Source: Desulfobacterales bacterium
Lineage (GTDB): Bacteria > Desulfobacterota > Desulfobacteria > Desulfobacterales > UBA5852
Length of the DNA: 64,000 bases
Direction: 5' to 3'
NCBI GenBank assembly: GCA_963674755.2
Contig: CAXXVS010000002.1
Coordinates: 992,001 to 1,056,000, forward strand
The notes under the pieces were generated by a model. It ran no database searches and was not told the origin of the DNA. It saw only the letters and a list, made by a program, of their open reading frames with translations. The stretch's first letter is position 1. Each line of letters starts with the position of its first letter. The translations under genes and the position numbers were made by a program. Below are positions 1 to 64,000 of the stretch, in pieces.

Positions 1-31
1 TGAAGCCCACTATTACTATGCGCATATCACC

Positions 32-391
32 ATGAGCAAAAAATCAGCTGATTTAGTACTGATTCAGAAGGGCGCCCAGCATGCACTTGAACAGCTCAAG
101 GGAATCGACGCCGGGATGTTTCGGAAAGGGCTTGATCAACTGGGATTGCCACGATCAAGCAAGGTAAGGTTGTCGCTGACGCGTATTTTCAGGGAATCCG
201 ATAATATTGAGGAGATGCTGACCGTTGTGGTGCAAGAAGCCGGCATTATCGCCAATTCTACAGACTGGCGACAACTCAAACAAGTCAAAGAGAACAGTGA
301 CGTCGCCTATCTTAACATTATTGTCGAATTACTCTGGAAGGCCGTGGCCAAAGAACGTTTGATAAAAACCCTGGAAGATATCCACAATTAA
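32..391 (+). CDS. hypothetical protein (119 aa, helical)
   Basis: ATG-started ORF converging on the 825-aa gene; no recognisable motif. Confidence 0.6.
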   Translation: MSKKSADLVLIQKGAQHALEQLKGIDAGMFRKGLDQLGLPRSSKVRLSLTRIFRESDNIEEMLTVVVQEAGIIANSTDWRQLKQVKENSDVAYLNIIVELLWKAVAKERLIKTLEDIHN

Positions 392-411
392 GTTATCAGA
401 ACGAATCCCCT

Positions 412-2889
412 TCAAGGCCTGACAGCGCGAAACCATCCACAATCTTTGGAATCCTGTTTTGTAATGGATGGAGCCGATGCGGCCAGCGGCTTGACGACAT
501 CTACCAGAATGATCCATCCTCCCGAATACCGTTTAAAGCTGTCCGACGACCAATACCAATTGCTTACAGCCCCCGGGAAAGGGTTGGGACCACTGAAGAG
601 GATCGCGAGCTCTTTAGCCGTGGGTAATCGCCAGTCGGAATAACCGCCTGTCTTCATGGATTTCACGTATTGCTTTGCTTCATCATAGGTCATGCACTTG
701 CCGGTCGATAACCGTGAATCAAGCAATGTCCAAGTCAATCCGGTTTTTGAATCGAAAACCGTACTTGGCTTCTTAATCGAAAACCGTCCTTGTTTTTTGC
801 TGAAGAGTTGTTGCAGCCGGTCCACTTCCAATTGACTTTCCCGGCGTGCCAGTTGATTCCTGGTTTTAGCAAGTTCAGCTTGTATGAGCGGAACGGCTGG
901 GCTGTTAGGTGAATTTTGCAAGAATTGTTCAAAGACCGAGCGGGCTTTTTCGGGATCGGCGTCTTTGCCGCCAGCTTTGGCGATGAGCGCATCCAATACG
1001 CTTTTATTTTGAAGGTTGATTTGATACACATCTCGTTTTTCTTTTAGATTTAGAGCATACCGCGAGTCACGGTAGATATTGATGTAGCGGTTGCTCAATC
1101 GGATGCATTGGTTCCAGTCTTCACTTTTTTCACACTGTGCCAATGCCCCTTCGACATCCCGATAATAAGGTGCTTCAATATTGCGCAGGATATTTCGGAC
1201 TTGGGCGACATGCCGACCATCAGGATGCTGCTGTAAATAGGCCGCCCCAGCGTTAGCGACTTCCTCAGGCTTATTTTTCGATATTGCCGAAATATATTGA
1301 TAGTCGCGTTCATCCATCAAACCGGGAAGCTCGGCGGCCTTGTTGCGGATTTCGTCGGCCCAAGCAGAATTCCCATGGTTTGCCAGAAATTTATCGTATA
1401 ACGTCCGGATATCTTCATACCGCTCTTCGGCATACAGTTTTTCAGCGCTTTGACTGACGGATTTGAAATCACGTTGAGCGATGCGTCTCTGAAGGGACTC
1501 AATATGATTGGCTGCGCGCGCCCGGAGTTCTTTGTCGTCGGAATCGTCCAAATAGGTCTTGAAGATGCGAATTTGAGCCTCAAGCGAAGGCTGTTCCTCC
1601 GCTTTGTGAACGGTTTCGACATACGCTTCCTCAAGGCGCTGTTGCTTGAAATAGAAGTACCAAAAGATAGACCCGCTAACCAAAAAAACGGTCAAGGTGA
1701 CGAATGCCACACGCGCATAGCGTTTGAGATTGAGTTTCTTTTTGGGCTGTTCAACTTTCCAGTTTTGGCTCTGGCAGAACTCCAGAATATGCTGACGGGC
1801 TTCATCCGGAAGGGTGCCAAAGCTAACCGCCTTACGAAGCAGGAAGTGGAAGTATTCTATCTTGAGAACATTTTTGCTTATGGCAAGGCTTATATCTTTA
1901 CTCAGGTTTTTCAGCAGTGAACGTGCGCGACTGAGGTCGTAGGCGTAGCGGCTTTCATCGGATTTGAAGATCGAAATGCATTGCCCTGCCAGAACACTGC
2001 TTGCTGTTACGAAAGCGTCTTTTTGGGCGATTTTACGAACCTCTTTTTCTTTTTCAACAGCTTTATTTTGTAATGCCTCAAGTGGAGATCCAGGGAAAAG
2101 GCCCAAAAAACTGTATAGTGAATCCTGCTCCACGATTTTCAAATTTTCATTGATGAATTGCTCAACGGTGCTGTCAATGCTGTATGCATGCTCGGCCTCG
2201 GATAGGGATCCTTTTTTAATGGGGCAACGCACCCGACGCAAAATTTCACCTTGATCTATAGCGTAAATCTCGGCCAGACTCGAAATTTCTCTTTCGGACA
2301 TGAACCCCTTCCGAATCTGGATATTGATGTACGCTTCGAGTTCGGCAGATCGCTCATCCAAGAGGTTCTTTAATTTTTCATGAACCGCTTCCGGTGTTGT
2401 CTGAAATTGGGACGCAATTTTTTCGAGCGTTTTTTCATCAGGTTTCCCATCAATCAGAAGGTGATTCAAATAGGTTTCAAGTTCATGGCCATGTTTTTTC
2501 TGCCAAAGCTCAGCTCTTCTTTGAATGATTTGAGGTTTTACCTTATGGAATTCCGCTAAGCGTGCGATTTCTTGCTCACTAATGGTGCCTTTTGAGCCTA
2601 ATAAATACACATGACGATCAATGGCTTTGAATTTTGTTTCCAGCTTTTTCTTGATCAACGCGATAGCGTTGCGTGCTTCTTTTTCCCGCAGTTCGGGATC
2701 CGCCATCGTTTTCCGAATTTCGGTCACGAGACTGATGAATTGGCGTGCTTGGGTACCTTTAGTAGGATGATTCCTCAGACGGCTCCATTCGGCCTGTTTT
2801 CGCTTGATAGCCGATTCAATGACATCAGGATCGGATTCGGGGGGATTGATTTTCAATTCCAGCAGTTGATAGAAATTTAGCCTGCTCAT
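412..2889 (-). CDS. membrane protein: degenerate J-domain(s) + TerB-like repeats + single TM + helical repeats + C-terminal DUF1566/Lcl_C domain
   Basis: N-term NFYQLLEL..IESAIKRKQAEW..HPTKG..ARQF..DPELR resembles a J-domain; second J-like unit LYSFLGL..FKSDESRYAYD; TM at aa ~392-414; C-term VFDSKTGLTW..MTYDEAKQY..GGYSDWRLPTAKEL..WYWSS..FRAVR is the DUF1566 pattern. Confidence 0.8.
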   Translation of the reverse strand: MSRLNFYQLLELKINPPESDPDVIESAIKRKQAEWSRLRNHPTKGTQARQFISLVTEIRKTMADPELREKEARNAIALIKKKLETKFKAIDRHVYLLGSKGTISEQEIARLAEFHKVKPQIIQRRAELWQKKHGHELETYLNHLLIDGKPDEKTLEKIASQFQTTPEAVHEKLKNLLDERSAELEAYINIQIRKGFMSEREISSLAEIYAIDQGEILRRVRCPIKKGSLSEAEHAYSIDSTVEQFINENLKIVEQDSLYSFLGLFPGSPLEALQNKAVEKEKEVRKIAQKDAFVTASSVLAGQCISIFKSDESRYAYDLSRARSLLKNLSKDISLAISKNVLKIEYFHFLLRKAVSFGTLPDEARQHILEFCQSQNWKVEQPKKKLNLKRYARVAFVTLTVFLVSGSIFWYFYFKQQRLEEAYVETVHKAEEQPSLEAQIRIFKTYLDDSDDKELRARAANHIESLQRRIAQRDFKSVSQSAEKLYAEERYEDIRTLYDKFLANHGNSAWADEIRNKAAELPGLMDERDYQYISAISKNKPEEVANAGAAYLQQHPDGRHVAQVRNILRNIEAPYYRDVEGALAQCEKSEDWNQCIRLSNRYINIYRDSRYALNLKEKRDVYQINLQNKSVLDALIAKAGGKDADPEKARSVFEQFLQNSPNSPAVPLIQAELAKTRNQLARRESQLEVDRLQQLFSKKQGRFSIKKPSTVFDSKTGLTWTLLDSRLSTGKCMTYDEAKQYVKSMKTGGYSDWRLPTAKELAILFSGPNPFPGAVSNWYWSSDSFKRYSGGWIILVDVVKPLAASAPSITKQDSKDCGWFRAVRP

Positions 2890-3218
2890 AAAACCCTCAT
2901 ATTCAAATAGGACCTTTAGCTGAAAAAAAAGAAATCAAAAATGCACCAAATATGCCAATATGAGCATTTTAGAAAAAAACAGTCTGGTTTTCAATACTAT
3001 ACACGCAATTGTTATTTTTGAACATAGCCGTTTCGGATCGTCATGGGTCTTCCGGACAACTCGTTTCCGCATGGCCGTACAATAGAGGGGGGGGGGCTCG
3101 ACGCGATAAGATCGATCAGTAAAGCCAGTCAATGATATGGGAGAATTCGTAGCGAAGGTACCGGTCAACAGATAAGAAGCTATATTCAAATGACACGCGT
3201 CTATGTCAAGGAGGTTAT

Positions 3219-3250
3219 GCCCCTAACAGCCGATGAGCGGCTTGTGGGGT
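3219..3250. terminator. GC hairpin downstream of the Hsp70 gene (possible terminator or stabiliser)
   Basis: GCCCC..AGCCG-ATGAG-CGGCT..GGGGT inverted repeat; no clear U-tract on the - strand. Confidence 0.35.
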
Positions 3251-3280
3251 TATCCTCTCTTTGAGAAAACGGGAGGGTGG

Positions 3281-4945
3281 CTAGTGAACCACTAGATGTT
3301 GAGCCCTCTCAATGGCTTCTTCCAGTTCTTTACCCTGAATGACAGAGCTCGTTTCGATTTTAGCCACAACTTGACGGTTCTCTGTCGCTTCCATTGCTGT
3401 AATTTGTAATCGCCCTTCACGGTTGAGGTTGAAATTGATTTCAACCGGAGAATCCTCGGGAAGACCTTCGGGTAAATCCAACACCGCCGTACCGATTTCG
3501 ATAGAGTGTTCAACGGAAACGACTTTTTCGTTGGTTTCGTTTTCCATAATACGGATGAGGACACGTTCCTGGTTGGATTCCGGGGTGTAAAAGGTGCGCT
3601 TGGTTTCGACCGGAACCGCCGTGTTCTTCAAAATAAGGTTGAAAACGCCCTCCTTATTGTTGGGGCGACGTGCCACAACGCCGAAGCTTTTGCTGGCAAC
3701 ATCTCTGATGCGCATCGTTGATTGCCGTACTGCGGAAAGGGTCACCCCGGTTTCTTCGGACATCTGCTTGGCGACTTCTTCCATGATTTGCTTGGGTGTG
3801 GTTTCAATGATGTTCTCTTCGTGCTCGATATTGCGATTTGTTTTTTGCGCAATTCGACGGATCAGGCCATCGTTTAGCGACAATTTCCAGCCATAGATGG
3901 CAGCGCCCTTGGCGACGGCTTCATCCGGGTCGAACATGCGCGGCTCTATGCTGAATTCCTGGCGAATGCGCTCGGGAATCTGGGGCATGCGAGTCGATCC
4001 TCCGACCATGATAATTTCGTCAAAATGCTCATAGCCTTTGTTTTTCGCTTCTTTGAGCATTTCATGTGTGAGGGCTATGGTGCGCTCTAGGAGGTCTTCG
4101 GAAATTTCAAGAAACTTATCCCGGCTTAATTCAACCTTTACACGATCACCGCCATGGGTAATGGAGATAGGGGTTTTATCCCTCTGTGAGAGGATTTTCT
4201 TTGACTTTTCCGATGAGAGCTGCAAGTCCTGCCATGTGTCAGGGTCTTCGAGAATATCTTCTTCCGATTGGGTTTGGCGCTGAAATTCCTGAACAAGGTA
4301 AGCCACAATGCGGTCATCCCAGTCTTTGCCGCCCAGATTATGGTCCCCCCCGGTACAAATGACGTCAATCGAATTTTCCTGGATATCAATCATCGTTATG
4401 TCGAATGTACCGCCACCGAGGTCGTATACCAGAACGACGCGGTTTTCCGTTTCCTGGACCGTGCCGTAAGCGATAGCCGCCGCGGTGGGTTCATTGATAA
4501 TCTGGCGGACATTAAAGCCGGCTATTTCACCTGCCTTGCGGGTAGCCTCGCGCTCATTGATACCAAAATAAGCCGGGCAGGTGATAACCACGTCCTGGAT
4601 TTTTTCACCGATTGTCTGCTCGGCATCCTGCGCGACTTTCCGAAGGATGTAGCTGGAGATTTCCTCCGGACGGTAGTTTTTGCCGTCGTATTCATAGAGG
4701 AAATTGGCTTCTCCCATGGAGCGTTTAATGAAGCTGACCACTTCATTCGGATAGAGTTTGGCGCTCTCTTTCGCTACATCGCCGACAACAATCTCGCTAC
4801 CGTCGAAGAAAACGACCGAGGGGGTGATACGTTGATTTTCCGCATTGGGAATGATGACCGGTTTACCGTATTCATCAACGTAGGCAATAGAAGAGTAGGT
4901 GGTTCCAAGGTCAATACCAAAAATTTTGTTGATTGGATCACTCAT
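3281..4945 (-). CDS. Hsp70-family protein (specialised DnaK paralogue lacking the helical lid)
   Basis: GIDLGTTYS, TCPAYF, INEPTAAA, VYDLGGGTFD, GGDHNLGGKDWD, MVGGSTRMP motifs; only 554 aa. Confidence 0.95.
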   Translation of the reverse strand: MSDPINKIFGIDLGTTYSSIAYVDEYGKPVIIPNAENQRITPSVVFFDGSEIVVGDVAKESAKLYPNEVVSFIKRSMGEANFLYEYDGKNYRPEEISSYILRKVAQDAEQTIGEKIQDVVITCPAYFGINEREATRKAGEIAGFNVRQIINEPTAAAIAYGTVQETENRVVLVYDLGGGTFDITMIDIQENSIDVICTGGDHNLGGKDWDDRIVAYLVQEFQRQTQSEEDILEDPDTWQDLQLSSEKSKKILSQRDKTPISITHGGDRVKVELSRDKFLEISEDLLERTIALTHEMLKEAKNKGYEHFDEIIMVGGSTRMPQIPERIRQEFSIEPRMFDPDEAVAKGAAIYGWKLSLNDGLIRRIAQKTNRNIEHEENIIETTPKQIMEEVAKQMSEETGVTLSAVRQSTMRIRDVASKSFGVVARRPNNKEGVFNLILKNTAVPVETKRTFYTPESNQERVLIRIMENETNEKVVSVEHSIEIGTAVLDLPEGLPEDSPVEINFNLNREGRLQITAMEATENRQVVAKIETSSVIQGKELEEAIERAQHLVVH

Positions 4946-5957
4946 CGATATTCCTCGTATCTACTGATTCGGTCTCATCTGCATAAACATAGACAGCAAC
5001 CATTTCCTGGCGAATGACTTTATCTTCCCACTCATAACCGGGGCGTAGACTCTTGGCAATGGTCTTATCCTTGGCGCTATCATCAGTGGAGATTTTTTTA
5101 ATCGCACGCTGTTTGGCGGGGTTGAAAATACCATCTTTGCTGGAATATGGTCTGACCCCTTGCCAATAAAAAATATCCTCCAGATCGGAAGGGATCGCCT
5201 CGAGATAACGAAACAGCTTTACGGGATCCCTTTGGGACACATCCAGAGATCGGAAATAGGTCAGCCATTTGCGGATATCATCGGCCACTTTGACCACATC
5301 AAGAACAATCGAAAGGATATGTTTTTTAACGATGTCCTGCTTATACTCCTGCAATTCCTGATGAAGCTTGTCGATGATTTTATCCTTATGGGCATCATAT
5401 TTCAGTTTGCCAATAAATTCATCTTTGAGTTCGCCCAACTGACGATTGATCAAATCCATCGCATGCTGCAAAGTCTCCGTTTCCGTTTCACCAATCACCG
5501 ATTCCACATCCTCACTATGGAATCCTTCTCCCTGAAGGTCTGGGGCCGCCTGATCTTCTTGTGCGATTTCACCGTCATTCCATATTGGGTCAAGCGCCTC
5601 ATTGGTAGCAGGTTCCGGGAGGTCATCGCCCGGGGCTACCGCATCGGCTGTAATTTCATCGGAGGGCTCATCGGCCACCTTGCCTTCGTCGTGATCGGGT
5701 GTTACATCAACCGGCAGGCTGGGCTCTTCGGTCTCGAAATTGTCATCGTCGGCAAACGGATCCGCTTTTAGGCCGACCTCAGCCAGTTCGTCTTCGTCGA
5801 ACAACGACGGGAGACCGACGCCTTTATCATCTTCCGATTTTGCCGCAGCATCATCGTTTTTCGTCTCAGCGGGGTCTGTTTCCACCGCTTCCGCTCTCGC
5901 GGATAGATCGTCCAACGGTATGCCGACTTCGTATTCTTCGTTATCCTGACCCATCAT
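4938..5957 (-). CDS. grpE: GrpE-family nucleotide exchange factor with long acidic N-terminal extension
   Basis: coiled coil then FNPAKQRAIKK..TIAKSLRPGYEWEDKVIRQEMVAVY GrpE beta-domain; overlaps the Hsp70 start by 8 nt; GAGG before ATG at 5957/5954. Confidence 0.85.
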   Translation of the reverse strand: MMGQDNEEYEVGIPLDDLSARAEAVETDPAETKNDDAAAKSEDDKGVGLPSLFDEDELAEVGLKADPFADDDNFETEEPSLPVDVTPDHDEGKVADEPSDEITADAVAPGDDLPEPATNEALDPIWNDGEIAQEDQAAPDLQGEGFHSEDVESVIGETETETLQHAMDLINRQLGELKDEFIGKLKYDAHKDKIIDKLHQELQEYKQDIVKKHILSIVLDVVKVADDIRKWLTYFRSLDVSQRDPVKLFRYLEAIPSDLEDIFYWQGVRPYSSKDGIFNPAKQRAIKKISTDDSAKDKTIAKSLRPGYEWEDKVIRQEMVAVYVYADETESVDTRNIDE

Positions 5958-6132
5958 AGCCTCACGAAAGATGAAATCAAATCCCAATCGAATTATTGAC
6001 CTTTTAATTTAAAACCTACAACAGCGAGAAAGTCAAGGTTTTCATGCTGATACAGCGGGTCAGTCAGAATTATATGCCGATAGACGCTCCCGAAATCGAC
6101 CATGATGTGGTCGTGGTTCCCCTACATAAAAT

Positions 6133-6174
6133 TGAAGCCGTCGGCCTGGCGTTTGGCCAGGGGCGACGGCTTCA
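6133..6174 (-). terminator. rho-independent terminator after fusA paralogue
   Basis: TGAAGCCGTCG..CCTGGC-GTTTG-GCCAGG..CGACGGCTTCA stem followed by ATTTTAT on the - strand. Confidence 0.75.
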
Positions 6175-6224
6175 GATGAGGAACAACAATGGGAACTATC
6201 AGCGCGATAGTCGCTGCAGCTTTT

Positions 6225-8300
6225 TTATTCTTCCGCTTTTTTTACCTCTTCAATTACTTTTTCGGCAATTTGGGCCGGGACTTCATCATAATGGGAAAAT
6301 TCCATGCTGTATATCCCGCGACCGCCTGTCATGGATCTGAGGTCAGGGGCATAGGTCAGGAACTCCGCCAAAGGGACATTCGCCTTAATCTGCTGATAGC
6401 GGCCGGCGTTTTCCATGCCTAGGACCCTGCCACGGCGCCCATTCAGATCGCCCATGATATCCCCCATGTATTCATCCGGGGTGGTGACCGTCACCTCCAT
6501 GATGGGTTCGAGCAGTACGGCAGTCGCTTCGGCGATTCCTTTCTTAAACGCCAGCGAGCCGGCGACCTTGAAGGCCATTTCGGACGAATCGACCGCATGA
6601 AAAGATCCGAAATCAAGGGTTGCACGAAAATCGACGGTTGGGAAGCCCGCTAAGACGCCCTTCTGAGCCGATTCGACAATCCCTTTCTCAACAGCTGGAA
6701 TATAGGTTTTGGGAATGACACCGCCCACAATGGCATCCACGAATTCAAACCCTGTTCCCCGCGGCAGAGGTTCGAATTGTACCCAGCAATCACCGAACTG
6801 GCCGTGGCCGCCGGTTTGTTTCTTGTGTTTGCCTTGAACACGGACTTTTTTCTTGATGGTCTCACGATAGGGGATTTTGGGCAGTTTCAGGTTGACATCA
6901 ACGCCGAATTTGCGCTTCATTTTTTCGATCGTCGCTTCGATGTGAACTTGGCCGCGACCTGAAAGCAGGATTTCATTGGTTTCTGAATTGCGTTCGAGCT
7001 TAAGGCCGGTATCTTCCTCCAAGAGCTTGTTCAGAGAAATATAGATCTTATCCTCGTCCCCTTTGGCTTTAGATTCCAGCGCAAAGGAGATAAGGGGGGG
7101 AAGGGGGTCGGCAAAGGCATATTTTATCTTGTCATTGTCGGCGCAAAGGGTATCACCAGTGGTGGATTCCTTCAGCTTGGCTACAGCCACGATGCTGCCC
7201 GGACCGGCGCCATCGGCAGGCTTCTGTTCCTTACCGGCCAATGTCAAAAGTTGATTGAATCGTTCTTTGGCTTCCTTGTTGGCGTTATAAAACGTGCCGT
7301 CGGAGCCCAGAGTTCCCGATACGACACGAAAAATGGAAAGTCTTCCGGCATAAGGATCGGCAACTGTTTTGAAAATAAAGGCGGAAAAAGGTGCATTCGG
7401 ATCCGGTTCACGCGTGATTTCCTTCTCGCCTCTAAGATCGGTACCTGTCTTAGCGCCGCGTTCAACAGGGGAGGGCAGGGAACTGACGACAATATCCAGT
7501 AGATTGTCCACACCAATATTGCCCACGGCCGATCCAAACGCCACGGGGGCGAATATGCGTTCGTTTACCCCCTTTTTCAGGGCGGCCTTCAATTCGTCAT
7601 CGGAAATGGTTTCGCCCTCAAGATACCGTTCAATGAGTTCATCGTCCGCTTCGGCAATATTTTCAATCAGGTTTTCGCGCTCTGAATCGGCAAGCTCCTG
7701 CAAATCGGCAGGGATGTCCGTTGTACGGGGTTTGCCGCTATCGTCGTAGACATAGGCTTTCATGCTGATGAGGTCGATGACGCCTTTAAAATCGCCTTCG
7801 GCACCGATCGGCAGCTGAATGATCATCGGCTTGGGGTCGCTCAGGGAATCTTTGATATCCTGAAAGGCTTTGGTGAAATCAGCCCGTTCTTTTTCCATCT
7901 TGTTGACAAAAATCATGGCCGGCATCTTGAAATCCGCAGTGAAGTCCCACGCCTGTTCCGTTTGAACCCTGACGCCGTCAACCGCATCGACGACAAACAA
8001 TGCGATATCAGCGCCCTGCATACAATTTTTGGTATCGGTAAAAAAATTCTGGTCACCTGGGGTGTCGATAATGTTAATCGTGTGTTTCTTCCATTCGAAC
8101 TGGTGAATGCCGCTGCTGAGGCTGGCTTGGCGCTTCAATTCTTCGGGCTCGAAATCCATCTGAGTGTTGCCGTCCTCGACACGGCCGATACGATTGGATT
8201 TGCCGGCTTTGTAGAGCATGACTTCAGCCAATGAGGTTTTCCCTGCACCATTGTGCGCCACCAAGGCAATGTTTCGAATTTGTTCTGCATTAACAGCCAT
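6225..8300 (-). CDS. fusA: elongation factor G paralogue (EF-G2 type)
   Basis: IRNIALVAHNGAGKTSL, DTPG, NKME, YRETI, KKQTGGHGQFG, HAVDSSEMAF, LLEPIM motifs. Confidence 0.93.
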   Translation of the reverse strand: MAVNAEQIRNIALVAHNGAGKTSLAEVMLYKAGKSNRIGRVEDGNTQMDFEPEELKRQASLSSGIHQFEWKKHTINIIDTPGDQNFFTDTKNCMQGADIALFVVDAVDGVRVQTEQAWDFTADFKMPAMIFVNKMEKERADFTKAFQDIKDSLSDPKPMIIQLPIGAEGDFKGVIDLISMKAYVYDDSGKPRTTDIPADLQELADSERENLIENIAEADDELIERYLEGETISDDELKAALKKGVNERIFAPVAFGSAVGNIGVDNLLDIVVSSLPSPVERGAKTGTDLRGEKEITREPDPNAPFSAFIFKTVADPYAGRLSIFRVVSGTLGSDGTFYNANKEAKERFNQLLTLAGKEQKPADGAGPGSIVAVAKLKESTTGDTLCADNDKIKYAFADPLPPLISFALESKAKGDEDKIYISLNKLLEEDTGLKLERNSETNEILLSGRGQVHIEATIEKMKRKFGVDVNLKLPKIPYRETIKKKVRVQGKHKKQTGGHGQFGDCWVQFEPLPRGTGFEFVDAIVGGVIPKTYIPAVEKGIVESAQKGVLAGFPTVDFRATLDFGSFHAVDSSEMAFKVAGSLAFKKGIAEATAVLLEPIMEVTVTTPDEYMGDIMGDLNGRRGRVLGMENAGRYQQIKANVPLAEFLTYAPDLRSMTGGRGIYSMEFSHYDEVPAQIAEKVIEEVKKAEE

Positions 8301-8409
8301 TTATGCTCCTCTCTGCCATAAAATGATGAACCATACCCCAAATGCTGCCGAATTCGCTAAAGTCATTTCAACTACCTGTGCCTACTAAAAAAATCAAGGA
8401 GAAAATTCG

Positions 8410-9165
8410 CTATCGCCCTCCTGTCGCCGGTTTCCGAAGAAACGCCAGGAATTCCTTGTTGCCCTTCGGCCCTAGGATAGGGGAGGGAACGACGCGCGGG
8501 CATCTCAACTCTACCGATTCAAAAAAACCACGCAGTGACATGATGACGTCATCATGCAGGCGCTTATCCTTGACGACGCCGCCCTTGCCTACCTGCCCTT
8601 TGCCGACCTCGAATTGCGGTTTGATAAGGGCGATGATGTTAGCAACGGGTTTCAGCAAGGGGAGAATCGCAGGAACGATCAGGCGCAGTGAAATAAAGGA
8701 AACATCGATCGTCACCAGATCGACCTTCTCTGGAATTTGATGATGACTGATTTGGCGGGCGTTGGTGCGTTCGATGACGATCACCCGGTCATCTTGACGC
8801 AACTTCCAGGCCAATTGACCGTATCCCACATCCACGGCATACACCCGCTGGGCCCCATGTTGCAGAAGACAATCCGTGAAGCCTCCCGTAGAAGCACCGA
8901 TATCCAGACACACCGCCGCCTGGAGGTTGACTTCAAACGCCTCCAAAGCTTTTTCGAGCTTGAGACCGCCCCGGCTTACATAGGGGAAATCCTTTTGCTT
9001 CAAGGCAATGGTTGCGGCGGTCGAAACGATGCTGCCGGGTTTGGCCGCGGGAAATCCATTCACAAGAACGGCGCCATCCTTGATCAGGGCACGGGCCCGT
9101 TCCCGACTGGCAGCGAGATGGCGTGCCACCATGAGTTGGTCGAGGCGTTGTTTGTCTGACGTCAT
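8410..9165 (-). CDS. tlyA: TlyA-family rRNA 2'-O-methyltransferase
   Basis: KQRLDQL, YVSRGGLKL, DIGASTGGFTDCLL, VDVGYGQL, DVSFISL, KPQFE, SPILGPKGNKEF. Confidence 0.95.
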   Translation of the reverse strand: MTSDKQRLDQLMVARHLAASRERARALIKDGAVLVNGFPAAKPGSIVSTAATIALKQKDFPYVSRGGLKLEKALEAFEVNLQAAVCLDIGASTGGFTDCLLQHGAQRVYAVDVGYGQLAWKLRQDDRVIVIERTNARQISHHQIPEKVDLVTIDVSFISLRLIVPAILPLLKPVANIIALIKPQFEVGKGQVGKGGVVKDKRLHDDVIMSLRGFFESVELRCPRVVPSPILGPKGNKEFLAFLRKPATGGR

Positions 9166-9231
9166 GGGATCACGGGGCAATGCATGGAGGGCGGGGAAGG
9201 CAGGGGCCGCAGGCAGGGCGCTGGTAATCAA

Positions 9232-11121
9232 CTATCGCAGCAAGCGGAGGGCCGTATCGACAATGGCTTTATCATCAACGCCGTTGATGCGGCGCAGGAG
9301 CTTCTGGGGGCCATGTTCGACGAATACATCACGAATCCCTATACGCTGCAATTTAAAACCGCTGAGGCCGGCATCGGTCAGGGCCTCCAATACCGCGCTG
9401 CCGAATCCCCCTTCCCGGGTATTTTCCTCTACCGTCAGGATATGAGGAATGCGCATGGCATACCGGGTAAGCAAATCGGTATCCAATGGTTTCACAAAAC
9501 GGGCATTGATGACGGTTGCGGAAACAGCATGCGACTGTCTGAGCGTCTGGCAGGCCCGGACAGCTTCACCAACTGCATGACCGATAGCGATAATCAAAAT
9601 GTCATCCGTTGTTTGACCTTCGCAAAGGACCTCTGCTTTGCCCATTGCGACAGGCTCGAGGGGGTCTTCGAAGGGAACGCCGGTTCCACAACCGCGTGGA
9701 TATCGCAGCGCAATCGGGCCCTGGTGCTGGATAGCCGTCAGCAACATTTTGCGCAACTCGTTTTCGTCTTTAGGTGACATTACGGTCATGTTGGGCAGAC
9801 TTCTCAAATACGACAGGTCGAACAGACCGTGATGGGTTGCGCCGTCTTCACCCACAATGCCGGCCCGGTCCAAGGCAAAAACCACCGGGAGGGCTTCGAT
9901 ACAGACATCGTGAAGAATCTGGTCATAAGCCCGTTGAAGGAAGGTCGAGTAGATGGCCACCACCGGTTTCAAGCCTTCACTGGCCAGGCCCGCGGCGAAG
10001 GTAACACCGTGCTGCTCGGCAATGCCCACATCAAAAAAACGCTGGGGAAACGCCTCGGCGAAGGCCGCCAGCCCTGTTCCCTCCGGCATGGCGGCAGTTA
10101 CGGCAACGATACGCGCGTCCTCACGGGCAAGTTCGACCATGGTATCGCCGAAAACTTTTGTATAGGTAGGGGGGGTATCCTGCGCGATCACGCATTCGCC
10201 GGTAGCCACTTCAAATTTACCGCAACCGTGAAAATGGACCGGATTGGTTTCAGCCGGGGCATAGCCTTTGCCCTTCTTGGTGATGACATGCAGAAGGACA
10301 GGCTCTTCAAGCACTTTGATATTTTGCAGTATATTGATTAAATGGTTTAACTTATGGCCATTAATCGGCCCGAAATATTCAAAATTAAAGGCTTCGAAAA
10401 GCATGCCAGGCGTAACAAAGGCCTTAAAGGATTCCTCCGAACGCTTGGCCAGTTGGTACATGTCATCACCGATGCGGGGGAGGGACTTTAGAAAATCACC
10501 GATCTCGCGTCGCATTTCCTGCAGTCTTTTGGTGGAGAACGTGCGGCTCAGAAAGGAAGAAAGGGCGCCCACGTTGTGGGAAATGGACATGTCGTTGTCG
10601 TTGAGAATGACAATCAGGTCCTTATCTTTGTGGGTATCGCCGGCCTGATTGAGCCCTTCGTAGGCCAGACCTGCCGTCATGGATCCATCCCCGATGACGG
10701 CGATGACCTTGGAGCGCTCCTGCTTGATCTGCTTCGCGGTGGTGATGCCCAGCGCCGCGGAGATCGAAGTGCTGCTGTGCCCTGTCGTAAAGGCGTCATA
10801 AGGGCTTTCACTTATCCGCGTGAAACCGGAAATACCGTTATATTGACGGATGGTTGCGAATTCATCGCGGCGGCCGGTCAACAGCTTATGGGCGTAAGCC
10901 TGATGCCCCACATCCCAGATGATTTTATCTTTGGGGGCATCAAAAACATAGTGAATGGCAATGGCCAGTTCGACGGCCCCCAGACTCGGTGCCAGATGAC
11001 CACCGTTTCTCGACACCACCTCGATAATGGTTTGTCGAATTTCCTTTGCCAGGCGATCCAGGTCTGAACGTGGGATGTGTTTCAGGTCTTCAGGGCTGTT
11101 GATGGTGTCGAGCAAACCCAA
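9232..11121 (-). CDS. dxs: 1-deoxy-D-xylulose-5-phosphate synthase
   Basis: GGHLAPSLG, WDVGHQAY, GHSSTSIS, GDGSMT, DVGIAEQH, YSTFLQRAYDQ. Confidence 0.97.
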   Translation of the reverse strand: MGLLDTINSPEDLKHIPRSDLDRLAKEIRQTIIEVVSRNGGHLAPSLGAVELAIAIHYVFDAPKDKIIWDVGHQAYAHKLLTGRRDEFATIRQYNGISGFTRISESPYDAFTTGHSSTSISAALGITTAKQIKQERSKVIAVIGDGSMTAGLAYEGLNQAGDTHKDKDLIVILNDNDMSISHNVGALSSFLSRTFSTKRLQEMRREIGDFLKSLPRIGDDMYQLAKRSEESFKAFVTPGMLFEAFNFEYFGPINGHKLNHLINILQNIKVLEEPVLLHVITKKGKGYAPAETNPVHFHGCGKFEVATGECVIAQDTPPTYTKVFGDTMVELAREDARIVAVTAAMPEGTGLAAFAEAFPQRFFDVGIAEQHGVTFAAGLASEGLKPVVAIYSTFLQRAYDQILHDVCIEALPVVFALDRAGIVGEDGATHHGLFDLSYLRSLPNMTVMSPKDENELRKMLLTAIQHQGPIALRYPRGCGTGVPFEDPLEPVAMGKAEVLCEGQTTDDILIIAIGHAVGEAVRACQTLRQSHAVSATVINARFVKPLDTDLLTRYAMRIPHILTVEENTREGGFGSAVLEALTDAGLSGFKLQRIGIRDVFVEHGPQKLLRRINGVDDKAIVDTALRLLR

Positions 11122-11136
11122 TGGATGTTGGTTCCT

Positions 11137-12066
11137 TCAGCGCCGTCTTTCGATTACATAGCGGGCAATGGCCCGCAAAGGATCCGCTTTGCTATCAAAT
11201 ATCGCAAGGTTGCGCAAGGCCTCGGCAACCAAATCGGAAGCCATGTGCCGGGCTCCTGCCAAGCCCATCAAGGCCGGATAAGTACTTTTTTGGCGAATCT
11301 GATCCGTTCCAACGGCTTTTCCCATGACAAGCGGATCGCCGGTTTCGTTTAAGATGTCGTCGGTGACCTGAAATGCCAAGCCGATGCATCGGCCGTAGAC
11401 TTCCAAACCAGTGAGAGCCCTTTTATCGGCCCCGCCAATGACGGCGCCAGTTTTGATCGACGCGGTGATCAAGGCTCCGGTTTTGAGTCCGTGGAGTTCT
11501 TCGAGTCGGTCGGCGGAAAGCGCTTGGCCTTCGGCGGCCATGTCCCGCATCTGCCCCTCGATCATACCCTCATGACCAGCTGCTTTAGCAATAATGGCCA
11601 TTGCCTGGACCCATACCGCCTGTTGATCATCCCGGCGCAAGGCATATTCAGCCAGGATCTGAAATGCAGCGGTCAAGAGCGCATCCCCCGCCAATATGGC
11701 CGTGGCCTCGCCGAAAGCCTTATGGCAAGTCGGTTTACCGCGTCTTAGATCATCATTATCCATGGCCGGCAGATCGTCATGGATAAGCGAGTAGGTGTGA
11801 ATCATTTCCAGCGCGCAACCCGCCGGCACGGCCTCCTCTTCCCTTCCTCCCACGGCATGGGCAGAGGCCAGACATAAAATGGGGCGCAAGCGTTTGCCGC
11901 CGGCGTTGATGGAATATTGCATAGCGGAAACGAGACGGGTGTTTCGGAAAGGCCTGCTGTTCAAAAAACGCTGCAAGGCCTGATCGACCAATTGACGACG
12001 CTTGGCCAGATAGGATTTCAGGTCAAAACTGTTGGAGGCGGCGTAATCGCGGGGCTGTTGAATCAT
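11137..12066 (-). CDS. ispA: farnesyl diphosphate synthase / geranyltranstransferase
   Basis: GGKRLRP, SLIHDDLPAMDNDDLRRG, KTGAL, FQVTDDIL. Confidence 0.95.
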   Translation of the reverse strand: MIQQPRDYAASNSFDLKSYLAKRRQLVDQALQRFLNSRPFRNTRLVSAMQYSINAGGKRLRPILCLASAHAVGGREEEAVPAGCALEMIHTYSLIHDDLPAMDNDDLRRGKPTCHKAFGEATAILAGDALLTAAFQILAEYALRRDDQQAVWVQAMAIIAKAAGHEGMIEGQMRDMAAEGQALSADRLEELHGLKTGALITASIKTGAVIGGADKRALTGLEVYGRCIGLAFQVTDDILNETGDPLVMGKAVGTDQIRQKSTYPALMGLAGARHMASDLVAEALRNLAIFDSKADPLRAIARYVIERRR

Positions 12067-12084
12067 CGGATCACCGATAGCGGT

Positions 12085-12324
12085 TTAGGCCTCGTCATTG
12101 CGATCAGCTTCGAAGGGCGCTTCGACATCGCCGGTTGGGCTATCGCCCAAAAGCTGGGTCACCTTTTTTTCAGTCTCATCCAACATGGCGCTGCATTGCC
12201 GGGACAGGGCCATACCTTCGTCAAACTTTTTCAGCGCTTTTTCCAGGGGCAAATCGCCGTCTTCGAGTTCATCGACAATTTTTTGCAACGCATTCATGGT
12301 CTGTTCAAATGTTTTCTTCGCCAT
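12085..12324 (-). CDS. xseB: exodeoxyribonuclease VII small subunit
   Basis: TFEQTMNALQKIVDELEDGDLPLEKALKKFDEG; position between xseA and ispA. Confidence 0.93.
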   Translation of the reverse strand: MAKKTFEQTMNALQKIVDELEDGDLPLEKALKKFDEGMALSRQCSAMLDETEKKVTQLLGDSPTGDVEAPFEADRNDEA

Positions 12325-13666
12325 GGAGGTGCTTCCCTTCAACGCGGCAGAGCAGGGCGCCCGATGCTAGCTGGATTTCGACCTGCTGGTGGATCTTGAC
12401 GGTTTTAGATGTTTTGACAATATCTCTGGACGGGATCTCACGGGTGATGCTGTAACCCCGCTGCAACACATTGGCAGGATTTAAAGCCCGCAGCCGAAGG
12501 GTTAGCTCGCGATGACTCGCTTTATTTATTAACATTCTATTCTGTATGTTATGAATTAATATATAATTTGATTGATCAAGTTTGTGACGAAACGTCTGTA
12601 GCGCGCTGCGTAAATGGATACGACGCAGCTGCAGCACAAGGCGAGACACGCTTTCTTTTTTTTCCTTAGAATACTGATTCCATGCTCGCAGCAGCCGATC
12701 TGTCTCATCATCCAGTCTCAGGCGAGCCTCTTGGACCTGACGTCGCGGATCACGGAGACGACTAAAGGTGCTTTCCAGTACAAGACGGTGACGGGCGATT
12801 GCTTCGGCTATTTCCCGTTTCAGGCGGATTTGCATTTCACGGCATTGCTGCTGCAAACGGTGTTTTTCCGGTACAACCAACTCCGCAGCCGCCGAGGGGG
12901 TGGGGGCCCGCATATCCGCAACAAAATCGGCGATGGTGAAATCGGTCTCATGACCGATTGCCGATATGATCGGAACAGATGTTTCAAAAATTACCCTGGC
13001 TAATTTCTCCGAATTAAAGGCCTGCAAGTCTTCCAGGGATCCACCGCCTCTTGCCACTATAGCGACTTCGGCGTCCGGCTGTCTGCCAAGGCATTGTAAG
13101 GCCTTGATGATCGAGGCCTCCGCATTGTCGCCTTGTACGCTTGCTGGAATAACGGTTATGGGCATATTCGGAAACCGGCGCTGAATGATCTGAATAGTGT
13201 CGTGCACCACAGCCCCGGTGGGGGATGTGATAATGTGAACCTTACGCGGCAAAACCGGCAGCCTTTGCTTGTGGACGCTATCGAACAACCCTTCACTGGC
13301 AAGTCTTGTTTTAAGTTGTTCGAAAGCCAGTTGCAGGGCACCGACGCCCTTTGGTTCGAGATGTTCGAAAATAATCTGGTAGGTTCCACGAGGTTCGTAA
13401 ACCGATAGTCGTCCTAACCCGACAACCGCCAGACCGTCAGTGATATCAAATGGCAGGCGTTTTAGCGGGCCCTTGAACATGACCGCATTAAGCTGGGCGT
13501 TTGGATCTTTGAGTGTAAAATAGCAATGGCCGGATGCGGGGACCCGCCGGTTGGAGATTTCTCCGACCACCCAGACCAAAGGGAATTCGTGTTCCAGGAT
13601 GGCCTTGATCTGGCGGGTGAGTTCGGAGACCGTATATACAGGGCGCGGCTGATCAGCGATCGACAT
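12305..13666 (-). CDS. xseA: exodeoxyribonuclease VII large subunit
   Basis: GEISN..SGHCYFTLKD, RGGGSLEDL, SAIGHETDFT, RAPTPSAAAE. Confidence 0.96.
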   Translation of the reverse strand: MSIADQPRPVYTVSELTRQIKAILEHEFPLVWVVGEISNRRVPASGHCYFTLKDPNAQLNAVMFKGPLKRLPFDITDGLAVVGLGRLSVYEPRGTYQIIFEHLEPKGVGALQLAFEQLKTRLASEGLFDSVHKQRLPVLPRKVHIITSPTGAVVHDTIQIIQRRFPNMPITVIPASVQGDNAEASIIKALQCLGRQPDAEVAIVARGGGSLEDLQAFNSEKLARVIFETSVPIISAIGHETDFTIADFVADMRAPTPSAAAELVVPEKHRLQQQCREMQIRLKREIAEAIARHRLVLESTFSRLRDPRRQVQEARLRLDDETDRLLRAWNQYSKEKKESVSRLVLQLRRIHLRSALQTFRHKLDQSNYILIHNIQNRMLINKASHRELTLRLRALNPANVLQRGYSITREIPSRDIVKTSKTVKIHQQVEIQLASGALLCRVEGKHLHGEENI

Positions 13667-13710
13667 GACCACCATATTATCCCAACGTCTGATAAGATAT
13701 ATTATGTAAA

Positions 13711-14031
13711 CTATTTGGCAGGAGGCTCAGTGTTCGACGGTCGGCCGTCGGAAAAAAGCCGATCGGCTTCGCTGAAGCGTCTCAAATGTTCGCGTACCGC
13801 CGGCAGCATATAGACATCGCCGCATGGCATTCCTCCCAAAAACGCTGAAAGAATCGTGATTTTTTTGTGCAGGCTTTTGTGCTTATCAATCAAAAAAAGC
13901 GACTTCCCCTTGACCTTGCACAATCCGCTCACGGCATTGACCCCGGTGGCACGGAAATTCTGTTCAGTAACCTCGATGCCGATTTTTTCTGCCACTTCTT
14001 TGAGTTCCTGGTACAAACGATCGGCTTTCAC
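13711..14031 (-). CDS. conserved hypothetical protein
   Basis: GAGGGG RBS before GTG at 14031; SGLCKVKG and VYMLPAVRE motifs resemble a small protein family; function unknown. Confidence 0.7.
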   Translation of the reverse strand: MKADRLYQELKEVAEKIGIEVTEQNFRATGVNAVSGLCKVKGKSLFLIDKHKSLHKKITILSAFLGGMPCGDVYMLPAVREHLRRFSEADRLFSDGRPSNTEPPAK

Positions 14032-14136
14032 GGATTTCCCCTCAATGCGCATGGCCGGCAATTGAAATCTCGTTGGGCTGTGTTATATTCTATCAGCTTT
14101 TAAGCGTTGGATAAAAACTTCAAGGAGGAAAAATTG

Positions 14137-14865
14137 ATGCAGCGTTCCGTTCCGATGCAAGGTCAAACAGCGATTACCCAAGTCAACACATTTGTCCGCA
14201 GTGTTTATAATTGGATGGGGGCCGGGTTAGCGGTTACGGGCGTGATTGCCTATCTGTTTGCCCACAATGCCAGTTTGTTTCAACTGATGTTTCAGGTCGC
14301 CGGCAATCAACTGCGTCCCACCATGCTTTTTTATGGCGCTATCATTGCCGAGCTGGTTTTGGTCTTTTCCATCAGTGCCCGGGTGCAGCGCATGCAGGCT
14401 TCAACCGCCACCGGATTGTTTCTGGCCTATGCCGCCCTTAACGGAGCCACCTTAAGTTCCATTTTCATTATTTTCACCCAGGCTTCCATTGTATCGACCT
14501 TTTTTATCTGTGCCGGCACTTTCTTAGCATGCAGTCTATACGGATGGACCACCAAGCGGGATCTCACCTCCATTGGCGGATTTATGATGATGGGACTGAT
14601 CGGTATCATTATCGCCTCGTTGGTGAACTTATTTCTACGCAGCCCGGCCGTTGCCATGGTCGTCAGCTATATCGGTGTGATCGTCTTTGTCGGTCTGACC
14701 GCTTATGATACCCAGAAATTGAAATCCATGGCGTTAGCTCAGCCCGCCGATCTTGACGCGGCGGTGGTTCGCAAGGGGTCCATTATCGGCGCCCTGACCC
14801 TCTACCTGGATTTCATCAATCTGTTTATGATGCTGCTGTATATTTTCGGCGGACGCCGCGATTAA
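14137..14865 (+). CDS. Bax inhibitor-1/YccA family membrane protein
   Basis: FVRSVYNWM, TKRDLT, TAYDTQKLK, GALTLYLDFINLF; AAGGAGG RBS. Confidence 0.93.
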   Translation: MQRSVPMQGQTAITQVNTFVRSVYNWMGAGLAVTGVIAYLFAHNASLFQLMFQVAGNQLRPTMLFYGAIIAELVLVFSISARVQRMQASTATGLFLAYAALNGATLSSIFIIFTQASIVSTFFICAGTFLACSLYGWTTKRDLTSIGGFMMMGLIGIIIASLVNLFLRSPAVAMVVSYIGVIVFVGLTAYDTQKLKSMALAQPADLDAAVVRKGSIIGALTLYLDFINLFMMLLYIFGGRRD

Positions 14866-14900
14866 GAGGCGATCAGCATCGGCAGCAAGAACAATTCCGT

Positions 14901-14943
14901 CCCCTGCCCCGGCCAAATTGGTTGGAGCAGGGGGGTTTTCGTT
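14901..14943. terminator. terminator between convergent yccA-like gene and glmM
   Basis: CCCCTGC..GGCC-AAATT-GGTT..GCAGGGG stem followed by GTTTTCGTTT. Confidence 0.7.
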
Positions 14944-14975
14944 TATTGGTTGTGGCGGTGAGCCGAGGCCGTCAT

Positions 14976-16331
14976 CTAATCACCAATAGCGTCGGCAATC
15001 GCTACGGCAATATTGTGGGCATAGCCTTCCGCTTCCGCTTGGGTGGGGCCTTCTACCATTACGCGGCAGAGTGGCTGGGTGCCTGAATAGCGAACCAGCA
15101 CACGGCCTTGGTTGCCCAGCTTCTGCTCCACTTCATCAATCGCCCTGCGGATGGATTCCATCGAATCCAGCGCCGGTTTATCAACGACCGGAACATTGAC
15201 CAAGGTCTGGGGGTACACGGTCATGAATTTTGCCATTTCGGACAAGGGGCGTTGATCGTCCTGCATCGTTTCAACCAGCTTGAGCGCGCTAAGCAGCCCG
15301 TCGCCGGTCGAGTGGTACGCTTTGTAAATAAGGTGACCGGAATCTTCGCCACCCAAAGCCGCCTCGCAGTCCGCCATTTTTTCCATGACATGGCGATCCC
15401 CTACATCACAGTGGACATGGCGGATGCCGATGGATCGCAACGCTTCCTTCAATCCGATATTGCTCATCACGGTGGAAACGATGACATCATTCCATAACTG
15501 TCCACGTCGATGAAGGAAGCGTGCGCCGATGGCCAAAAGTTGGTCGCCGGCCAATAAAGTCCCTGACTCATCAACGGCAATCAGACGGTCCCCGTCACCA
15601 TCGAAGGCCAGGCCGACGTCGGCTCCGGTCTCCACAACTTTCCGGCGGAGGTCATCCGGGTGTTCGGAACCGCATTGATGATTGATGTTGGTTCCAGTGG
15701 GCTCATGGTGCATGATCGTCAATTCTGCCCCCAACATTTCGAAAAGCATCGGGGCCACCGCCGAAGCCGCGCCATTGGCGCAGTCCAAAACCACCCGCAT
15801 ACCGGCCAAATTGAAATCAGGAGGAAGCGACTGGCGCAAAAAGGTTAGGTACCGCTGGCGGGCCCCCTTGATTAACTGAATGGCCCCCACCGGCCCGTCA
15901 CCCTCCTCACTTGGAGAAGCGGCGATTTCCTCACGCAGCAATTGTTCAACCTGGGCCTCCTCACGCTCTGAAAGCTTGAGGCCCTGTTGGTTGAACAATT
16001 TAATGCCGTTGTCTTCAAAGGGATTGTGGGAGGCCGAGATGACCACTCCGGCCGCAGCGCTTTGATGACGGGTTAGAAAAGCAACTCCCGGCGTGGGGAT
16101 GACCCGGGCCAACAACACGTTGGTGCCGGTTGAACAAATACCCGCGGAAACGGCGCTTTCCAGCATCTGGCCCGACCGACGCGTGTCCCGCCCGATAATG
16201 ATCGGCGAGCCGCCGTCAGCATCCCCATAAACGATCCCGATGGCCCGTCCGATGCGCACCGCCATCTCTGCCGTGAGTGGATATTGATTGGCCCTGCCCC
16301 TGATCCCGTCGGTTCCAAAGAATTCGCCCAT
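14976..16331 (-). CDS. glmM: phosphoglucosamine mutase
   Basis: FGTDGIRG, ISASHNP, AFDGDGDR, GGEDSGH, VRYSGT. Confidence 0.95.
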   Translation of the reverse strand: MGEFFGTDGIRGRANQYPLTAEMAVRIGRAIGIVYGDADGGSPIIIGRDTRRSGQMLESAVSAGICSTGTNVLLARVIPTPGVAFLTRHQSAAAGVVISASHNPFEDNGIKLFNQQGLKLSEREEAQVEQLLREEIAASPSEEGDGPVGAIQLIKGARQRYLTFLRQSLPPDFNLAGMRVVLDCANGAASAVAPMLFEMLGAELTIMHHEPTGTNINHQCGSEHPDDLRRKVVETGADVGLAFDGDGDRLIAVDESGTLLAGDQLLAIGARFLHRRGQLWNDVIVSTVMSNIGLKEALRSIGIRHVHCDVGDRHVMEKMADCEAALGGEDSGHLIYKAYHSTGDGLLSALKLVETMQDDQRPLSEMAKFMTVYPQTLVNVPVVDKPALDSMESIRRAIDEVEQKLGNQGRVLVRYSGTQPLCRVMVEGPTQAEAEGYAHNIAVAIADAIGD

Positions 16332-16371
16332 TGCCGCTGCTGTCTCCCATGCCGGTTTTTGGTGGTAGGAT

Positions 16372-17553
16372 TTAATCGAATGGTTTTATCAAACCGCCGC
16401 CCTCTGCCACAACGGTATCCACAATGCTTTGGAGCCACTGGGTGCCTGTCAGACGTGTATGGGAAGGAAGCGTTGGGAGGGTGTCAATGTAGCTGGTTTG
16501 TGAGGATCGATGCCGGGTCACTTCCTGAAGAAATGCATCCCTCGTTTTTAGATCACCGAACTCCCTGCCGGGTTTACGAACGCTTTCTTGGAAGCGTTCA
16601 TAATGCCCCACATAATTTTTCTGTTTCTCAAACTTTCGAATATATTCGCGCAGGCGTTTAAAACGTTCCTCCAACCCAATATCTAAGATGTTTACCAATC
16701 CCTGGAATAGGGGTTCCGGGAAACATTCGGAGACGAACAATCGACGCACATGGCAGTACCATGCGCGCAAAGCCAGCAAGTTGCCGATATAGAGAAGGTT
16801 ATTTTTGAGAATGCGGTTTGATGATCCTAAGGCACCGGACTTATAAGGAATCGTTCCCCCCTTCCCTGCCCCGCCGAAAATCAAGTGATCAGGCTTGAGC
16901 TGATCCTTGCGGACGATCGTGCCGGCCGCGCTGACCGTGCCGAAAGCGAGGCGGCAAGGCCCTACGAGGCCTCCCTGTCCCCCCAGGAATATGGGGCGTT
17001 GGTCTAGCATGACACCATGGGGCACATCGCCGATCAAGGAGGGCGTGGCCTTGTCCTGATGGGGGGTGAAATTGAAATGGATAAAGGAACTGCCCACCTC
17101 GCTGTGATCCTTGCGGGATGTTCCGCCTGCCATGAGGCAGTCACAGAAATTGATCAGGCTGCCCAATGTTACAAATGGCATAAGAATGGTTTGTTTCAAG
17201 CCCGCACAGTGGGCCGTGCTGGCCTGCTCTTCTAAGATCGTCCCCTCTCTGACATGCGATCCGTAGCCCAGGGATGCGCCTTCCAGAAATACCGCGTTTT
17301 TGAAATAGCCGCATTTCAGTTCCACGTCTGGGCCAATATAGCAATTATCGATCATGACCGGGCCTTCGGAGCCGATGCAAGCCCTCTGAGCAATATAGGT
17401 TTGCGAACCGCGCAGACGACAACCGGCATGAAGGCGAATGCCTTTACCAGACAGACGATCCGGATTGATGTCAGATCCGATTTCAACAGCGTGGGGGCAG
17501 GGTATTGCTATGCCGCGGGACAATAAATCTTTAACATTTTGAGGTATGGACAT
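16372..17553 (-). CDS. GlmU-related left-handed beta-helix protein (acetyltransferase half only)
   Basis: begins like the GlmU C-terminal domain (LLSRGIAIPCP..VEIGSD), hexapeptide-like repeats, HVREGTIL; no LAAG.G.RM nucleotidyltransferase motif; co-oriented with glmM. Confidence 0.6.
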   Translation of the reverse strand: MSIPQNVKDLLSRGIAIPCPHAVEIGSDINPDRLSGKGIRLHAGCRLRGSQTYIAQRACIGSEGPVMIDNCYIGPDVELKCGYFKNAVFLEGASLGYGSHVREGTILEEQASTAHCAGLKQTILMPFVTLGSLINFCDCLMAGGTSRKDHSEVGSSFIHFNFTPHQDKATPSLIGDVPHGVMLDQRPIFLGGQGGLVGPCRLAFGTVSAAGTIVRKDQLKPDHLIFGGAGKGGTIPYKSGALGSSNRILKNNLLYIGNLLALRAWYCHVRRLFVSECFPEPLFQGLVNILDIGLEERFKRLREYIRKFEKQKNYVGHYERFQESVRKPGREFGDLKTRDAFLQEVTRHRSSQTSYIDTLPTLPSHTRLTGTQWLQSIVDTVVAEGGGLIKPFD

Positions 17554-17700
17554 TCAGACTCCGGGAAATCATTCGCATCAGGAAAGATAGCAATTTAACC
17601 TCGATTTTGGTCATTCGGTTTGGTGATTCCGCCGGTTTTCAAAATATAGATAACATTAATTCCCTTTACGGAATCGGGGGTGCTTTTCGTATTGGTTTTG

Positions 17701-19623
17701 TCAGTTAACCGTTTCGGCCGATTGTGGGTGATAATCCGGAAGAATCTGCAGCAAGGTCTGGCGAATACCAGCGGGATCTTGGGCCTTGGCCAGTCCGTAT
17801 AGGCTGTCAATATTTTCCTTTAAGGTCGTCAGATCGCAGGTGGTTCCCTCCAGTACAAGGATCTTATTATGGGGCGTCGGCAATACGCCCTCCCCTTCCG
17901 TAACCAACTCTTCATATAGCTTTTCACCAGGTCTGAGCCCGATATAGTCAATTTTGATGTCCACATCCGGCTCAAACCCGGATAGACGGATCAGATCGCG
18001 GGCCATATCGTCAATTTTGATGGGGATCCCCATATCTAATATATAAATTTCATTGCCATTCCCCATGGCACCGGCTTGAAGAATCAATTGGCAAGCTTCC
18101 GGAATCGTCATGAAAAACCGAGTGACCTCCTTGTGGGTCACTGTGACCGGCCCCCCTTGGGCAATCTGCTTTTTAAACAGGGGAATTACGCTGCCCACAC
18201 TGCCGAACACATTTCCGAAACGAACGATCATGAATTTAGTCTTGATACCGGGTCCATTTTGGCATTGAACCAAGAGTTCCGCAATTCGCTTGCTGGCGCC
18301 CATCACATTGGTGGGACGAACGGCTTTGTCGGTGGAGACAAAAACGAAACGCTCAGCCTTATATTCGCGCGTTATGCTGACGATCCGGGAAGTCCCGATA
18401 ACGTTGTTTTCAATGGCTCGCCAGGGCTGGAGCTCAAGCATTGGGACGTGCTTGTATGCAGCGGCATGAAAAACGGTTTGGGGACGAAAGCGATGAAAGA
18501 CATTGCGCAATTGATCCTCATCGAGAATATCCCCCAATACGGTGTGATAGATGATCTCGGGATGGAGTCTTTTGAGTTCCAATTCGATTTCATACAGAGG
18601 GCTCTCCGCCCTTTCGAAAAGAATCAAACTCTTCGGCCGGAATCTTGAAACTTGACGGCACAATTCCGATCCGATGGAACCACCGGCCCCGGTTACCAGA
18701 ATAGTTTCATCGTGCAGGTAGGCACCAATCCGATTTTCCTCCAAATGGATCGTTTCCCGGCGCATCAGATCGCGGTAGGCCACCTCGCGGATGGAACTAA
18801 TGGTTACCCGTCCGTCAATAAGTTCACCATAACCGGGTATCGTTTTGAACGGCAATCCGGTTTGTTTACAGGTAGCGACAATTTGCCGCATGACGCCTGA
18901 AGTGGCTGAGGGAATGGCGATAAGGAGTTCCTGTATCTTGAGGCGTTTGATGACCGTGTCGATTTCTTTCAGATCCCCGAGAATCGGGATGCCGTGAATT
19001 TTAAGACCTCGCTTGGCAGGGTTATCATCGATGAATCCGGCGATCTGATAGCGGAGCGAGGCATTGTTTTTTATTTCGCGATAGATTTTTTCGCCGCAAT
19101 TGCCGGCACCGATAATGAGAAGTTTTTTCTGACCGGATTGTTCTTTATGCAACAAATGCATAAATCCCATTGATACGCGACCGGTTTCGTTGTCCTCAAA
19201 AGAGTCATATAACAATCGTACCGTCAGTCGGAATAGGGAAACGAGGAAAATCGTAAAGCACCAATCGATAATGAACACCGACCGCGAAAAACCTTGGAAA
19301 CTTGAACTGCTATGAAAACGCGTGCTGTAGAGTACGATCGTAATGATCGTCAGGGAGCTCAAGCTGGAAGCTTTTATGATATTAAATAGATCGGCAAGCC
19401 CGGTATAGCGCCACATGCCCCGATAAAGATCGAACCAGTAGAAGAGGACCAATTTAATGGCGATGACAACTGGGAGGATCCGCCAGAAGGCGGATTGAAA
19501 ATAGGGCGGAATATTGAAATCGAAACGAACCAGATGCGCACTGTAAAGCGAGGCTGAAAAAAGCAGAACATCGACCGCCATCACGATGACGAGATTGCGA
19601 TATAGAAAGAATGGTCTTTTCAT
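17701..19623 (-). CDS. membrane-bound UDP-GlcNAc 4,6-dehydratase (CapD/PglF/WbpM family)
   Basis: N-terminal TMs with YRGMWRY, GAGNCG, VTGAGGSIGSELCRQ, HAAAYKHVP, STDKAVRPTNVMGASK, GLRPGEKLYEEL; start moved to MKRPFF. Confidence 0.95.
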   Translation of the reverse strand: MKRPFFLYRNLVIVMAVDVLLFSASLYSAHLVRFDFNIPPYFQSAFWRILPVVIAIKLVLFYWFDLYRGMWRYTGLADLFNIIKASSLSSLTIITIVLYSTRFHSSSSFQGFSRSVFIIDWCFTIFLVSLFRLTVRLLYDSFEDNETGRVSMGFMHLLHKEQSGQKKLLIIGAGNCGEKIYREIKNNASLRYQIAGFIDDNPAKRGLKIHGIPILGDLKEIDTVIKRLKIQELLIAIPSATSGVMRQIVATCKQTGLPFKTIPGYGELIDGRVTISSIREVAYRDLMRRETIHLEENRIGAYLHDETILVTGAGGSIGSELCRQVSRFRPKSLILFERAESPLYEIELELKRLHPEIIYHTVLGDILDEDQLRNVFHRFRPQTVFHAAAYKHVPMLELQPWRAIENNVIGTSRIVSITREYKAERFVFVSTDKAVRPTNVMGASKRIAELLVQCQNGPGIKTKFMIVRFGNVFGSVGSVIPLFKKQIAQGGPVTVTHKEVTRFFMTIPEACQLILQAGAMGNGNEIYILDMGIPIKIDDMARDLIRLSGFEPDVDIKIDYIGLRPGEKLYEELVTEGEGVLPTPHNKILVLEGTTCDLTTLKENIDSLYGLAKAQDPAGIRQTLLQILPDYHPQSAETVN

Positions 19624-19628
19624 AGCGG

Positions 19629-20624
19629 TTATAGAGAATCCGAGGAATGCACCCGATCGGCTCTGTGGTGCAGGATGACACTGGTGGCGACGAAAAGCAA
19701 TCCCATTACCATGATCCCGGCCAATAGTGCCGCCGTGCCGAAATTTTGAAGCGCGATCACAATGGCGCCGATCAAAACTTGTATAATGCCGTAACCGACG
19801 GAAACTTTCCAGTGGGGCAGTCCCAATTCGTTGACCAGCACTTGGTAAAGGTGGCGACGATGGGCCACCAGGATCTGATCGCCCTCCACGATGCGTATCC
19901 CGAAGGTCGTTGCGGCGTCCGCATAAATGAGAAAGAAAAAAGCGGCACACGTTACGACACCGAGCAAAGTTGCGTTGGAACGCCAGGCGATCGCCGCAAA
20001 CAAGAATCCCAGAAAAACGCTGCCCGTATCTCCCATAAAGACTTTGGCACGGGGAAGGTTAAAAGGCAGAAATCCGATGCAGGCCGCAACCATACAAAGA
20101 TCGAGCAAAATGAACGGGGCGGGAGTACCCTGCAACAGGCCATAGATCGCCAACAACCCGAAGCCAACCGAAGCGGAGATACCGGCAATCCCATTGATGC
20201 CGTCCATGAAGTTAAAAAAATTGGCCGTCCCCGCAATAAACAATGTTCCCATGATAATGCTCAACAGCGGCGGCAAGGCGGCCGGACCGAAAAGCGGATT
20301 CGCCCCTAAGAGCACGACGATGGCGCAGCCAAGCTGCATCAGCAAACGCTTGGATTTTGACAACTCCATGCGGTCATCCACCAGGCCGATTAGAGAAATG
20401 ATGCTGGCGGGACCCCACAGCGTGATCGGAATGGCGTTTAGCAGACTGACCAAGACAAAAGCGCAAACAATCCCCACGCCCCCGCCTTTTGGTGTGGGAC
20501 GCCTATGGGAACTGCGGTAACCCGGTAGATCCATCAATCCGTAACTGCCGCCAAGCTTTATCACGATCCATGCCCCAAGCGCGCCCAGGCACATGGATAA
20601 CAGACTATAGAAAAGCCAGTTCAT
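19629..20624 (-). CDS. MraY/WecA/WbpL-family undecaprenyl-phosphate glycosyl-1-phosphate transferase
   Basis: RSSHRRPTPKGGG, GLVDD, NFFNFMDGINGI, FMGDTGS, AHRRHLYQ. Confidence 0.93.
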   Translation of the reverse strand: MNWLFYSLLSMCLGALGAWIVIKLGGSYGLMDLPGYRSSHRRPTPKGGGVGIVCAFVLVSLLNAIPITLWGPASIISLIGLVDDRMELSKSKRLLMQLGCAIVVLLGANPLFGPAALPPLLSIIMGTLFIAGTANFFNFMDGINGIAGISASVGFGLLAIYGLLQGTPAPFILLDLCMVAACIGFLPFNLPRAKVFMGDTGSVFLGFLFAAIAWRSNATLLGVVTCAAFFFLIYADAATTFGIRIVEGDQILVAHRRHLYQVLVNELGLPHWKVSVGYGIIQVLIGAIVIALQNFGTAALLAGIMVMGLLFVATSVILHHRADRVHSSDSL

Positions 20625-20671
20625 TCAGATGGACCAATGTCTACTTTTGTGAGGGGGTGCGGGCGGGTTTC

Positions 20672-21370
20672 TCACAACGGGAACATCTCGTCTGGCGTCA
20701 TCGACATCCGCAGTATGTGAAACGCTTCGGCATAGCCCATTCCGGCCTGACTTCCCCTAAACAGCGCCAGTGCCTTCAGCGCCTCGATGGATCTAGATTG
20801 AGGGAACGTCTGCAGTTGGCTCTGATAGCACTGCATGGCATCGACCTTTAGGTCGATGTAATCCGAGATGTCGATGCACCAGTTGGGCGTAAAATTCGGT
20901 TCGAGATGCGGCGCGTTCCAGTGGGTTTCCGAAATGGTCTCATAGGCAGCGCAAATCTTGATGCCACGTCCCACATCCACCGGACGGGAAGCTACCATGC
21001 AGGCTTCAAACACCATTCGATGATCCACATGACGATCCACGTAGGGTATCAGGAGGACATCCGGTGCGACTTTCTTAATGATGTTGAACACCATGCCGTT
21101 GAATTCCGGTACATCGATTTTACCCAGCAAGACAGCCGGGTTGTCCAGGAAAATGGATTCTTTGACGCCTATCAGACGGTGGGCCTGTTTGGCTTCTTCA
21201 ACCGTGCGTTCATGAACCTCTTCGGGATAAAGGGGCGGCATATGAGCGGCAATGGTGCCGACGGTCACATCCCCGCCCTGTCTAGCAAAACGCGCCATGG
21301 TGCCGGCTGTTCCAAGTACCTCGTCATCCGGATGGGGGGCAATAACCAGCAAGTGCGGCGTGTCTCTCAT
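20672..21370 (-). CDS. PIG-L/LmbE-family N-deacetylase
   Basis: IAPHPDDEVLG, DRHVDH, CYQSQ, RGSQAG..YAEAF. Confidence 0.92.
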   Translation of the reverse strand: MRDTPHLLVIAPHPDDEVLGTAGTMARFARQGGDVTVGTIAAHMPPLYPEEVHERTVEEAKQAHRLIGVKESIFLDNPAVLLGKIDVPEFNGMVFNIIKKVAPDVLLIPYVDRHVDHRMVFEACMVASRPVDVGRGIKICAAYETISETHWNAPHLEPNFTPNWCIDISDYIDLKVDAMQCYQSQLQTFPQSRSIEALKALALFRGSQAGMGYAEAFHILRMSMTPDEMFPL

Positions 21371-21387
21371 GTTCTCACCTTTTGCCT

Positions 21388-22338
21388 TTAATAAACGTCG
21401 CTATCGCCCTGACTGAAATGCCAGGGGATCGCTTTAAGAGTTTTATCCGATTCAATGACGGGCTTAAAAAAAATAAAGCGTTCCGGGTGTTCGATCTGAA
21501 ATCCACAGGCCGCATAAAGCGATTCATCCATGTGGCCTTTGGACAGCCAACACGTAAGCGTACCGGCACCTGAACGTACGGCGAAATCATGGCAGAAACG
21601 CAGTGCGTCCTCTACGAGTGAAGGTTGGGTATCGGCGACATGCAGCTCGCAGATATGAACCAAACGTTTGTCACCCTCGGAATAAAATTTGAGAACCAAT
21701 AAGCCTTGATCGTTGTCGATCAGAAAACGGTGATACGTGCAATCCGGTTTACGGTAGCGCCAATTCAGGTAATCCGCATCACGATGCACACCGACCGGAA
21801 AGGAGCAACGGTTCCAGATGTCGGTGGCCCGGACGTCGAAGGATTCGACGTTTTGATAGCTGTGGCGAAACGGCTTGCGGGCGGGCTCCACAACCGAGGC
21901 ACTGCGCAAGGGGACCCGCATCAATTCGGTCCAGCCGGCTCGGCGGAAGCTTTTTTCCGAATTCGGATTGGGGAGAATATAGGCCAGCTCACCGGCATCG
22001 GTCATGTCCTGCCAGCAACGGAAACCGTGCTGGTGTGCAAGGCCCTTACCGCGATAGGCAGGATCCGTCATGATATCCACCATGGTGCGGCCCTTCCTTA
22101 CTTCGCCGTTGACCCGAATCGCCCGGGGCAAGGTCGCAATCATGGAAACAAGCCCGATGGCCGAGCGGATCACATAAACGTTTGCCGTCCCCAAAGGGTT
22201 TTTGAAAAATTGCCACTCGACAAGGCTTCGTGTCGTCTGTACATGGGGCATGCAGGTTTGCCGCAGGGCAATAATCTGATCAATGTCTTCATGCGTGGCC
22301 AATTCAATGGTTGGGTTTTCCATTATCCGATTTCCCAT
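21388..22338 (-). CDS. GNAT-family acyltransferase
   Basis: EWQFFKNP, DIMTDPAYRGKGL, YLNWRY, C-terminal GDSDVY. Confidence 0.8.
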   Translation of the reverse strand: MGNRIMENPTIELATHEDIDQIIALRQTCMPHVQTTRSLVEWQFFKNPLGTANVYVIRSAIGLVSMIATLPRAIRVNGEVRKGRTMVDIMTDPAYRGKGLAHQHGFRCWQDMTDAGELAYILPNPNSEKSFRRAGWTELMRVPLRSASVVEPARKPFRHSYQNVESFDVRATDIWNRCSFPVGVHRDADYLNWRYRKPDCTYHRFLIDNDQGLLVLKFYSEGDKRLVHICELHVADTQPSLVEDALRFCHDFAVRSGAGTLTCWLSKGHMDESLYAACGFQIEHPERFIFFKPVIESDKTLKAIPWHFSQGDSDVY

Positions 22339-22453
22339 GGGGGCGTTCTGGCCGAATCAACATACGCTGGTGGACAACGCTTGATTATAAATCACTTGAT
22401 CCGCTTATACCCAAAAGCGACCTTTGCTCCACTACCGATAAAACTAACTGATA

Positions 22454-23446
22454 TCAAAAGGTATGATGCTTCCCGGTTATGATTGCAGCCTGCCAGCCGC
22501 GCTTGAGGTCATATTGGGGGTGGAAGCCTATCTGGCGGCATAGCAAGTCGCCCCGAGCCGCAACATCTTCCATGACCTTATCCACCAGAAGACGCAATTT
22601 GGGGGTTGGCAGCTGGAGTGTTTCGGTTAATCGATCGGCCAAGCCTGCCATTATTTGCACCGGGCGGCGGGGCAAACGCAAGCGGGGTGGTCTCTTGCCC
22701 AAAGCATGGGCAATGGCTGTAACAACCTCGTTCAGGGTGTGGATTCGGTCATCGGTGACATTGAAAATAGCGCTCGCCGCGTTGGGATGTTCGGCTGCCA
22801 GAATGGCGGCCCGCACAAGATCGTCGATGTAAATCATTGTGCGACGATTCTGGCCGTCGCCGACCGGAAAAAATAGTCCACGGCGGATGGCCTTTACAAG
22901 GGTTTGATAGTTGCCCTGCAGCCGCGGGCCGTAAACAGCGGCAAGCCGTAGTACAACGACCGAAGAATGCAGGCTGTCCATAAAAATCTTGCGAACCCCC
23001 TCTTCCGACTGCGTCTTTGTTTCGGCATAGAGTGATTGGGGATTGAGCATTGACGATTCCGTATGGGGGGCACTGCCGAAACTAGGGCCGTAAACACTGA
23101 TGGTGCTGAAATGCACCATGCGTCTAACTCCGGCATCGAGAGCAGCCCAGGCCACGTTCATGGCCCCATCAACATTGATCCGGCGGTATTCCTCCGACTG
23201 GTTCGGAGAGGGGTTGTTGAGATGTAATTTGGCCGCCAAGTGAAAAACGACATCAACGCCGTCCATAGCCGGTCTAACAGAATCAAAGTCCACAATGTTA
23301 CCGCTAAAACGCTCAACCGCAGCCGCGAAAAGCGACGGATCGGAGGCACGGCGGGCCAGAGTCCTGACCGTCCAGTTTTCCGCCAGCAATTGATTCACGA
23401 GAGCCGGCCCGATCATCCCGGTTGCGCCTGTTACCAAAGCACGCAT
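22454..23446 (-). CDS. NAD-dependent epimerase/dehydratase
   Basis: VTGATGMIG, HLAA, YAETK catalytic YxxxK. Confidence 0.92.
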   Translation of the reverse strand: MRALVTGATGMIGPALVNQLLAENWTVRTLARRASDPSLFAAAVERFSGNIVDFDSVRPAMDGVDVVFHLAAKLHLNNPSPNQSEEYRRINVDGAMNVAWAALDAGVRRMVHFSTISVYGPSFGSAPHTESSMLNPQSLYAETKTQSEEGVRKIFMDSLHSSVVVLRLAAVYGPRLQGNYQTLVKAIRRGLFFPVGDGQNRRTMIYIDDLVRAAILAAEHPNAASAIFNVTDDRIHTLNEVVTAIAHALGKRPPRLRLPRRPVQIMAGLADRLTETLQLPTPKLRLLVDKVMEDVAARGDLLCRQIGFHPQYDLKRGWQAAIITGKHHTF

Positions 23447-23451
23447 GGATC

Positions 23452-24222
23452 TTAACCTCTCACCCGGCGCAGTACAGCTAATTTCCAGAACCCTTTCGAT
23501 ATGAAAAAACGCGCCATACTACGGAAATGCCATTGCAAATATTTCAGACTGTGATGGCTATCACCGCGTCCATCATGCACTGCCCTGGCATCCAAGCATT
23601 GAAGTACGGGCATGTTGGCCATCTTCAGGCGTGCGCAGATATCGACATCTTCATAGTATAGGAAATAGCGCTCGTCGAAACCCTGGATCCTCCCAAAGCA
23701 TTCTCTGGTAAACAGCATGAACATTCCGCCAATCCAGTCGGGTTCGAAGACAGTTTCGGTCTGGGGGTAATCAAGTCCGAGCTGTCCGCCAATGGCCTTT
23801 TTTAGAATGCCCAAAGGAGTCGGGAACCGGCGGGCGCTGTTTTCATGCAATCCGTCCGGATTGACGATCATCGGGCCCGCTACCCCGTTGCCATGTGCCT
23901 TGAGGCAGTCCATTAGGACAGTGAAGGGATTTCCAATGAGACGGATGTCCGGATTCAGCACACCATAATAGTCCCCTCGCGCTTGTTGGAAGGCAAAATT
24001 GTGGTTGGCACCGAACCCCTTGGGATGACGGTTCCGGATGATGCGCAGCGGGAAAGGAAAGTCATGAGGCGTGAAGGAAAGCGGCTCCTCGGTGTTGACG
24101 GTGAAAAGGACTTCGACGGAGACCTGGTTTCCGAGAGCCGCAATATCCTCAAGCAATTGTCGGGCAAGGGCCGCCTGATTGTGAACGACGATTGAGATGG
24201 AAAGTTGGGGGGTATCCGTCAT
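23452..24222 (-). CDS. glycosyltransferase family 2 (rhamnosyltransferase-like)
   Basis: GFGANHN, LNPD, GFDERYFLYYEDVD. Confidence 0.9.
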   Translation of the reverse strand: MTDTPQLSISIVVHNQAALARQLLEDIAALGNQVSVEVLFTVNTEEPLSFTPHDFPFPLRIIRNRHPKGFGANHNFAFQQARGDYYGVLNPDIRLIGNPFTVLMDCLKAHGNGVAGPMIVNPDGLHENSARRFPTPLGILKKAIGGQLGLDYPQTETVFEPDWIGGMFMLFTRECFGRIQGFDERYFLYYEDVDICARLKMANMPVLQCLDARAVHDGRGDSHHSLKYLQWHFRSMARFFISKGFWKLAVLRRVRG

Positions 24223-24240
24223 GTAAACGCGGCAGAACAG

Positions 24241-25320
24241 CTAAAAAAATGGTCCCTTTGTCGGCAGGGGCCGGAAGATGCCGCGTGCCGGAACGAAATC
24301 CATGACTACCTTTTCCGCTTTGCGAAGCCAGAATTCGACACTCAAAAATCTCAATCGGTCAAACACGTAGGTGACTAGATACATGCCAATGAGAAGCACC
24401 GTTGTGTGGAGGATACAATCGACGACGGCGTTGCCCGTCAGGGCCAGCTTCAAATTGATCGTCAGCCCGAATATTACGAAAAACTGCTGAATGAAATAAA
24501 GGGTAACGGGATAGATGCCAAATCGCAAAATCATCGACAGCGGGCGTTTGTCGGCAAATTGGCGGTTTTCCAAAAACAATGTCAGGCACAAGAGAATAAA
24601 CACAACGGCAAAGGTTGCCGCAATGCCATAAGCATTCGTACTCAATTCTTCTGAGCGCTCACAGTACGCATAGAAATACGCCAGATAGGGCGTGCTGGCG
24701 ACAAGCGTAAGGAAGACAATCCACAAGCGGTCATATTGGCTGATCCCCCATTTTGCGATCAGGTAGCCGCCCAGAAAATAAATGCCAAAGGGCCAGATGG
24801 GGGTATGGCCATGATCGGGACGCATCTCAGGCAGGAAAAACCAAAACATAATCAAAGCAAAAGCCCCCAAAAGCCTTACATCGTTCCGCCGGATATAGTT
24901 AAATAGACCGGCAATCGCATAGCAACCGCCGATGAGTTGAAAGATATCCCAGTCAATCCTAAAATTTTGATGGGTAATGATGTCGGCGCACCATGCCATC
25001 AGAAACAAGACAACACCATGGACCATCATGCGGAAAGGACAGCGGTACTTTCTTTCGTACAAAACGATCGCCATGCCCGAGACGGCAACAAACATGGGGC
25101 GGGTGTAGTAGTAGCCGATCATATAGATTTGATGCCCAACGAGGGAATGCTTCAAACCAAATACGATGGTTTGGTGCGGAATGGTCATCATAATGATGGC
25201 GAGCCCGCGAAGGATGTCGAGGGTTTTGATACGACCTTTGGGCAAGGATTTAGAAAAGGACGCGAGCAGCCATTTTGGGAAAGAGGCGGTTGTATCGGTT
25301 GCTGTCTTAGAGGGTGCCAT
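24241..25320 (-). CDS. DUF1624/HGSNAT-like integral membrane acyltransferase
   Basis: RIKTLDILRGLAIIMMTIPH, PMFVAVSG, WDIFQLIG; ~10 hydrophobic segments. Confidence 0.75.
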   Translation of the reverse strand: MAPSKTATDTTASFPKWLLASFSKSLPKGRIKTLDILRGLAIIMMTIPHQTIVFGLKHSLVGHQIYMIGYYYTRPMFVAVSGMAIVLYERKYRCPFRMMVHGVVLFLMAWCADIITHQNFRIDWDIFQLIGGCYAIAGLFNYIRRNDVRLLGAFALIMFWFFLPEMRPDHGHTPIWPFGIYFLGGYLIAKWGISQYDRLWIVFLTLVASTPYLAYFYAYCERSEELSTNAYGIAATFAVVFILLCLTLFLENRQFADKRPLSMILRFGIYPVTLYFIQQFFVIFGLTINLKLALTGNAVVDCILHTTVLLIGMYLVTYVFDRLRFLSVEFWLRKAEKVVMDFVPARGIFRPLPTKGPFF

Positions 25321-25381
25321 ATGTTGATTCGATCGATATGATATTCAAATTGTCGCGGGAACTGTCCGCGGTTATCCGATT

Positions 25382-25945
25382 TCAGGACTTTAAGAAAACA
25401 CCAAAGAGGCAATAAAAGGAAAGATGGTGGTTTATCCAGTTTGATTTGAAAGGGGTATAAAAAACAGTGGATTTAATGAAACCATTCCCTTGCATAATAT
25501 CGGTTAGCTTCTTTTCATCATAAAAAACTTTGTGATCGGCATCGCGGCGATAGCCTTTCACCCCGGGAACCCCGATTACCAGCCTCCCGCCGCGTTCGAT
25601 TATCCTGTGGAACTCATCAATAAGATCATCGGGTGAGGCAATGTGTTCAAGCACGTTATCTAAAATGACAGATTGAAAAGTTCCGTTTTCAAAGGGCAGC
25701 CGTCCATTTTCAATCAGTCGCGCATCGAGGCCCTTTTTCCGGCAGTAGGCAACAAGATAGGGGTTGATGTCGGCGCCGATCGTATTGCGGCGGGATTGAA
25801 GCATATCTCCGATACCGCAGCCGACGTCAAGGGTCAATCCCCTTAGGTGGTGACCAAGCCTGGGGTATAGATAGAATTTGCGATACAGCAATGCGCGCCA
25901 ACTTCGTTTCTTCAAATATTCAAAGTATTGTCCGTGTTCAGCCAT
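25382..25945 (-). CDS. class I SAM-dependent methyltransferase
   Basis: LDVGCGIG, LPF..F..V..NVLEHI, GGRLVI. Confidence 0.9.
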   Translation of the reverse strand: MAEHGQYFEYLKKRSWRALLYRKFYLYPRLGHHLRGLTLDVGCGIGDMLQSRRNTIGADINPYLVAYCRKKGLDARLIENGRLPFENGTFQSVILDNVLEHIASPDDLIDEFHRIIERGGRLVIGVPGVKGYRRDADHKVFYDEKKLTDIMQGNGFIKSTVFYTPFKSNWINHHLSFYCLFGVFLKS

Positions 25946-27005
25946 TGATGATCCCAAGTAAATTTTGGGTATTGGCCTCCTGGCGATAATTATCCGGCAA
26001 TAAATTGGGATTTTCGCTTAAAGGCCTTCTGGAAAGGCCGGCTGTTTTGATCATCAAATCGCTAAGCTCGGCATCGTCTTGAAACAAGTACCCGTTTTCC
26101 CCATTGGTAATGAGTTCCGCGTTGCCGTCAATATTCCTGACCAAACACGGCACGCCTAAATAGAGCGCCTCCAATACAGAGCGGGATACACCCTCAGTGA
26201 CAGACGGCAGTACTAAACAATCGGCTCGGGCCATCAGAGCATAAGGGGATTTAAGGTGGCCATGGAAAATTACCTTGTCCTCAATACGCAACTGTTTGGC
26301 AGACCGAACCAAGTCCGGCATCATTTCGCCGTCACCGACAATATCCAGATGATAGGCAATTTCTTTGGATTTTAAAGTCTGGGAAGCATGAAAAATCGTT
26401 TGTATTTTTTTAAGCGCTGTCAGACGGCCGACATAGATAAACCGATAGGGGCCCTTCTTTAAGGCGGAGCGCATTCGGTATGGGTGAAGAAAGCTTTCGT
26501 CAACGAAATTACCCACAATGTGTGGCTGTTTGCCACAATATTGCGCAATCTGATCCGCCATAACGGAATTCATGGCAATGACATGGTTGAACCACCTCAG
26601 AAACCAAAGATGAAAAGCTCCCACAAAAAAACCGAACTTCCCGAAGGCATACTGATAGTTAACGGGTAGATTGCCTCTGATGTAACTGCTCGTTGTGGCG
26701 CAATCAACACAAAAGAGATTTGTGAAATCAGCGGAAAAACAAAAGGATAGCGATACGTTCCTCCTACCCTTCCCTTCCCTACCAATCATCCGTCGGTAGG
26801 CGATGATTTTTTGAATAAGTGATTTGTGATTAGCTAACGAAACGATATTGATTGAGGGTGCGATCGCTGAATCAACACCAGGACCGGATTTAAGGTATAC
26901 AATGGATGTTGGATAATCCCGATTAATGATGTTCGCTAATGCAATAGCGCCTTTTATCGGTCCGGTCGGATGAGGTGATGGAAGGAGAATGAATATTTTT
27001 CTCAT
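25938..27005 (-). CDS. glycosyltransferase family 4
   Basis: YVGRL..LKK, LPSVTEGVSRSVLEA. Confidence 0.9.
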   Translation of the reverse strand: MRKIFILLPSPHPTGPIKGAIALANIINRDYPTSIVYLKSGPGVDSAIAPSINIVSLANHKSLIQKIIAYRRMIGREGKGRRNVSLSFCFSADFTNLFCVDCATTSSYIRGNLPVNYQYAFGKFGFFVGAFHLWFLRWFNHVIAMNSVMADQIAQYCGKQPHIVGNFVDESFLHPYRMRSALKKGPYRFIYVGRLTALKKIQTIFHASQTLKSKEIAYHLDIVGDGEMMPDLVRSAKQLRIEDKVIFHGHLKSPYALMARADCLVLPSVTEGVSRSVLEALYLGVPCLVRNIDGNAELITNGENGYLFQDDAELSDLMIKTAGLSRRPLSENPNLLPDNYRQEANTQNLLGIING

Positions 27006-27062
27006 TGGAATAACGAAATCATTGAGGAAAAGAGTTAATCGCTATCGTCCTATTGCGAGACA

Positions 27063-28160
27063 TCACACAGATTCAAGTAACTCCTCATATCGATTGATGA
27101 CATTCTTGAGCAAGAATTGTTCAGGCAGCAATGTTTCTTTCTGGCCTGAAGAAGGTTTTAATCGGAAGGCATTAAGCATTTCACGCGCTAATATGTCTGC
27201 GTTGCAGGGTTTTACTAAAATCCCCTGCTTTGTATTGGTGATAATGTCACGGATACAGCCCGGGTTGTCAAATGCGATGACTGGTGTCCCGAGTGCAAGG
27301 GATTCCAGTACGACATTAGGTAACCCTTCGTAACGTGATGATAGAACAAAATGATCTGCATGGTAGAAATAAGGATATGGATTATCTTTGAAACCACAAA
27401 GCGATATGAAGCTTGATAGGCCTTTTTGGGAAACGAGCCTTTTTAGCTTCCTTTTTAAAGGACCGTCCCCCAATATTGACAGATGAAGGTTTAACCGTTC
27501 TTTCGAAATTGATTCCATGGCATCAACAAGTATATCGAACCCCTTTTGAGACGTTAGAGACCCAACAGCTAAAAAATTAACTTTGTTTTTATCAAAAGGA
27601 TTTTTATAATCATTTGACAATTTTTTTATGTAGTCAATGTCAACGGGATTTCCTATATTCAGTATAACTTTAGATGGGACACGAAAATGGTTTATTAGAT
27701 CGTCTCTCATTGAATTTCCCAAGCAAATGACTCGGTCAGCTTTTGAATAAAATAGTTTTATAAGCAACGCAAATAATTTTGGAGATCTTTCACGATTTAA
27801 TAAAAAAGATGGCAAATTACTTTCTCGAATAAATACTTTTGTATTTCTGGGGAAAAGAGGCTTTAGTAAAATAAAGGCGAGATTGAGATGAAATAGGCTT
27901 GTTAATATAATATCTGGCCTTAGCTTCCAAACGGTCTTTAGTATAGGAAAAAAAGAGCGGCTTACGCGTTTTCGATTAAACGAAAATAAAGCAACATCAT
28001 TCGGTATCCTATTAAAAAGAGGCCCATCACTATCAATCAATGCTAAAAAAAGTGTAAATCTATTTCTTGAAAGATGCTTGATAATGGTAAGTAAAACTTT
28101 TTCGGCCCCTCCACACTGAGAAGAAGGTAGAATAAATAAAATTTTTGTTCGTTTATTCAA
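27063..28160 (-). CDS. glycosyltransferase family 4 (PglJ/WabH-like)
   Basis: GGAEKV, NPVD, QKGFD, SSRYEGLPNVVLES. Confidence 0.92.
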   Translation of the reverse strand: MNKRTKILFILPSSQCGGAEKVLLTIIKHLSRNRFTLFLALIDSDGPLFNRIPNDVALFSFNRKRVSRSFFPILKTVWKLRPDIILTSLFHLNLAFILLKPLFPRNTKVFIRESNLPSFLLNRERSPKLFALLIKLFYSKADRVICLGNSMRDDLINHFRVPSKVILNIGNPVDIDYIKKLSNDYKNPFDKNKVNFLAVGSLTSQKGFDILVDAMESISKERLNLHLSILGDGPLKRKLKRLVSQKGLSSFISLCGFKDNPYPYFYHADHFVLSSRYEGLPNVVLESLALGTPVIAFDNPGCIRDIITNTKQGILVKPCNADILAREMLNAFRLKPSSGQKETLLPEQFLLKNVINRYEELLESV

Positions 28161-28202
28161 GTATTTATTTTCGCATTGTTATAATGATTAAAATATTCTT
28201 TA

Positions 28203-29087
28203 TTATCTAATATGCTTTGCAATTATTTTCAGTAAAGGCATCTTTTTAATTTCATATTCCCATCGTTTATCGTAAAGAATAGGTCGTCTTTGAAATCTGG
28301 TAGGTGTTCCCCCTATTGAATGCCCTTGCGTACAATCCATATATTTTGAATATTGGTAATTTTCTATTCCTATAAAGTTGATGATCGATGCTATAGAATC
28401 CTTAGGTTCTTTAGTTAATTTTTCATAGGTGATTTCCAATACATTATGTGGATTTATCATTTTTATCATTCTAGAACAAATCAAATTGTATACATATGTA
28501 CTAAAAAAATAAGCAGCTTGTTTATATATATTTTTTTGGCATTTATCCCACTTTAACTTGGAAATGGTTACAGCCTTTATATCGCGCTTTAAATAAATGA
28601 ATTTGATATGATAATTGGTGTTTTTATAGATTTGTACGGCTTGCCACGGGCGTTTTGATGAATCAACTATATAGTTTGATTGGCTTATATAAAAGATCGT
28701 CTTATATAAATCATTTATATTCCTAAGTATACGTTTTTTTCTGCTATTTTTCAGTAATTTTTTAATATAAGCGTCTTTTTTAATAGAAATCAAGTATCTT
28801 ATCGCAAATCTTTTATTAAATTTCCATTCAATTATTGTTTCAAATTGTTTATCGATATTTTTTATATGTTCGTTACTTAAAACGTTTCTCCAGAATTTAC
28901 AATGTCTTAACCTTGCGCCACAGGAACAAGAATAATGCCATGATGCCCCGGTTCCTCGTTCATTATAATAGCCCCCGATATTTTGAAGTTCACCGCAAAA
29001 AAAAACATCGGGTGATCTGGATAGCATATCGCCGAGCAGGGTGGACCCTGATCGCGTGTCACAAATTATATAGACAATCGTTTTCAC
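28203..29087 (-). CDS. sulfotransferase
   Basis: TRSGSTLL PAPS-binding motif, GEL, CSCG..C.FW, VDSSK, LKRD, YEKL..P, HSIGG. Confidence 0.85.
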   Translation of the reverse strand: MKTIVYIICDTRSGSTLLGDMLSRSPDVFFCGELQNIGGYYNERGTGASWHYSCSCGARLRHCKFWRNVLSNEHIKNIDKQFETIIEWKFNKRFAIRYLISIKKDAYIKKLLKNSRKKRILRNINDLYKTIFYISQSNYIVDSSKRPWQAVQIYKNTNYHIKFIYLKRDIKAVTISKLKWDKCQKNIYKQAAYFFSTYVYNLICSRMIKMINPHNVLEITYEKLTKEPKDSIASIINFIGIENYQYSKYMDCTQGHSIGGTPTRFQRRPILYDKRWEYEIKKMPLLKIIAKHIR

Positions 29088-29151
29088 AGGATATTTTTGA
29101 ATTTAGGAGATTTACAAGTAAGATTTTTAAAAGATGACCACAAGGCAGTTT

Positions 29152-30537
29152 TTAACTTATCAGCGGCAGATAACAAAGCGTTTTTCCATAACGCTTTTTC
29201 AAGTATAGCAATACCCAAATATTCCATAATGCCAAGCTTAGTGTGCTTGATATAGCTGCGCCATAAATGCCCAACAACTTAATGAAAAACAAACTAAATA
29301 GAATATTTAAGATGCCTGTAAAAATCATGATATTACGGAAAACAATCTGGTTTCCAGTCATGTTCATAAAATATCCTGTGGACCCGGATGCCGAGCTGAC
29401 GAACTGTCCGATCACCAATAAGACCAGCGCTAAATAAGCTTTTGTAAAATCATTTCCAAATGCAATTGAAATCAAGGGCTTTCCAAATATAATCAAAAAA
29501 AGAAGAACTGGTATAGTGACAAAAAAAATAAGTTTTGAAGATTTTTGGGCTAGTAAAAACAATTCATCAATTCGACCATTAGCATAGAGCTCTGAAAATT
29601 TTGGGGCTGCCATACTGTTAATCGCGTAGAGCGCAAACATCGTTAATGTCGATAATTTTAAAGCAATGGAATAATATCCCACATCAGCTTCATTTCTAAA
29701 TATCCCCAACAAAACGATACCCGTTTGTGAAATGATAAAATGAATTGATGTGGTCATCATCATTGGAGAAGAAATAGCTACAATCTGTCGATAAGATACG
29801 GGGACGAGAACATCATTAATATGTGTTCTCTCTTTAAATCCTATAATTACAACGGCATATCCAATGAGAGCAGTGAGCACCCAGGCCGAAATTTGTGCGT
29901 AAACGGGATTACCCTGGTTATCGTAGGCCAAGGTCAAGCCTGACAGAACCAGAAGCATCGAAACCGAAGGCACGAGCTGCATTAGAGAAAATGCCTTGAT
30001 GATTCCCAAGCCCCGTATAGCTTGTGTGTATAAATCCATCAGAGACCTGAAGACGACAAACCATGCAGCAACTAGAAAAAACAATGATAAATTTGGTTTG
30101 TGATATATATGAATAGCAATGGGATCGGAAAAAAAAGCGATTAGCAAGCTCATACACACGGAGGCTATTATTACAATCGTTTGGGATTTTTTTAATAGCT
30201 TAAAGGCTGATGATGCTGAAAACTTGGAGATATATTCAGGAATCAGTCGTATAATCGAAGTATTCGTACCTACCAAAGAAAAAATTGAAAAAATCATAAA
30301 ACTTGCATTAATAATGGCAAGTGTCCCCAACATAGTGGCGCCGTAACAACGTGAAACAAAAATGCTGACCATCAATGATGCAAATGTTGCTAAAATTTTT
30401 GTTGATAAAGTCCAAAATGATCCTTCCAATATTTCAGAAAAATTTTTATCAGAGAGAAAAACGAAAATTTTTGAGAAAAATATATCATGCATTATATTAT
30501 AACCATGGCTCAAAGGATGCCGAAAATTAAACATCAT
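29152..30537 (-). CDS. wzx: Wzx-type flippase
   Basis: ~12 TMs, LGIF..ADVGYYSIA, PKFSELY, LLGIYGAAIS; start uncertain (30537/30534/30492). Confidence 0.88.
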   Translation of the reverse strand: MMFNFRHPLSHGYNIMHDIFFSKIFVFLSDKNFSEILEGSFWTLSTKILATFASLMVSIFVSRCYGATMLGTLAIINASFMIFSIFSLVGTNTSIIRLIPEYISKFSASSAFKLLKKSQTIVIIASVCMSLLIAFFSDPIAIHIYHKPNLSLFFLVAAWFVVFRSLMDLYTQAIRGLGIIKAFSLMQLVPSVSMLLVLSGLTLAYDNQGNPVYAQISAWVLTALIGYAVVIIGFKERTHINDVLVPVSYRQIVAISSPMMMTTSIHFIISQTGIVLLGIFRNEADVGYYSIALKLSTLTMFALYAINSMAAPKFSELYANGRIDELFLLAQKSSKLIFFVTIPVLLFLIIFGKPLISIAFGNDFTKAYLALVLLVIGQFVSSASGSTGYFMNMTGNQIVFRNIMIFTGILNILFSLFFIKLLGIYGAAISSTLSLALWNIWVLLYLKKRYGKTLCYLPLIS

Positions 30538-32182
30538 CGTCATCTTCAAACTCATCCTCATAGCTGGAAGTTTTCTTCTTATGTTTCATATAAAAATAAT
30601 ATTTTTTGATTTTACCTATAATTTTTTCATCATCAAATTCATTTCGAACTAAATGGGAATGGATCTTGTGTGTACTCCAGAAAATATAATAATCTTCCTT
30701 AAAAACAGGAGACCTTAATTCATCATAAATTATAAACGTCAAAGTATTTCTAAAAAGTTTTTCTTGGCTGTATGTAGAGAGTCTTTGTAAAATATTATTC
30801 TTTATGAATACAATTTCGATTCCATCACTGGTGTCGGTATTGATTTTTTCTAATAAATCTTTGCACTCTAATATGTTATTACAATAAAATGGATTCCGAT
30901 CCAACCCAACTTTTCTCTCTTCTTTTTTATCTACAACAAAATTATGCAATATAAAAAATATTTTACGGTCAATTTTATCAATGGTATAGATAGCAATTTT
31001 GTTTGGTATTTTTACAATAAAATTATTCTTATATAGATCAGTATTTTTATTTTTTTCAATGTATATTCGCTCACCTTTTACCAATTTAATCTGTTCATAA
31101 TAGCCCAGAGCATTGGTCATATCAAGGTGATATTGTCGAACAATTTGGGGATAAAATCGACTGACACTTGTTAATGCTCTACCTACTGAAACAACTCCAT
31201 GCATTGCAACTCTTAGAGAAACTATATATGCAAGTAATAGCCCCCAATTTTGATCTTTCCCATAAATTAAGCGATAGCCGACAATGAGTACTGATAGAGA
31301 AAGCACAAGCGCTGTCCCTATTTGATTAATTAATGTGCTTTCTTCTAGCACTTTCACTCTACCACTAAAGCCATTAATTGAATGTTTAAGTTCTGTTTTT
31401 AAAAAGAAGTTTTTAACTAAATTTTTCTTATCCTTTTTAGTGTGTTTGACATTGAACAAAGAGTCAATAAAATCATTTAGAATTTTATTAGACCTGCCGG
31501 CATAATCTTCAAACAACTTTCCGTAATTTGCGCCTCTTATATTAGATGGGTATTGACAAATAAAAACAAAAACAACCACAATTAATAATGTAACCGTTAA
31601 AACTGGGTCAATAATTATTAACGAAGCAGCACCACCAATTGCGCTCATAAGCTCAGGGATTGAATATCCAAATATTCTGACAAGCATCCCAATTCGCCGA
31701 GCGTCACTCAAAATCCTTTTGTATTCGCCCTTGATAAAATTCTTGTTAATATCCTTTGTCTTATAATTGGGCAGATTGCTAAGAGCACATACCGCTTCAT
31801 TTGCAATTCGCATTTCGAGCTCTTTAGCCAGAGAAATAGAAATAATTTTGGTAAGATATTGAAATACAGAAGCCGACGAGAACAAAAGAAATGTTGCGAT
31901 GATTATGAACCACATTAACAAAATAGATTGCCTAGCAATTAATTCATAATTTAAAAATGATAGTTTCCCTTCGCTTTTCAAGGCATTTGCGTAAAAGTAT
32001 ATAATAGTAACAGCAGATGCTTGGCATGATAATCGCAGTCCGCCAAAAATTATTATTAACAAGGGTTTCTTGAAAAAATTCTTTAAAAAGGCCTTCTTGA
32101 GAATCCACTTAACGACTTCTACATAGTTTTTGCCCTGGTTGTAATATCGACGAATAAATTGGTATATATCGAAGTCAGTCAT
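30527..32182 (-). CDS. ABC-exporter transmembrane-domain protein with degenerate ATPase domain
   Basis: six-TM MsbA/PglK-like pattern (DARRI, IDPVLT, WGLLLAYIVSLR); no Walker A or LSGGQ in the C-terminal part. Confidence 0.6.
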   Translation of the reverse strand: MTDFDIYQFIRRYYNQGKNYVEVVKWILKKAFLKNFFKKPLLIIIFGGLRLSCQASAVTIIYFYANALKSEGKLSFLNYELIARQSILLMWFIIIATFLLFSSASVFQYLTKIISISLAKELEMRIANEAVCALSNLPNYKTKDINKNFIKGEYKRILSDARRIGMLVRIFGYSIPELMSAIGGAASLIIIDPVLTVTLLIVVVFVFICQYPSNIRGANYGKLFEDYAGRSNKILNDFIDSLFNVKHTKKDKKNLVKNFFLKTELKHSINGFSGRVKVLEESTLINQIGTALVLSLSVLIVGYRLIYGKDQNWGLLLAYIVSLRVAMHGVVSVGRALTSVSRFYPQIVRQYHLDMTNALGYYEQIKLVKGERIYIEKNKNTDLYKNNFIVKIPNKIAIYTIDKIDRKIFFILHNFVVDKKEERKVGLDRNPFYCNNILECKDLLEKINTDTSDGIEIVFIKNNILQRLSTYSQEKLFRNTLTFIIYDELRSPVFKEDYYIFWSTHKIHSHLVRNEFDDEKIIGKIKKYYFYMKHKKKTSSYEDEFEDDDDV

Positions 32183-32184
32183 AC

Positions 32185-33567
32185 TTAACGAATCAAATCT
32201 TCCCAAATGTCAGCCACCTTATCAGTTTTATAACCGTTAATAAGATCTCTATGCCTTTTTCCCATTAAAAGGCGCTTCTTATCGTTAATTGCCATATCGT
32301 ATATATTATTAGCTAACTCAGAAACGTTACCGTTTTTAAAAATCAGTCCATTGTATTCATGCTTAATCAGTTCAAGTGGGCCAGGAGAAGCGTTGCTAAC
32401 AATTGCGGGGATACCAAAACACATTGCTTCCAGTAAAACATTAGGGGTGCCTTCATATTTTGATGTAAGAGAATAAATAGAAGCTATTCTGAAATAGGGT
32501 GCTAGATTTTTTTTGTATCCAGTGAAAAAAACTTTGTTCTCTAAATATAAATCTTTAGTAAGTATCTCCAGCTCAGATTTCTGTGGCCCATCTCCAATTA
32601 TATAGATTTTCCAATCTGGTAAGTTTTGGTGAATTTGTGAAAAAGCCTTAATAAGCAGGTCAATACATTTTTGTTCAACTAAACGACCAACTGACAAAAT
32701 TATTTTTTTTCTATGACATTCTAAATCACATTCGATATTGAATGTTAATGGATTTGGAACAAAGAATAGATTTTTTTTTGGCACAAAATTTGTTAATGCT
32801 TCTATTGCGCCACAGCTATTAGCAGTGACGATATCTGCATATTTATACAGTTTTTTTCTCAGAAATTCCCAAGGTTCATCTAACGACTGTCGACTAGGGT
32901 CATTTCGTTCCGAAATTATTACCTTACTATTTTTTATCCCATGACATGCAATGATAGTTTTTATATTAGTCGCGCCTAGAAAGCTGATTATACATTGATG
33001 TTCAGTATTACGAACCAAGTTTCTAATCCTACGTATTCTCCGATAATCTCCCATAAATATTAGAAAATATATTTTACTGCAAATTTTTAAAACAAAATCG
33101 TCAGAAATATTAAATACCAAAATAATTTTTCGTGCTATATTTACTCCTATATTTTTATATATATATTTTAATACTTTATTTTTTAAAATATATAAAACAA
33201 AAATTGGTAATAGAAAACATTTCCGAATGAATTTCAAAGTAATGTATCGAGATAACAGATGGGTCTCACTGGGAGGTTTAAATGTATCTTTCCTATGCAA
33301 TTTTAAATTCGTAAATAGTTTAGTTATTTTTTCATTTGATTTTATTATATCTCGTATAATAGACATATTCTGATTATTATCAATAACAATTCTATCTATT
33401 TCTTTTCGTAATTTAAATATATCTGGTTTATCTCGAATTAAAGTGATCAAACAAATTTTTTTATTTTTTTTTTCTGCCCAATAATTTAATAAGTTTGCTG
33501 TTACACGTTGTGAACCTCCTTTACCCATATGCGCTATGAAGAATAAAATATCATACTTTTTTTTCAT
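32185..33567 (-). CDS. glycosyltransferase family 4 (PglH/AmsD-like) with ~100-aa insertion
   Basis: GGSQRV, ISERN, VPNP, VGRLVEQK, SKYEGTPNVLLEAM; start moved to MKKKYD. Confidence 0.88.
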   Translation of the reverse strand: MKKKYDILFFIAHMGKGGSQRVTANLLNYWAEKKNKKICLITLIRDKPDIFKLRKEIDRIVIDNNQNMSIIRDIIKSNEKITKLFTNLKLHRKDTFKPPSETHLLSRYITLKFIRKCFLLPIFVLYILKNKVLKYIYKNIGVNIARKIILVFNISDDFVLKICSKIYFLIFMGDYRRIRRIRNLVRNTEHQCIISFLGATNIKTIIACHGIKNSKVIISERNDPSRQSLDEPWEFLRKKLYKYADIVTANSCGAIEALTNFVPKKNLFFVPNPLTFNIECDLECHRKKIILSVGRLVEQKCIDLLIKAFSQIHQNLPDWKIYIIGDGPQKSELEILTKDLYLENKVFFTGYKKNLAPYFRIASIYSLTSKYEGTPNVLLEAMCFGIPAIVSNASPGPLELIKHEYNGLIFKNGNVSELANNIYDMAINDKKRLLMGKRHRDLINGYKTDKVADIWEDLIR

Positions 33568-33665
33568 ACAAATACACCTCTGAATTTGAATTCCCAGTTG
33601 CTTCAATGGGGATGAATATGAATAATAAGGCCGTTGCAAGGTGCGTGGCTGACGCTTGATAAATC

Positions 33666-34589
33666 TTATGATATGTTGTAGTTTTTTAACCTTCCGATGC
33701 AAAATACATGCTGAGTAGTAAGGTCTCTTTTAGAATATTTATCATATTTTTTAAGAATTTCATTTGTTAATCTATTAACGCCTTCTTTATCTTTTGAACA
33801 AATTTCATTCCACATTTCTATATCAAAATATTTATTGGTTAATTCAAATAATTGATCAATTTTAATTTTATTCAATTTCATTGAAAGCTTATCGTCGTAA
33901 GTGTTTGCAAACCTTAAATGTCCCCAATCGATATATTCAAGCTGTTTTTTATCATTAAGATTAATATCGTTAATTGTCTTTGGCATTTGATGATGTCCAT
34001 TCCAACAAAAGTAGTTATGATGATTATATAGAATTTTACCATCTTCTTTTAATCTGTTTGTTATACCTTCAAAAACTTGTTCTAAATTGTGAAGATGCTC
34101 AGTTACATTATGTAAAATTGCTATATCAAATTTTTTATTTGGTGCAATATCTTCAAAAATACCTTCGATAAATTGCACTGTTGGAAACTGATTCATTATG
34201 TCATTTGGAGTCCACCCAAATTTTTCAAATTTTCTTTTTCGTAAATTTTTTCCTCTGTCATCATAATAATTAATTTTTGGATCTAAGCCAGTATAGCTTT
34301 TAACCCCATAAACATAATATCCAATGGAGTGTAATCCCGTGCCGCATCCCACATCCAAAACATCTTTTTCGACGATATGATACGATATTTTTTTAGGCCA
34401 CGCTAAATAACCAAATTTAAGTGCTCTTTTTATGATTTCTAATTGATTTTTTGATTCATTATTAATTTTTAAAGTTCCAATTTCTATCCGATCACGCAAT
34501 TCGTTTTCGAAAGGTAAAAGTATCTTATTAAGTATAGTAATCCGTTTCATAAATTTTAAAATAGATTTTAAATCTTTTACAGGTACCAT
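33666..34589 (-). CDS. class I SAM-dependent methyltransferase
   Basis: VLDVGCGTG, FDI..NVTEHL, LKEDGK, WNGHH. Confidence 0.88.
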   Translation of the reverse strand: MVPVKDLKSILKFMKRITILNKILLPFENELRDRIEIGTLKINNESKNQLEIIKRALKFGYLAWPKKISYHIVEKDVLDVGCGTGLHSIGYYVYGVKSYTGLDPKINYYDDRGKNLRKRKFEKFGWTPNDIMNQFPTVQFIEGIFEDIAPNKKFDIAILHNVTEHLHNLEQVFEGITNRLKEDGKILYNHHNYFCWNGHHQMPKTINDINLNDKKQLEYIDWGHLRFANTYDDKLSMKLNKIKIDQLFELTNKYFDIEMWNEICSKDKEGVNRLTNEILKKYDKYSKRDLTTQHVFCIGRLKNYNIS

Positions 34590-34702
34590 AATTCTATTCT
34601 AAACCCTCCATGCTCAAATCAAAATTCTTAATTGTGCGATATTTTATTAATAAAACAGATAGTTTTTCCATTTGGATTGTACCTGTTTAGATATGAGTAT
34701 TC

Positions 34703-35380
34703 TCATGATAAATATCCATAACGTAGAAGTCCTGAATACTCGACTTGAATTACTTTATGTTTTAATTCATTGTCCCATGTGATTGGAATTTTTGGTTTAG
34801 GACTGACTCCGACTCTTTTATAATTAAATATTAAATCCTTATTGCATTTAATTTGCATTCTATTTAGAATATCCACCAAATCATTTCTTAGATTTTCCTG
34901 CCGCCCGATGTAACTTATCTCTCTTTTTGTATAAAATCCATACAGATGTGAAACATATCCTGGGTAGGTCTTCAAAACATTCTTTAAAAATTGGTTAAAA
35001 TTATTGCTTCCTGCGCCGTTTATCAATGAATTAGGATGCCAATCAAAATCACCTACTCTGCTTGGCCAATCTCGCCATTCTCTTTTTGGTTGTGACATGT
35101 ATTTAAACCAAGATTCATACCATTTTAAAGGATGCCTTACAAAACAAAAAATAAAAGGGTATTGATATTCTTTACTGGATTTAAAATTAAACTTTTTTTT
35201 GAGAAAATCTGAAAAAGATAGATTTATAGCGCGATCGTATAACACGCGATCAACATCTGCGTGTTTATGTCCAATTTCTTTGTCAACCAAATCGAGCTTC
35301 GTTAAAATTTCTCTCACCCAATTGCCGCCTGTTTTGGGTATGTGTAAAAAGATTGACCCATTTTTTAATAGAAGTGCCAT
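34703..35380 (-). CDS. sulfotransferase family 2 protein
   Basis: IFLHIPKTGG, FCFVRHP..WYES, IGRQENL..DL; GAGG RBS. Confidence 0.82.
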   Translation of the reverse strand: MALLLKNGSIFLHIPKTGGNWVREILTKLDLVDKEIGHKHADVDRVLYDRAINLSFSDFLKKKFNFKSSKEYQYPFIFCFVRHPLKWYESWFKYMSQPKREWRDWPSRVGDFDWHPNSLINGAGSNNFNQFLKNVLKTYPGYVSHLYGFYTKREISYIGRQENLRNDLVDILNRMQIKCNKDLIFNYKRVGVSPKPKIPITWDNELKHKVIQVEYSGLLRYGYLS

Positions 35381-35384
35381 ACAC

Positions 35385-36173
35385 TTACCTCTTTTCAGCA
35401 ATTACGAGTAGCATATGAGAACAAATATGTTTTGATATTTTATCGATTCTTTTACCCCACAACCTATAACTTACCGAGTCACTTCGTTTTTCCAAAGGGT
35501 TTTTTAAAAATTTCAAAAATGGTAACTCATTTTTAATAAAAACATGGCTATGATGGGGGAATGTTGATTGAATCTCAAATCCAATTTTATTTAATATATT
35601 GGCAATATGACTTAAAGAAAACGCGTATTGATAAAATACATAATCGTTTTTATATTTATATCTATTGATGAATTTTACTATAGGGGATTTCATTCTTCTG
35701 ATAAGATTATAGTATGGAAAAGTTAGAAAAATAGTACCACCACGATTGAGCACACGTTTTGCTTCTTCCAATGATCTATCTGGGCCTTCCTCAAAGTGTT
35801 CTATAACGCCTAATGATATTAGAAGATTTACACAATTATCTGGCAAAGGGATTCCATTAATATCGCTAATAATAAGATTTAATATCGGATATTGGTGTTT
35901 GCAATTCAAAATTGCTTTTTCAGAAATATCGACCCCTAAAACATTCTTACCCATTTCATTAATAGTATATACAAATTGTCCCATACCGCATCCAGCCTCA
36001 AGAATTAAGGCATTATTTGCGATATTATTTGTTAATTTTTCCAGGATTGGCCACCAAGCTTTCTTTTTTGAATTTATAATTTGTTTTAATAAATTACGAT
36101 TTGACCATTGTTCTTCCCAATGATCTTTATGCGACTTTTTGGGCATCAAATATGTGTATTTAGAGGATAACAT
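35385..36173 (-). CDS. class I SAM-dependent methyltransferase
   Basis: ILEAGCGMG, GVDIS, SLGVIEHF, RVLNRGG; ORF extension to 36356 runs into the IS remnant and is unlikely real. Confidence 0.88.
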   Translation of the reverse strand: MLSSKYTYLMPKKSHKDHWEEQWSNRNLLKQIINSKKKAWWPILEKLTNNIANNALILEAGCGMGQFVYTINEMGKNVLGVDISEKAILNCKHQYPILNLIISDINGIPLPDNCVNLLISLGVIEHFEEGPDRSLEEAKRVLNRGGTIFLTFPYYNLIRRMKSPIVKFINRYKYKNDYVFYQYAFSLSHIANILNKIGFEIQSTFPHHSHVFIKNELPFLKFLKNPLEKRSDSVSYRLWGKRIDKISKHICSHMLLVIAEKR

Positions 36174-36219
36174 ACTTAGAATCCTTATAAAATTAAAAGT
36201 TGAATTCCCTGTTGTTTGA

Positions 36220-36344
36220 AGCGAGGATGGATCAGAAATCAGATCACCCACAGTGGTGGATGCAATCATGGAAAACGCGCTGCAGTGCGTCGGCTTGTCA
36301 AAGAACAAATTGGTGATCGCTAAATCCTGATCCCGAAAGTTGAG
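36220..36344 (+). mobile_element. IS right-end remnant (transposase 3' fragment plus terminal repeat)
   Basis: GC-richer patch reading SEDGSEIRSPTVVDAIMENALQCVGLSKNKLVIAKS* with stop abutting ATCCCGAAAGTTGAG, the same repeat that bounds the adjacent MITE. Confidence 0.5.
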
Positions 36345-36351
36345 GATATAA

Positions 36352-36512
36352 CTCAACTCTCGGGATTCAGTTTGAGCCTTTTAAAATCAACGGGTTACGC
36401 GCTTAAAATTATGTATTTTGTGTAATTTGAAATGGTACTCTTAGCTCTTTTATAAGCATAACATACTGTAATTATATAAGAATAAATCTTTTGGTGAATC
36501 CCGAAAGTTGAG
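36352..36512. mobile_element. MITE-like element, 161 bp, 18-bp terminal inverted repeats
   Basis: CTCAACTCTCGGGATTCA (36352-36369) vs TGAATCCCGAAAGTTGAG (36495-36512), one mismatch; flanks ATATAA/TTATAA; internal IHF-like AATCAACGGGTTA. Confidence 0.75.
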
Positions 36513-36519
36513 TTATAAG

Positions 36520-38400
36520 CTACATATTAGCTTCAGTTTCAAGAATAGGGAACAATTTTCGCCCAACAAGTTCTGATCCTTCCCGAGTCAAATGATGCGC
36601 ATCCCATTGTAGTGGGACATCGTTCATTGTTAATGGGCAATCCAAACCATTACACATTAGTTGGATTATCGATATGTATTTTGCGCCACTCATGTCTATT
36701 GTTCCGTCTCTCATTTCGTGATCGATCAAAATAGTTTTTTGATCAAAATATTCTTTTGATTTAGTAGCTTTGCCATCGAATATATTTTTAATAAGTATCT
36801 CAGGCAATGGTTTATTGTATTTAATTGGGGGACCTAATACTATTACTTTTATTCCTTCTGAAACTAATGTTTTGATTGTCTGTTCCAGAAAGGGTTTATA
36901 ATATTTAGAATGGCTGCGCCATTGTCCAGTTAGAACTACCAGCGAAGGGGGGTGTTCGACGATATAAGCATGAACGGCGTTGTTTCTCTCTTTACAATAA
37001 GGGCGTGATATCTTTTGGGGATCTAAATCCAGGGCCGCGGGGCATCCGCCAGCACAAGCCTGTATAATATCAAAATCTGTACCTTGTGCGGCCAATTTCA
37101 ATCCATGTACATAGTGGGCACCGACACTATCACCCCATATTAAAATACTCCGCTTTCCGGGTTTAGGAATTAAACACTCGGAAATTGGAAATTCATTCCA
37201 ATTGGCTTCTGAAAAACACTCTCCCCCGTAAATATATTTCCGATCTTCGTAGTCCGAATATTTCGCCAGTTTAATAGCATTTTGAGGCAAACGAAACATC
37301 ATTCCTTCCGTATCAATTGAAATAATTCCAAAACTTAATATAATTATTATTGTAACGCATCCTGCTATTGCCTTGTTTTTTAACTTTGCATTGGGCGTTT
37401 TCCGAAAAGGCTGTTCTATATATCGATAGGATATATATGAAATAACTATCAAGAAAATAAAACACCAAAAATATGTTCCTTTAGAAACTTTTTCGCTAAT
37501 AAGTATTACTGCAATCGGCCAATGCCATAAATACATTGAATAAGATATTTTGCCTACTCCAACCATAAACTTGTTAGTCAGCAGAGCTCTACAAATGAAT
37601 GGCGCATTTGTCCCTCCTAAAATAATAAACCCGGCTCCTACAGTAGGCGGTACAGCAGTAAAACCCGGGAATAGAATTTCTGAATTATATGTAAAAATTG
37701 AATATAGAATAAGACCCAATCCAATAGTTACGTATGCTAAAGAAATATTTTTTTTCTTAGAAATTAGGCCTGGAATAAGCACAATGATTGCTCCAAGCAA
37801 TAATTCCCACGCTCGAGTTGGAAGAATATAAAAAGTTAATTGACGGTTGTAATTAATAAGCATAATACTAGCTATTAAGGAGAGTACAAATATAAAAACA
37901 GTAGTAAAAGTGATAACTCTCTTTTTAAACTTTGAAATGAGTAATAGAAATATTGGGAAAAGTAAGTAAAATTGTTCTTCAATAGATAGCGACCACATAT
38001 GTAACAAATGCAAATCATGTGCATCTGGCCCGAAATAATCTAATTCAGATAAGAAAAAAAAGTTTGAAACAAATAGAATCGTTGAAATAATACTTTTTGA
38101 AAGAAGGATTAACTTATCAGGGAGTAATTTAAAAAAACCATAAACAGAAAGTAGTATGAGGACAGGCAAAAATGCTGGAATTATTCTTTTTGCACGCCTT
38201 AGATAAAAATTTTTGAATGTAAATTTATTCTGTTCGATTTCACTTTTTATAATGCTAGTAATTAAGAAGCCTGATATAACAAAGAAAATATCGACACCTA
38301 CAAATCCCCCGTCGAACCCCTTAACCCTAAAATGAAAAAGCACGATGGGCAAAACGGCGATTGCTCTTAGTCCATCTATATCAGGCCTATATTTTATCAT
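36520..38400 (-). CDS. OafA/YrhL-family O-acyltransferase (AT3 + SGNH domain)
   Basis: YRPDIDGLRAIAV, GVDIFFVISGFLIT, HMWSLSIEEQFY, ISYSMYLWHWP, WGDS, DAHHLT. Confidence 0.95.
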   Translation of the reverse strand: MIKYRPDIDGLRAIAVLPIVLFHFRVKGFDGGFVGVDIFFVISGFLITSIIKSEIEQNKFTFKNFYLRRAKRIIPAFLPVLILLSVYGFFKLLPDKLILLSKSIISTILFVSNFFFLSELDYFGPDAHDLHLLHMWSLSIEEQFYLLFPIFLLLISKFKKRVITFTTVFIFVLSLIASIMLINYNRQLTFYILPTRAWELLLGAIIVLIPGLISKKKNISLAYVTIGLGLILYSIFTYNSEILFPGFTAVPPTVGAGFIILGGTNAPFICRALLTNKFMVGVGKISYSMYLWHWPIAVILISEKVSKGTYFWCFIFLIVISYISYRYIEQPFRKTPNAKLKNKAIAGCVTIIIILSFGIISIDTEGMMFRLPQNAIKLAKYSDYEDRKYIYGGECFSEANWNEFPISECLIPKPGKRSILIWGDSVGAHYVHGLKLAAQGTDFDIIQACAGGCPAALDLDPQKISRPYCKERNNAVHAYIVEHPPSLVVLTGQWRSHSKYYKPFLEQTIKTLVSEGIKVIVLGPPIKYNKPLPEILIKNIFDGKATKSKEYFDQKTILIDHEMRDGTIDMSGAKYISIIQLMCNGLDCPLTMNDVPLQWDAHHLTREGSELVGRKLFPILETEANM

Positions 38401-38496
38401 TTGGCAAAAATGAGCCTTTCTGTAAAACTCAAGACAAAATCTTGTAAACCGTTTACATTATCTCAGATGTTGCAGTAGTAATTTAGGATTGTGTAA

Positions 38497-38595
38497 AGAA
38501 TCCGCGCTAAAAGGAGGCGGCCCCTGCCCCTGCAGCATTCGAGAGGCATCCGGATCGGCTTAAGAACAAAGAACCAATCCTTTGTACCCTATACA
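38497..38595 (+). pseudogene. possible decayed IS3/IS481-type transposase C-terminal fragment
   Basis: RIRAKRRRPL then, after a frameshift, AAFERHPDRLKNKEP; resembles the AY..HPERF..P tail of such transposases. Confidence 0.3.
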
Positions 38596-39118
38596 TCAAG
38601 ATTTAAGGGGAAAAAAGGAATTTAATCGTCAACGGCAGGAGAATGAATTAAATTGAGATTAGAGAATTTTTCAGGCCTCAAAAATCAAGGCGTTCATGAA
38701 TCGAATGGGGTTCACAGTGAGGAAATAAATGGCTTTATCGTTTCCCTGCTTCAAAAAGCATTGGAAAGATCTTCATGCGCATCGTTCAACAAGTAGTTCA
38801 TGCCACCAAGATCACTTGATAAGACATCAAGTGGGATATGGACCCGCTCTCGGAACATTTCTTTACTTGAGCTTTCCAGAGAACCGCTAAAATTATAGCT
38901 GCACAAGTTGAGTTTGTTGTAGAAATTTCCCTTAAGCATAAAATCGATAATTGCGCATAATGAAGGTCACTCTTTCATTATGATTTGGAGAGCTTGATAT
39001 AGTTGATCTTATACGTAACTATCCTGCGTTTCAGTCAGCACTGTGAAGCGCATCACCCAGGCCCTATAGTGTAAGTGCGCCAATCTCGGCAAGTTGAAAG
39101 AAATCCTAACAAAAATTT

Positions 39119-41017
39119 GATGGCCCCGTAAAAAGTCGTAATAGTCTATTCACCTGAATTTTTTAGTAAAACGCCCGATTACTTCTTGTGTATTTCTTCT
39201 TGCTATGCTACAGGATAGCTAACAATAACAGAGGCTTATCCTGGAGATCGCATGCTTCGCATCAAAGACCACAAACAGCAACATCTCTTCGACCCGTGGG
39301 CCTATTTGAGCCCCAAACGGCGGCGGATGCTCGAAGACGGCTGGCCCGGGTTGTTCCGCCAGCATCTGCTCGGAGAACTTCCCGTCGATCTGTTAAAATC
39401 CTTCTTCACTGAAGCCATAGGGCGGCCCACCAAGGAACTGCATACCCTGCTGGGAGTGATGCTTTTCCAGCAAACCATGGATTTAAACGATGTCGAGGCC
39501 GTCGAGCAGCTGGCCTACAACCTCCAGTGGCATTACGCCCTGGACATTACCGAAGAAAGCGACGAGGCCAAATACGTCAGCGAAAAGACCCTGTGGTCGA
39601 CCCGCCAGCTGATGGCCGAAAATGGCATTGACGGGGTCATGTTCGAAAAGCTCACCGACAAATTGGCCAAAGTGTTCGGTGTAGATCCTTCCAACCAGCG
39701 CATCGACTCGGTACACATCCGCTCCAACATGCGCCGGCTGGGCCGTATTGCCATTTTCAGCCGCACGATCGCCAAGTTCCTGGTCAATCTCAAACGCCAC
39801 CACCGAGAGCTGTTCGATACGATCGCTTCTGATGTGATTGATCGTTACTGGGGTGAGAAGGCCCTATCCGCCTTTTCTCTGGTTAAACCCACGGAATCGG
39901 AAAAGACGTTAAAACGGGTCAGCAATGATCTGTTCGATCTGATCGAGGGCTTCAAGGACCAAACGGCGGTGGCTTTCATGCACAGCTACAAGCTCATGCA
40001 GCGGGTGCTCGCCGATCAATGCCATGTCGAGACCGATGCCGCCGGTGCCCCCTAAGTAACGATAAAGAAGCCGGCCGAGATCCCCTCCGACTCATTGCAA
40101 AACCCTTCGGACCCGGAGGCCACCTACAGCGGCCACAAGGGCCAGGGCTATCAGGTCCAGATCATGGAGAGCTTCAGCCGCAGTGAAGAGGCCAATGAAA
40201 AAGAGCAGGCGCTTAACCTGATTACCCATGTCGAAGTTCAACCCGCCTGCGAGAGCGATGCGGAGGCCGTGGTGCCGGCCATCGCCGATACCAAGATCCG
40301 GGGTGTGGGGCCCGATCAGTTGGTCGCCGACACTTTGTACGGCAGTGACAATAACCACCAGACGGCCCAAGTGGCCGATGTCGACCTTGTCGCCCCGACC
40401 CAGAAGGGCAATGAGTCCAAGCCGCTCACGGCGTTTAGCTTTAATGACAAGGGCTATGTCGAGACCTGTCCGGCGGGTCACGTTCCCGAGCAGGTGAAGC
40501 ACAAGAAGAAAACCGATCGTTACAGCGCGGCCTTCGATTCCACGCTTTGCCAGGGATGTCCGCATGCGGGTCATTGCCCGGTCAAGCCTGGGAAAAAGAA
40601 AAACTATCTGCGCTACAGCGGAAAGCAATATCGCCTATCGGTGCGTCGCAAGGCCGAGAAAAGCGAGGCTTTCATTGACACCTATCGCTGGCGGGCCGGT
40701 GTGGAGGCCACCATGAGCGAATATGATCGGCGCACCGGGGTCAAAAAGCTACGGGTTCGGGGCATGCCGGCGGTGCGCTTCTGTGCCAAAATGAAGGCCA
40801 CCGGGCTCAATCTGCTACGGGCGGCCCGGGTTCGCAGGGCCAGGATGAAGGCCGCAGAGGGTAATCCGGGCCTTGATCACCGTATTACGACTGCTGTTTA
40901 TCGTGTCAAAGAACGTTTACAGGCCGCTCTGGTGGAATTTGCCTTCGCTTGGACAAATTCGTCGGGAAGATATCCAGAAAGCTACAAATTGGCCGCCTGA
41001 TTTTTTACGCGGCCATC
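39119..41017 (+). mobile_element. IS1182-like insertion sequence (1899 bp)
   Basis: IRL GATGGCCCCGTAAAAAGTC (39119-39137), IRR GATTTTTTACGCGGCCATC (40999-41017); GC-rich against AT-rich flanks; flanks AAATTT/AAAGTT. Confidence 0.9.
39252..41000 (+). pseudogene. DDE transposase interrupted by one in-frame TAA (40053-40055)
   Basis: the 267-aa and 301-aa ORFs are in the same frame; DUF772-like GRPT..QWHYAL, QRIDS, SDPEATY..KG.GY, ADTLYG, YRWRAGVEAT. Confidence 0.88.
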
Positions 41018-41180
41018 AAAGTTCTATGCGCGCATTGAGAAGCGGTGCAACCGGCCGGTCACTAAAGTTTCCGGAGATGGCTGCAAGGTCCCTGGCATTG
41101 CCGAATGCACAACCAAGAGTTTCTCATAATGCGCGCATCATGGGATAATGCGAATAAAATTTGAATGCAGTTTCTATTTA

Positions 41181-42866
41181 TTATTGCACAGTTACGTTAC
41201 GAACCCCCCACCAGTACTTGGTGACGCTGCCTTCATTATAAGTGCTGTCAAAAGTTAATACGTTCTGACTCGAGTCATTCACAAGGTTGTCAGGCAAAAT
41301 GATCATCTTCATATTCCCCCAACTATTGTTGGCTGTCTCAGCCATATAATCAACAGGATTACCATTCACAAAAACGCGAACCTCAACCTCGTTGTCGATA
41401 TCAAAACCCTCGCAGTTAACTTGTACATCCCCTGATATACCCTCAAATGAATATACTACCTTGTCCGCGTGTGTCTCATCACCATCCGGAATTTTGCCCA
41501 ATGGTAAAGCAGATGGGAGTGCAATGATCGTAGATCCTATCGAAACGTTGCGAACCCCCCACCAGTACTTGGTGACGCTGCCCTCATTATATGTGCTGTC
41601 AAAGGTTAATATATTCTGGCTCCAATCATTCACGAGGTTGTCAGGCAAAGTGATCATCTTCATATTGCCCCAACTGTTGTTGGCTGTCTCTGTCATATAG
41701 TCAACAGGGCGACCATTCACAAAAACGCGGACCTCAACCTCATTGTCGATATCAAAACCCTCGTAGCTTACATGTACATCTCCTGATACGCCCGCAAATG
41801 AGTAAGCTACTTTGTCCGCATGGGTTTCATCACCATCCGGAATTTTGCCCAATGGTGAAGTAGATGGGAGTGCAATGATCGTAGATCCTGTCGATACGTT
41901 ACGAACCCCCCACCAGTACTTGGTGACGCTGCCTTCATTATAAGTGCTGTCAAAAGTTAATATGTTCTGACTCGAGTCATTCACAAGGTTGTCAGGTAAG
42001 ATGATCGTCTTCGTGTTCCCCCAACTATTGTTGGCTGTCTCAGCCATATAATCAACAGGACTACCATTCACAAAAACACGAACCTCAACCCCGTTGTCAA
42101 TATCAAAACCTTCGTAGTTAATTTGTACATTCCCTGATATACCCGCAAAGGAATACACTACCTTATCCGCGTGTGTATCATCACCATCTGGAATTTTGCC
42201 TAACGATAAGTTAGATGGTAAAGTGTATATTTCTGTCGATGATGTTAGCGGATTTTGAGCATTAAAAATTGTATTTAATGTATCTGTTGTTCCATCTTGC
42301 AACCTGACTGATGCTGAAATATTGTGGCTACCATTGGAAAGTGAAGTGGTATCAAAAGGCTCACCTACGTCATAAGGCGCATAATTTTCCGTATTGTGGG
42401 TTTGCCCGTCGATGGAAAATACCACCTGCGAGACATAGGCTTCGGGATTCAGATAAATATAAACGTCACCAGAGATGGTCTGACCGCTCAAATCGACAGC
42501 ATCGGATCGATCCGAATTATAGCTGAGCAGCAAGGTGTAGTCTTCGGTCGCGGGTTCCGATGAGGTGGCATTTGCTGTTATTTCAGATGAATAGCCGCTC
42601 TCATTCCCGGATGTATCAAGCGCGGTCAAGGCAAAGTAGTAAGTCTGCCCTTCAACCAGATTGTCCACGGTATAAGATGTGGTGTTGCCGGTAGGCATTG
42701 GAGGGCCATAACTCCTGGATGCTGTTCCATAATAAAGGTTGTAACCGGCAATGTCCGGCTCCGAATTGGCTTGCCACCGCAATGTGACTGATGCTGCCCA
42801 GGAAACGACCGGCAAACATAAAAAGATAAATACTAAGAGATAGCTTATTGAAAGGCGTATCTTCAT
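41181..42866 (-). CDS. secreted fibronectin type III protein with Ig-like linker and three tandem beta-sandwich repeats
   Basis: signal peptide MKIRLS..VSWA; VTLRW..DIAGYNLYYG..YYFALTA.DTSGNESGYS FnIII motif; three 117-aa repeats. Confidence 0.88.
   Translation of the reverse strand: MKIRLSISYLLVFIFLCLPVVSWAASVTLRWQANSEPDIAGYNLYYGTASRSYGPPMPTGNTTSYTVDNLVEGQTYYFALTALDTSGNESGYSSEITANATSSEPATEDYTLLLSYNSDRSDAVDLSGQTISGDVYIYLNPEAYVSQVVFSIDGQTHNTENYAPYDVGEPFDTTSLSNGSHNISASVRLQDGTTDTLNTIFNAQNPLTSSTEIYTLPSNLSLGKIPDGDDTHADKVVYSFAGISGNVQINYEGFDIDNGVEVRVFVNGSPVDYMAETANNSWGNTKTIILPDNLVNDSSQNILTFDSTYNEGSVTKYWWGVRNVSTGSTIIALPSTSPLGKIPDGDETHADKVAYSFAGVSGDVHVSYEGFDIDNEVEVRVFVNGRPVDYMTETANNSWGNMKMITLPDNLVNDWSQNILTFDSTYNEGSVTKYWWGVRNVSIGSTIIALPSALPLGKIPDGDETHADKVVYSFEGISGDVQVNCEGFDIDNEVEVRVFVNGNPVDYMAETANNSWGNMKMIILPDNLVNDSSQNVLTFDSTYNEGSVTKYWWGVRNVTVQ
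41190..42225 (-). repeat. three tandem 351-bp coding repeats
   Basis: CGAACCCCCCACCAGTACTTGGTGACGCTG recurs at 41200, 41551 and 41902. Confidence 0.95.
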
Positions 42867-42932
42867 GATTGTCTTCCTATCTGGCTTTTGAGTCCGCATA
42901 GTACCTTAAATAAAGAGATTTACGGAATCATT

Positions 42933-42948
42933 TGCAGATATTGTGCCA
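42933..42948 (-). promoter_or_regulatory. sigma-54 (-24/-12) promoter candidate for the FnIII gene
   Basis: TGGCAC-AATAT-CTGCA on the - strand vs consensus TGGCAC-N5-TTGCW. Confidence 0.65.
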
Positions 42949-43227
42949 TGAAAACTCATGGAAAAACACTTTGAATTAATTCAGAAATGTCATATCGATA
43001 AGGGAATTTGGCTATACGAAGTGTATGATTAATAGTACGCTGTCAAAAATGTGTATAGTTGATGGAACAGATCATCCGAAATCAGCAACCCTGGCAATGG
43101 CCGTCATCGTGAGGCGCGATAACGATTTTTGATCATTTATCTGGAGGCATTTCCCCTTTTCCAGGATCTGTTTCAATAACATCTCGCCGGCAGAATTTTT
43201 TATCGCCTCTTCAAGCATTCTATCCAT

Positions 43228-44109
43228 CTATGGTGCCATGCTCTTGATCTCAAGCAAGTCAACGAGATACTGGCCGTAGCCATTTTTCATCATGGGTTCA
43301 GCCAATTTGACGAGATCTTGATCCGATATGAACCTTCGTTTATAGGCGATTTCTTCGATACAGGCGATTTTCAATCCCTGCCGGTTCTCAATGGTTTCGA
43401 TGAAGGTGGAGGCCTGCATCAGACTCTCAAACGTGCCCGTGTCCAGCCAGGCGGTGCCGCGGCCCAATTTTTCCAGATAAAGTCTGTCCCTGTCGAGATA
43501 GGCACGGTTAACATCGGTGATTTCTAGTTCACCGCGCGTGGAGGGCTTCAGGCCCGCAGCAATGTCCAACACTTCGTTGTCGTAAAAATAGAGGCCTGTG
43601 ACGACCCAGTTGGACGCCGGTTTGGCTGGCTTTTCCTCGATCGAAATCACGCGATCGTTCTCATCGAAGGAAACCACCCCGTAGCGCTCGGGATCCTTGA
43701 CCCAGTATCCGAAAATACGGGCCCCTTCCTCCAGTTGGGACGATCGCTCGAGTTGTTCGGTCAATCCATGTCCGTAAAAGATGTTGTCACCCAAGACCAG
43801 GCAGACGGAATCCCTACCCACAAATTGTTTTCCGATGATGAAGGCCTGTGCCAATCCCTCCGGTTTAGGTTGGACGGCATATTGGAATGACAGCCCGAGC
43901 TGGCTGCCGTCGCCCAACAGCGCTTCAAACTTCGGCAAATCGTCCGGCGTCGAAATAATCAGGATGTCCCGTATGCCAGCCAGCATGAGAACGGACAAGG
44001 GATAATAGATCATGGGTTTGTCATACACCGGCAGTAGCTGCTTACTCACGGCCCGCGTAATGGGATAGAGACGCGTACCGGAACCGCCGGCCAGGATAAT
44101 GCCTTTCAT
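43228..44109 (-). CDS. rfbA: glucose-1-phosphate thymidylyltransferase
   Basis: [48 protein letters not shown]. Confidence 0.97.
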
Positions 44110-44137
44110 CGATCTCCCTTCAGAATGAATTGATGTG

Positions 44138-45217
44138 TTATCGCTTACTGTAGTTTTTCTCAATCCACTGCCGGTACTCACCGCTACGCACGTCATTTAT
44201 CCAATCGGGATGATCAAGATACCAATTAACCGTTTCTTTCAACGCGTCTTCAAATTGATAGTGGGGCTGCCAACCTAGTTCCTGTCTTAATTTCCCGGCA
44301 TCGATCGCGTAGCGTCGATCATGTCCCGGCCGATCCTTGACAAAGGTGATTAAATTCTGACTGACGTCATCACCGCAGCGTTCAAGCCGTTTATCCACAA
44401 TATCGCACAATAGGCGAACGACATCGATGTTGCGACGCTCGGAATTTCCGCCGATATTGTAGGTCTCCCCCAACCGGCCCTTTTCAAATACGTGCAGCAG
44501 CGCCGAACAGTGGTCGATGACGTAGAGCCAGTCCCGCACGTTGTGGCCGTCACCATAGACCGGCAGCGGTTTCTGCTCCACGATATTCAGGATCATCAGG
44601 GGAATCAGTTTTTCCGGAAATTGATATGGTCCGTAATTATTGGAGCAGTTGGTAACAAGTACCGGCAGCCCGAAGGTGCGATGATAGGCCTTGGCCAAAT
44701 GGTCCGATCCGGCCTTGGAGGCGGAATAAGGGCTGGAAGGATCGTAGGCGGTTTCTTCAGAAAAATAGCCTTCCTCACCCAGGCTGCCGTAGACTTCATC
44801 GGTGGAAACATGCAGAAACCGGAAATCGTTCGGCCGCCCTCCCCTCTCCCACATGTTTAAACTGGCTTCGAGCAACCGAAAAGTTCCCAGAACATTGGTT
44901 TCGATAAACGCTTCCGGGCTGGTGATAGAACGATCGACATGAGATTCGGCCGCGAAGTGGAAAATTCCGTCAAACCGGTAACGGGTAAAAAGCGTTTCCA
45001 GAAGTTGGCTGTCACAAATATTGCCGTGGACGAAGGTATAACGTTCTCCCCAATCCGCAGGAAGGGATTTAAAATTTTTATTATTGCCGGCATAGGTCAG
45101 CCAATCGAGATTGACGACATGCCAGTCCGGTCGGGTTTCTAAAACGTGGCGGATAAAATTGGTGCCGATGAAGCCCGCTCCGCCGGTAACCAACACGGTA
45201 CGGTCAATTGTTGTCAT
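44138..45217 (-). CDS. rfbB: dTDP-glucose 4,6-dehydratase
   Basis: [43 protein letters not shown]. Confidence 0.97.
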
Positions 45218-45233
45218 TTCGTTCTTTGAAGCC

Positions 45234-46394
45234 CTATTGATTGAGAATTGCAGCTATTTTTTCCTGGTCACTCGCCCTAAGATACGGATGCATGGGCAGA
45301 CTGAAGATGCGGCTAGCGCAGTCTTCACTGACCGGGAAATCGCCTTCACGATACCCCAATTGTAGGAACACCTCTTGGAGGTGTAAGGCTTTGGGGTAAT
45401 AAACCGCCGTCGGAATATTTTCCTGCGCCAGTCGATTTTGAAGGGTTGCCCGGTGCGCTTCGTTTAGCGCTAAAACGGAATACTGGGCCCAAGCGCTGCG
45501 TACACCTTGCGGCACCTTAGGCAACTGCAAACCGGCACTCGCCCCAATTAATTCGTCATAGCGCTTGGCAACCGCATCTCGCAAAACGAGTTCCCCGGGG
45601 AAGATGTCCAATTTGGTCAGCAGTACTGCCGCTTGAATCGTATCGAGTCTGCCGTTGATGCCCACACGCACATTGTCGTATTGATGATTCCCCATACCGT
45701 GGATGCGAAGCGAACGCAGCAGTCCGGCCAGGTGGTCGTCCTTCGTAAAACACATGCCACCATCCCCATAGCAGCCCAAAGGCTTGGCCGGATAGAAAGA
45801 GGTGCAGGCGATATCTGCTAGGGCGCAGGCCTTTTGCCCGTTAAGTTCAGCGCCGAAGGACTGCGCTGCGTCCTCGATGAGCACCAGTTCATGCGTTTTC
45901 GCAATGGTACTGATGGCCGGGTAATCGGCCGGCAGGCCAAAAAGATCCACGGTAATGACAGCTTTTGGCACCAGCACTTCATCCTTGTCTAAGGATCGGT
46001 AGACCGGATGGGTTCGTTCGTCATTCGCCACATCACGGACCGCTGCCTCCAGCAATGTAGGGTCGATATTGAAACTCAGCGGGTCGATATCCACAAACAC
46101 CGGGGTGGCGCCTAACAGGCTGATGACTTCGGCCGTGGCGAAAAACGAAAAGGGTGTAGTGAAAACCGCATCGCCGGGCCCGATCTCATAGGCCATGAGT
46201 GCCATCAGGAGAGCATCGGTTCCGGAAGCGCAAGCCAGTGCATGGGAAACGCCGACATAATCGACCAGGCGTTTTTCCAATTCCTCGATTTCCGGGCCCA
46301 AAACATAGTGGCCGTGATCCAGCACCGTCAGGATGCGCTTTTCGAGGTCCTTGCGTATCCGCTGCTGTTGCGCTTCCAGGTCGACAAATTTCAT
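45234..46394 (-). CDS. DegT/DnrJ/EryC1/StrS sugar aminotransferase (WbpE-like)
   Basis: SGTDAL, EDAAQSFGA, SFYPAKPLGCYGDGG, RLDTIQAA, SLPMHPY. Confidence 0.93.
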   Translation of the reverse strand: MKFVDLEAQQQRIRKDLEKRILTVLDHGHYVLGPEIEELEKRLVDYVGVSHALACASGTDALLMALMAYEIGPGDAVFTTPFSFFATAEVISLLGATPVFVDIDPLSFNIDPTLLEAAVRDVANDERTHPVYRSLDKDEVLVPKAVITVDLFGLPADYPAISTIAKTHELVLIEDAAQSFGAELNGQKACALADIACTSFYPAKPLGCYGDGGMCFTKDDHLAGLLRSLRIHGMGNHQYDNVRVGINGRLDTIQAAVLLTKLDIFPGELVLRDAVAKRYDELIGASAGLQLPKVPQGVRSAWAQYSVLALNEAHRATLQNRLAQENIPTAVYYPKALHLQEVFLQLGYREGDFPVSEDCASRIFSLPMHPYLRASDQEKIAAILNQ

Positions 46395-47299
46395 GGCGCA
46401 TCCTTCATTCCTAAACTCATCAACTCATCCATGGTGTCATGCAGTGCGGCCTGCCAACTGCGGATCTTCATCTGAAAAATCGATTGGATGAGATCGCAAT
46501 TCAAAACAGAATAGGCAGGCCGACGGGCGGGCGTGGGATAAGCTGAAGTCGGTATGGGAAGCAGTTGCTCCACCTGCAATGCATAACTGGGATAGGTCCG
46601 CGCGCGTTCAAACACGGCTTCGGCCAAACCGTACCATGTGGTTTCACCCTTATTGCAGAAATGATAGGTTCCCCAATAAGATCGGCCCTTGCGACGGACG
46701 GCTGCGATAATTTGCCAGACGGCAGCAGCCAGATCGGTCGCGCTGGTGGGGCAACCATACTGGTCATCCACGACTTTCAGAACGGGTTTCTCCCTCCCCA
46801 TCCGGAGCATGGTTTTGACGAAATTGTCGCCGGTAGCACTGTACAACCATGCGGTGCGGATAATGATGTGCTGTGTCAACAGCCTACGGACATTTGCTTC
46901 GCCCTGGGCTTTGCTGGCACCATATACCCCCAGCGGCGCAATCGTATCGCCTTCGCGATAGGGTATGCGCTGAGTGCCGTCGAACACATAGTCCGTGGAT
47001 ATATGAATCAAGGGGATGTTTTCCCGTGCGCAAAATGCCGCCAGATTGGCGGGGCCCCGGGCATTGACCGCCTGGGCACATCCCGGTTCCCTTTCCGCCT
47101 GATCTACGGCGGTATAGGCCGCCGCATTTACGACCACGTCCAAGGCCTTGTCTTTCAAACCCTTTTTAACCGAATTTTCCTCGGCGATGTCGCATTCCGA
47201 GCGGTCGAAGACTTCGACAGTCACATCGCCGACGGGCGATAAGCGAAGCAACGCGTTGCCGAGTTGGCCATTCTTACCGATAATGCCGACCGTAAACAT
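46391..47299 (-). CDS. rfbD: dTDP-4-dehydrorhamnose reductase
   Basis: GKNGQLG, NAAAYTAVDQAE, STDYVFDG, YGASK, RRPAYS. Confidence 0.96.
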   Translation of the reverse strand: MFTVGIIGKNGQLGNALLRLSPVGDVTVEVFDRSECDIAEENSVKKGLKDKALDVVVNAAAYTAVDQAEREPGCAQAVNARGPANLAAFCARENIPLIHISTDYVFDGTQRIPYREGDTIAPLGVYGASKAQGEANVRRLLTQHIIIRTAWLYSATGDNFVKTMLRMGREKPVLKVVDDQYGCPTSATDLAAAVWQIIAAVRRKGRSYWGTYHFCNKGETTWYGLAEAVFERARTYPSYALQVEQLLPIPTSAYPTPARRPAYSVLNCDLIQSIFQMKIRSWQAALHDTMDELMSLGMKDAP

Positions 47300-47866
47300 T
47301 CAGCGCCCTTTGAAATCCGGAAGATATTCGTCAGAGACATCCGTCAATAGGGGCAGGGCCGCATCCTTGTCAGACAGCAAAGGCGCTTCGATGGGCCATT
47401 GGATGTCGATCGTAGGATCAGCAAAATGAATGCCGCGCTCGCATTCCGGCCTGTAATAATCCGAGCATTTGTAGAAAAACAGGGCTTTGGCACTAAGCAC
47501 TGCGAACCCATGAGCAAATCCCTCCGGGATATACAATTGTCGATGATTGCGGTCGGAAAGCGTGACGCCGAGCCATTGTTTGAAGGTGGGCGATCCTTTG
47601 CGCAAATCGACCGCCACGTCAAACACTTCTCCCTGGAGAGCCTGTACGAGTTTGGCCTGTCCCGAGGGATGCTGGTAATGCATGCCGCGGATCACCCCCT
47701 GCTGGGATGATGAGAGATTATCCTGGACAAACCGGTCATTGATGGGACCATGAGAATTCGGGCTTGCATTGTAAACCTCCATGAAGAGCCCCCTTGGATC
47801 TACAAACACCATCGGTTCGATGATCAGAAGTCCGGGAAGCTCAGTTTCAACAATTTTGCATGGCAT
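47300..47866 (-). CDS. rfbC: dTDP-4-dehydrorhamnose 3,5-epimerase
   Basis: DPRG.F.E, FVQDN.S.S, RGMHYQ, DVAVDLRKGSPTF, GFAHGF. Confidence 0.96.
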   Translation of the reverse strand: MPCKIVETELPGLLIIEPMVFVDPRGLFMEVYNASPNSHGPINDRFVQDNLSSSQQGVIRGMHYQHPSGQAKLVQALQGEVFDVAVDLRKGSPTFKQWLGVTLSDRNHRQLYIPEGFAHGFAVLSAKALFFYKCSDYYRPECERGIHFADPTIDIQWPIEAPLLSDKDAALPLLTDVSDEYLPDFKGR

Positions 47867-47902
47867 CGGCAAATTCGCTTTCCAAATTGGAGCATAGCCT
47901 CA

Positions 47903-48484
47903 TTATAGAGATAGAATCGACGCTTCGGGAATCGATAATTGTTTTAAGAAGGTGGTTGCTTCCTGGGGCGTATGATCTGTCGAGGTGATGATGACTTTTT
48001 CGATTTCATAATCTTTCAACGCTTCCGGGACGATGACTGCCGTGCCGATCAACTCTTCACCGGACCGTAGAGGATCAGCTATGGCAACCAGCTTCAAGGC
48101 GGTTTCCTGAATGGAAAGGCAACCGATTTCCGCCATGTCACCTGCACCGAAAAACGCTATTTTTTTAATCCCTTGGGATTCAAGTTTTTTAAGAAGTTCA
48201 CGAAATTTTTGCCTGGCATCCTTGTAGAAATGAAGGGACAACTGGATATAGGTATAGGTCAAACGCGATTTTTCGGCTGCGCCCTTAGGCGTCAAAATAT
48301 AACGGATGCGATTGCGCGGCAGGTGGGTAATCTTGAAATACCCTTTTTTTGCCATCCGACGCACGAACGAGTTCACCAGCCCTAATGAGACATTTAGGGA
48401 CTGGGCCATGTCGCGCTGGCTGGGTGCGTCCTGACAGTCAATGGCTTCCAGGATTTTTAGGGTGCGGATATCGTGTGGATTCAT
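47903..48484 (-). CDS. MarR-type winged-helix regulator (EPS-associated) with Rossmann-like C-terminus
   Basis: SQRDMAQSLNVSLGLVN, RYILTPKG.AEK; C-term IAFFGAG; first gene of the glycan operon. Confidence 0.88.
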   Translation of the reverse strand: MNPHDIRTLKILEAIDCQDAPSQRDMAQSLNVSLGLVNSFVRRMAKKGYFKITHLPRNRIRYILTPKGAAEKSRLTYTYIQLSLHFYKDARQKFRELLKKLESQGIKKIAFFGAGDMAEIGCLSIQETALKLVAIADPLRSGEELIGTAVIVPEALKDYEIEKVIITSTDHTPQEATTFLKQLSIPEASILSL

Positions 48485-48602
48485 AAAGCCGGTTCAAAGC
48501 AAGGCTAAAATTAGGTGGGATATAGCTCCGCCGGGTGGATTACCATTTTCCGGTAGAAAAATGGCCCGTCAAGGATATGATAGAGTGTGAATAAGACCAT
48601 CA

Positions 48603-48619
48603 CGTTCAGTAATTGAACG
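48603..48619. promoter_or_regulatory. palindromic operator candidate CGTTCA-N5-TGAACG
   Basis: perfect 6-bp arms just downstream (on -) of a TTGACA hexamer at 48649-48654, upstream of the MarR gene. Confidence 0.55.
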
Positions 48620-48737
48620 CACGCTTTTTGCTCACAGAACAATAAGAATGTCAACTTATTTTGATCGATGGGGCCGGTTTTTTCAAGAGGGTTTTGGCAG
48701 GTATGTGAGGCCGGATAATAAGAGCACCTTATAACGT

Positions 48738-48778
48738 TGAGCCTGCAGCCATGCGGCATAACCACGGCTGCAGGCTCA
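48738..48778 (-). terminator. strong hairpin after the comEA-like gene
   Basis: TGAGCCTGCAGCC..GGCTGCAGGCTCA 13-bp perfect stem. Confidence 0.65.
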
Positions 48779-48790
48779 GGTAAAGGCAGC

Positions 48791-49069
48791 TTATTTCTGA
48801 CTTACGGTGAGACGGTCCCTGTTTAGTTCCAGAATCTTGTCCCCTATTCCCTTGACGTTTTTGAGATCATCGACCGTCTTAAAGGGCCCGTTGGCGTCGC
48901 GATAGGCCACGATGCGCTCCGCGGTCTTGGGCCCTACCTTCTGGAGTTGGGTCAATTCATCGACCGTTGCCGTATTGATGTTGATTTTGCCATCAGTGGC
49001 CATCGCGAAAGGGATGAAAGACGTGCTCGCAAAACAGATCAACAATAGGACAATCCATAACCTCTTCAT
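48791..49069 (-). CDS. comEA: ComEA-family helix-hairpin-helix DNA-binding protein
   Basis: signal peptide, KININTA..EL..L..VGPKTAERIVAYR..NGPF..V.GIG. Confidence 0.9.
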   Translation of the reverse strand: MKRLWIVLLLICFASTSFIPFAMATDGKININTATVDELTQLQKVGPKTAERIVAYRDANGPFKTVDDLKNVKGIGDKILELNRDRLTVSQK

Positions 49070-49597
49070 GCGTTTTCCTCCATCTTCAAAGTTGAAAATC
49101 GGTCATGGCCACAGGTATGTCGGTCGAACGAGGCCACGACGCTCCGGATCTGTTTAAGTTACCTACCAAGATGTGTGCCAAAGAATTCGAATGTTTCAAT
49201 TCGAATTCTTTACGAACACCGGAGGTGCACTTCGACAATTATATCTTATTAATATATTTGTATTATTACCGTTTTTACATCATATCGAGGGTCACTTTTT
49301 TCCGTTTGTCTCATACCGCTTCCTTACCCAACCACGCCGTTTTAATAATCGTTGCGCCCCGTTCGCAGTGCAGCCATGCCCGCCGGCATGTGCATTCGAT
49401 CCCTGTGTTGACATCCGGATGAAGATCTGGATACTTGATTGTCGATTTTTTAACAGGACGCTTAAATCTGGAAGGCGTGGGATGACCGGCGTTTATCCTA
49501 TTGGAAGATGCGTAAATACCACGTTAATCCGCCTGATTCCGCATAACAGAATGGGGATGGCGCCGTCGGGACGGCCGGTGTTCAAGGAGAAATGACA

Positions 49598-49831
49598 ATG
49601 GGAGATACGACGAATACGGTGCGCGTCAATGTAACCGTCACTATCGCGGGAGAGACGCTTCAAACGATTGTTCAGACCGCCAAAGATATCGTGGGACGAA
49701 ATGAAAAGGGCCATTACCGGATCGATACGGCCGATCTGCTGGAGGATTTACTCTCCAGGTTCATCGCGGAAAGCGATTTCGCCGCCTTCACCGCTGATCC
49801 TGAAAACTACGGATTCCTTGATCCGCATTAG
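49598..49831 (+). CDS. small conserved hypothetical protein
   Basis: AAGGAG RBS; GRNEKGHYRIDTAD..DPENY; function unknown. Confidence 0.65.
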   Translation: MGDTTNTVRVNVTVTIAGETLQTIVQTAKDIVGRNEKGHYRIDTADLLEDLLSRFIAESDFAAFTADPENYGFLDPH

Positions 49832-49896
49832 GTGCAGCGCCTGAAAAAAACTTGCCGATTCAATCGGTAGGGAGGATTTCTGCGGATGGCGTTGTT

Positions 49897-50649
49897 TTAA
49901 TTTTCCGAATCCCCTTTTATCCGTTGCGGCCCGAGTCTTTCATCGATGCGGTGCATGGCAGCCATGAAATCTTTGCGGATTTTGTCCGCAAAAGGGTTAT
50001 AGTGGTGCATATCCTGAAATAGCTGCCAGGTATCGTGCTCCACGACTTCCAGCGTATACCGGAGCCGCTTGTAGCCCTCGGTATCGATGGGCAGGGGGAC
50101 GGCGCCGAATTCTGCCAGAGAACGGCCGATGAAATGGGTGAGGGAAAGACTGACCGCGATCTGGCGGTCATGTTCTTCAGGGGTCGCTTCGATGACATCC
50201 AATCCCTTTCCCACCAGGTAGCTGAATATTTTTTGATAGGTATCCTTGGGGGTTGATACGTTGCAGAGCACCATTTTCCGGCCCTGCAGCGAATCCGCTG
50301 CACTGTCGGGACCGAACATGGGATGGGTTCCGAGTATGGCGACGCCCGGCGGTAATAGGGCCAGCATCCATTCAATGGGATTGAGTTTGACGGAGCAGAC
50401 GTCTATGACCACCGTCCCCGGAGAAACCAGCGGCGCAATGGTTTGCAACGTAACCTGCATGGCGCTGATGGGCACGCTCAAAACAAGAACCGGTTGCCGG
50501 CAGGCTTCTTCCAAAGTGGCTTTGGATGCGCCCACCGCCTCGATGGCAAATGCCGGCTGGCTTTTGGAATAAACCAGCACCCCGCAATCCACAGCCAGAT
50601 AGCGGGCCGCCAAGGCCCCGAATCGACCGAATCCGACGATGCCAATCAT
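49897..50649 (-). CDS. tyrA: prephenate/arogenate dehydrogenase
   Basis: GFGRFG, DVCSVK, THPMFGP, EEHD..A.S..LTHFIGR. Confidence 0.9.
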   Translation of the reverse strand: MIGIVGFGRFGALAARYLAVDCGVLVYSKSQPAFAIEAVGASKATLEEACRQPVLVLSVPISAMQVTLQTIAPLVSPGTVVIDVCSVKLNPIEWMLALLPPGVAILGTHPMFGPDSAADSLQGRKMVLCNVSTPKDTYQKIFSYLVGKGLDVIEATPEEHDRQIAVSLSLTHFIGRSLAEFGAVPLPIDTEGYKRLRYTLEVVEHDTWQLFQDMHHYNPFADKIRKDFMAAMHRIDERLGPQRIKGDSEN

Positions 50650-51776
50650 AAAGCATCCCTCATTCGCGCAAACCCCTCGCGCAAGCGATCGTCACTGGTG
50701 GCAAACGAAATCCGAATATGGCCGGGGACTCCGAAAAACGTTCCCGGGACGACCGCCACATTGGCCTTCTCCAGCAGATAGCGCGCAAAATCCCGATCAT
50801 CAACAAAACGCTCTTGATAACAATCAATGCGCGGGAAGAGATAGAAGGCCCCCTGGGGTTCGATCACATCGAAAATTGCCTTGCCCAACTGTACCGCCAG
50901 GCGGCATCGTGCTTCATAGACGGCACGACGCTCTTCCAGGATGCTTTCGGAAATGTCAAGCGCCTGCAAGGCACCATACTGGGCAAAAGAACAGACATTG
51001 CCCGTCAGGTGGCCCTGAAGGGTTGTCAACCGGGTGATCATCTCCTCCGGAGCGACCACGTAGCCGACGCGAAACCCGGTCATGGCGTAAGTTTTGGAAA
51101 AACTGCGCACCACGATCAACTGCGATCTGATTTCCGGAATAGAAAAAGGGCTTACAAAAGCCTTGGGGCGATAAACAAAAGCGGAATACGCTTCGTCTGA
51201 AATCAGCCACAAATCTTTTTGGCGACACAACTCAGCAACGCGTGCAATGTCGCTTCGGTCATAGACGGCACCGGTGGGGTTGTTGGGCGAATTGATCAAG
51301 ATGGCGGCCGTGCGTTGCGTAACTGCCTGCTGAATTGCATCGACATCGAGCTGGTGCCGCCTCGTATTGACAAGCACCGGAACCCCGCCCGCCAGCCGTA
51401 TCTGGTGTTCGAAACTCACCCAGCAAGGGGCCGGCACAATGACTTCACGTCCTTCACCGCAGACAACCTGAAAGATTTCGTAAAGCCCCTGCTTGGCGCC
51501 ATTGGTAATGATGATATGCTGGGATCCGCAGCCTTCAAAGTCGCGGACCAGGCGTTCCCGTAACTCCGGCAGACCCGCCACCGGTCCATAGCGTGTCACG
51601 CCATTTTCCAGGGCCCGGCAGGTGGCATCCACGATCGGCGCATCGACGGCAAACTCCGGCTCACCCACGGCAAGATCGACCACATCTTTCCCTGCCGCCC
51701 GCAGTTCCCGTATCAAGGTGGTAAACGCGACAGTGCCAGATGGAGCTATATCGTTATATTTTTTAGATAGATACAT
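50646..51776 (-). CDS. class I PLP aminotransferase (aspartate/prephenate aminotransferase-like)
   Basis: GEPEF, NGAKQ, NSPNNPTG, SDEAY, SFSKTYAMTGFRVGY. Confidence 0.9.
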   Translation of the reverse strand: MYLSKKYNDIAPSGTVAFTTLIRELRAAGKDVVDLAVGEPEFAVDAPIVDATCRALENGVTRYGPVAGLPELRERLVRDFEGCGSQHIIITNGAKQGLYEIFQVVCGEGREVIVPAPCWVSFEHQIRLAGGVPVLVNTRRHQLDVDAIQQAVTQRTAAILINSPNNPTGAVYDRSDIARVAELCRQKDLWLISDEAYSAFVYRPKAFVSPFSIPEIRSQLIVVRSFSKTYAMTGFRVGYVVAPEEMITRLTTLQGHLTGNVCSFAQYGALQALDISESILEERRAVYEARCRLAVQLGKAIFDVIEPQGAFYLFPRIDCYQERFVDDRDFARYLLEKANVAVVPGTFFGVPGHIRISFATSDDRLREGFARMRDAL

Positions 51777-51836
51777 ATATTTATTTAATGTTTTCCATAA
51801 GATTTATCTCTTTTAAAGATGATGCGGCCAACGCAT

Positions 51837-52916
51837 TTACCCCCGCATCTTTTGGCGCAATACTAAATCGCCTAAAACAAGGGCGGCCATGCTTTCGACG
51901 ATGGGTATGGCACGGGGTACGACGCACGGATCATGCCGGCCTTTGGCTTCCAGAATAGCCGGATCGCCATCGAAATTCACCGTCTTTTGAGGCAGCTTGA
52001 TCGTAGCCGGCGGTTTGAACGCCACGCGGAACACGATGGCGGCCCCGCTGCTGATCCCTCCCAGGGTACCGCCGCTGTTGTTCTGGGACGGTATAAGTCC
52101 GTTGCGTCCTTTCATAAAAGGATCGTTGTGGACCGAACCCTGCAACCGGGTTCCGGCAAAGCCCGAGCCGATTTCAAAGCCCTTGGTGGCCGGAATGGAG
52201 AGCATGGCCTGGGCCAGTTTGGCTTCCAACTTGTCAAAAATCGGTTCCCCCAATCCTGGTGGAACATGCCGGCATTCACAGGTAATGATGCCGCCGATGG
52301 AATCGCCCTTTTCCTTGAGCTGGATAATGAGGTGCTCCATTTCCTGCGCGGTCTTTTCGTGGGGACATCGCACGGTGTACTGATCCACAATCGCGCGGGA
52401 GATCGTTTCCGCCTCCAAAGCCGGCGCTTCGATGGCGCCGACCGCGCTGACCCAGGCGACGATGTCGATACCGTGTTGTTCCCGCAAATATTTTTCGGCG
52501 ATCGCTCCGGCGGCCACCCGGCCGATGGTCTCGCGGGCACTGGAGCGCCCGCCGCCACTACTGGCGCGGATGCCGTATTTGACTTGATAGGTGTAATCGG
52601 CATGGGAGGGCCGGGGAATATCCTGCATGGATTGGTAGTCGCCCGGGATCTGATCCTTGTTGGCTACCAGCAGACCGATGGGTGTTCCCAGGGTGTAGCC
52701 ATTTTCCACCCCCGACAGGATGGTCACCTGATCGGATTCCTGACGGTCGGTGGTCAACCGGCTCTGGCCGGGGCGACGGCGATCCAATTGCGGTTGAATA
52801 TCCCTATCACTGAGTGCCAAGCGTGGCGGAACGCCGTCGAGAATGGCGCCGACCCCTTTGCAATGGGATTCTCCAAATGTCGTGACTTTCAATAGGGTGC
52901 CGAATGAGCTGGACAT
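51837..52916 (-). CDS. aroC: chorismate synthase
   Basis: [36 protein letters not shown]. Confidence 0.97.
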
Positions 52917-52949
52917 GCGCCTCCTCCTGCCGGAAAATAAAACGATATC

Positions 52950-53072
52950 ACCATGAAGAGCATGAAGGCCGTGAAGATTCCGGCTTACGCCGGAAGGACA
53001 AACCTCATGTATGGCTTTACAATACTAACATAAGCGGTTTTAATTCTTCATGTTCTTGAAGACCTTCATGGT
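52950..53072. repeat. imperfect palindromic intergenic element with (CATGAAG)n arms
   Basis: ACCATGAAGAGCATGAAGGCCGTGAAG .. CTTCATGTTCTTGAAGACCTTCATGGT; inner hairpin TTCCGGC-TTAC-GCCGGAA. Confidence 0.7.
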
Positions 53073-53090
53073 AATTTTTTTTGCAAGGTC

Positions 53091-54350
53091 TTATGCAAAA
53101 AGGGATTCGTAGACCTCCCAAAAATTCGGGAAGGACTTTTCCACACATGCGGGATTGCGGATGCGCGTCCCGGGGGCGCGCAGACCGGCCACCGCAAAAC
53201 TCATGGCAATCCGGTGATCATTATAGGTTTCGATCTCGGCCGCGGCAGGTTGGCCGCCTTGGATATGGAGATCATCACCTGAACTGCGCGCCTTGATGCC
53301 CATGGCGTTGAGCTCTGTAATGACGGCGGCCAGACGGTCGCATTCCTTGGCCTTGAGATGGGCGACGTTGCGGATGCAGGAGGTGCCCTCCGCGTAAGCC
53401 GCCACCACAGCCATGGTCGGGACCATATCCGGCATGTCGCCCATATCGGTCTCGATGGGTTTCAGGACGCCGCCCATCACAGTGATGCCGTCGGGTTCCT
53501 CTGTCACCTGACAGCCCATGTCCTCAAAGAGGCGCAAGATGTGCACATCCCCTTGCAGGGAATCGCCATGGATGCCGCGAACTTTGACCGCTTTTCCGGT
53601 GATCGCTCCGGCGGCCCAGAAATAGGAGGCATTGGAAACATCGGGTTCCACCGTATAATCGCCTGCACGATAGCGCTGACCGCCTGCGACACGGAAGTGA
53701 TCATAGCCGTCTCGCTCCACCTGCACGCCAAACCCCTGCATGATAGCGATCGTCAAATCGATATAGGGTTTCGAAACAGGCCCCTGCGAGACCTGGATAT
53801 TCAGGCCGTTTCGGGTCATCGGCGCCATCAACAGCAGCGACGACAGGAACTGACTGCTGATGGCGCAGTCGATGGTAACATCTCCCCCCCCCACAACACC
53901 TCCGGTGACCATCAGGGGCGGACAACCATTGTGGTGGATCGAGCGGGCCGGCACACCGATCTGAACCAAACTGTCGATAAGGGCCTGAACCGGTCTTTCC
54001 TGCATGCGCGGCGTGCCGGTCAAAAGATACGCCCCCTGCCCGAGAGCCGCCATGGAAATCAGAAGCCGCATGGAGGTTCCTGAATTGCCAAGATAAATCG
54101 GATCGACACTGGCCGCAAAGCGCCCCCCCAGCCCACAGATCTCGATCTTTTCGCCGTCGCAATGGAGCGGAACACCCATTTGGCGAAGCGCTCCCATCGT
54201 CAATTCGGTATCTTCGCTGCGGAGGGCGTTGACAACCCGCGAGGTGCCATCGGCCAGAGCTGCAGCGATGAGCACGCGGTGGGTATAACTCTTGGATCCG
54301 GGAACCGAAACGGCACAGCTCTGGACCGGGTTTGATGAGATGACGAACAT
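53091..54350 (-). CDS. aroA: 3-phosphoshikimate 1-carboxyvinyltransferase (EPSP synthase)
   Basis: PGSKSYTHR, GNSGTSMR, SSQF.S, KECDRL, DHRIAM, CVEKSFP; GGGGAGG RBS. Confidence 0.97.
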   Translation of the reverse strand: MFVISSNPVQSCAVSVPGSKSYTHRVLIAAALADGTSRVVNALRSEDTELTMGALRQMGVPLHCDGEKIEICGLGGRFAASVDPIYLGNSGTSMRLLISMAALGQGAYLLTGTPRMQERPVQALIDSLVQIGVPARSIHHNGCPPLMVTGGVVGGGDVTIDCAISSQFLSSLLLMAPMTRNGLNIQVSQGPVSKPYIDLTIAIMQGFGVQVERDGYDHFRVAGGQRYRAGDYTVEPDVSNASYFWAAGAITGKAVKVRGIHGDSLQGDVHILRLFEDMGCQVTEEPDGITVMGGVLKPIETDMGDMPDMVPTMAVVAAYAEGTSCIRNVAHLKAKECDRLAAVITELNAMGIKARSSGDDLHIQGGQPAAAEIETYNDHRIAMSFAVAGLRAPGTRIRNPACVEKSFPNFWEVYESLFA

Positions 54351-54378
54351 GGGATCGCCGTACCTCCCCTTTCCCAAT

Positions 54379-54413
54379 AAAAAAGCCGCAGGCTTTTTTG
54401 GTGCCCACGGCTT
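54379..54413 (-). terminator. attenuator terminator upstream of aroA
   Basis: AAGCCGTGGGC-ACCAAAAAA-GCCTGCGGCTT followed by a U-run on the - strand. Confidence 0.85.
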
Positions 54414-54435
54414 CGGTTCCTGATGATGGCTGGTT

Positions 54436-54504
54436 TCAGCGACACCGCGGGCAGCAATTGGGCTCCGCCCAATAATACCCGAATCGGTCTCCTAAGTTTG
54501 CCAT
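54436..54504 (-). CDS. aromatic amino acid attenuator leader peptide MANLGDRFGYYWAEPNCCPRCR
   Basis: GGGAG RBS, ATG at 54504, codons TTC GGG TAT TAT TGG, stop 22 nt before the terminator stem. Confidence 0.8.
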   Translation of the reverse strand: MANLGDRFGYYWAEPNCCPRCR

Positions 54505-54577
54505 GTGATGACTCCCGCTTCTTCCCTGCCGTATGGAGGAATTCTGGTAAGAAATCCGGGAAAATTTGTCAAGACAT

Positions 54578-55186
54578 TTATTGCTGGCGCTTCGCTTGAC
54601 CGCAGCCGTCCGTTTCAAGCAACACGCGTCCCTCGCCCGGATAGACCGCGTGGGCTCCGCCGCGAATACCTGGCGGGCATTTCGGCCATCGTCCCGGTTG
54701 GGGTTCGCTGCCCTCAAGCGCCAGGATCGACGGCATTTTATCCGCCATGCAAGGGTTTTGGCGCAGATCGACGTTCTCAACCGGCCAGCTGAATTCGATG
54801 GGGATATTGTTGGGGTCAAAGGCATAAATCGAATGGATGAACCCATGGTCGATGATTTCGGACACCCATTGACCGGCCGCCTCCAGGCGATCTTTGAGCT
54901 GTCCGAGGTCTTCCTGCGTGGCGACTTGCAAGGACAGATGATCAAAGGCATAAGGCCCCTTTACCGGGACCCCGTGATCTTTTTCCTGCAAGGGCGCTAC
55001 TCCGGGCCATTCGAAGAAGGCGATCATGTCGTTGGGCGAAATTTCAAAAAAATAATGCCGATAACCCGGTCGCCCCAAACCCGCCACCAGCCGCATGCCG
55101 AGCAGATCCCGCCAATAGGCGATAGTGGCGTCCATATCGCCGGTGGCCATGGCCAGATGATTAATCCCAGTATAATTGATTTGCAC
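54578..55186 (-). CDS. VOC/glyoxalase family protein
   Basis: GINHLAM, YWRDLLGM, FDHLSL, SIYAFDPNNIPIEF. Confidence 0.9.
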   Translation of the reverse strand: MQINYTGINHLAMATGDMDATIAYWRDLLGMRLVAGLGRPGYRHYFFEISPNDMIAFFEWPGVAPLQEKDHGVPVKGPYAFDHLSLQVATQEDLGQLKDRLEAAGQWVSEIIDHGFIHSIYAFDPNNIPIEFSWPVENVDLRQNPCMADKMPSILALEGSEPQPGRWPKCPPGIRGGAHAVYPGEGRVLLETDGCGQAKRQQ

Positions 55187-55215
55187 GGTTCTGGTGCTCC
55201 TGATTTGATTGCCCG

Positions 55216-56439
55216 TTAGGGCTGCGGCACGGTCGCCTGGTAGATCTCCGCCGTACCGGAAAGATGATAGGCTCCGGCAGCGGCCGGTACCAGCACACTA
55301 TCGCCGCGGCTCAGCGGCATTCGTTGGCCCCCATTGTCCAGGGACATCATAAGTTGTCCCTGGGTTACGAACAGGATTTCGACGTTGCGCTGTGGCAGGC
55401 TGGCATGGGGCGCGTCGTGAGAGAGATGGATTCTGGCCAGGCTGAATTCTTCCGCAGGGGTCCGGAACCATGTTGCCGTCGCTGAAACGGGCTGCACGTC
55501 GACCATGCCGGGGGGGGTGGCTTCAAATCGCAGCACTGCCAGCAATTCCTCCCGATCGATATGTTTGGGGGTCAATCCTCCCCGCAGTACATTGTCGGAA
55601 TTGGCCATCAACTCGACCCCCACGCCTTCCAGATAGGCGTGTAGTTGGCCGGCCGGCAGGTAGACGGCTTGCCCGGGTTTCAAATGAATCAGGTTTAAAA
55701 TGAGCGGGGCAAGAAGACCGATATCGCCGGGGTAGGCCTCGGACAGCACCTCCAGCCAATGGGATACCGGTTCATCACAATTCCCTTTTAGCGCCTGCGA
55801 TAGGGCTTCATCGACCGTTCGCGCGAGTTCTTGTCCCTGCAACGACATCATGTGATGGAAGAGATGCCGTAAGGCCTTTGGGGGTGGCGCGTTTTGAAGG
55901 GCGGCGAAAATCTTTCCCAGACTTTCGGGGCAGTAGCTGTTTAGCTTTTGTTGGAGATCAGGCAACGGGCGGAATCCGTTCAATCCCCAGAAATCAGTCA
56001 AGGCACACAGGATTTCTGGCTTGTGGTTGTCGTCTCGGTAGTTGCGTTGCGGCGCATCCAGGGGAACCCCTTCACGATTTTCGCGCGCATATCCTTGGCG
56101 GGCCTGTTCCCGATTGGGATGGGCTTGAATGGAAAGAGGCGCATCGGCGGCCAGGATTTTAAACAAAAAGGGCAGCGCGGCGCCAAATCGTTGAACCACA
56201 GCCGGCCCGAGGATCTCTTCGGGGCAGCGCGCAATCAAATGATCGAGCGCCACTTCGTCATCGTCGCACAGGACCATGGACGGCGCCTTGGGATGGGCCC
56301 CCATCCAAAGTTCGGCTTCGGGACGATGCGACGGGGTGCCACGTCCGGTAAGATCGGCAATGGCCCTTTTCGATCCCCAGGCGTAATGTTGGATCGGGTT
56401 TTTCAGGCGATGCACGCGATGGCATGGATTCGTCAACAC
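55216..56439 (-). CDS. manA: mannose-6-phosphate isomerase, class I
   Basis: YAWGS, AELWMGAHP, LSIQAHP, NHKPE, HAYL.G, ELMANSDNVLRGGLT. Confidence 0.96.
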   Translation of the reverse strand: MLTNPCHRVHRLKNPIQHYAWGSKRAIADLTGRGTPSHRPEAELWMGAHPKAPSMVLCDDDEVALDHLIARCPEEILGPAVVQRFGAALPFLFKILAADAPLSIQAHPNREQARQGYARENREGVPLDAPQRNYRDDNHKPEILCALTDFWGLNGFRPLPDLQQKLNSYCPESLGKIFAALQNAPPPKALRHLFHHMMSLQGQELARTVDEALSQALKGNCDEPVSHWLEVLSEAYPGDIGLLAPLILNLIHLKPGQAVYLPAGQLHAYLEGVGVELMANSDNVLRGGLTPKHIDREELLAVLRFEATPPGMVDVQPVSATATWFRTPAEEFSLARIHLSHDAPHASLPQRNVEILFVTQGQLMMSLDNGGQRMPLSRGDSVLVPAAAGAYHLSGTAEIYQATVPQP

Positions 56440-56690
56440 ACTCCCCCTTTGGCATATGGTTCAATCGGATGGCCACTGCTGGACGAAATAATGTCCGTCC
56501 CGAGATGGTCGATTTTGGTTCCGGTCAAGGCCGCAGTGATTTGGAAACCGACGGCGTAGCCGTATAAGCGGCAGCGGCGCGTAGCTGGGCTATAGCGAGG
56601 ATTTCCAATGACCGAGAACGCCGGCCGGGGCCGAAAGATGCCATTTATGGATGGGCACAAGATAACATTATACGACAAGCGAAACAGATG

Positions 56691-56720
56691 TTGAACGAAC
56701 AATAGAACTCATGCCATAAT
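56691..56720 (+). promoter_or_regulatory. sigma-70 promoter candidate for the kinase operon
   Basis: TTGAAC-N18-CATAAT with TGn extended -10. Confidence 0.45.
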
Positions 56721-56778
56721 TCTGTCAAATGGCGCCCGTACCATCGCAGAAGCTGAGACGGGGTTAAAGGAGACGAAC

Positions 56779-58239
56779 ATCAAGCTGAACATTACGAACA
56801 AAGCCCTCCCGTCGGCAATAGCCCTCACGTTGGCCTTCAGCCTCGGGATGGCCCTGATCGGTCAGGTCGGCAGCCCGCAAAACGCCCCCCTGTCTCACGG
56901 GATCGTGCACTTCCTTTTGCTTGCCGGCCCATCGCCATCAGCGCTGCCATATGGAATCTTAACGACTATTAGGATACTCGACTGGGTGTTATGCCTCTCC
57001 CCCGGGGTGCTCACCCTTCTGGGATTTGCGCGCTGGGCGCTGCCCATGGCCTTGGCGGCAGCTGGCGGACTTGCCATCGCTTGCCTGGGGATAGCCGTCT
57101 TCCTCTATATGTCGACCGGCCTCCTGCTCACCACCAGCGCTCCACTTCTCGCCATCGGCTTTGGTCTTCTGGCAGGCTATCTCTTGTTGCACCCGCCTCC
57201 CGGAACCACAGCCGAGTCTTCCGGAAACCCGGCTTTCGGTCGACGTCCTCCCGCAAATGCCGTCCAAGCGATTATGCCTGAGTCCCCGGCGGATACACTG
57301 GCATCGAAAAAGATCTTTTCCAGCCCCCCCCGATCCGACTTTCATCCATTCGAGACAGAAAATGGCGGCGAGCCGGAAGACCGCATGACCATCGGTCGGT
57401 ACGAAATTATCCGCCCGATCGGAAAAGGGGCCATGGGCGAGGTGGTTCTGGGGCGCGATCCCAATATCAATCGGCTCACGGCCATCAAGACGGTCCATTT
57501 TGAAGAGACATTCGCCCCCGAAGATATCGAGCAGATCAAGGGCAAGTTTTTTCGGGAGGCGGAAAGCGCCGGTACCCTTTCGCATCCCCATATCGTCACC
57601 ATCTACGATGCCGGAGAAGACGGTGATTCCGCCTATATCGCCATGGAATTTCTCGAGGGATCCACGTTACTCAGGTTCGCCCGGCGTCAGCATCTCCTGC
57701 CCCTTAGAAGGTTCATCCGTTACATGGTACAGGTTGCTGAAGCCCTTGAGTATGCCCATAGCCAGGGTGTCATCCATCGTGACATTAAACCGGCCAATAT
57801 CATTTTAATGCAATCCGGTCAGATCAAAATCACCGATTTCGGCATTGCCCACATTGCCACCTCTTCCCAGACCCAAACCGGAGTGGTCAAGGGAACCCCG
57901 TACTATATGTCGCCCGAACAGTTTTCAGGACAAAAGGTGGACGGGCGCTCTGATATTTTTTCTTTGGGAACGACCATGTTCCAACTGCTTACCGGCACCC
58001 TGCCCTTTTATGCTGAAAGTCCGGCTCTGTTGATGAATCAAATTATGAATTTTCCCCATCCCAACCCGCGGGCTATTAATCCCCGGATCGTTCCGCAAAT
58101 GGTGGCCATCATCGATAAAGCGTTGGCCAAGGAACGTGAAAACCGCTATCAGAGCGCCAAGGCACTGGCGCGGGATTTGCTGCAGTTGGACATCCGCATC
58201 AAAGCCGCGCTGCGCAAAGGTCATTGGGGTAAACCCTAA
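56779..58239 (+). CDS. membrane-anchored Hanks-type Ser/Thr protein kinase
   Basis: GKGAMG, AIK, HRDIKPAN, DFG, GTPYYMSPEQ, DIFSLG; N-terminal TMs; start uncertain (ATC 56779 after AAGGAG, or TTG 56830). Confidence 0.9.
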   Translation: MKLNITNKALPSAIALTLAFSLGMALIGQVGSPQNAPLSHGIVHFLLLAGPSPSALPYGILTTIRILDWVLCLSPGVLTLLGFARWALPMALAAAGGLAIACLGIAVFLYMSTGLLLTTSAPLLAIGFGLLAGYLLLHPPPGTTAESSGNPAFGRRPPANAVQAIMPESPADTLASKKIFSSPPRSDFHPFETENGGEPEDRMTIGRYEIIRPIGKGAMGEVVLGRDPNINRLTAIKTVHFEETFAPEDIEQIKGKFFREAESAGTLSHPHIVTIYDAGEDGDSAYIAMEFLEGSTLLRFARRQHLLPLRRFIRYMVQVAEALEYAHSQGVIHRDIKPANIILMQSGQIKITDFGIAHIATSSQTQTGVVKGTPYYMSPEQFSGQKVDGRSDIFSLGTTMFQLLTGTLPFYAESPALLMNQIMNFPHPNPRAINPRIVPQMVAIIDKALAKERENRYQSAKALARDLLQLDIRIKAALRKGHWGKP

Positions 58240-58405
58240 TGCTAACCGCTTTTCCACCCTTTCCGGTGGACGATCACCGTCTTGACTTGCCCAAGCTATC
58301 TGTTATAGTTCTTCTGGCCTTGTATGGGCAAACCGTTTGAGATCATTGCATAATCATTTGTACGCCATCGTATTCTAAACCGACATCCGTCTCTACCGCC
58401 ATGGG

Positions 58406-59239
58406 ATGACCATGTTTCAAATCGTATCCGCCGGTCTTTCCGACATCGGGCGCAAACGCCGGTCCAATCAGGATTATTTCCTATTGGATGATCAGCATCG
58501 GCTGTATTTGGTGGCCGACGGTATGGGCGGCCATCAAGCCGGGGAAGTGGCCTCCCAATTGGTGGTCGATTCCATTCACAAGTTCTACATGTCAAATCCG
58601 TCAACATCCGCTTCCGCCGGGAGTGAGCCTCATGACCCGTCTCTGTCATCCGAGGCCAATCGATTACGGGAAGCGATTGGCTATGCCAATTTGCAGGTTT
58701 ATCAGGCAGCCGCCACCCATAAGCACTATCAGGGCATGGGCTCGACGCTGGCCGCCGTTCAATTCAGTGACAACATGTTTATTGCGGCCAACGTCGGCGA
58801 CAGCCCCATTTATCTCATCCACGATGACGCCATTGAAATGCTTTCCGTCCCCCATACGCTAATGGCGGAACAATCCGAGCTGAGCCCCGGCGACCCCACC
58901 GTTTTTGGTCCTGAACTCCAGCATATGTTGACGAGGGGCATGGGGGTGGAGGATACCGTAAGCCCCGATATTTGGGAATCCCCCTGCTTTAGCGGCGATC
59001 GTTTTGTCATCTGCTCCGACGGTTTGAGCGGTAAAGTGGCACCTGAAGAAATACGGGACCGGGCATCGAACCAGGATGCCGCCGTCGCCTGCCAATCGCT
59101 GGTCGAACTGGCGAACCAACGGGGTGGAGACGACAATATTACCGTTATTGTGTTGCAGGTCCACAAACCCGATACGCTGTTGCAGCGTCTGCGGGACGGG
59201 ATGGCAAGATTTGCCGGCGGAGGACCTTCCGGAAAGTGA
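58406..59239 (+). CDS. PP2C/Stp1-family Ser/Thr phosphatase
   Basis: SDIGRKR..NQD, VADGMGGH, GMGST, NVGDS, CSDGL, GGDDNIT. Confidence 0.95.
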   Translation: MTMFQIVSAGLSDIGRKRRSNQDYFLLDDQHRLYLVADGMGGHQAGEVASQLVVDSIHKFYMSNPSTSASAGSEPHDPSLSSEANRLREAIGYANLQVYQAAATHKHYQGMGSTLAAVQFSDNMFIAANVGDSPIYLIHDDAIEMLSVPHTLMAEQSELSPGDPTVFGPELQHMLTRGMGVEDTVSPDIWESPCFSGDRFVICSDGLSGKVAPEEIRDRASNQDAAVACQSLVELANQRGGDDNITVIVLQVHKPDTLLQRLRDGMARFAGGGPSGK

Positions 59240-59328
59240 ACTTGTAACGACGCCCGATACGGATGCTGAATCCGCCCTGCGGTAGGATGGACTGCGGACA
59301 CGGGCAAGACCATGACGAGGAATTCAAA

Positions 59329-60039
59329 ATGCCGACCATCACTCTCAGATTTAAGAACAACATCATTGAAACGCGCGAAATGCAGCTCGGCCAGTCCCTC
59401 ACGATCGGACGATTGGAGGACAACGATATCGTCATCGAAAATCTTGCCGTATCCGGGCACCATGCTAAAATCGACTCGGTCGGAGAGGGATATCTTCTGA
59501 CGGACTTGCAGAGCAAAAACGGCTGTTTCGTCAATGAAAAGCTGGTGGCCGTGCATTGGCTCGATCATGGCGACAAGATCAGTATCGGCAAGCACCTCCT
59601 GCAATTCACCTTCAAGGAGGGCGAGCCGCGTCCGTCAACCCCTACCCCTGATCAGCGGGACATGACGATGGTCATGGATACCGGGAAGTACCACGACATG
59701 TTGTCCAAAAGCGGCGGCGCAGAGCGCTTGTCATCCGAGGCCGACAAACCGGTGGGCGTTCTTTCCTACCTCGCCGGAGGTGAAGGTGAAGTCGAACTTG
59801 CGCGCAAACTGATCAAAATAGGTAAGGATTCCAATAGCGACATTCATGTCAGCGGATTGACCATCGGCCATACTTCGGCCACCATCAGCAAGCGTCCCAC
59901 CGGATACGTTTTAAGCTATGTCGCCGGACTGTCCAAACCCAAGGTCAATGGCAAAACTGTCAAGCAATCCGTGGCATTGAGGGAATTCGATGTCATCGAA
60001 ATCGGTTCTTTAAAGATGCAGTTCTTTACCAAAGAATGA
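59329..60039 (+). CDS. tandem FHA-domain protein
   Basis: TIGR..NDIVI..VSGHHA..DLQSKNG; second FHA-like unit KIGK..SDI..PKVNG..IEIG; GAGG RBS. Confidence 0.9.
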   Translation: MPTITLRFKNNIIETREMQLGQSLTIGRLEDNDIVIENLAVSGHHAKIDSVGEGYLLTDLQSKNGCFVNEKLVAVHWLDHGDKISIGKHLLQFTFKEGEPRPSTPTPDQRDMTMVMDTGKYHDMLSKSGGAERLSSEADKPVGVLSYLAGGEGEVELARKLIKIGKDSNSDIHVSGLTIGHTSATISKRPTGYVLSYVAGLSKPKVNGKTVKQSVALREFDVIEIGSLKMQFFTKE

Positions 60040-60178
60040 CGGATTGGTAAAAAAGCATCACTGCGTTTTGCGGTTCCTTCTCCACTAAAGCGGCGTACCC
60101 TGACCCTGAATACGCTTTTGGTCCCCGCGTTAACGGTGTTCTTTAGGATTCACAAGCCTTTTTCTTATGGTTTGACGT

Positions 60179-61588
60179 GTGAAACTCGCCTTTCTTCATT
60201 ACCATCTCAAACCCGGTGGTGTCACAACTGTCCTGCGGCATCAAATACAGGCGCTTCGAGATGATGCCCAGCTGTTGGTTATCAGTGGTGAAACACCGCC
60301 TCCCGATTTTCCATGCAAAGTCGTTTGCGTCCCCGGGGTGGGGTATTCATCCCCGGATCGTCTCCCCCAGCAGGCCGGCCAGACAGCGGATGAAATCCGC
60401 CAAACCATACGGCAGTATTTCCGTGGGCCGTGTGATCTCCTTCATATCCATAATCCGCTCTTGGCCAAAAACCGCCTGTTTCTCGATATCATCCAATCCC
60501 TGCAGCAATCCGGGACGACGCTTTTCTTGCAGATCCACGACTTCGCCGAGGACGGCCGCCCCCTGGCGTCTTACAGCGACACGCCCTACCCCAGGGATTG
60601 TCACTACGGCGTGATCAATACCCGGGATTTCAACAACCTGATGAAGGCGGGACTGTCCCCTAAAGGCCTTCACCTCTTGCCCAATTGCATCGACCGCTTC
60701 GAGGGAACAGCGGAGGCTGTCCGGGAATCCTATGCCCTGTATCCGGTCAGGGCCATTCGCCGCAAAAACGTCGGCGAGGCGCTACTCTTATCGCTCTATC
60801 TGCCAGAAGGCCAGTCCGTCTTCTTCACCCAGCCGCCCAACAGCCCGGTGGACATTCCCAGCTATACGGGCTGGAAATCCTTTGCGGCCGCGCATCACCT
60901 GCCGGTGCGCTTTGAAATGGGAAAGCAACGACCTTTTCCATCTCTGGTGGCATCCGCATCATGGGTTTTAACCACCAGCATTTCCGAGGGATTCGGTTTT
61001 GCCTTTTTAGAACCATGGACCGCCGGCAAGGGACTGAAAGGACGCCTGATTCCTGATATCTGTCAGGATTTTTTAAACAACGGTATCATTTTGCCGTATT
61101 TGTATGATCGTATTGAAGTACCCATGGAATGGTGGGGACGCCAGCGCATCTTGGATCATTTTGCCGATTGTCTGGCATCCAACCGCCACGCTTATGGATC
61201 GCTATGGCCCCGGCCATGGGAGGAAACCTGCCTGGGTGCGCTCCAGCAAAGCAGCCGCATCGATTTCGGGATGTTGGATGAGGGGCTTCAAAGGGAATGC
61301 ATCGAACGGGTTTGTCATGATCCCATCCGTCGCCAGGAATTACTGGCAAGGAACCCGTCACTGGCAGCCATGCTCACTTCTAACGCTTCCCGTTCGACCA
61401 TCGTGCAGAACCAGGGCAGGATCGTATCCGCGTACGATCCCGATCGCTATCGGGAACATTTGCTCCAAATCTATAGCCGAATTTTGCAAGGACCGGTCAG
61501 GCATGCCATTGATCGGAGGCGTCTTCTGGCGGCCTTTCTAAAACCGGACCGTTTCAGTCTCCTGAAATGGGGTGCCTATCATGGCTGA
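60179..61588 (+). CDS. GT-B (family 4-like) glycosyltransferase
   Basis: HYHLKPGGVTTV, HDFAEDGR, YPVRAIRRKNVGE, TSISEGFGFAFLEPW. Confidence 0.8.
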   Translation: MKLAFLHYHLKPGGVTTVLRHQIQALRDDAQLLVISGETPPPDFPCKVVCVPGVGYSSPDRLPQQAGQTADEIRQTIRQYFRGPCDLLHIHNPLLAKNRLFLDIIQSLQQSGTTLFLQIHDFAEDGRPLASYSDTPYPRDCHYGVINTRDFNNLMKAGLSPKGLHLLPNCIDRFEGTAEAVRESYALYPVRAIRRKNVGEALLLSLYLPEGQSVFFTQPPNSPVDIPSYTGWKSFAAAHHLPVRFEMGKQRPFPSLVASASWVLTTSISEGFGFAFLEPWTAGKGLKGRLIPDICQDFLNNGIILPYLYDRIEVPMEWWGRQRILDHFADCLASNRHAYGSLWPRPWEETCLGALQQSSRIDFGMLDEGLQRECIERVCHDPIRRQELLARNPSLAAMLTSNASRSTIVQNQGRIVSAYDPDRYREHLLQIYSRILQGPVRHAIDRRRLLAAFLKPDRFSLLKWGAYHG

Positions 61589-62420
61589 TCAAGATATTCT
61601 ACGGCATCTTCATCTCCTTGAGCCCATTCCCAGCGCCACCCCGCCGGGTGGTCGACTTAGCGGGCCGATTCAAGCCGTCCTGTTCGATATATACGGCACC
61701 CTATTTATCAGCGGTTGCGGTGATATCGGTGTGACCGAAGCAAGCCCCCCCATTACATCCGCCTTAACGGATGTGTTGCGCACCTTCCACATCGAGACAT
61801 CACCGCCGGATCTCACCCGACACCTGCATCGCAAAATCCGTGACGAACACCGACGCAAACAGGCCGATGGCATCGGGTGCCCGGAAATCGATATTATTTC
61901 AATCTGGCAGGCGATTCTTGGCTGGGCCGATGAGAGGCGTGTACGCGCCTTCGCCCTTGCATACGAATGGGCGGTGAATCCCTGTTATCCCATGCCGGGC
62001 CTTGACCACACCCTACGCGTGCTTCGAGGTCGGGGACTGTCTCTGGGGCTTGTCTCGAACGCCCAGTTTTACACTCCCTTGCTGTTTGAATGGTTCCTGG
62101 GAGCCTCCCCCCCAGAGCTGGGCTTTGATGAAGAGCTGTCCGTATATTCCTATCGTTGCGGCGAAGCCAAACCAGCTAAAACATTATTTAACCGTTGTGC
62201 AACCAACCTCGGCCAAAAGGGTCTATCGCCCTCGTCTGTGGCCTATGTCGGCAATGACATGCGCAATGACATCCGGCCGGCCTCCGAAATGGGTTGGCAA
62301 ACCGTCCTCTTTGCCGGAGATCGCCGATCGTTGCGCCTGCGTCAAGACGACCGCGGCTGCCAGGGAATCCTTCCCGACCTGGTGATCACGGATTTACGCG
62401 AATTGCTTTATTGGCTCTGA
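61581..62420 (+). CDS. HAD-superfamily hydrolase
   Basis: FDIYGTL, VSN, KP, YVGNDMRND; overlaps the GT stop. Confidence 0.9.
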   Translation: MADQDILRHLHLLEPIPSATPPGGRLSGPIQAVLFDIYGTLFISGCGDIGVTEASPPITSALTDVLRTFHIETSPPDLTRHLHRKIRDEHRRKQADGIGCPEIDIISIWQAILGWADERRVRAFALAYEWAVNPCYPMPGLDHTLRVLRGRGLSLGLVSNAQFYTPLLFEWFLGASPPELGFDEELSVYSYRCGEAKPAKTLFNRCATNLGQKGLSPSSVAYVGNDMRNDIRPASEMGWQTVLFAGDRRSLRLRQDDRGCQGILPDLVITDLRELLYWL

Positions 62421-62521
62421 CCTGCCGTTTTCGGGAGCCGTTTGCCACCCAAGGGGCAGGTGGTCAGCGTGTTGCATTCTAACTGTCTGATATTCATTTG
62501 GTAAAATGACGTTTTATTTGC

Positions 62522-62549
62522 TTGCAAAACACGTCAGGTGAGCTATAAT
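62522..62549 (+). promoter_or_regulatory. sigma-70 promoter candidate
   Basis: TTGCAA-N16-TATAAT. Confidence 0.5.
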
Positions 62550-62785
62550 TTCGAGCATTGGATGGTGATTTCAATTTTCCGGACGACCGGGGTCAGTCCG
62601 GATATCCCAAAAACAGAGTTTACCCATGTAAACCTATAGTGTCTGATTGTCATAAAGGAAGGCTGATTTCCCCCGACTTCGCCCGAAGTCTTTAGCGTTG
62701 CCGCTTCCGGTGCAATTCACCTGAATATGGCCTATGGGCAAACTCGTGGGCCGTACTTCGAACCATCACCCGCATACAATTATCA

Positions 62786-64000
62786 ATGTTCGATCAACTT
62801 GCGATTCTGGTTATTTTGCTCTTTCTTTCCGGCTTTTTTTCTTCGGCGGAAACCGCTCTTTTCTCCATCAGCCAGACCAAAGCGCGCCATCTGGCCAAAG
62901 ACGGCGGGCGGGCGGGCGCATTGATATGCGATATGAAAGAAAACCCGCACCGGCTGCTGACAACCATTCTTATCGGAAACAATGTGGTCAATGTCGGCGC
63001 AGCCTCCCTGGCCACCTCCCTGACCATCGGCATGTTTCCCGGGTATGCGGTGGGAATCGCCACCGGCGCGATGACCTTTCTGATCCTGGTTTTTGGCGAA
63101 GTCTTCCCCAAATCCATCGCCACCCGCAATAATGTGCTCATTGGCCGGCTTGCCATCTACCCGATCTATTGGCTTTCGATCCTGTTCTACCCGGTGTTGG
63201 TTTTCCTCAATTTCATTCCGTATTTAACCGGAAAAATCAAGAAATCGCCCCGGGTTACCGAAGAGGAACTGATGACCATTGTGGAGGCCGTCGAGGAAGA
63301 GGGTCAGATCAAGGAAGAAGAACGGGAACTGATTCACAACGTATTTGAATTCGATGATACCAACTCCTCCGAAATCATGACGCCGCGTGGCGATATGTTC
63401 GTCATCGATGCCGATGAGCCTTTGGATCTGCGCACCATCCTGTCATCCGGCTACACACGCATCCCGGTAATCGAAGGCGATATGGATCATATTGTCGGCA
63501 TCATCAATATCAAGGACCTTTTTTACCATTCCGTGATTTCCGATACACCCGTCGATGTGCGCCAAATTATGCGCCCCCCCTATTTTGTCCCCGAGCATAA
63601 AAAGCTGGATAAGCTCCTCCAGCAATTTAAAAAGCGGCGCAACCACATGGCGGTTGTCGTGGACGAACACGGCGGGGTGTCGGGGATCATCACGCTTGAA
63701 GACGCCATCGAAGAACTCGTGGGGGATATTTCGGACGAGACAGACAAGGAAGAGCAACACATTATCAGTCTCAAACCGAAAGAATGGGCGGTTCTGGGTA
63801 AAGCCGATATCGATGAGGTCAATCAGGAAATCCCCATGGGGATTCCCGATTCCAAGGAATACGACACCTTCTCTGGTTATGTCCTATACAGAATCGGGCG
63901 TATCCCCCAGGAAAAAGAGGAAATCACCATTGACGCTTTCCGTGTAACGGTCAAGGAAGTGGATGGCGTTCGTATCAAAAAATATATCGTTTGCCAAATC
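62786..64000 (+). CDS. CNNM/HlyC/CorC-family CBS-domain membrane protein (runs off the window; missing from the ORF track)
   Basis: MFDQLAILVILLFLSGFFSSAETALFS, LTTILIGNN, FGEVFPKS, EIMTPR, GYTRIPV, VVDEHGG..GIITLED.IEELVG. Confidence 0.93.
   Translation, partial: MFDQLAILVILLFLSGFFSSAETALFSISQTKARHLAKDGGRAGALICDMKENPHRLLTTILIGNNVVNVGAASLATSLTIGMFPGYAVGIATGAMTFLILVFGEVFPKSIATRNNVLIGRLAIYPIYWLSILFYPVLVFLNFIPYLTGKIKKSPRVTEEELMTIVEAVEEEGQIKEEERELIHNVFEFDDTNSSEIMTPRGDMFVIDADEPLDLRTILSSGYTRIPVIEGDMDHIVGIINIKDLFYHSVISDTPVDVRQIMRPPYFVPEHKKLDKLLQQFKKRRNHMAVVVDEHGGVSGIITLEDAIEELVGDISDETDKEEQHIISLKPKEWAVLGKADIDEVNQEIPMGIPDSKEYDTFSGYVLYRIGRIPQEKEEITIDAFRVTVKEVDGVRIKKYIVCQI

Follow-up and report, generated by a model that had tools for sequence, protein, structure and literature searches.

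The window, a stretch of 64,000 nucleotides from a Desulfobacterales genome, carries three co-oriented genes on the minus strand which encode a GrpE-like protein, an Hsp70 and an 825-aa membrane protein with J-like domains (Table 1; the three are called the triad in the following). The grpE-like gene overlaps the start of the Hsp70 gene, as described in the first-pass annotation (the overlap is 8 nt), and the Hsp70 gene is followed after 391 bp by the gene for the 825-aa protein (J-gene). The locus neighbours are housekeeping genes. Promoter and terminator scans of the locus gave nothing above chance, and the reported lack of a CIRCE element was borne out, with no match at up to 3 mismatches within the window. 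A promoter-like site lies in the 391-bp gap ahead of the J-gene; its score is not above chance. Expression data came from one metatranscriptome (X1, share 0.17), in which low-depth contigs, possibly DNA carry-over and silent on co-transcription, covered grpE, hsp70, the J-gene and the EF-G-like neighbour.

Table 1 Features of the triad locus, with positions in the window.
Feature	Position	Strand	Remarks
grpE-like gene	4938..5957	-	339 aa; PF01025 E 1e-16 on aa 157-322
Hsp70 gene	3281..4945	-	554 aa; PF00012 E 5e-111; lidless; clade of the 'first Hsp70' of GAP1-N2 systems
Hsp70 nucleotide-binding domain	3890..4945	-	aa 1-352
Clade-specific ~55-aa helical insertion, then remodelled linker (MRIRDV for VLLLDV)	3716..3889	-	
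Substrate-binding beta sandwich, one helix and short hydrophobic tail	3284..3715	-	helical lid absent
J-like membrane protein gene	412..2889	-	825 aa; J1, helical repeats, J2, repeat, TM, TPR-like, Lcl_C (DUF1566)
J-fold 1 (J1)	2662..2889	-	aa 1-76; NHPTKG replaces HPD (HPT at 2761-2769)
Three ~47-aa three-helix (HTH-like) repeats	2218..2643	-	aa 83-224
J-fold 2 (J2)	1915..2175	-	aa 239-325; no HP motif
Predicted transmembrane (TM) helix	1648..1716	-	aa 392-414; sole hydrophobic segment of the protein at aa 392-410
TPR/BamD-like helical spacer	820..1647	-	aa 415-690; predicted periplasmic; common to DUF4388-headed proteins
Lcl_C/DUF1566 C-type-lectin-like domain	415..783	-	aa ~703-825
Convergent gene, 3' part	1..391	+	~226 aa in total, start before window; no known family

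The Hsp70 scored 378 bits against the NCBIfam DnaK model, below the equivalog cut-off of 648 bits. Elsewhere the genome encodes two canonical DnaKs (one with grpE), ~31-33% identical to the triad Hsp70, and a DnaJ; the set is private and separate from the canonical chaperones, as had been supposed. In an alignment of 67 Hsp70s, the equivalents of D8, T11, K70, E171, T199, D201, P143 and R151 of DnaK were retained throughout, and those of K414, N415, P419, F426 and I438 were kept or conservatively replaced, the peptide-pocket residues being retained. The residues of DnaK which contact the J-domain, R167 and Q378 (PMC8215388), were replaced: the former by Q in 66/67 (Q148 in the window protein), the latter by Y or F in 67/67 (Y351). 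The nucleotide-binding domain has neither the lobe-I insert nor the GrpE-signature loop, and the structural model resembles ATP-docked DnaK (TM 0.79-0.80). The GrpE-like protein has an acidic N-terminal part (32.5% D/E in aa 1-160), followed by a divergent GrpE domain. Its gene was present in 27 of the 32 loci having upstream DNA and lost in some lineages (5/32), which speaks against an obligatory GrpE.

The 825-aa protein was modelled with AlphaFold (pLDDT 89.8). In comparisons with J-domains, aa 1-97 of the model gave a Z of 7.3 (rmsd 7.8, 87 residues aligned), aa 239-330 a Z of 7.0 (rmsd 4.5, 83 aligned) and aa 255-325 a Z of 6.3 (rmsd 2.1, 69 aligned). These values are middling alone, but J-domains recur in the top rows for either region, and the modelled protein has a J-domain fold at two places. 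The domain architecture proposed earlier, J-like domains on one side of a single TM helix and DUF1566 on the other, is confirmed, with the J-folds seen by the model and not by Pfam: PF00226 missed both, and Pfam on 30 N-terminal modules gave no consistent match. A Foldseek search with the N-terminal model had no match at E<=0.001 (a J-PKAc chimera ranked 45), and a search of the ESM Atlas with aa 1-385 retrieved unnamed clusters only. The J1 motif NHPTKG was found in 84 of 96 aligned rows, HPD in none of the 93 ungapped rows, and the HP of J1 stands ~5 residues later than in DnaJ when the alignment is read by eye. The number of HTH-like repeats between J1 and J2 differs between relatives.

Binding of the J-folds to the Hsp70 was predicted by complex modelling with custom alignments. 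The score was 0.61 (0.61/0.64/0.53) versus 0.26 for the best of three controls; the pass mark was reached by 116/157 solved but only 2/215 mismatched pairs. Contacts agreed to at least 91% and the partner pLDDT was 81. The chief predicted contact is aa 32-56 of J1, with minor contacts by J2, and the Hsp70 surface predicted to meet it comprises aa 67-85 and 207-242. J1 is thus predicted to dock with the end of helix II, the NHPTK loop and helix III over lobes IB/IIB at the nucleotide cleft and not at the DnaJ site, and any stimulation of the partner ATPase by the J-fold would proceed from a contact site that differs from the stimulatory one of DnaJ. Conservation was somewhat higher in the interface than on average (0.82 vs 0.77 and 0.73 vs 0.62). 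Since solo Hsp70 paralogs with no adjacent J-gene also retain the interface segments, these are not diagnostic. In textbooks the HPD site is the universal J-Hsp70 binding site; contrary to this rule, a J-fold would bind Hsp70 elsewhere should the predicted interface prove right.

The triad shares with DnaK-DnaJ-GrpE all three folds, intact ATPase and allosteric residues and, in the model, the ATP-docked architecture. Unlike that system it has no lid, an altered linker, no CIRCE found in the window and, since HPD is missing, R167 and Q378 are replaced and the predicted interface lies off the DnaJ site, no support for a normal J-triggered cycle. The triad is not a miniature DnaK cycle. Of the 'complete private Hsp70 cycle' put forward in the first-pass annotation, the private set was upheld; the obligatory GrpE and the J-triggered cycle were not. 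None of the three outcomes named there as refuting the proposal was encountered.

The flanks of the TM helix carry six K/R ahead and two behind, and the N-terminus is predicted to be inside by the positive-inside count. In place of the 'trans-envelope' arrangement suggested at first, a single pass through the inner membrane is likely and, because only one membrane is predicted to be crossed, the DUF1566 domain would be periplasmic rather than surface-exposed. This domain matches PF07603 at aa 710-789 (E 7e-15) and shares this family and a C-type-lectin-like fold with Lcl of Legionella; here, it follows a TPR-like spacer in a protein predicted to sit in the inner membrane, and there is no collagen region. 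The C-terminal domain of Legionella Lcl trimerises and binds sulfated glycans, and the generic role of PF07603-type domains is described as not clear (PMC11162425). The gene end was also considered as a target of a diversity-generating retroelement and rejected: a genome search with the last 389 nt gave no match other than the query itself (next E 0.17), and no template repeat was found.

The same TM-TPR-Lcl_C ectodomain was found behind a PATAN (DUF4388) head, with or without a receiver domain, in 54 of 251 Desulfobacterales genomes; no description of this sister family was found in literature searches. The window protein itself has no PATAN domain. PATAN binds PilB1/PilC in Synechocystis (bioRxiv 10.1101/2021.06.11.447907). 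Counted among related genomes, the two heads were nearly mutually exclusive, with one genome having both versus 12.9 expected; a more sensitive search found the PATAN-headed gene, as a second full ectodomain gene, in 2/60 triad genomes. At family level the overlap was 1 versus 5.7 expected (nominal P 0.005, kin not being independent). Since the TM-TPR-DUF1566 part also carries a PATAN head and the two sets are nearly exclusive, these findings point to one receptor with interchangeable outputs; the extracytoplasmic module behaves like a receptor part, as it had been regarded. The ectodomain tree is unrooted and leaves the direction of the head swap unfixed. In situ replacement of a DUF4388-type gene by the triad was rejected for lack of shared synteny: the 20 DUF4388-type loci fetched had no gene neighbourhood in common with the triad and no recurrent pilus neighbour.

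Although the first-pass annotation had recognised no named system, the triad belongs with the Hsp70/GrpE/DnaJ theme of the GAP1-N2-type DO-GTPase systems, which Kaur, Burroughs, Iyer and Aravind predicted in 2020 by computation only and proposed as a conflict system (PMC7159879). Experimental tests of these systems were not found in literature searches, nor was the triad arrangement found in print; Figure 1-source data 1 of the 2020 paper may list such neighbourhoods. A Desulfobacterales genome (G407) has a full GAP1-N2 system (locus L048), whose Hsp70 is, like that of L071, 62% identical to the window Hsp70 and whose J-FNIII protein is homologous to aa 1-385 of the 825-aa protein (E 1e-56 to 1e-52). 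Triad and system Hsp70s are set apart together by a branch with SH-aLRT 99, and the gene order grpE-hsp70-(hsp70)-J and the double-J N-terminal module are shared. Fusions of the module, which speak for its partnership with the Hsp70, were found as Hsp70-doubleJ-TIR (P0176) and doubleJ-FNIII-DO-GTPase (P0217). As judged by these sequence comparisons, the triad descends alongside the Hsp70-GrpE-DnaJ arm of the GAP1-N2 systems and is a GTPase-free relative of it. It differs in having no DO-GTPase, GAP1, second Hsp70-vWA, zinc ribbons or FNIII, the last two being replaced in its J-protein by the TM helix and the TPR-Lcl_C ectodomain. No DO-GTPase was found in the genome by PF19993 or adjoining triad loci, and a Desulfobacterales GTPase query matched 2/60 triad genomes, where it hit full systems apart from the triad. 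Likewise, there was no PF20013 match for a GAP1-N2 protein in the genome (G000, 97% complete) and no GAP1 label beside triad loci. A connection between the FNIII component and mycobacterial SaeABC was dropped, as no supporting paper was found.

The GAP1-N2 systems are mobile and mostly Gram-positive, whereas the triad is vertically stable in Desulfobacterales. Among the 251 genomes, the J-like gene occurs in 60 and the triad Hsp70 in 61; no genome has the J-gene without the Hsp70, the two genes adjoin in 54 of the 60, and the J-gene comes after the Hsp70 gene in 34 of 35 loci. The J/TM gene is thus conserved beside this Hsp70 clade, across 21 families. The triad is single-copy and mostly all-or-none per family (7/7 in family f2), and the Hsp70 tree groups host families. 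Every domain is under purifying selection: dN/dS of Lcl_C is ~0.15 (versus L001), and the Hsp70s share 94-95% identity in comparisons that give 86-88% for the EF-G-like neighbour. Outside the order, 0/387 was found, a count valid for close relatives only, as the J-FNIII gene known from L035 escaped the profile. A single plasmid match spans J1 only. GAP1-N2 systems are biased towards multicellular hosts. Most hosts of the triad are uncultured; among those with a name are a MAG of Desulfonema limicola, a filamentous species, and Desulfatibacillum alkenivorans, which grows as single rods.

We consider it somewhat probable that the 825-aa protein serves in the inner membrane as a receptor or landmark, with a dedicated lidless Hsp70 ATPase as its output; on the cytoplasmic side its double J-fold is predicted to hold this Hsp70 in place. 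The periplasmic TPR-Lcl_C part would bind a ligand or structure of the envelope, for which a glycan and a protein complex are candidates, and would cluster; the single TM helix offers no obvious signal route except clustering. Clustering would concentrate the Hsp70 at a membrane site and bias its nucleotide state. Because proteobacterial DnaK has a ~23-aa insert in the predicted docking segment, the pair would be insulated from the DnaKs of the cell. Since it has no lid, the Hsp70 would bind and release rapidly, and its dedicated clients would be one or few in number; the private GrpE, though dispensable, would speed resetting. The weakest step concerns the client, which may be a machine of the inner membrane and, if the alternative PATAN head is taken as a guide, possibly the polarity apparatus or the type IV pilus.

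Alternatively, the lectin-like periplasmic domain may detect an invader protein, with the Hsp70 relaying the signal or being the response. The proposal for the related GAP1-N2 system fits such an anti-phage or conflict sensor, as do fusions of the double-J module elsewhere to TIR, EAD11, FGS, ankyrin and ricin-B domains, and DUF1566 recurs in papers on diversity-generating retroelements. However, the defence role of the GAP1-N2 system is itself only proposed, PADLOC families were unmatched except for one 47-aa match (E 0.002), and phage records and one viral-contig scan contained no match to the triad. Since inheritance is at family level, selection is purifying and the locus has no effector among its neighbours, we regard this explanation as unlikely; the earlier suggestion of a defence system keeps support at the level of ancestry.

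Quite unlikely, too, is a chaperone dedicated to membrane proteins with no signalling, in which the 825-aa protein holds the client in the membrane or periplasm while the part of the client that lies in the cytoplasm is folded or pulled by the Hsp70, as in HscC-DjlB/DjlC of E. coli (PMC8215388). The size of 550-580 aa, the lobe-I deletion, the missing GrpE-signature loop and the membrane-bound J partner are as in HscC (a likeness of features, the Hsp70 tree having taken in no HscC sequence); the peptide pocket is retained, and the TPR/BamD-like spacer suggests protein binding. However, HscC keeps its lid and has no GrpE partner, whereas the triad Hsp70 is lidless with a private GrpE usually adjacent; HPD-type triggering appears absent and the docking residues are lost, the partner has a large extracytoplasmic part, and the use of the same ectodomain under a PATAN/receiver head, without any Hsp70, in 54 other genomes would stay unexplained. 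That the genes are loose relics of a captured GAP1-N2 operon fragment, neighbours which no longer cooperate, is very improbable: the 391-bp gap with its promoter-like site, one decayed locus (L032/L114) and the existence of solo Hsp70 paralogs and solo double-J genes would fit, but the near-perfect co-occurrence and adjacency, the strong purifying selection and the passing complex prediction speak against it.

The receptor reading can be extended, as a possible but rather doubtful proposal, to Desulfobacterales having one envelope receptor with either a PATAN domain or an Hsp70 machine as output, in which the HPD-less J-fold clamps the Hsp70 nucleotide cleft and a periplasmic cue or landmark steers the lidless Hsp70, which acts on the pilus or polarity apparatus as a switch driven by ATP. 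If true, J-fold and Hsp70 would be coupled in a new way, Hsp70 would serve as a transmembrane signalling output, and the GAP1-N2 systems would have in the triad their simplest testable core. These GTPase-Hsp70 systems are widespread, and the triad reduces them to Hsp70, GrpE and double-J module; the PATAN head swap is the first concrete hint at a role of such a module outside defence. The triad is present in the cultured strain Desulfatibacillum alkenivorans DSM 16219, which makes the core interaction directly assayable. A search of the ESM Atlas with the convergent ~226-aa gene gave nothing usable; the gene was found in 23/60 triad genomes and in 0/191 others and is possibly an accessory of the triad.

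The first-pass annotation had described three co-oriented genes, the grpE-like one overlapping the Hsp70 gene, as a private, membrane-tethered triad, and this order was indeed found at 412-5957, with all genes on the minus strand. The surroundings are housekeeping genes (EF-G-like, dxs, ispA and xseAB, named by reading the translations). Since the host genome (G000, 97% complete) encodes two canonical dnaK elsewhere, one with a canonical grpE directly before it, and also a dnaJ, the triad is an extra set, as the annotation had wanted checked. A search for CIRCE found none, in agreement with its claim.

Coordinates of the triad genes and of other features; plain numbers are window positions, G000 is the host genome and L-numbers are other loci
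Feature	Location	Strand	Remarks
grpE-like gene	4938-5957	minus	8-nt overlap with the Hsp70 gene
Hsp70 gene	3281-4945	minus	
825-aa protein gene	412-2889	minus	
Convergent ~226-aa gene	1-391 (G000:C2:991711-992391)	plus	no known family; conserved LPRSS-R motif
DUF4388-cNMP and small GTPase genes	G000:C2:984995-986805		6-7 kb past triad 3' end, also in close relatives; GTPase presumably MglA-like
Soluble DUF4388 genes	L028:4732-6084; L079:4730-6061; L114:4667-6004		directly upstream of grpE at some of the triad loci
Tandem Hsp70-like genes	G000:C3:1796198-1800879		very divergent; about 630 and 950 aa
Solo paralogs of the triad Hsp70 clade	L110:3478-12412; L113:7107-13745		51-55% identical; from two family-f2 genomes; each in a copy of the same two-component cluster (hybrid kinase, Hsp70, 154-160-aa unknown, receiver-PAS-kinase)
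Polysaccharide-synthesis-like cluster	20600-48500		judged from ORF text only
Its low-GC core	27-38.4 kb		27-36% GC
Split transposase-like element in this cluster	39252-41000		judged from ORF text only

Scanning named genomes yielded 37 Hsp70 loci, 35 of them deltaproteobacterial/Desulfobacterales. The J-gene followed the Hsp70 gene in 34 of 35 loci and GrpE preceded it in 27 of the 32 having upstream DNA; among five genomes of GrpE-lacking lineages, four had canonical GrpE only and one had a second divergent copy elsewhere. Among 251 Desulfobacterales genomes, the N-terminal double-J module was present in 60 and the triad Hsp70 clade in 61. All 60 J-gene genomes contained both genes, adjacent in 54, which bears out the expected neighbourhood, and on separate contigs of draft genomes in six. 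Presence was mostly all-or-none per family and the Hsp70 tree clustered by host family; outside the order, the query, insensitive to distant forms, matched 0/387 genomes of the phylum. The convergent gene occurred in 23/251 genomes, every one triad-bearing, was adjacent to the triad in about 20 (by coordinates) and is duplicated in some loci (e.g. L067).

On balance, we lean towards an inner-membrane receptor or landmark that would recruit the dedicated lidless Hsp70 via a repurposed J-fold; the recruited Hsp70 would then grip or switch a specific membrane machine in an ATP-dependent manner, and GrpE would be optional.

The triad is genuine and represents a new form of a predicted type of system. 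According to the part of Kaur et al. 2020 (PMC7159879) available to us, about 14% of GAP1-N2 DO-GTPase systems include HSP70, GrpE and a DnaJ-FNIII protein, and Pfam identifies locus L035 as a system of this type. The 825-aa protein matches J-zinc-ribbon-FNIII proteins over its residues 1-385 (E 1e-56 to 1e-52). In an Hsp70 tree of 55 of the 83 collected sequences (28, mostly near-copies and one frameshifted, were left out), a branch with SH-aLRT 99 separated triad, system "first" and TIR-fusion Hsp70s from DnaK and the systems' second Hsp70, the method being quick and carrying a long-branch warning. Unlike the systems, G000 contains neither DO-GTPase nor GAP1, both of which were searched for; the GTPase query matched 2/60 triad genomes, both at separate systems. 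One Desulfobacterales genome, G407, carries triad and full system together, and the system's first Hsp70 is 62% identical to the window Hsp70. Complete or near-complete GAP1-N2-type systems in triad-carrying Desulfobacterales genomes were seen at L048 (G407:C499) and L115 (G565:C20), the latter with a J-like/FNIII/DO-GTPase fusion. By our own classification, 40 metagenome loci comprised 25 triad-type, nine system-type and six solo J-modules. The arrangement was not found described in the literature searched; a mention of it may exist in the Kaur 2020 source data or in the Barriot 2020 survey.

The double-J module family is large (1223 representatives, of which the best 150 were inspected), and its partners among 48 scanned were FNIII, FGS, ankyrin, PEGA-pentapeptide, cytochrome c, ricin-B, Ig-like, EAD11, DO-GTPase and Hsp70 plus TIR. 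That the triad is a defence sensor is unlikely in our judgement. One polypeptide, P0176, joins J1, an Hsp70 NBD, a full double-J module and a TIR domain. Loci L075, L077 and L080 hold solo genes that combine double-J with ankyrin repeats; their fetched flanks contain no Hsp70 (L080 starts at the gene).

The Hsp70 model (pLDDT 84.5) resembles ATP-docked DnaK (TM 0.79-0.80; reference features from the consulted part of PMC8215388). Eight checked NBD catalytic and allosteric positions are invariant in 67/67 triad Hsp70s. The peptide pocket has been retained. There is no lid, the linker is altered and follows a ~55-aa helical insert, the GrpE-signature loop has been deleted, and of the two cleft salt bridges one has disappeared. 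The HPD-Asp-binding residues are replaced (R167 by Q in 66/67, Q378 by Y/F in 67/67), both being kept in 9/10 second Hsp70s of the systems; E. coli numbers were transferred via the DnaK of G000. That the triad works as an HscC-like membrane chaperone appears rather improbable. Further solo Hsp70 copies were noted at L109, L111 and L112.

The model of the N-terminal module (pLDDT 89.8) contains two J-folds and HTH-like repeats, with middling Z values; the J1 motif is NHPTKG in 84/96 rows and never HPD. Binding of Hsp70 by this J-fold is predicted: for the modelled complex of Hsp70 and aa 1-385 the score was 0.61 (three controls reached at most 0.26; contact agreement at least 91%, partner pLDDT 81), and the pass mark was reached by 116/157 solved and 2/215 mismatched pairs, counts that are rough since own alignments were used. 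Predicted contacts join J1 aa 32-56 to Hsp70 aa 67-85 and 207-242 in lobes IB/IIB. Since none of the DnaJ-site positions (148, 351, linker, 445) is among the listed contacts, unnamed residues being uncertain and still possible, the pass looks unlike recall of the DnaK-J structure. Interface conservation exceeds the average only modestly, and the Hsp70 segments are also kept in solo paralogs; both points count against the complex. The variant is notable for this predicted non-canonical interface and for the interchangeability of the heads.

Searching with aa 416-825 revealed another protein family, in which the same TM-TPR-Lcl_C part follows a DUF4388 (PATAN) domain and no J-module is present (L117-L127, L129-L136; most of proteins P0240-P0289), not found described in the literature searched; one member has a Pfam receiver domain in front. 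It occurs in 54/251 Desulfobacterales genomes (E<=1e-60) and is nearly mutually exclusive with the triad (one shared genome, 12.9 expected); with a more sensitive search, 2/60 triad genomes proved to have a second full ectodomain gene. At 19 loci these genes stand alone, with neither Hsp70 nor shared synteny beside them. The unrooted ectodomain tree requires two head changes and gives no direction. In the portion of the literature at hand, PATAN has the pilus ATPase PilB1 and also PilC as binding partners in Synechocystis, and Lcl_C of Legionella Lcl is a trimer binding sulfated glycans, the general role of the domain being unclear. For the membrane receptor that we favour, we infer a ligand, clustering and a client, which by analogy may be a pilus/polarity apparatus.

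Every domain is under purifying selection compared with L001, the locus of a relative (dN 0.01/dS 0.63 for Hsp70, 0.09/0.59 for Lcl_C, 0.11/0.67 for TPR), and that the triad is a relic is very improbable. In three further relatives, Hsp70 is 94-95% and the EF-G-like neighbour 86-88% identical. One lineage has long-form triads with a 955-980-aa J-protein (L056, L057, L058, L062, L063, L093), followed by genes that, on the appearance of their sequence alone, encode a sensor kinase and a response regulator.
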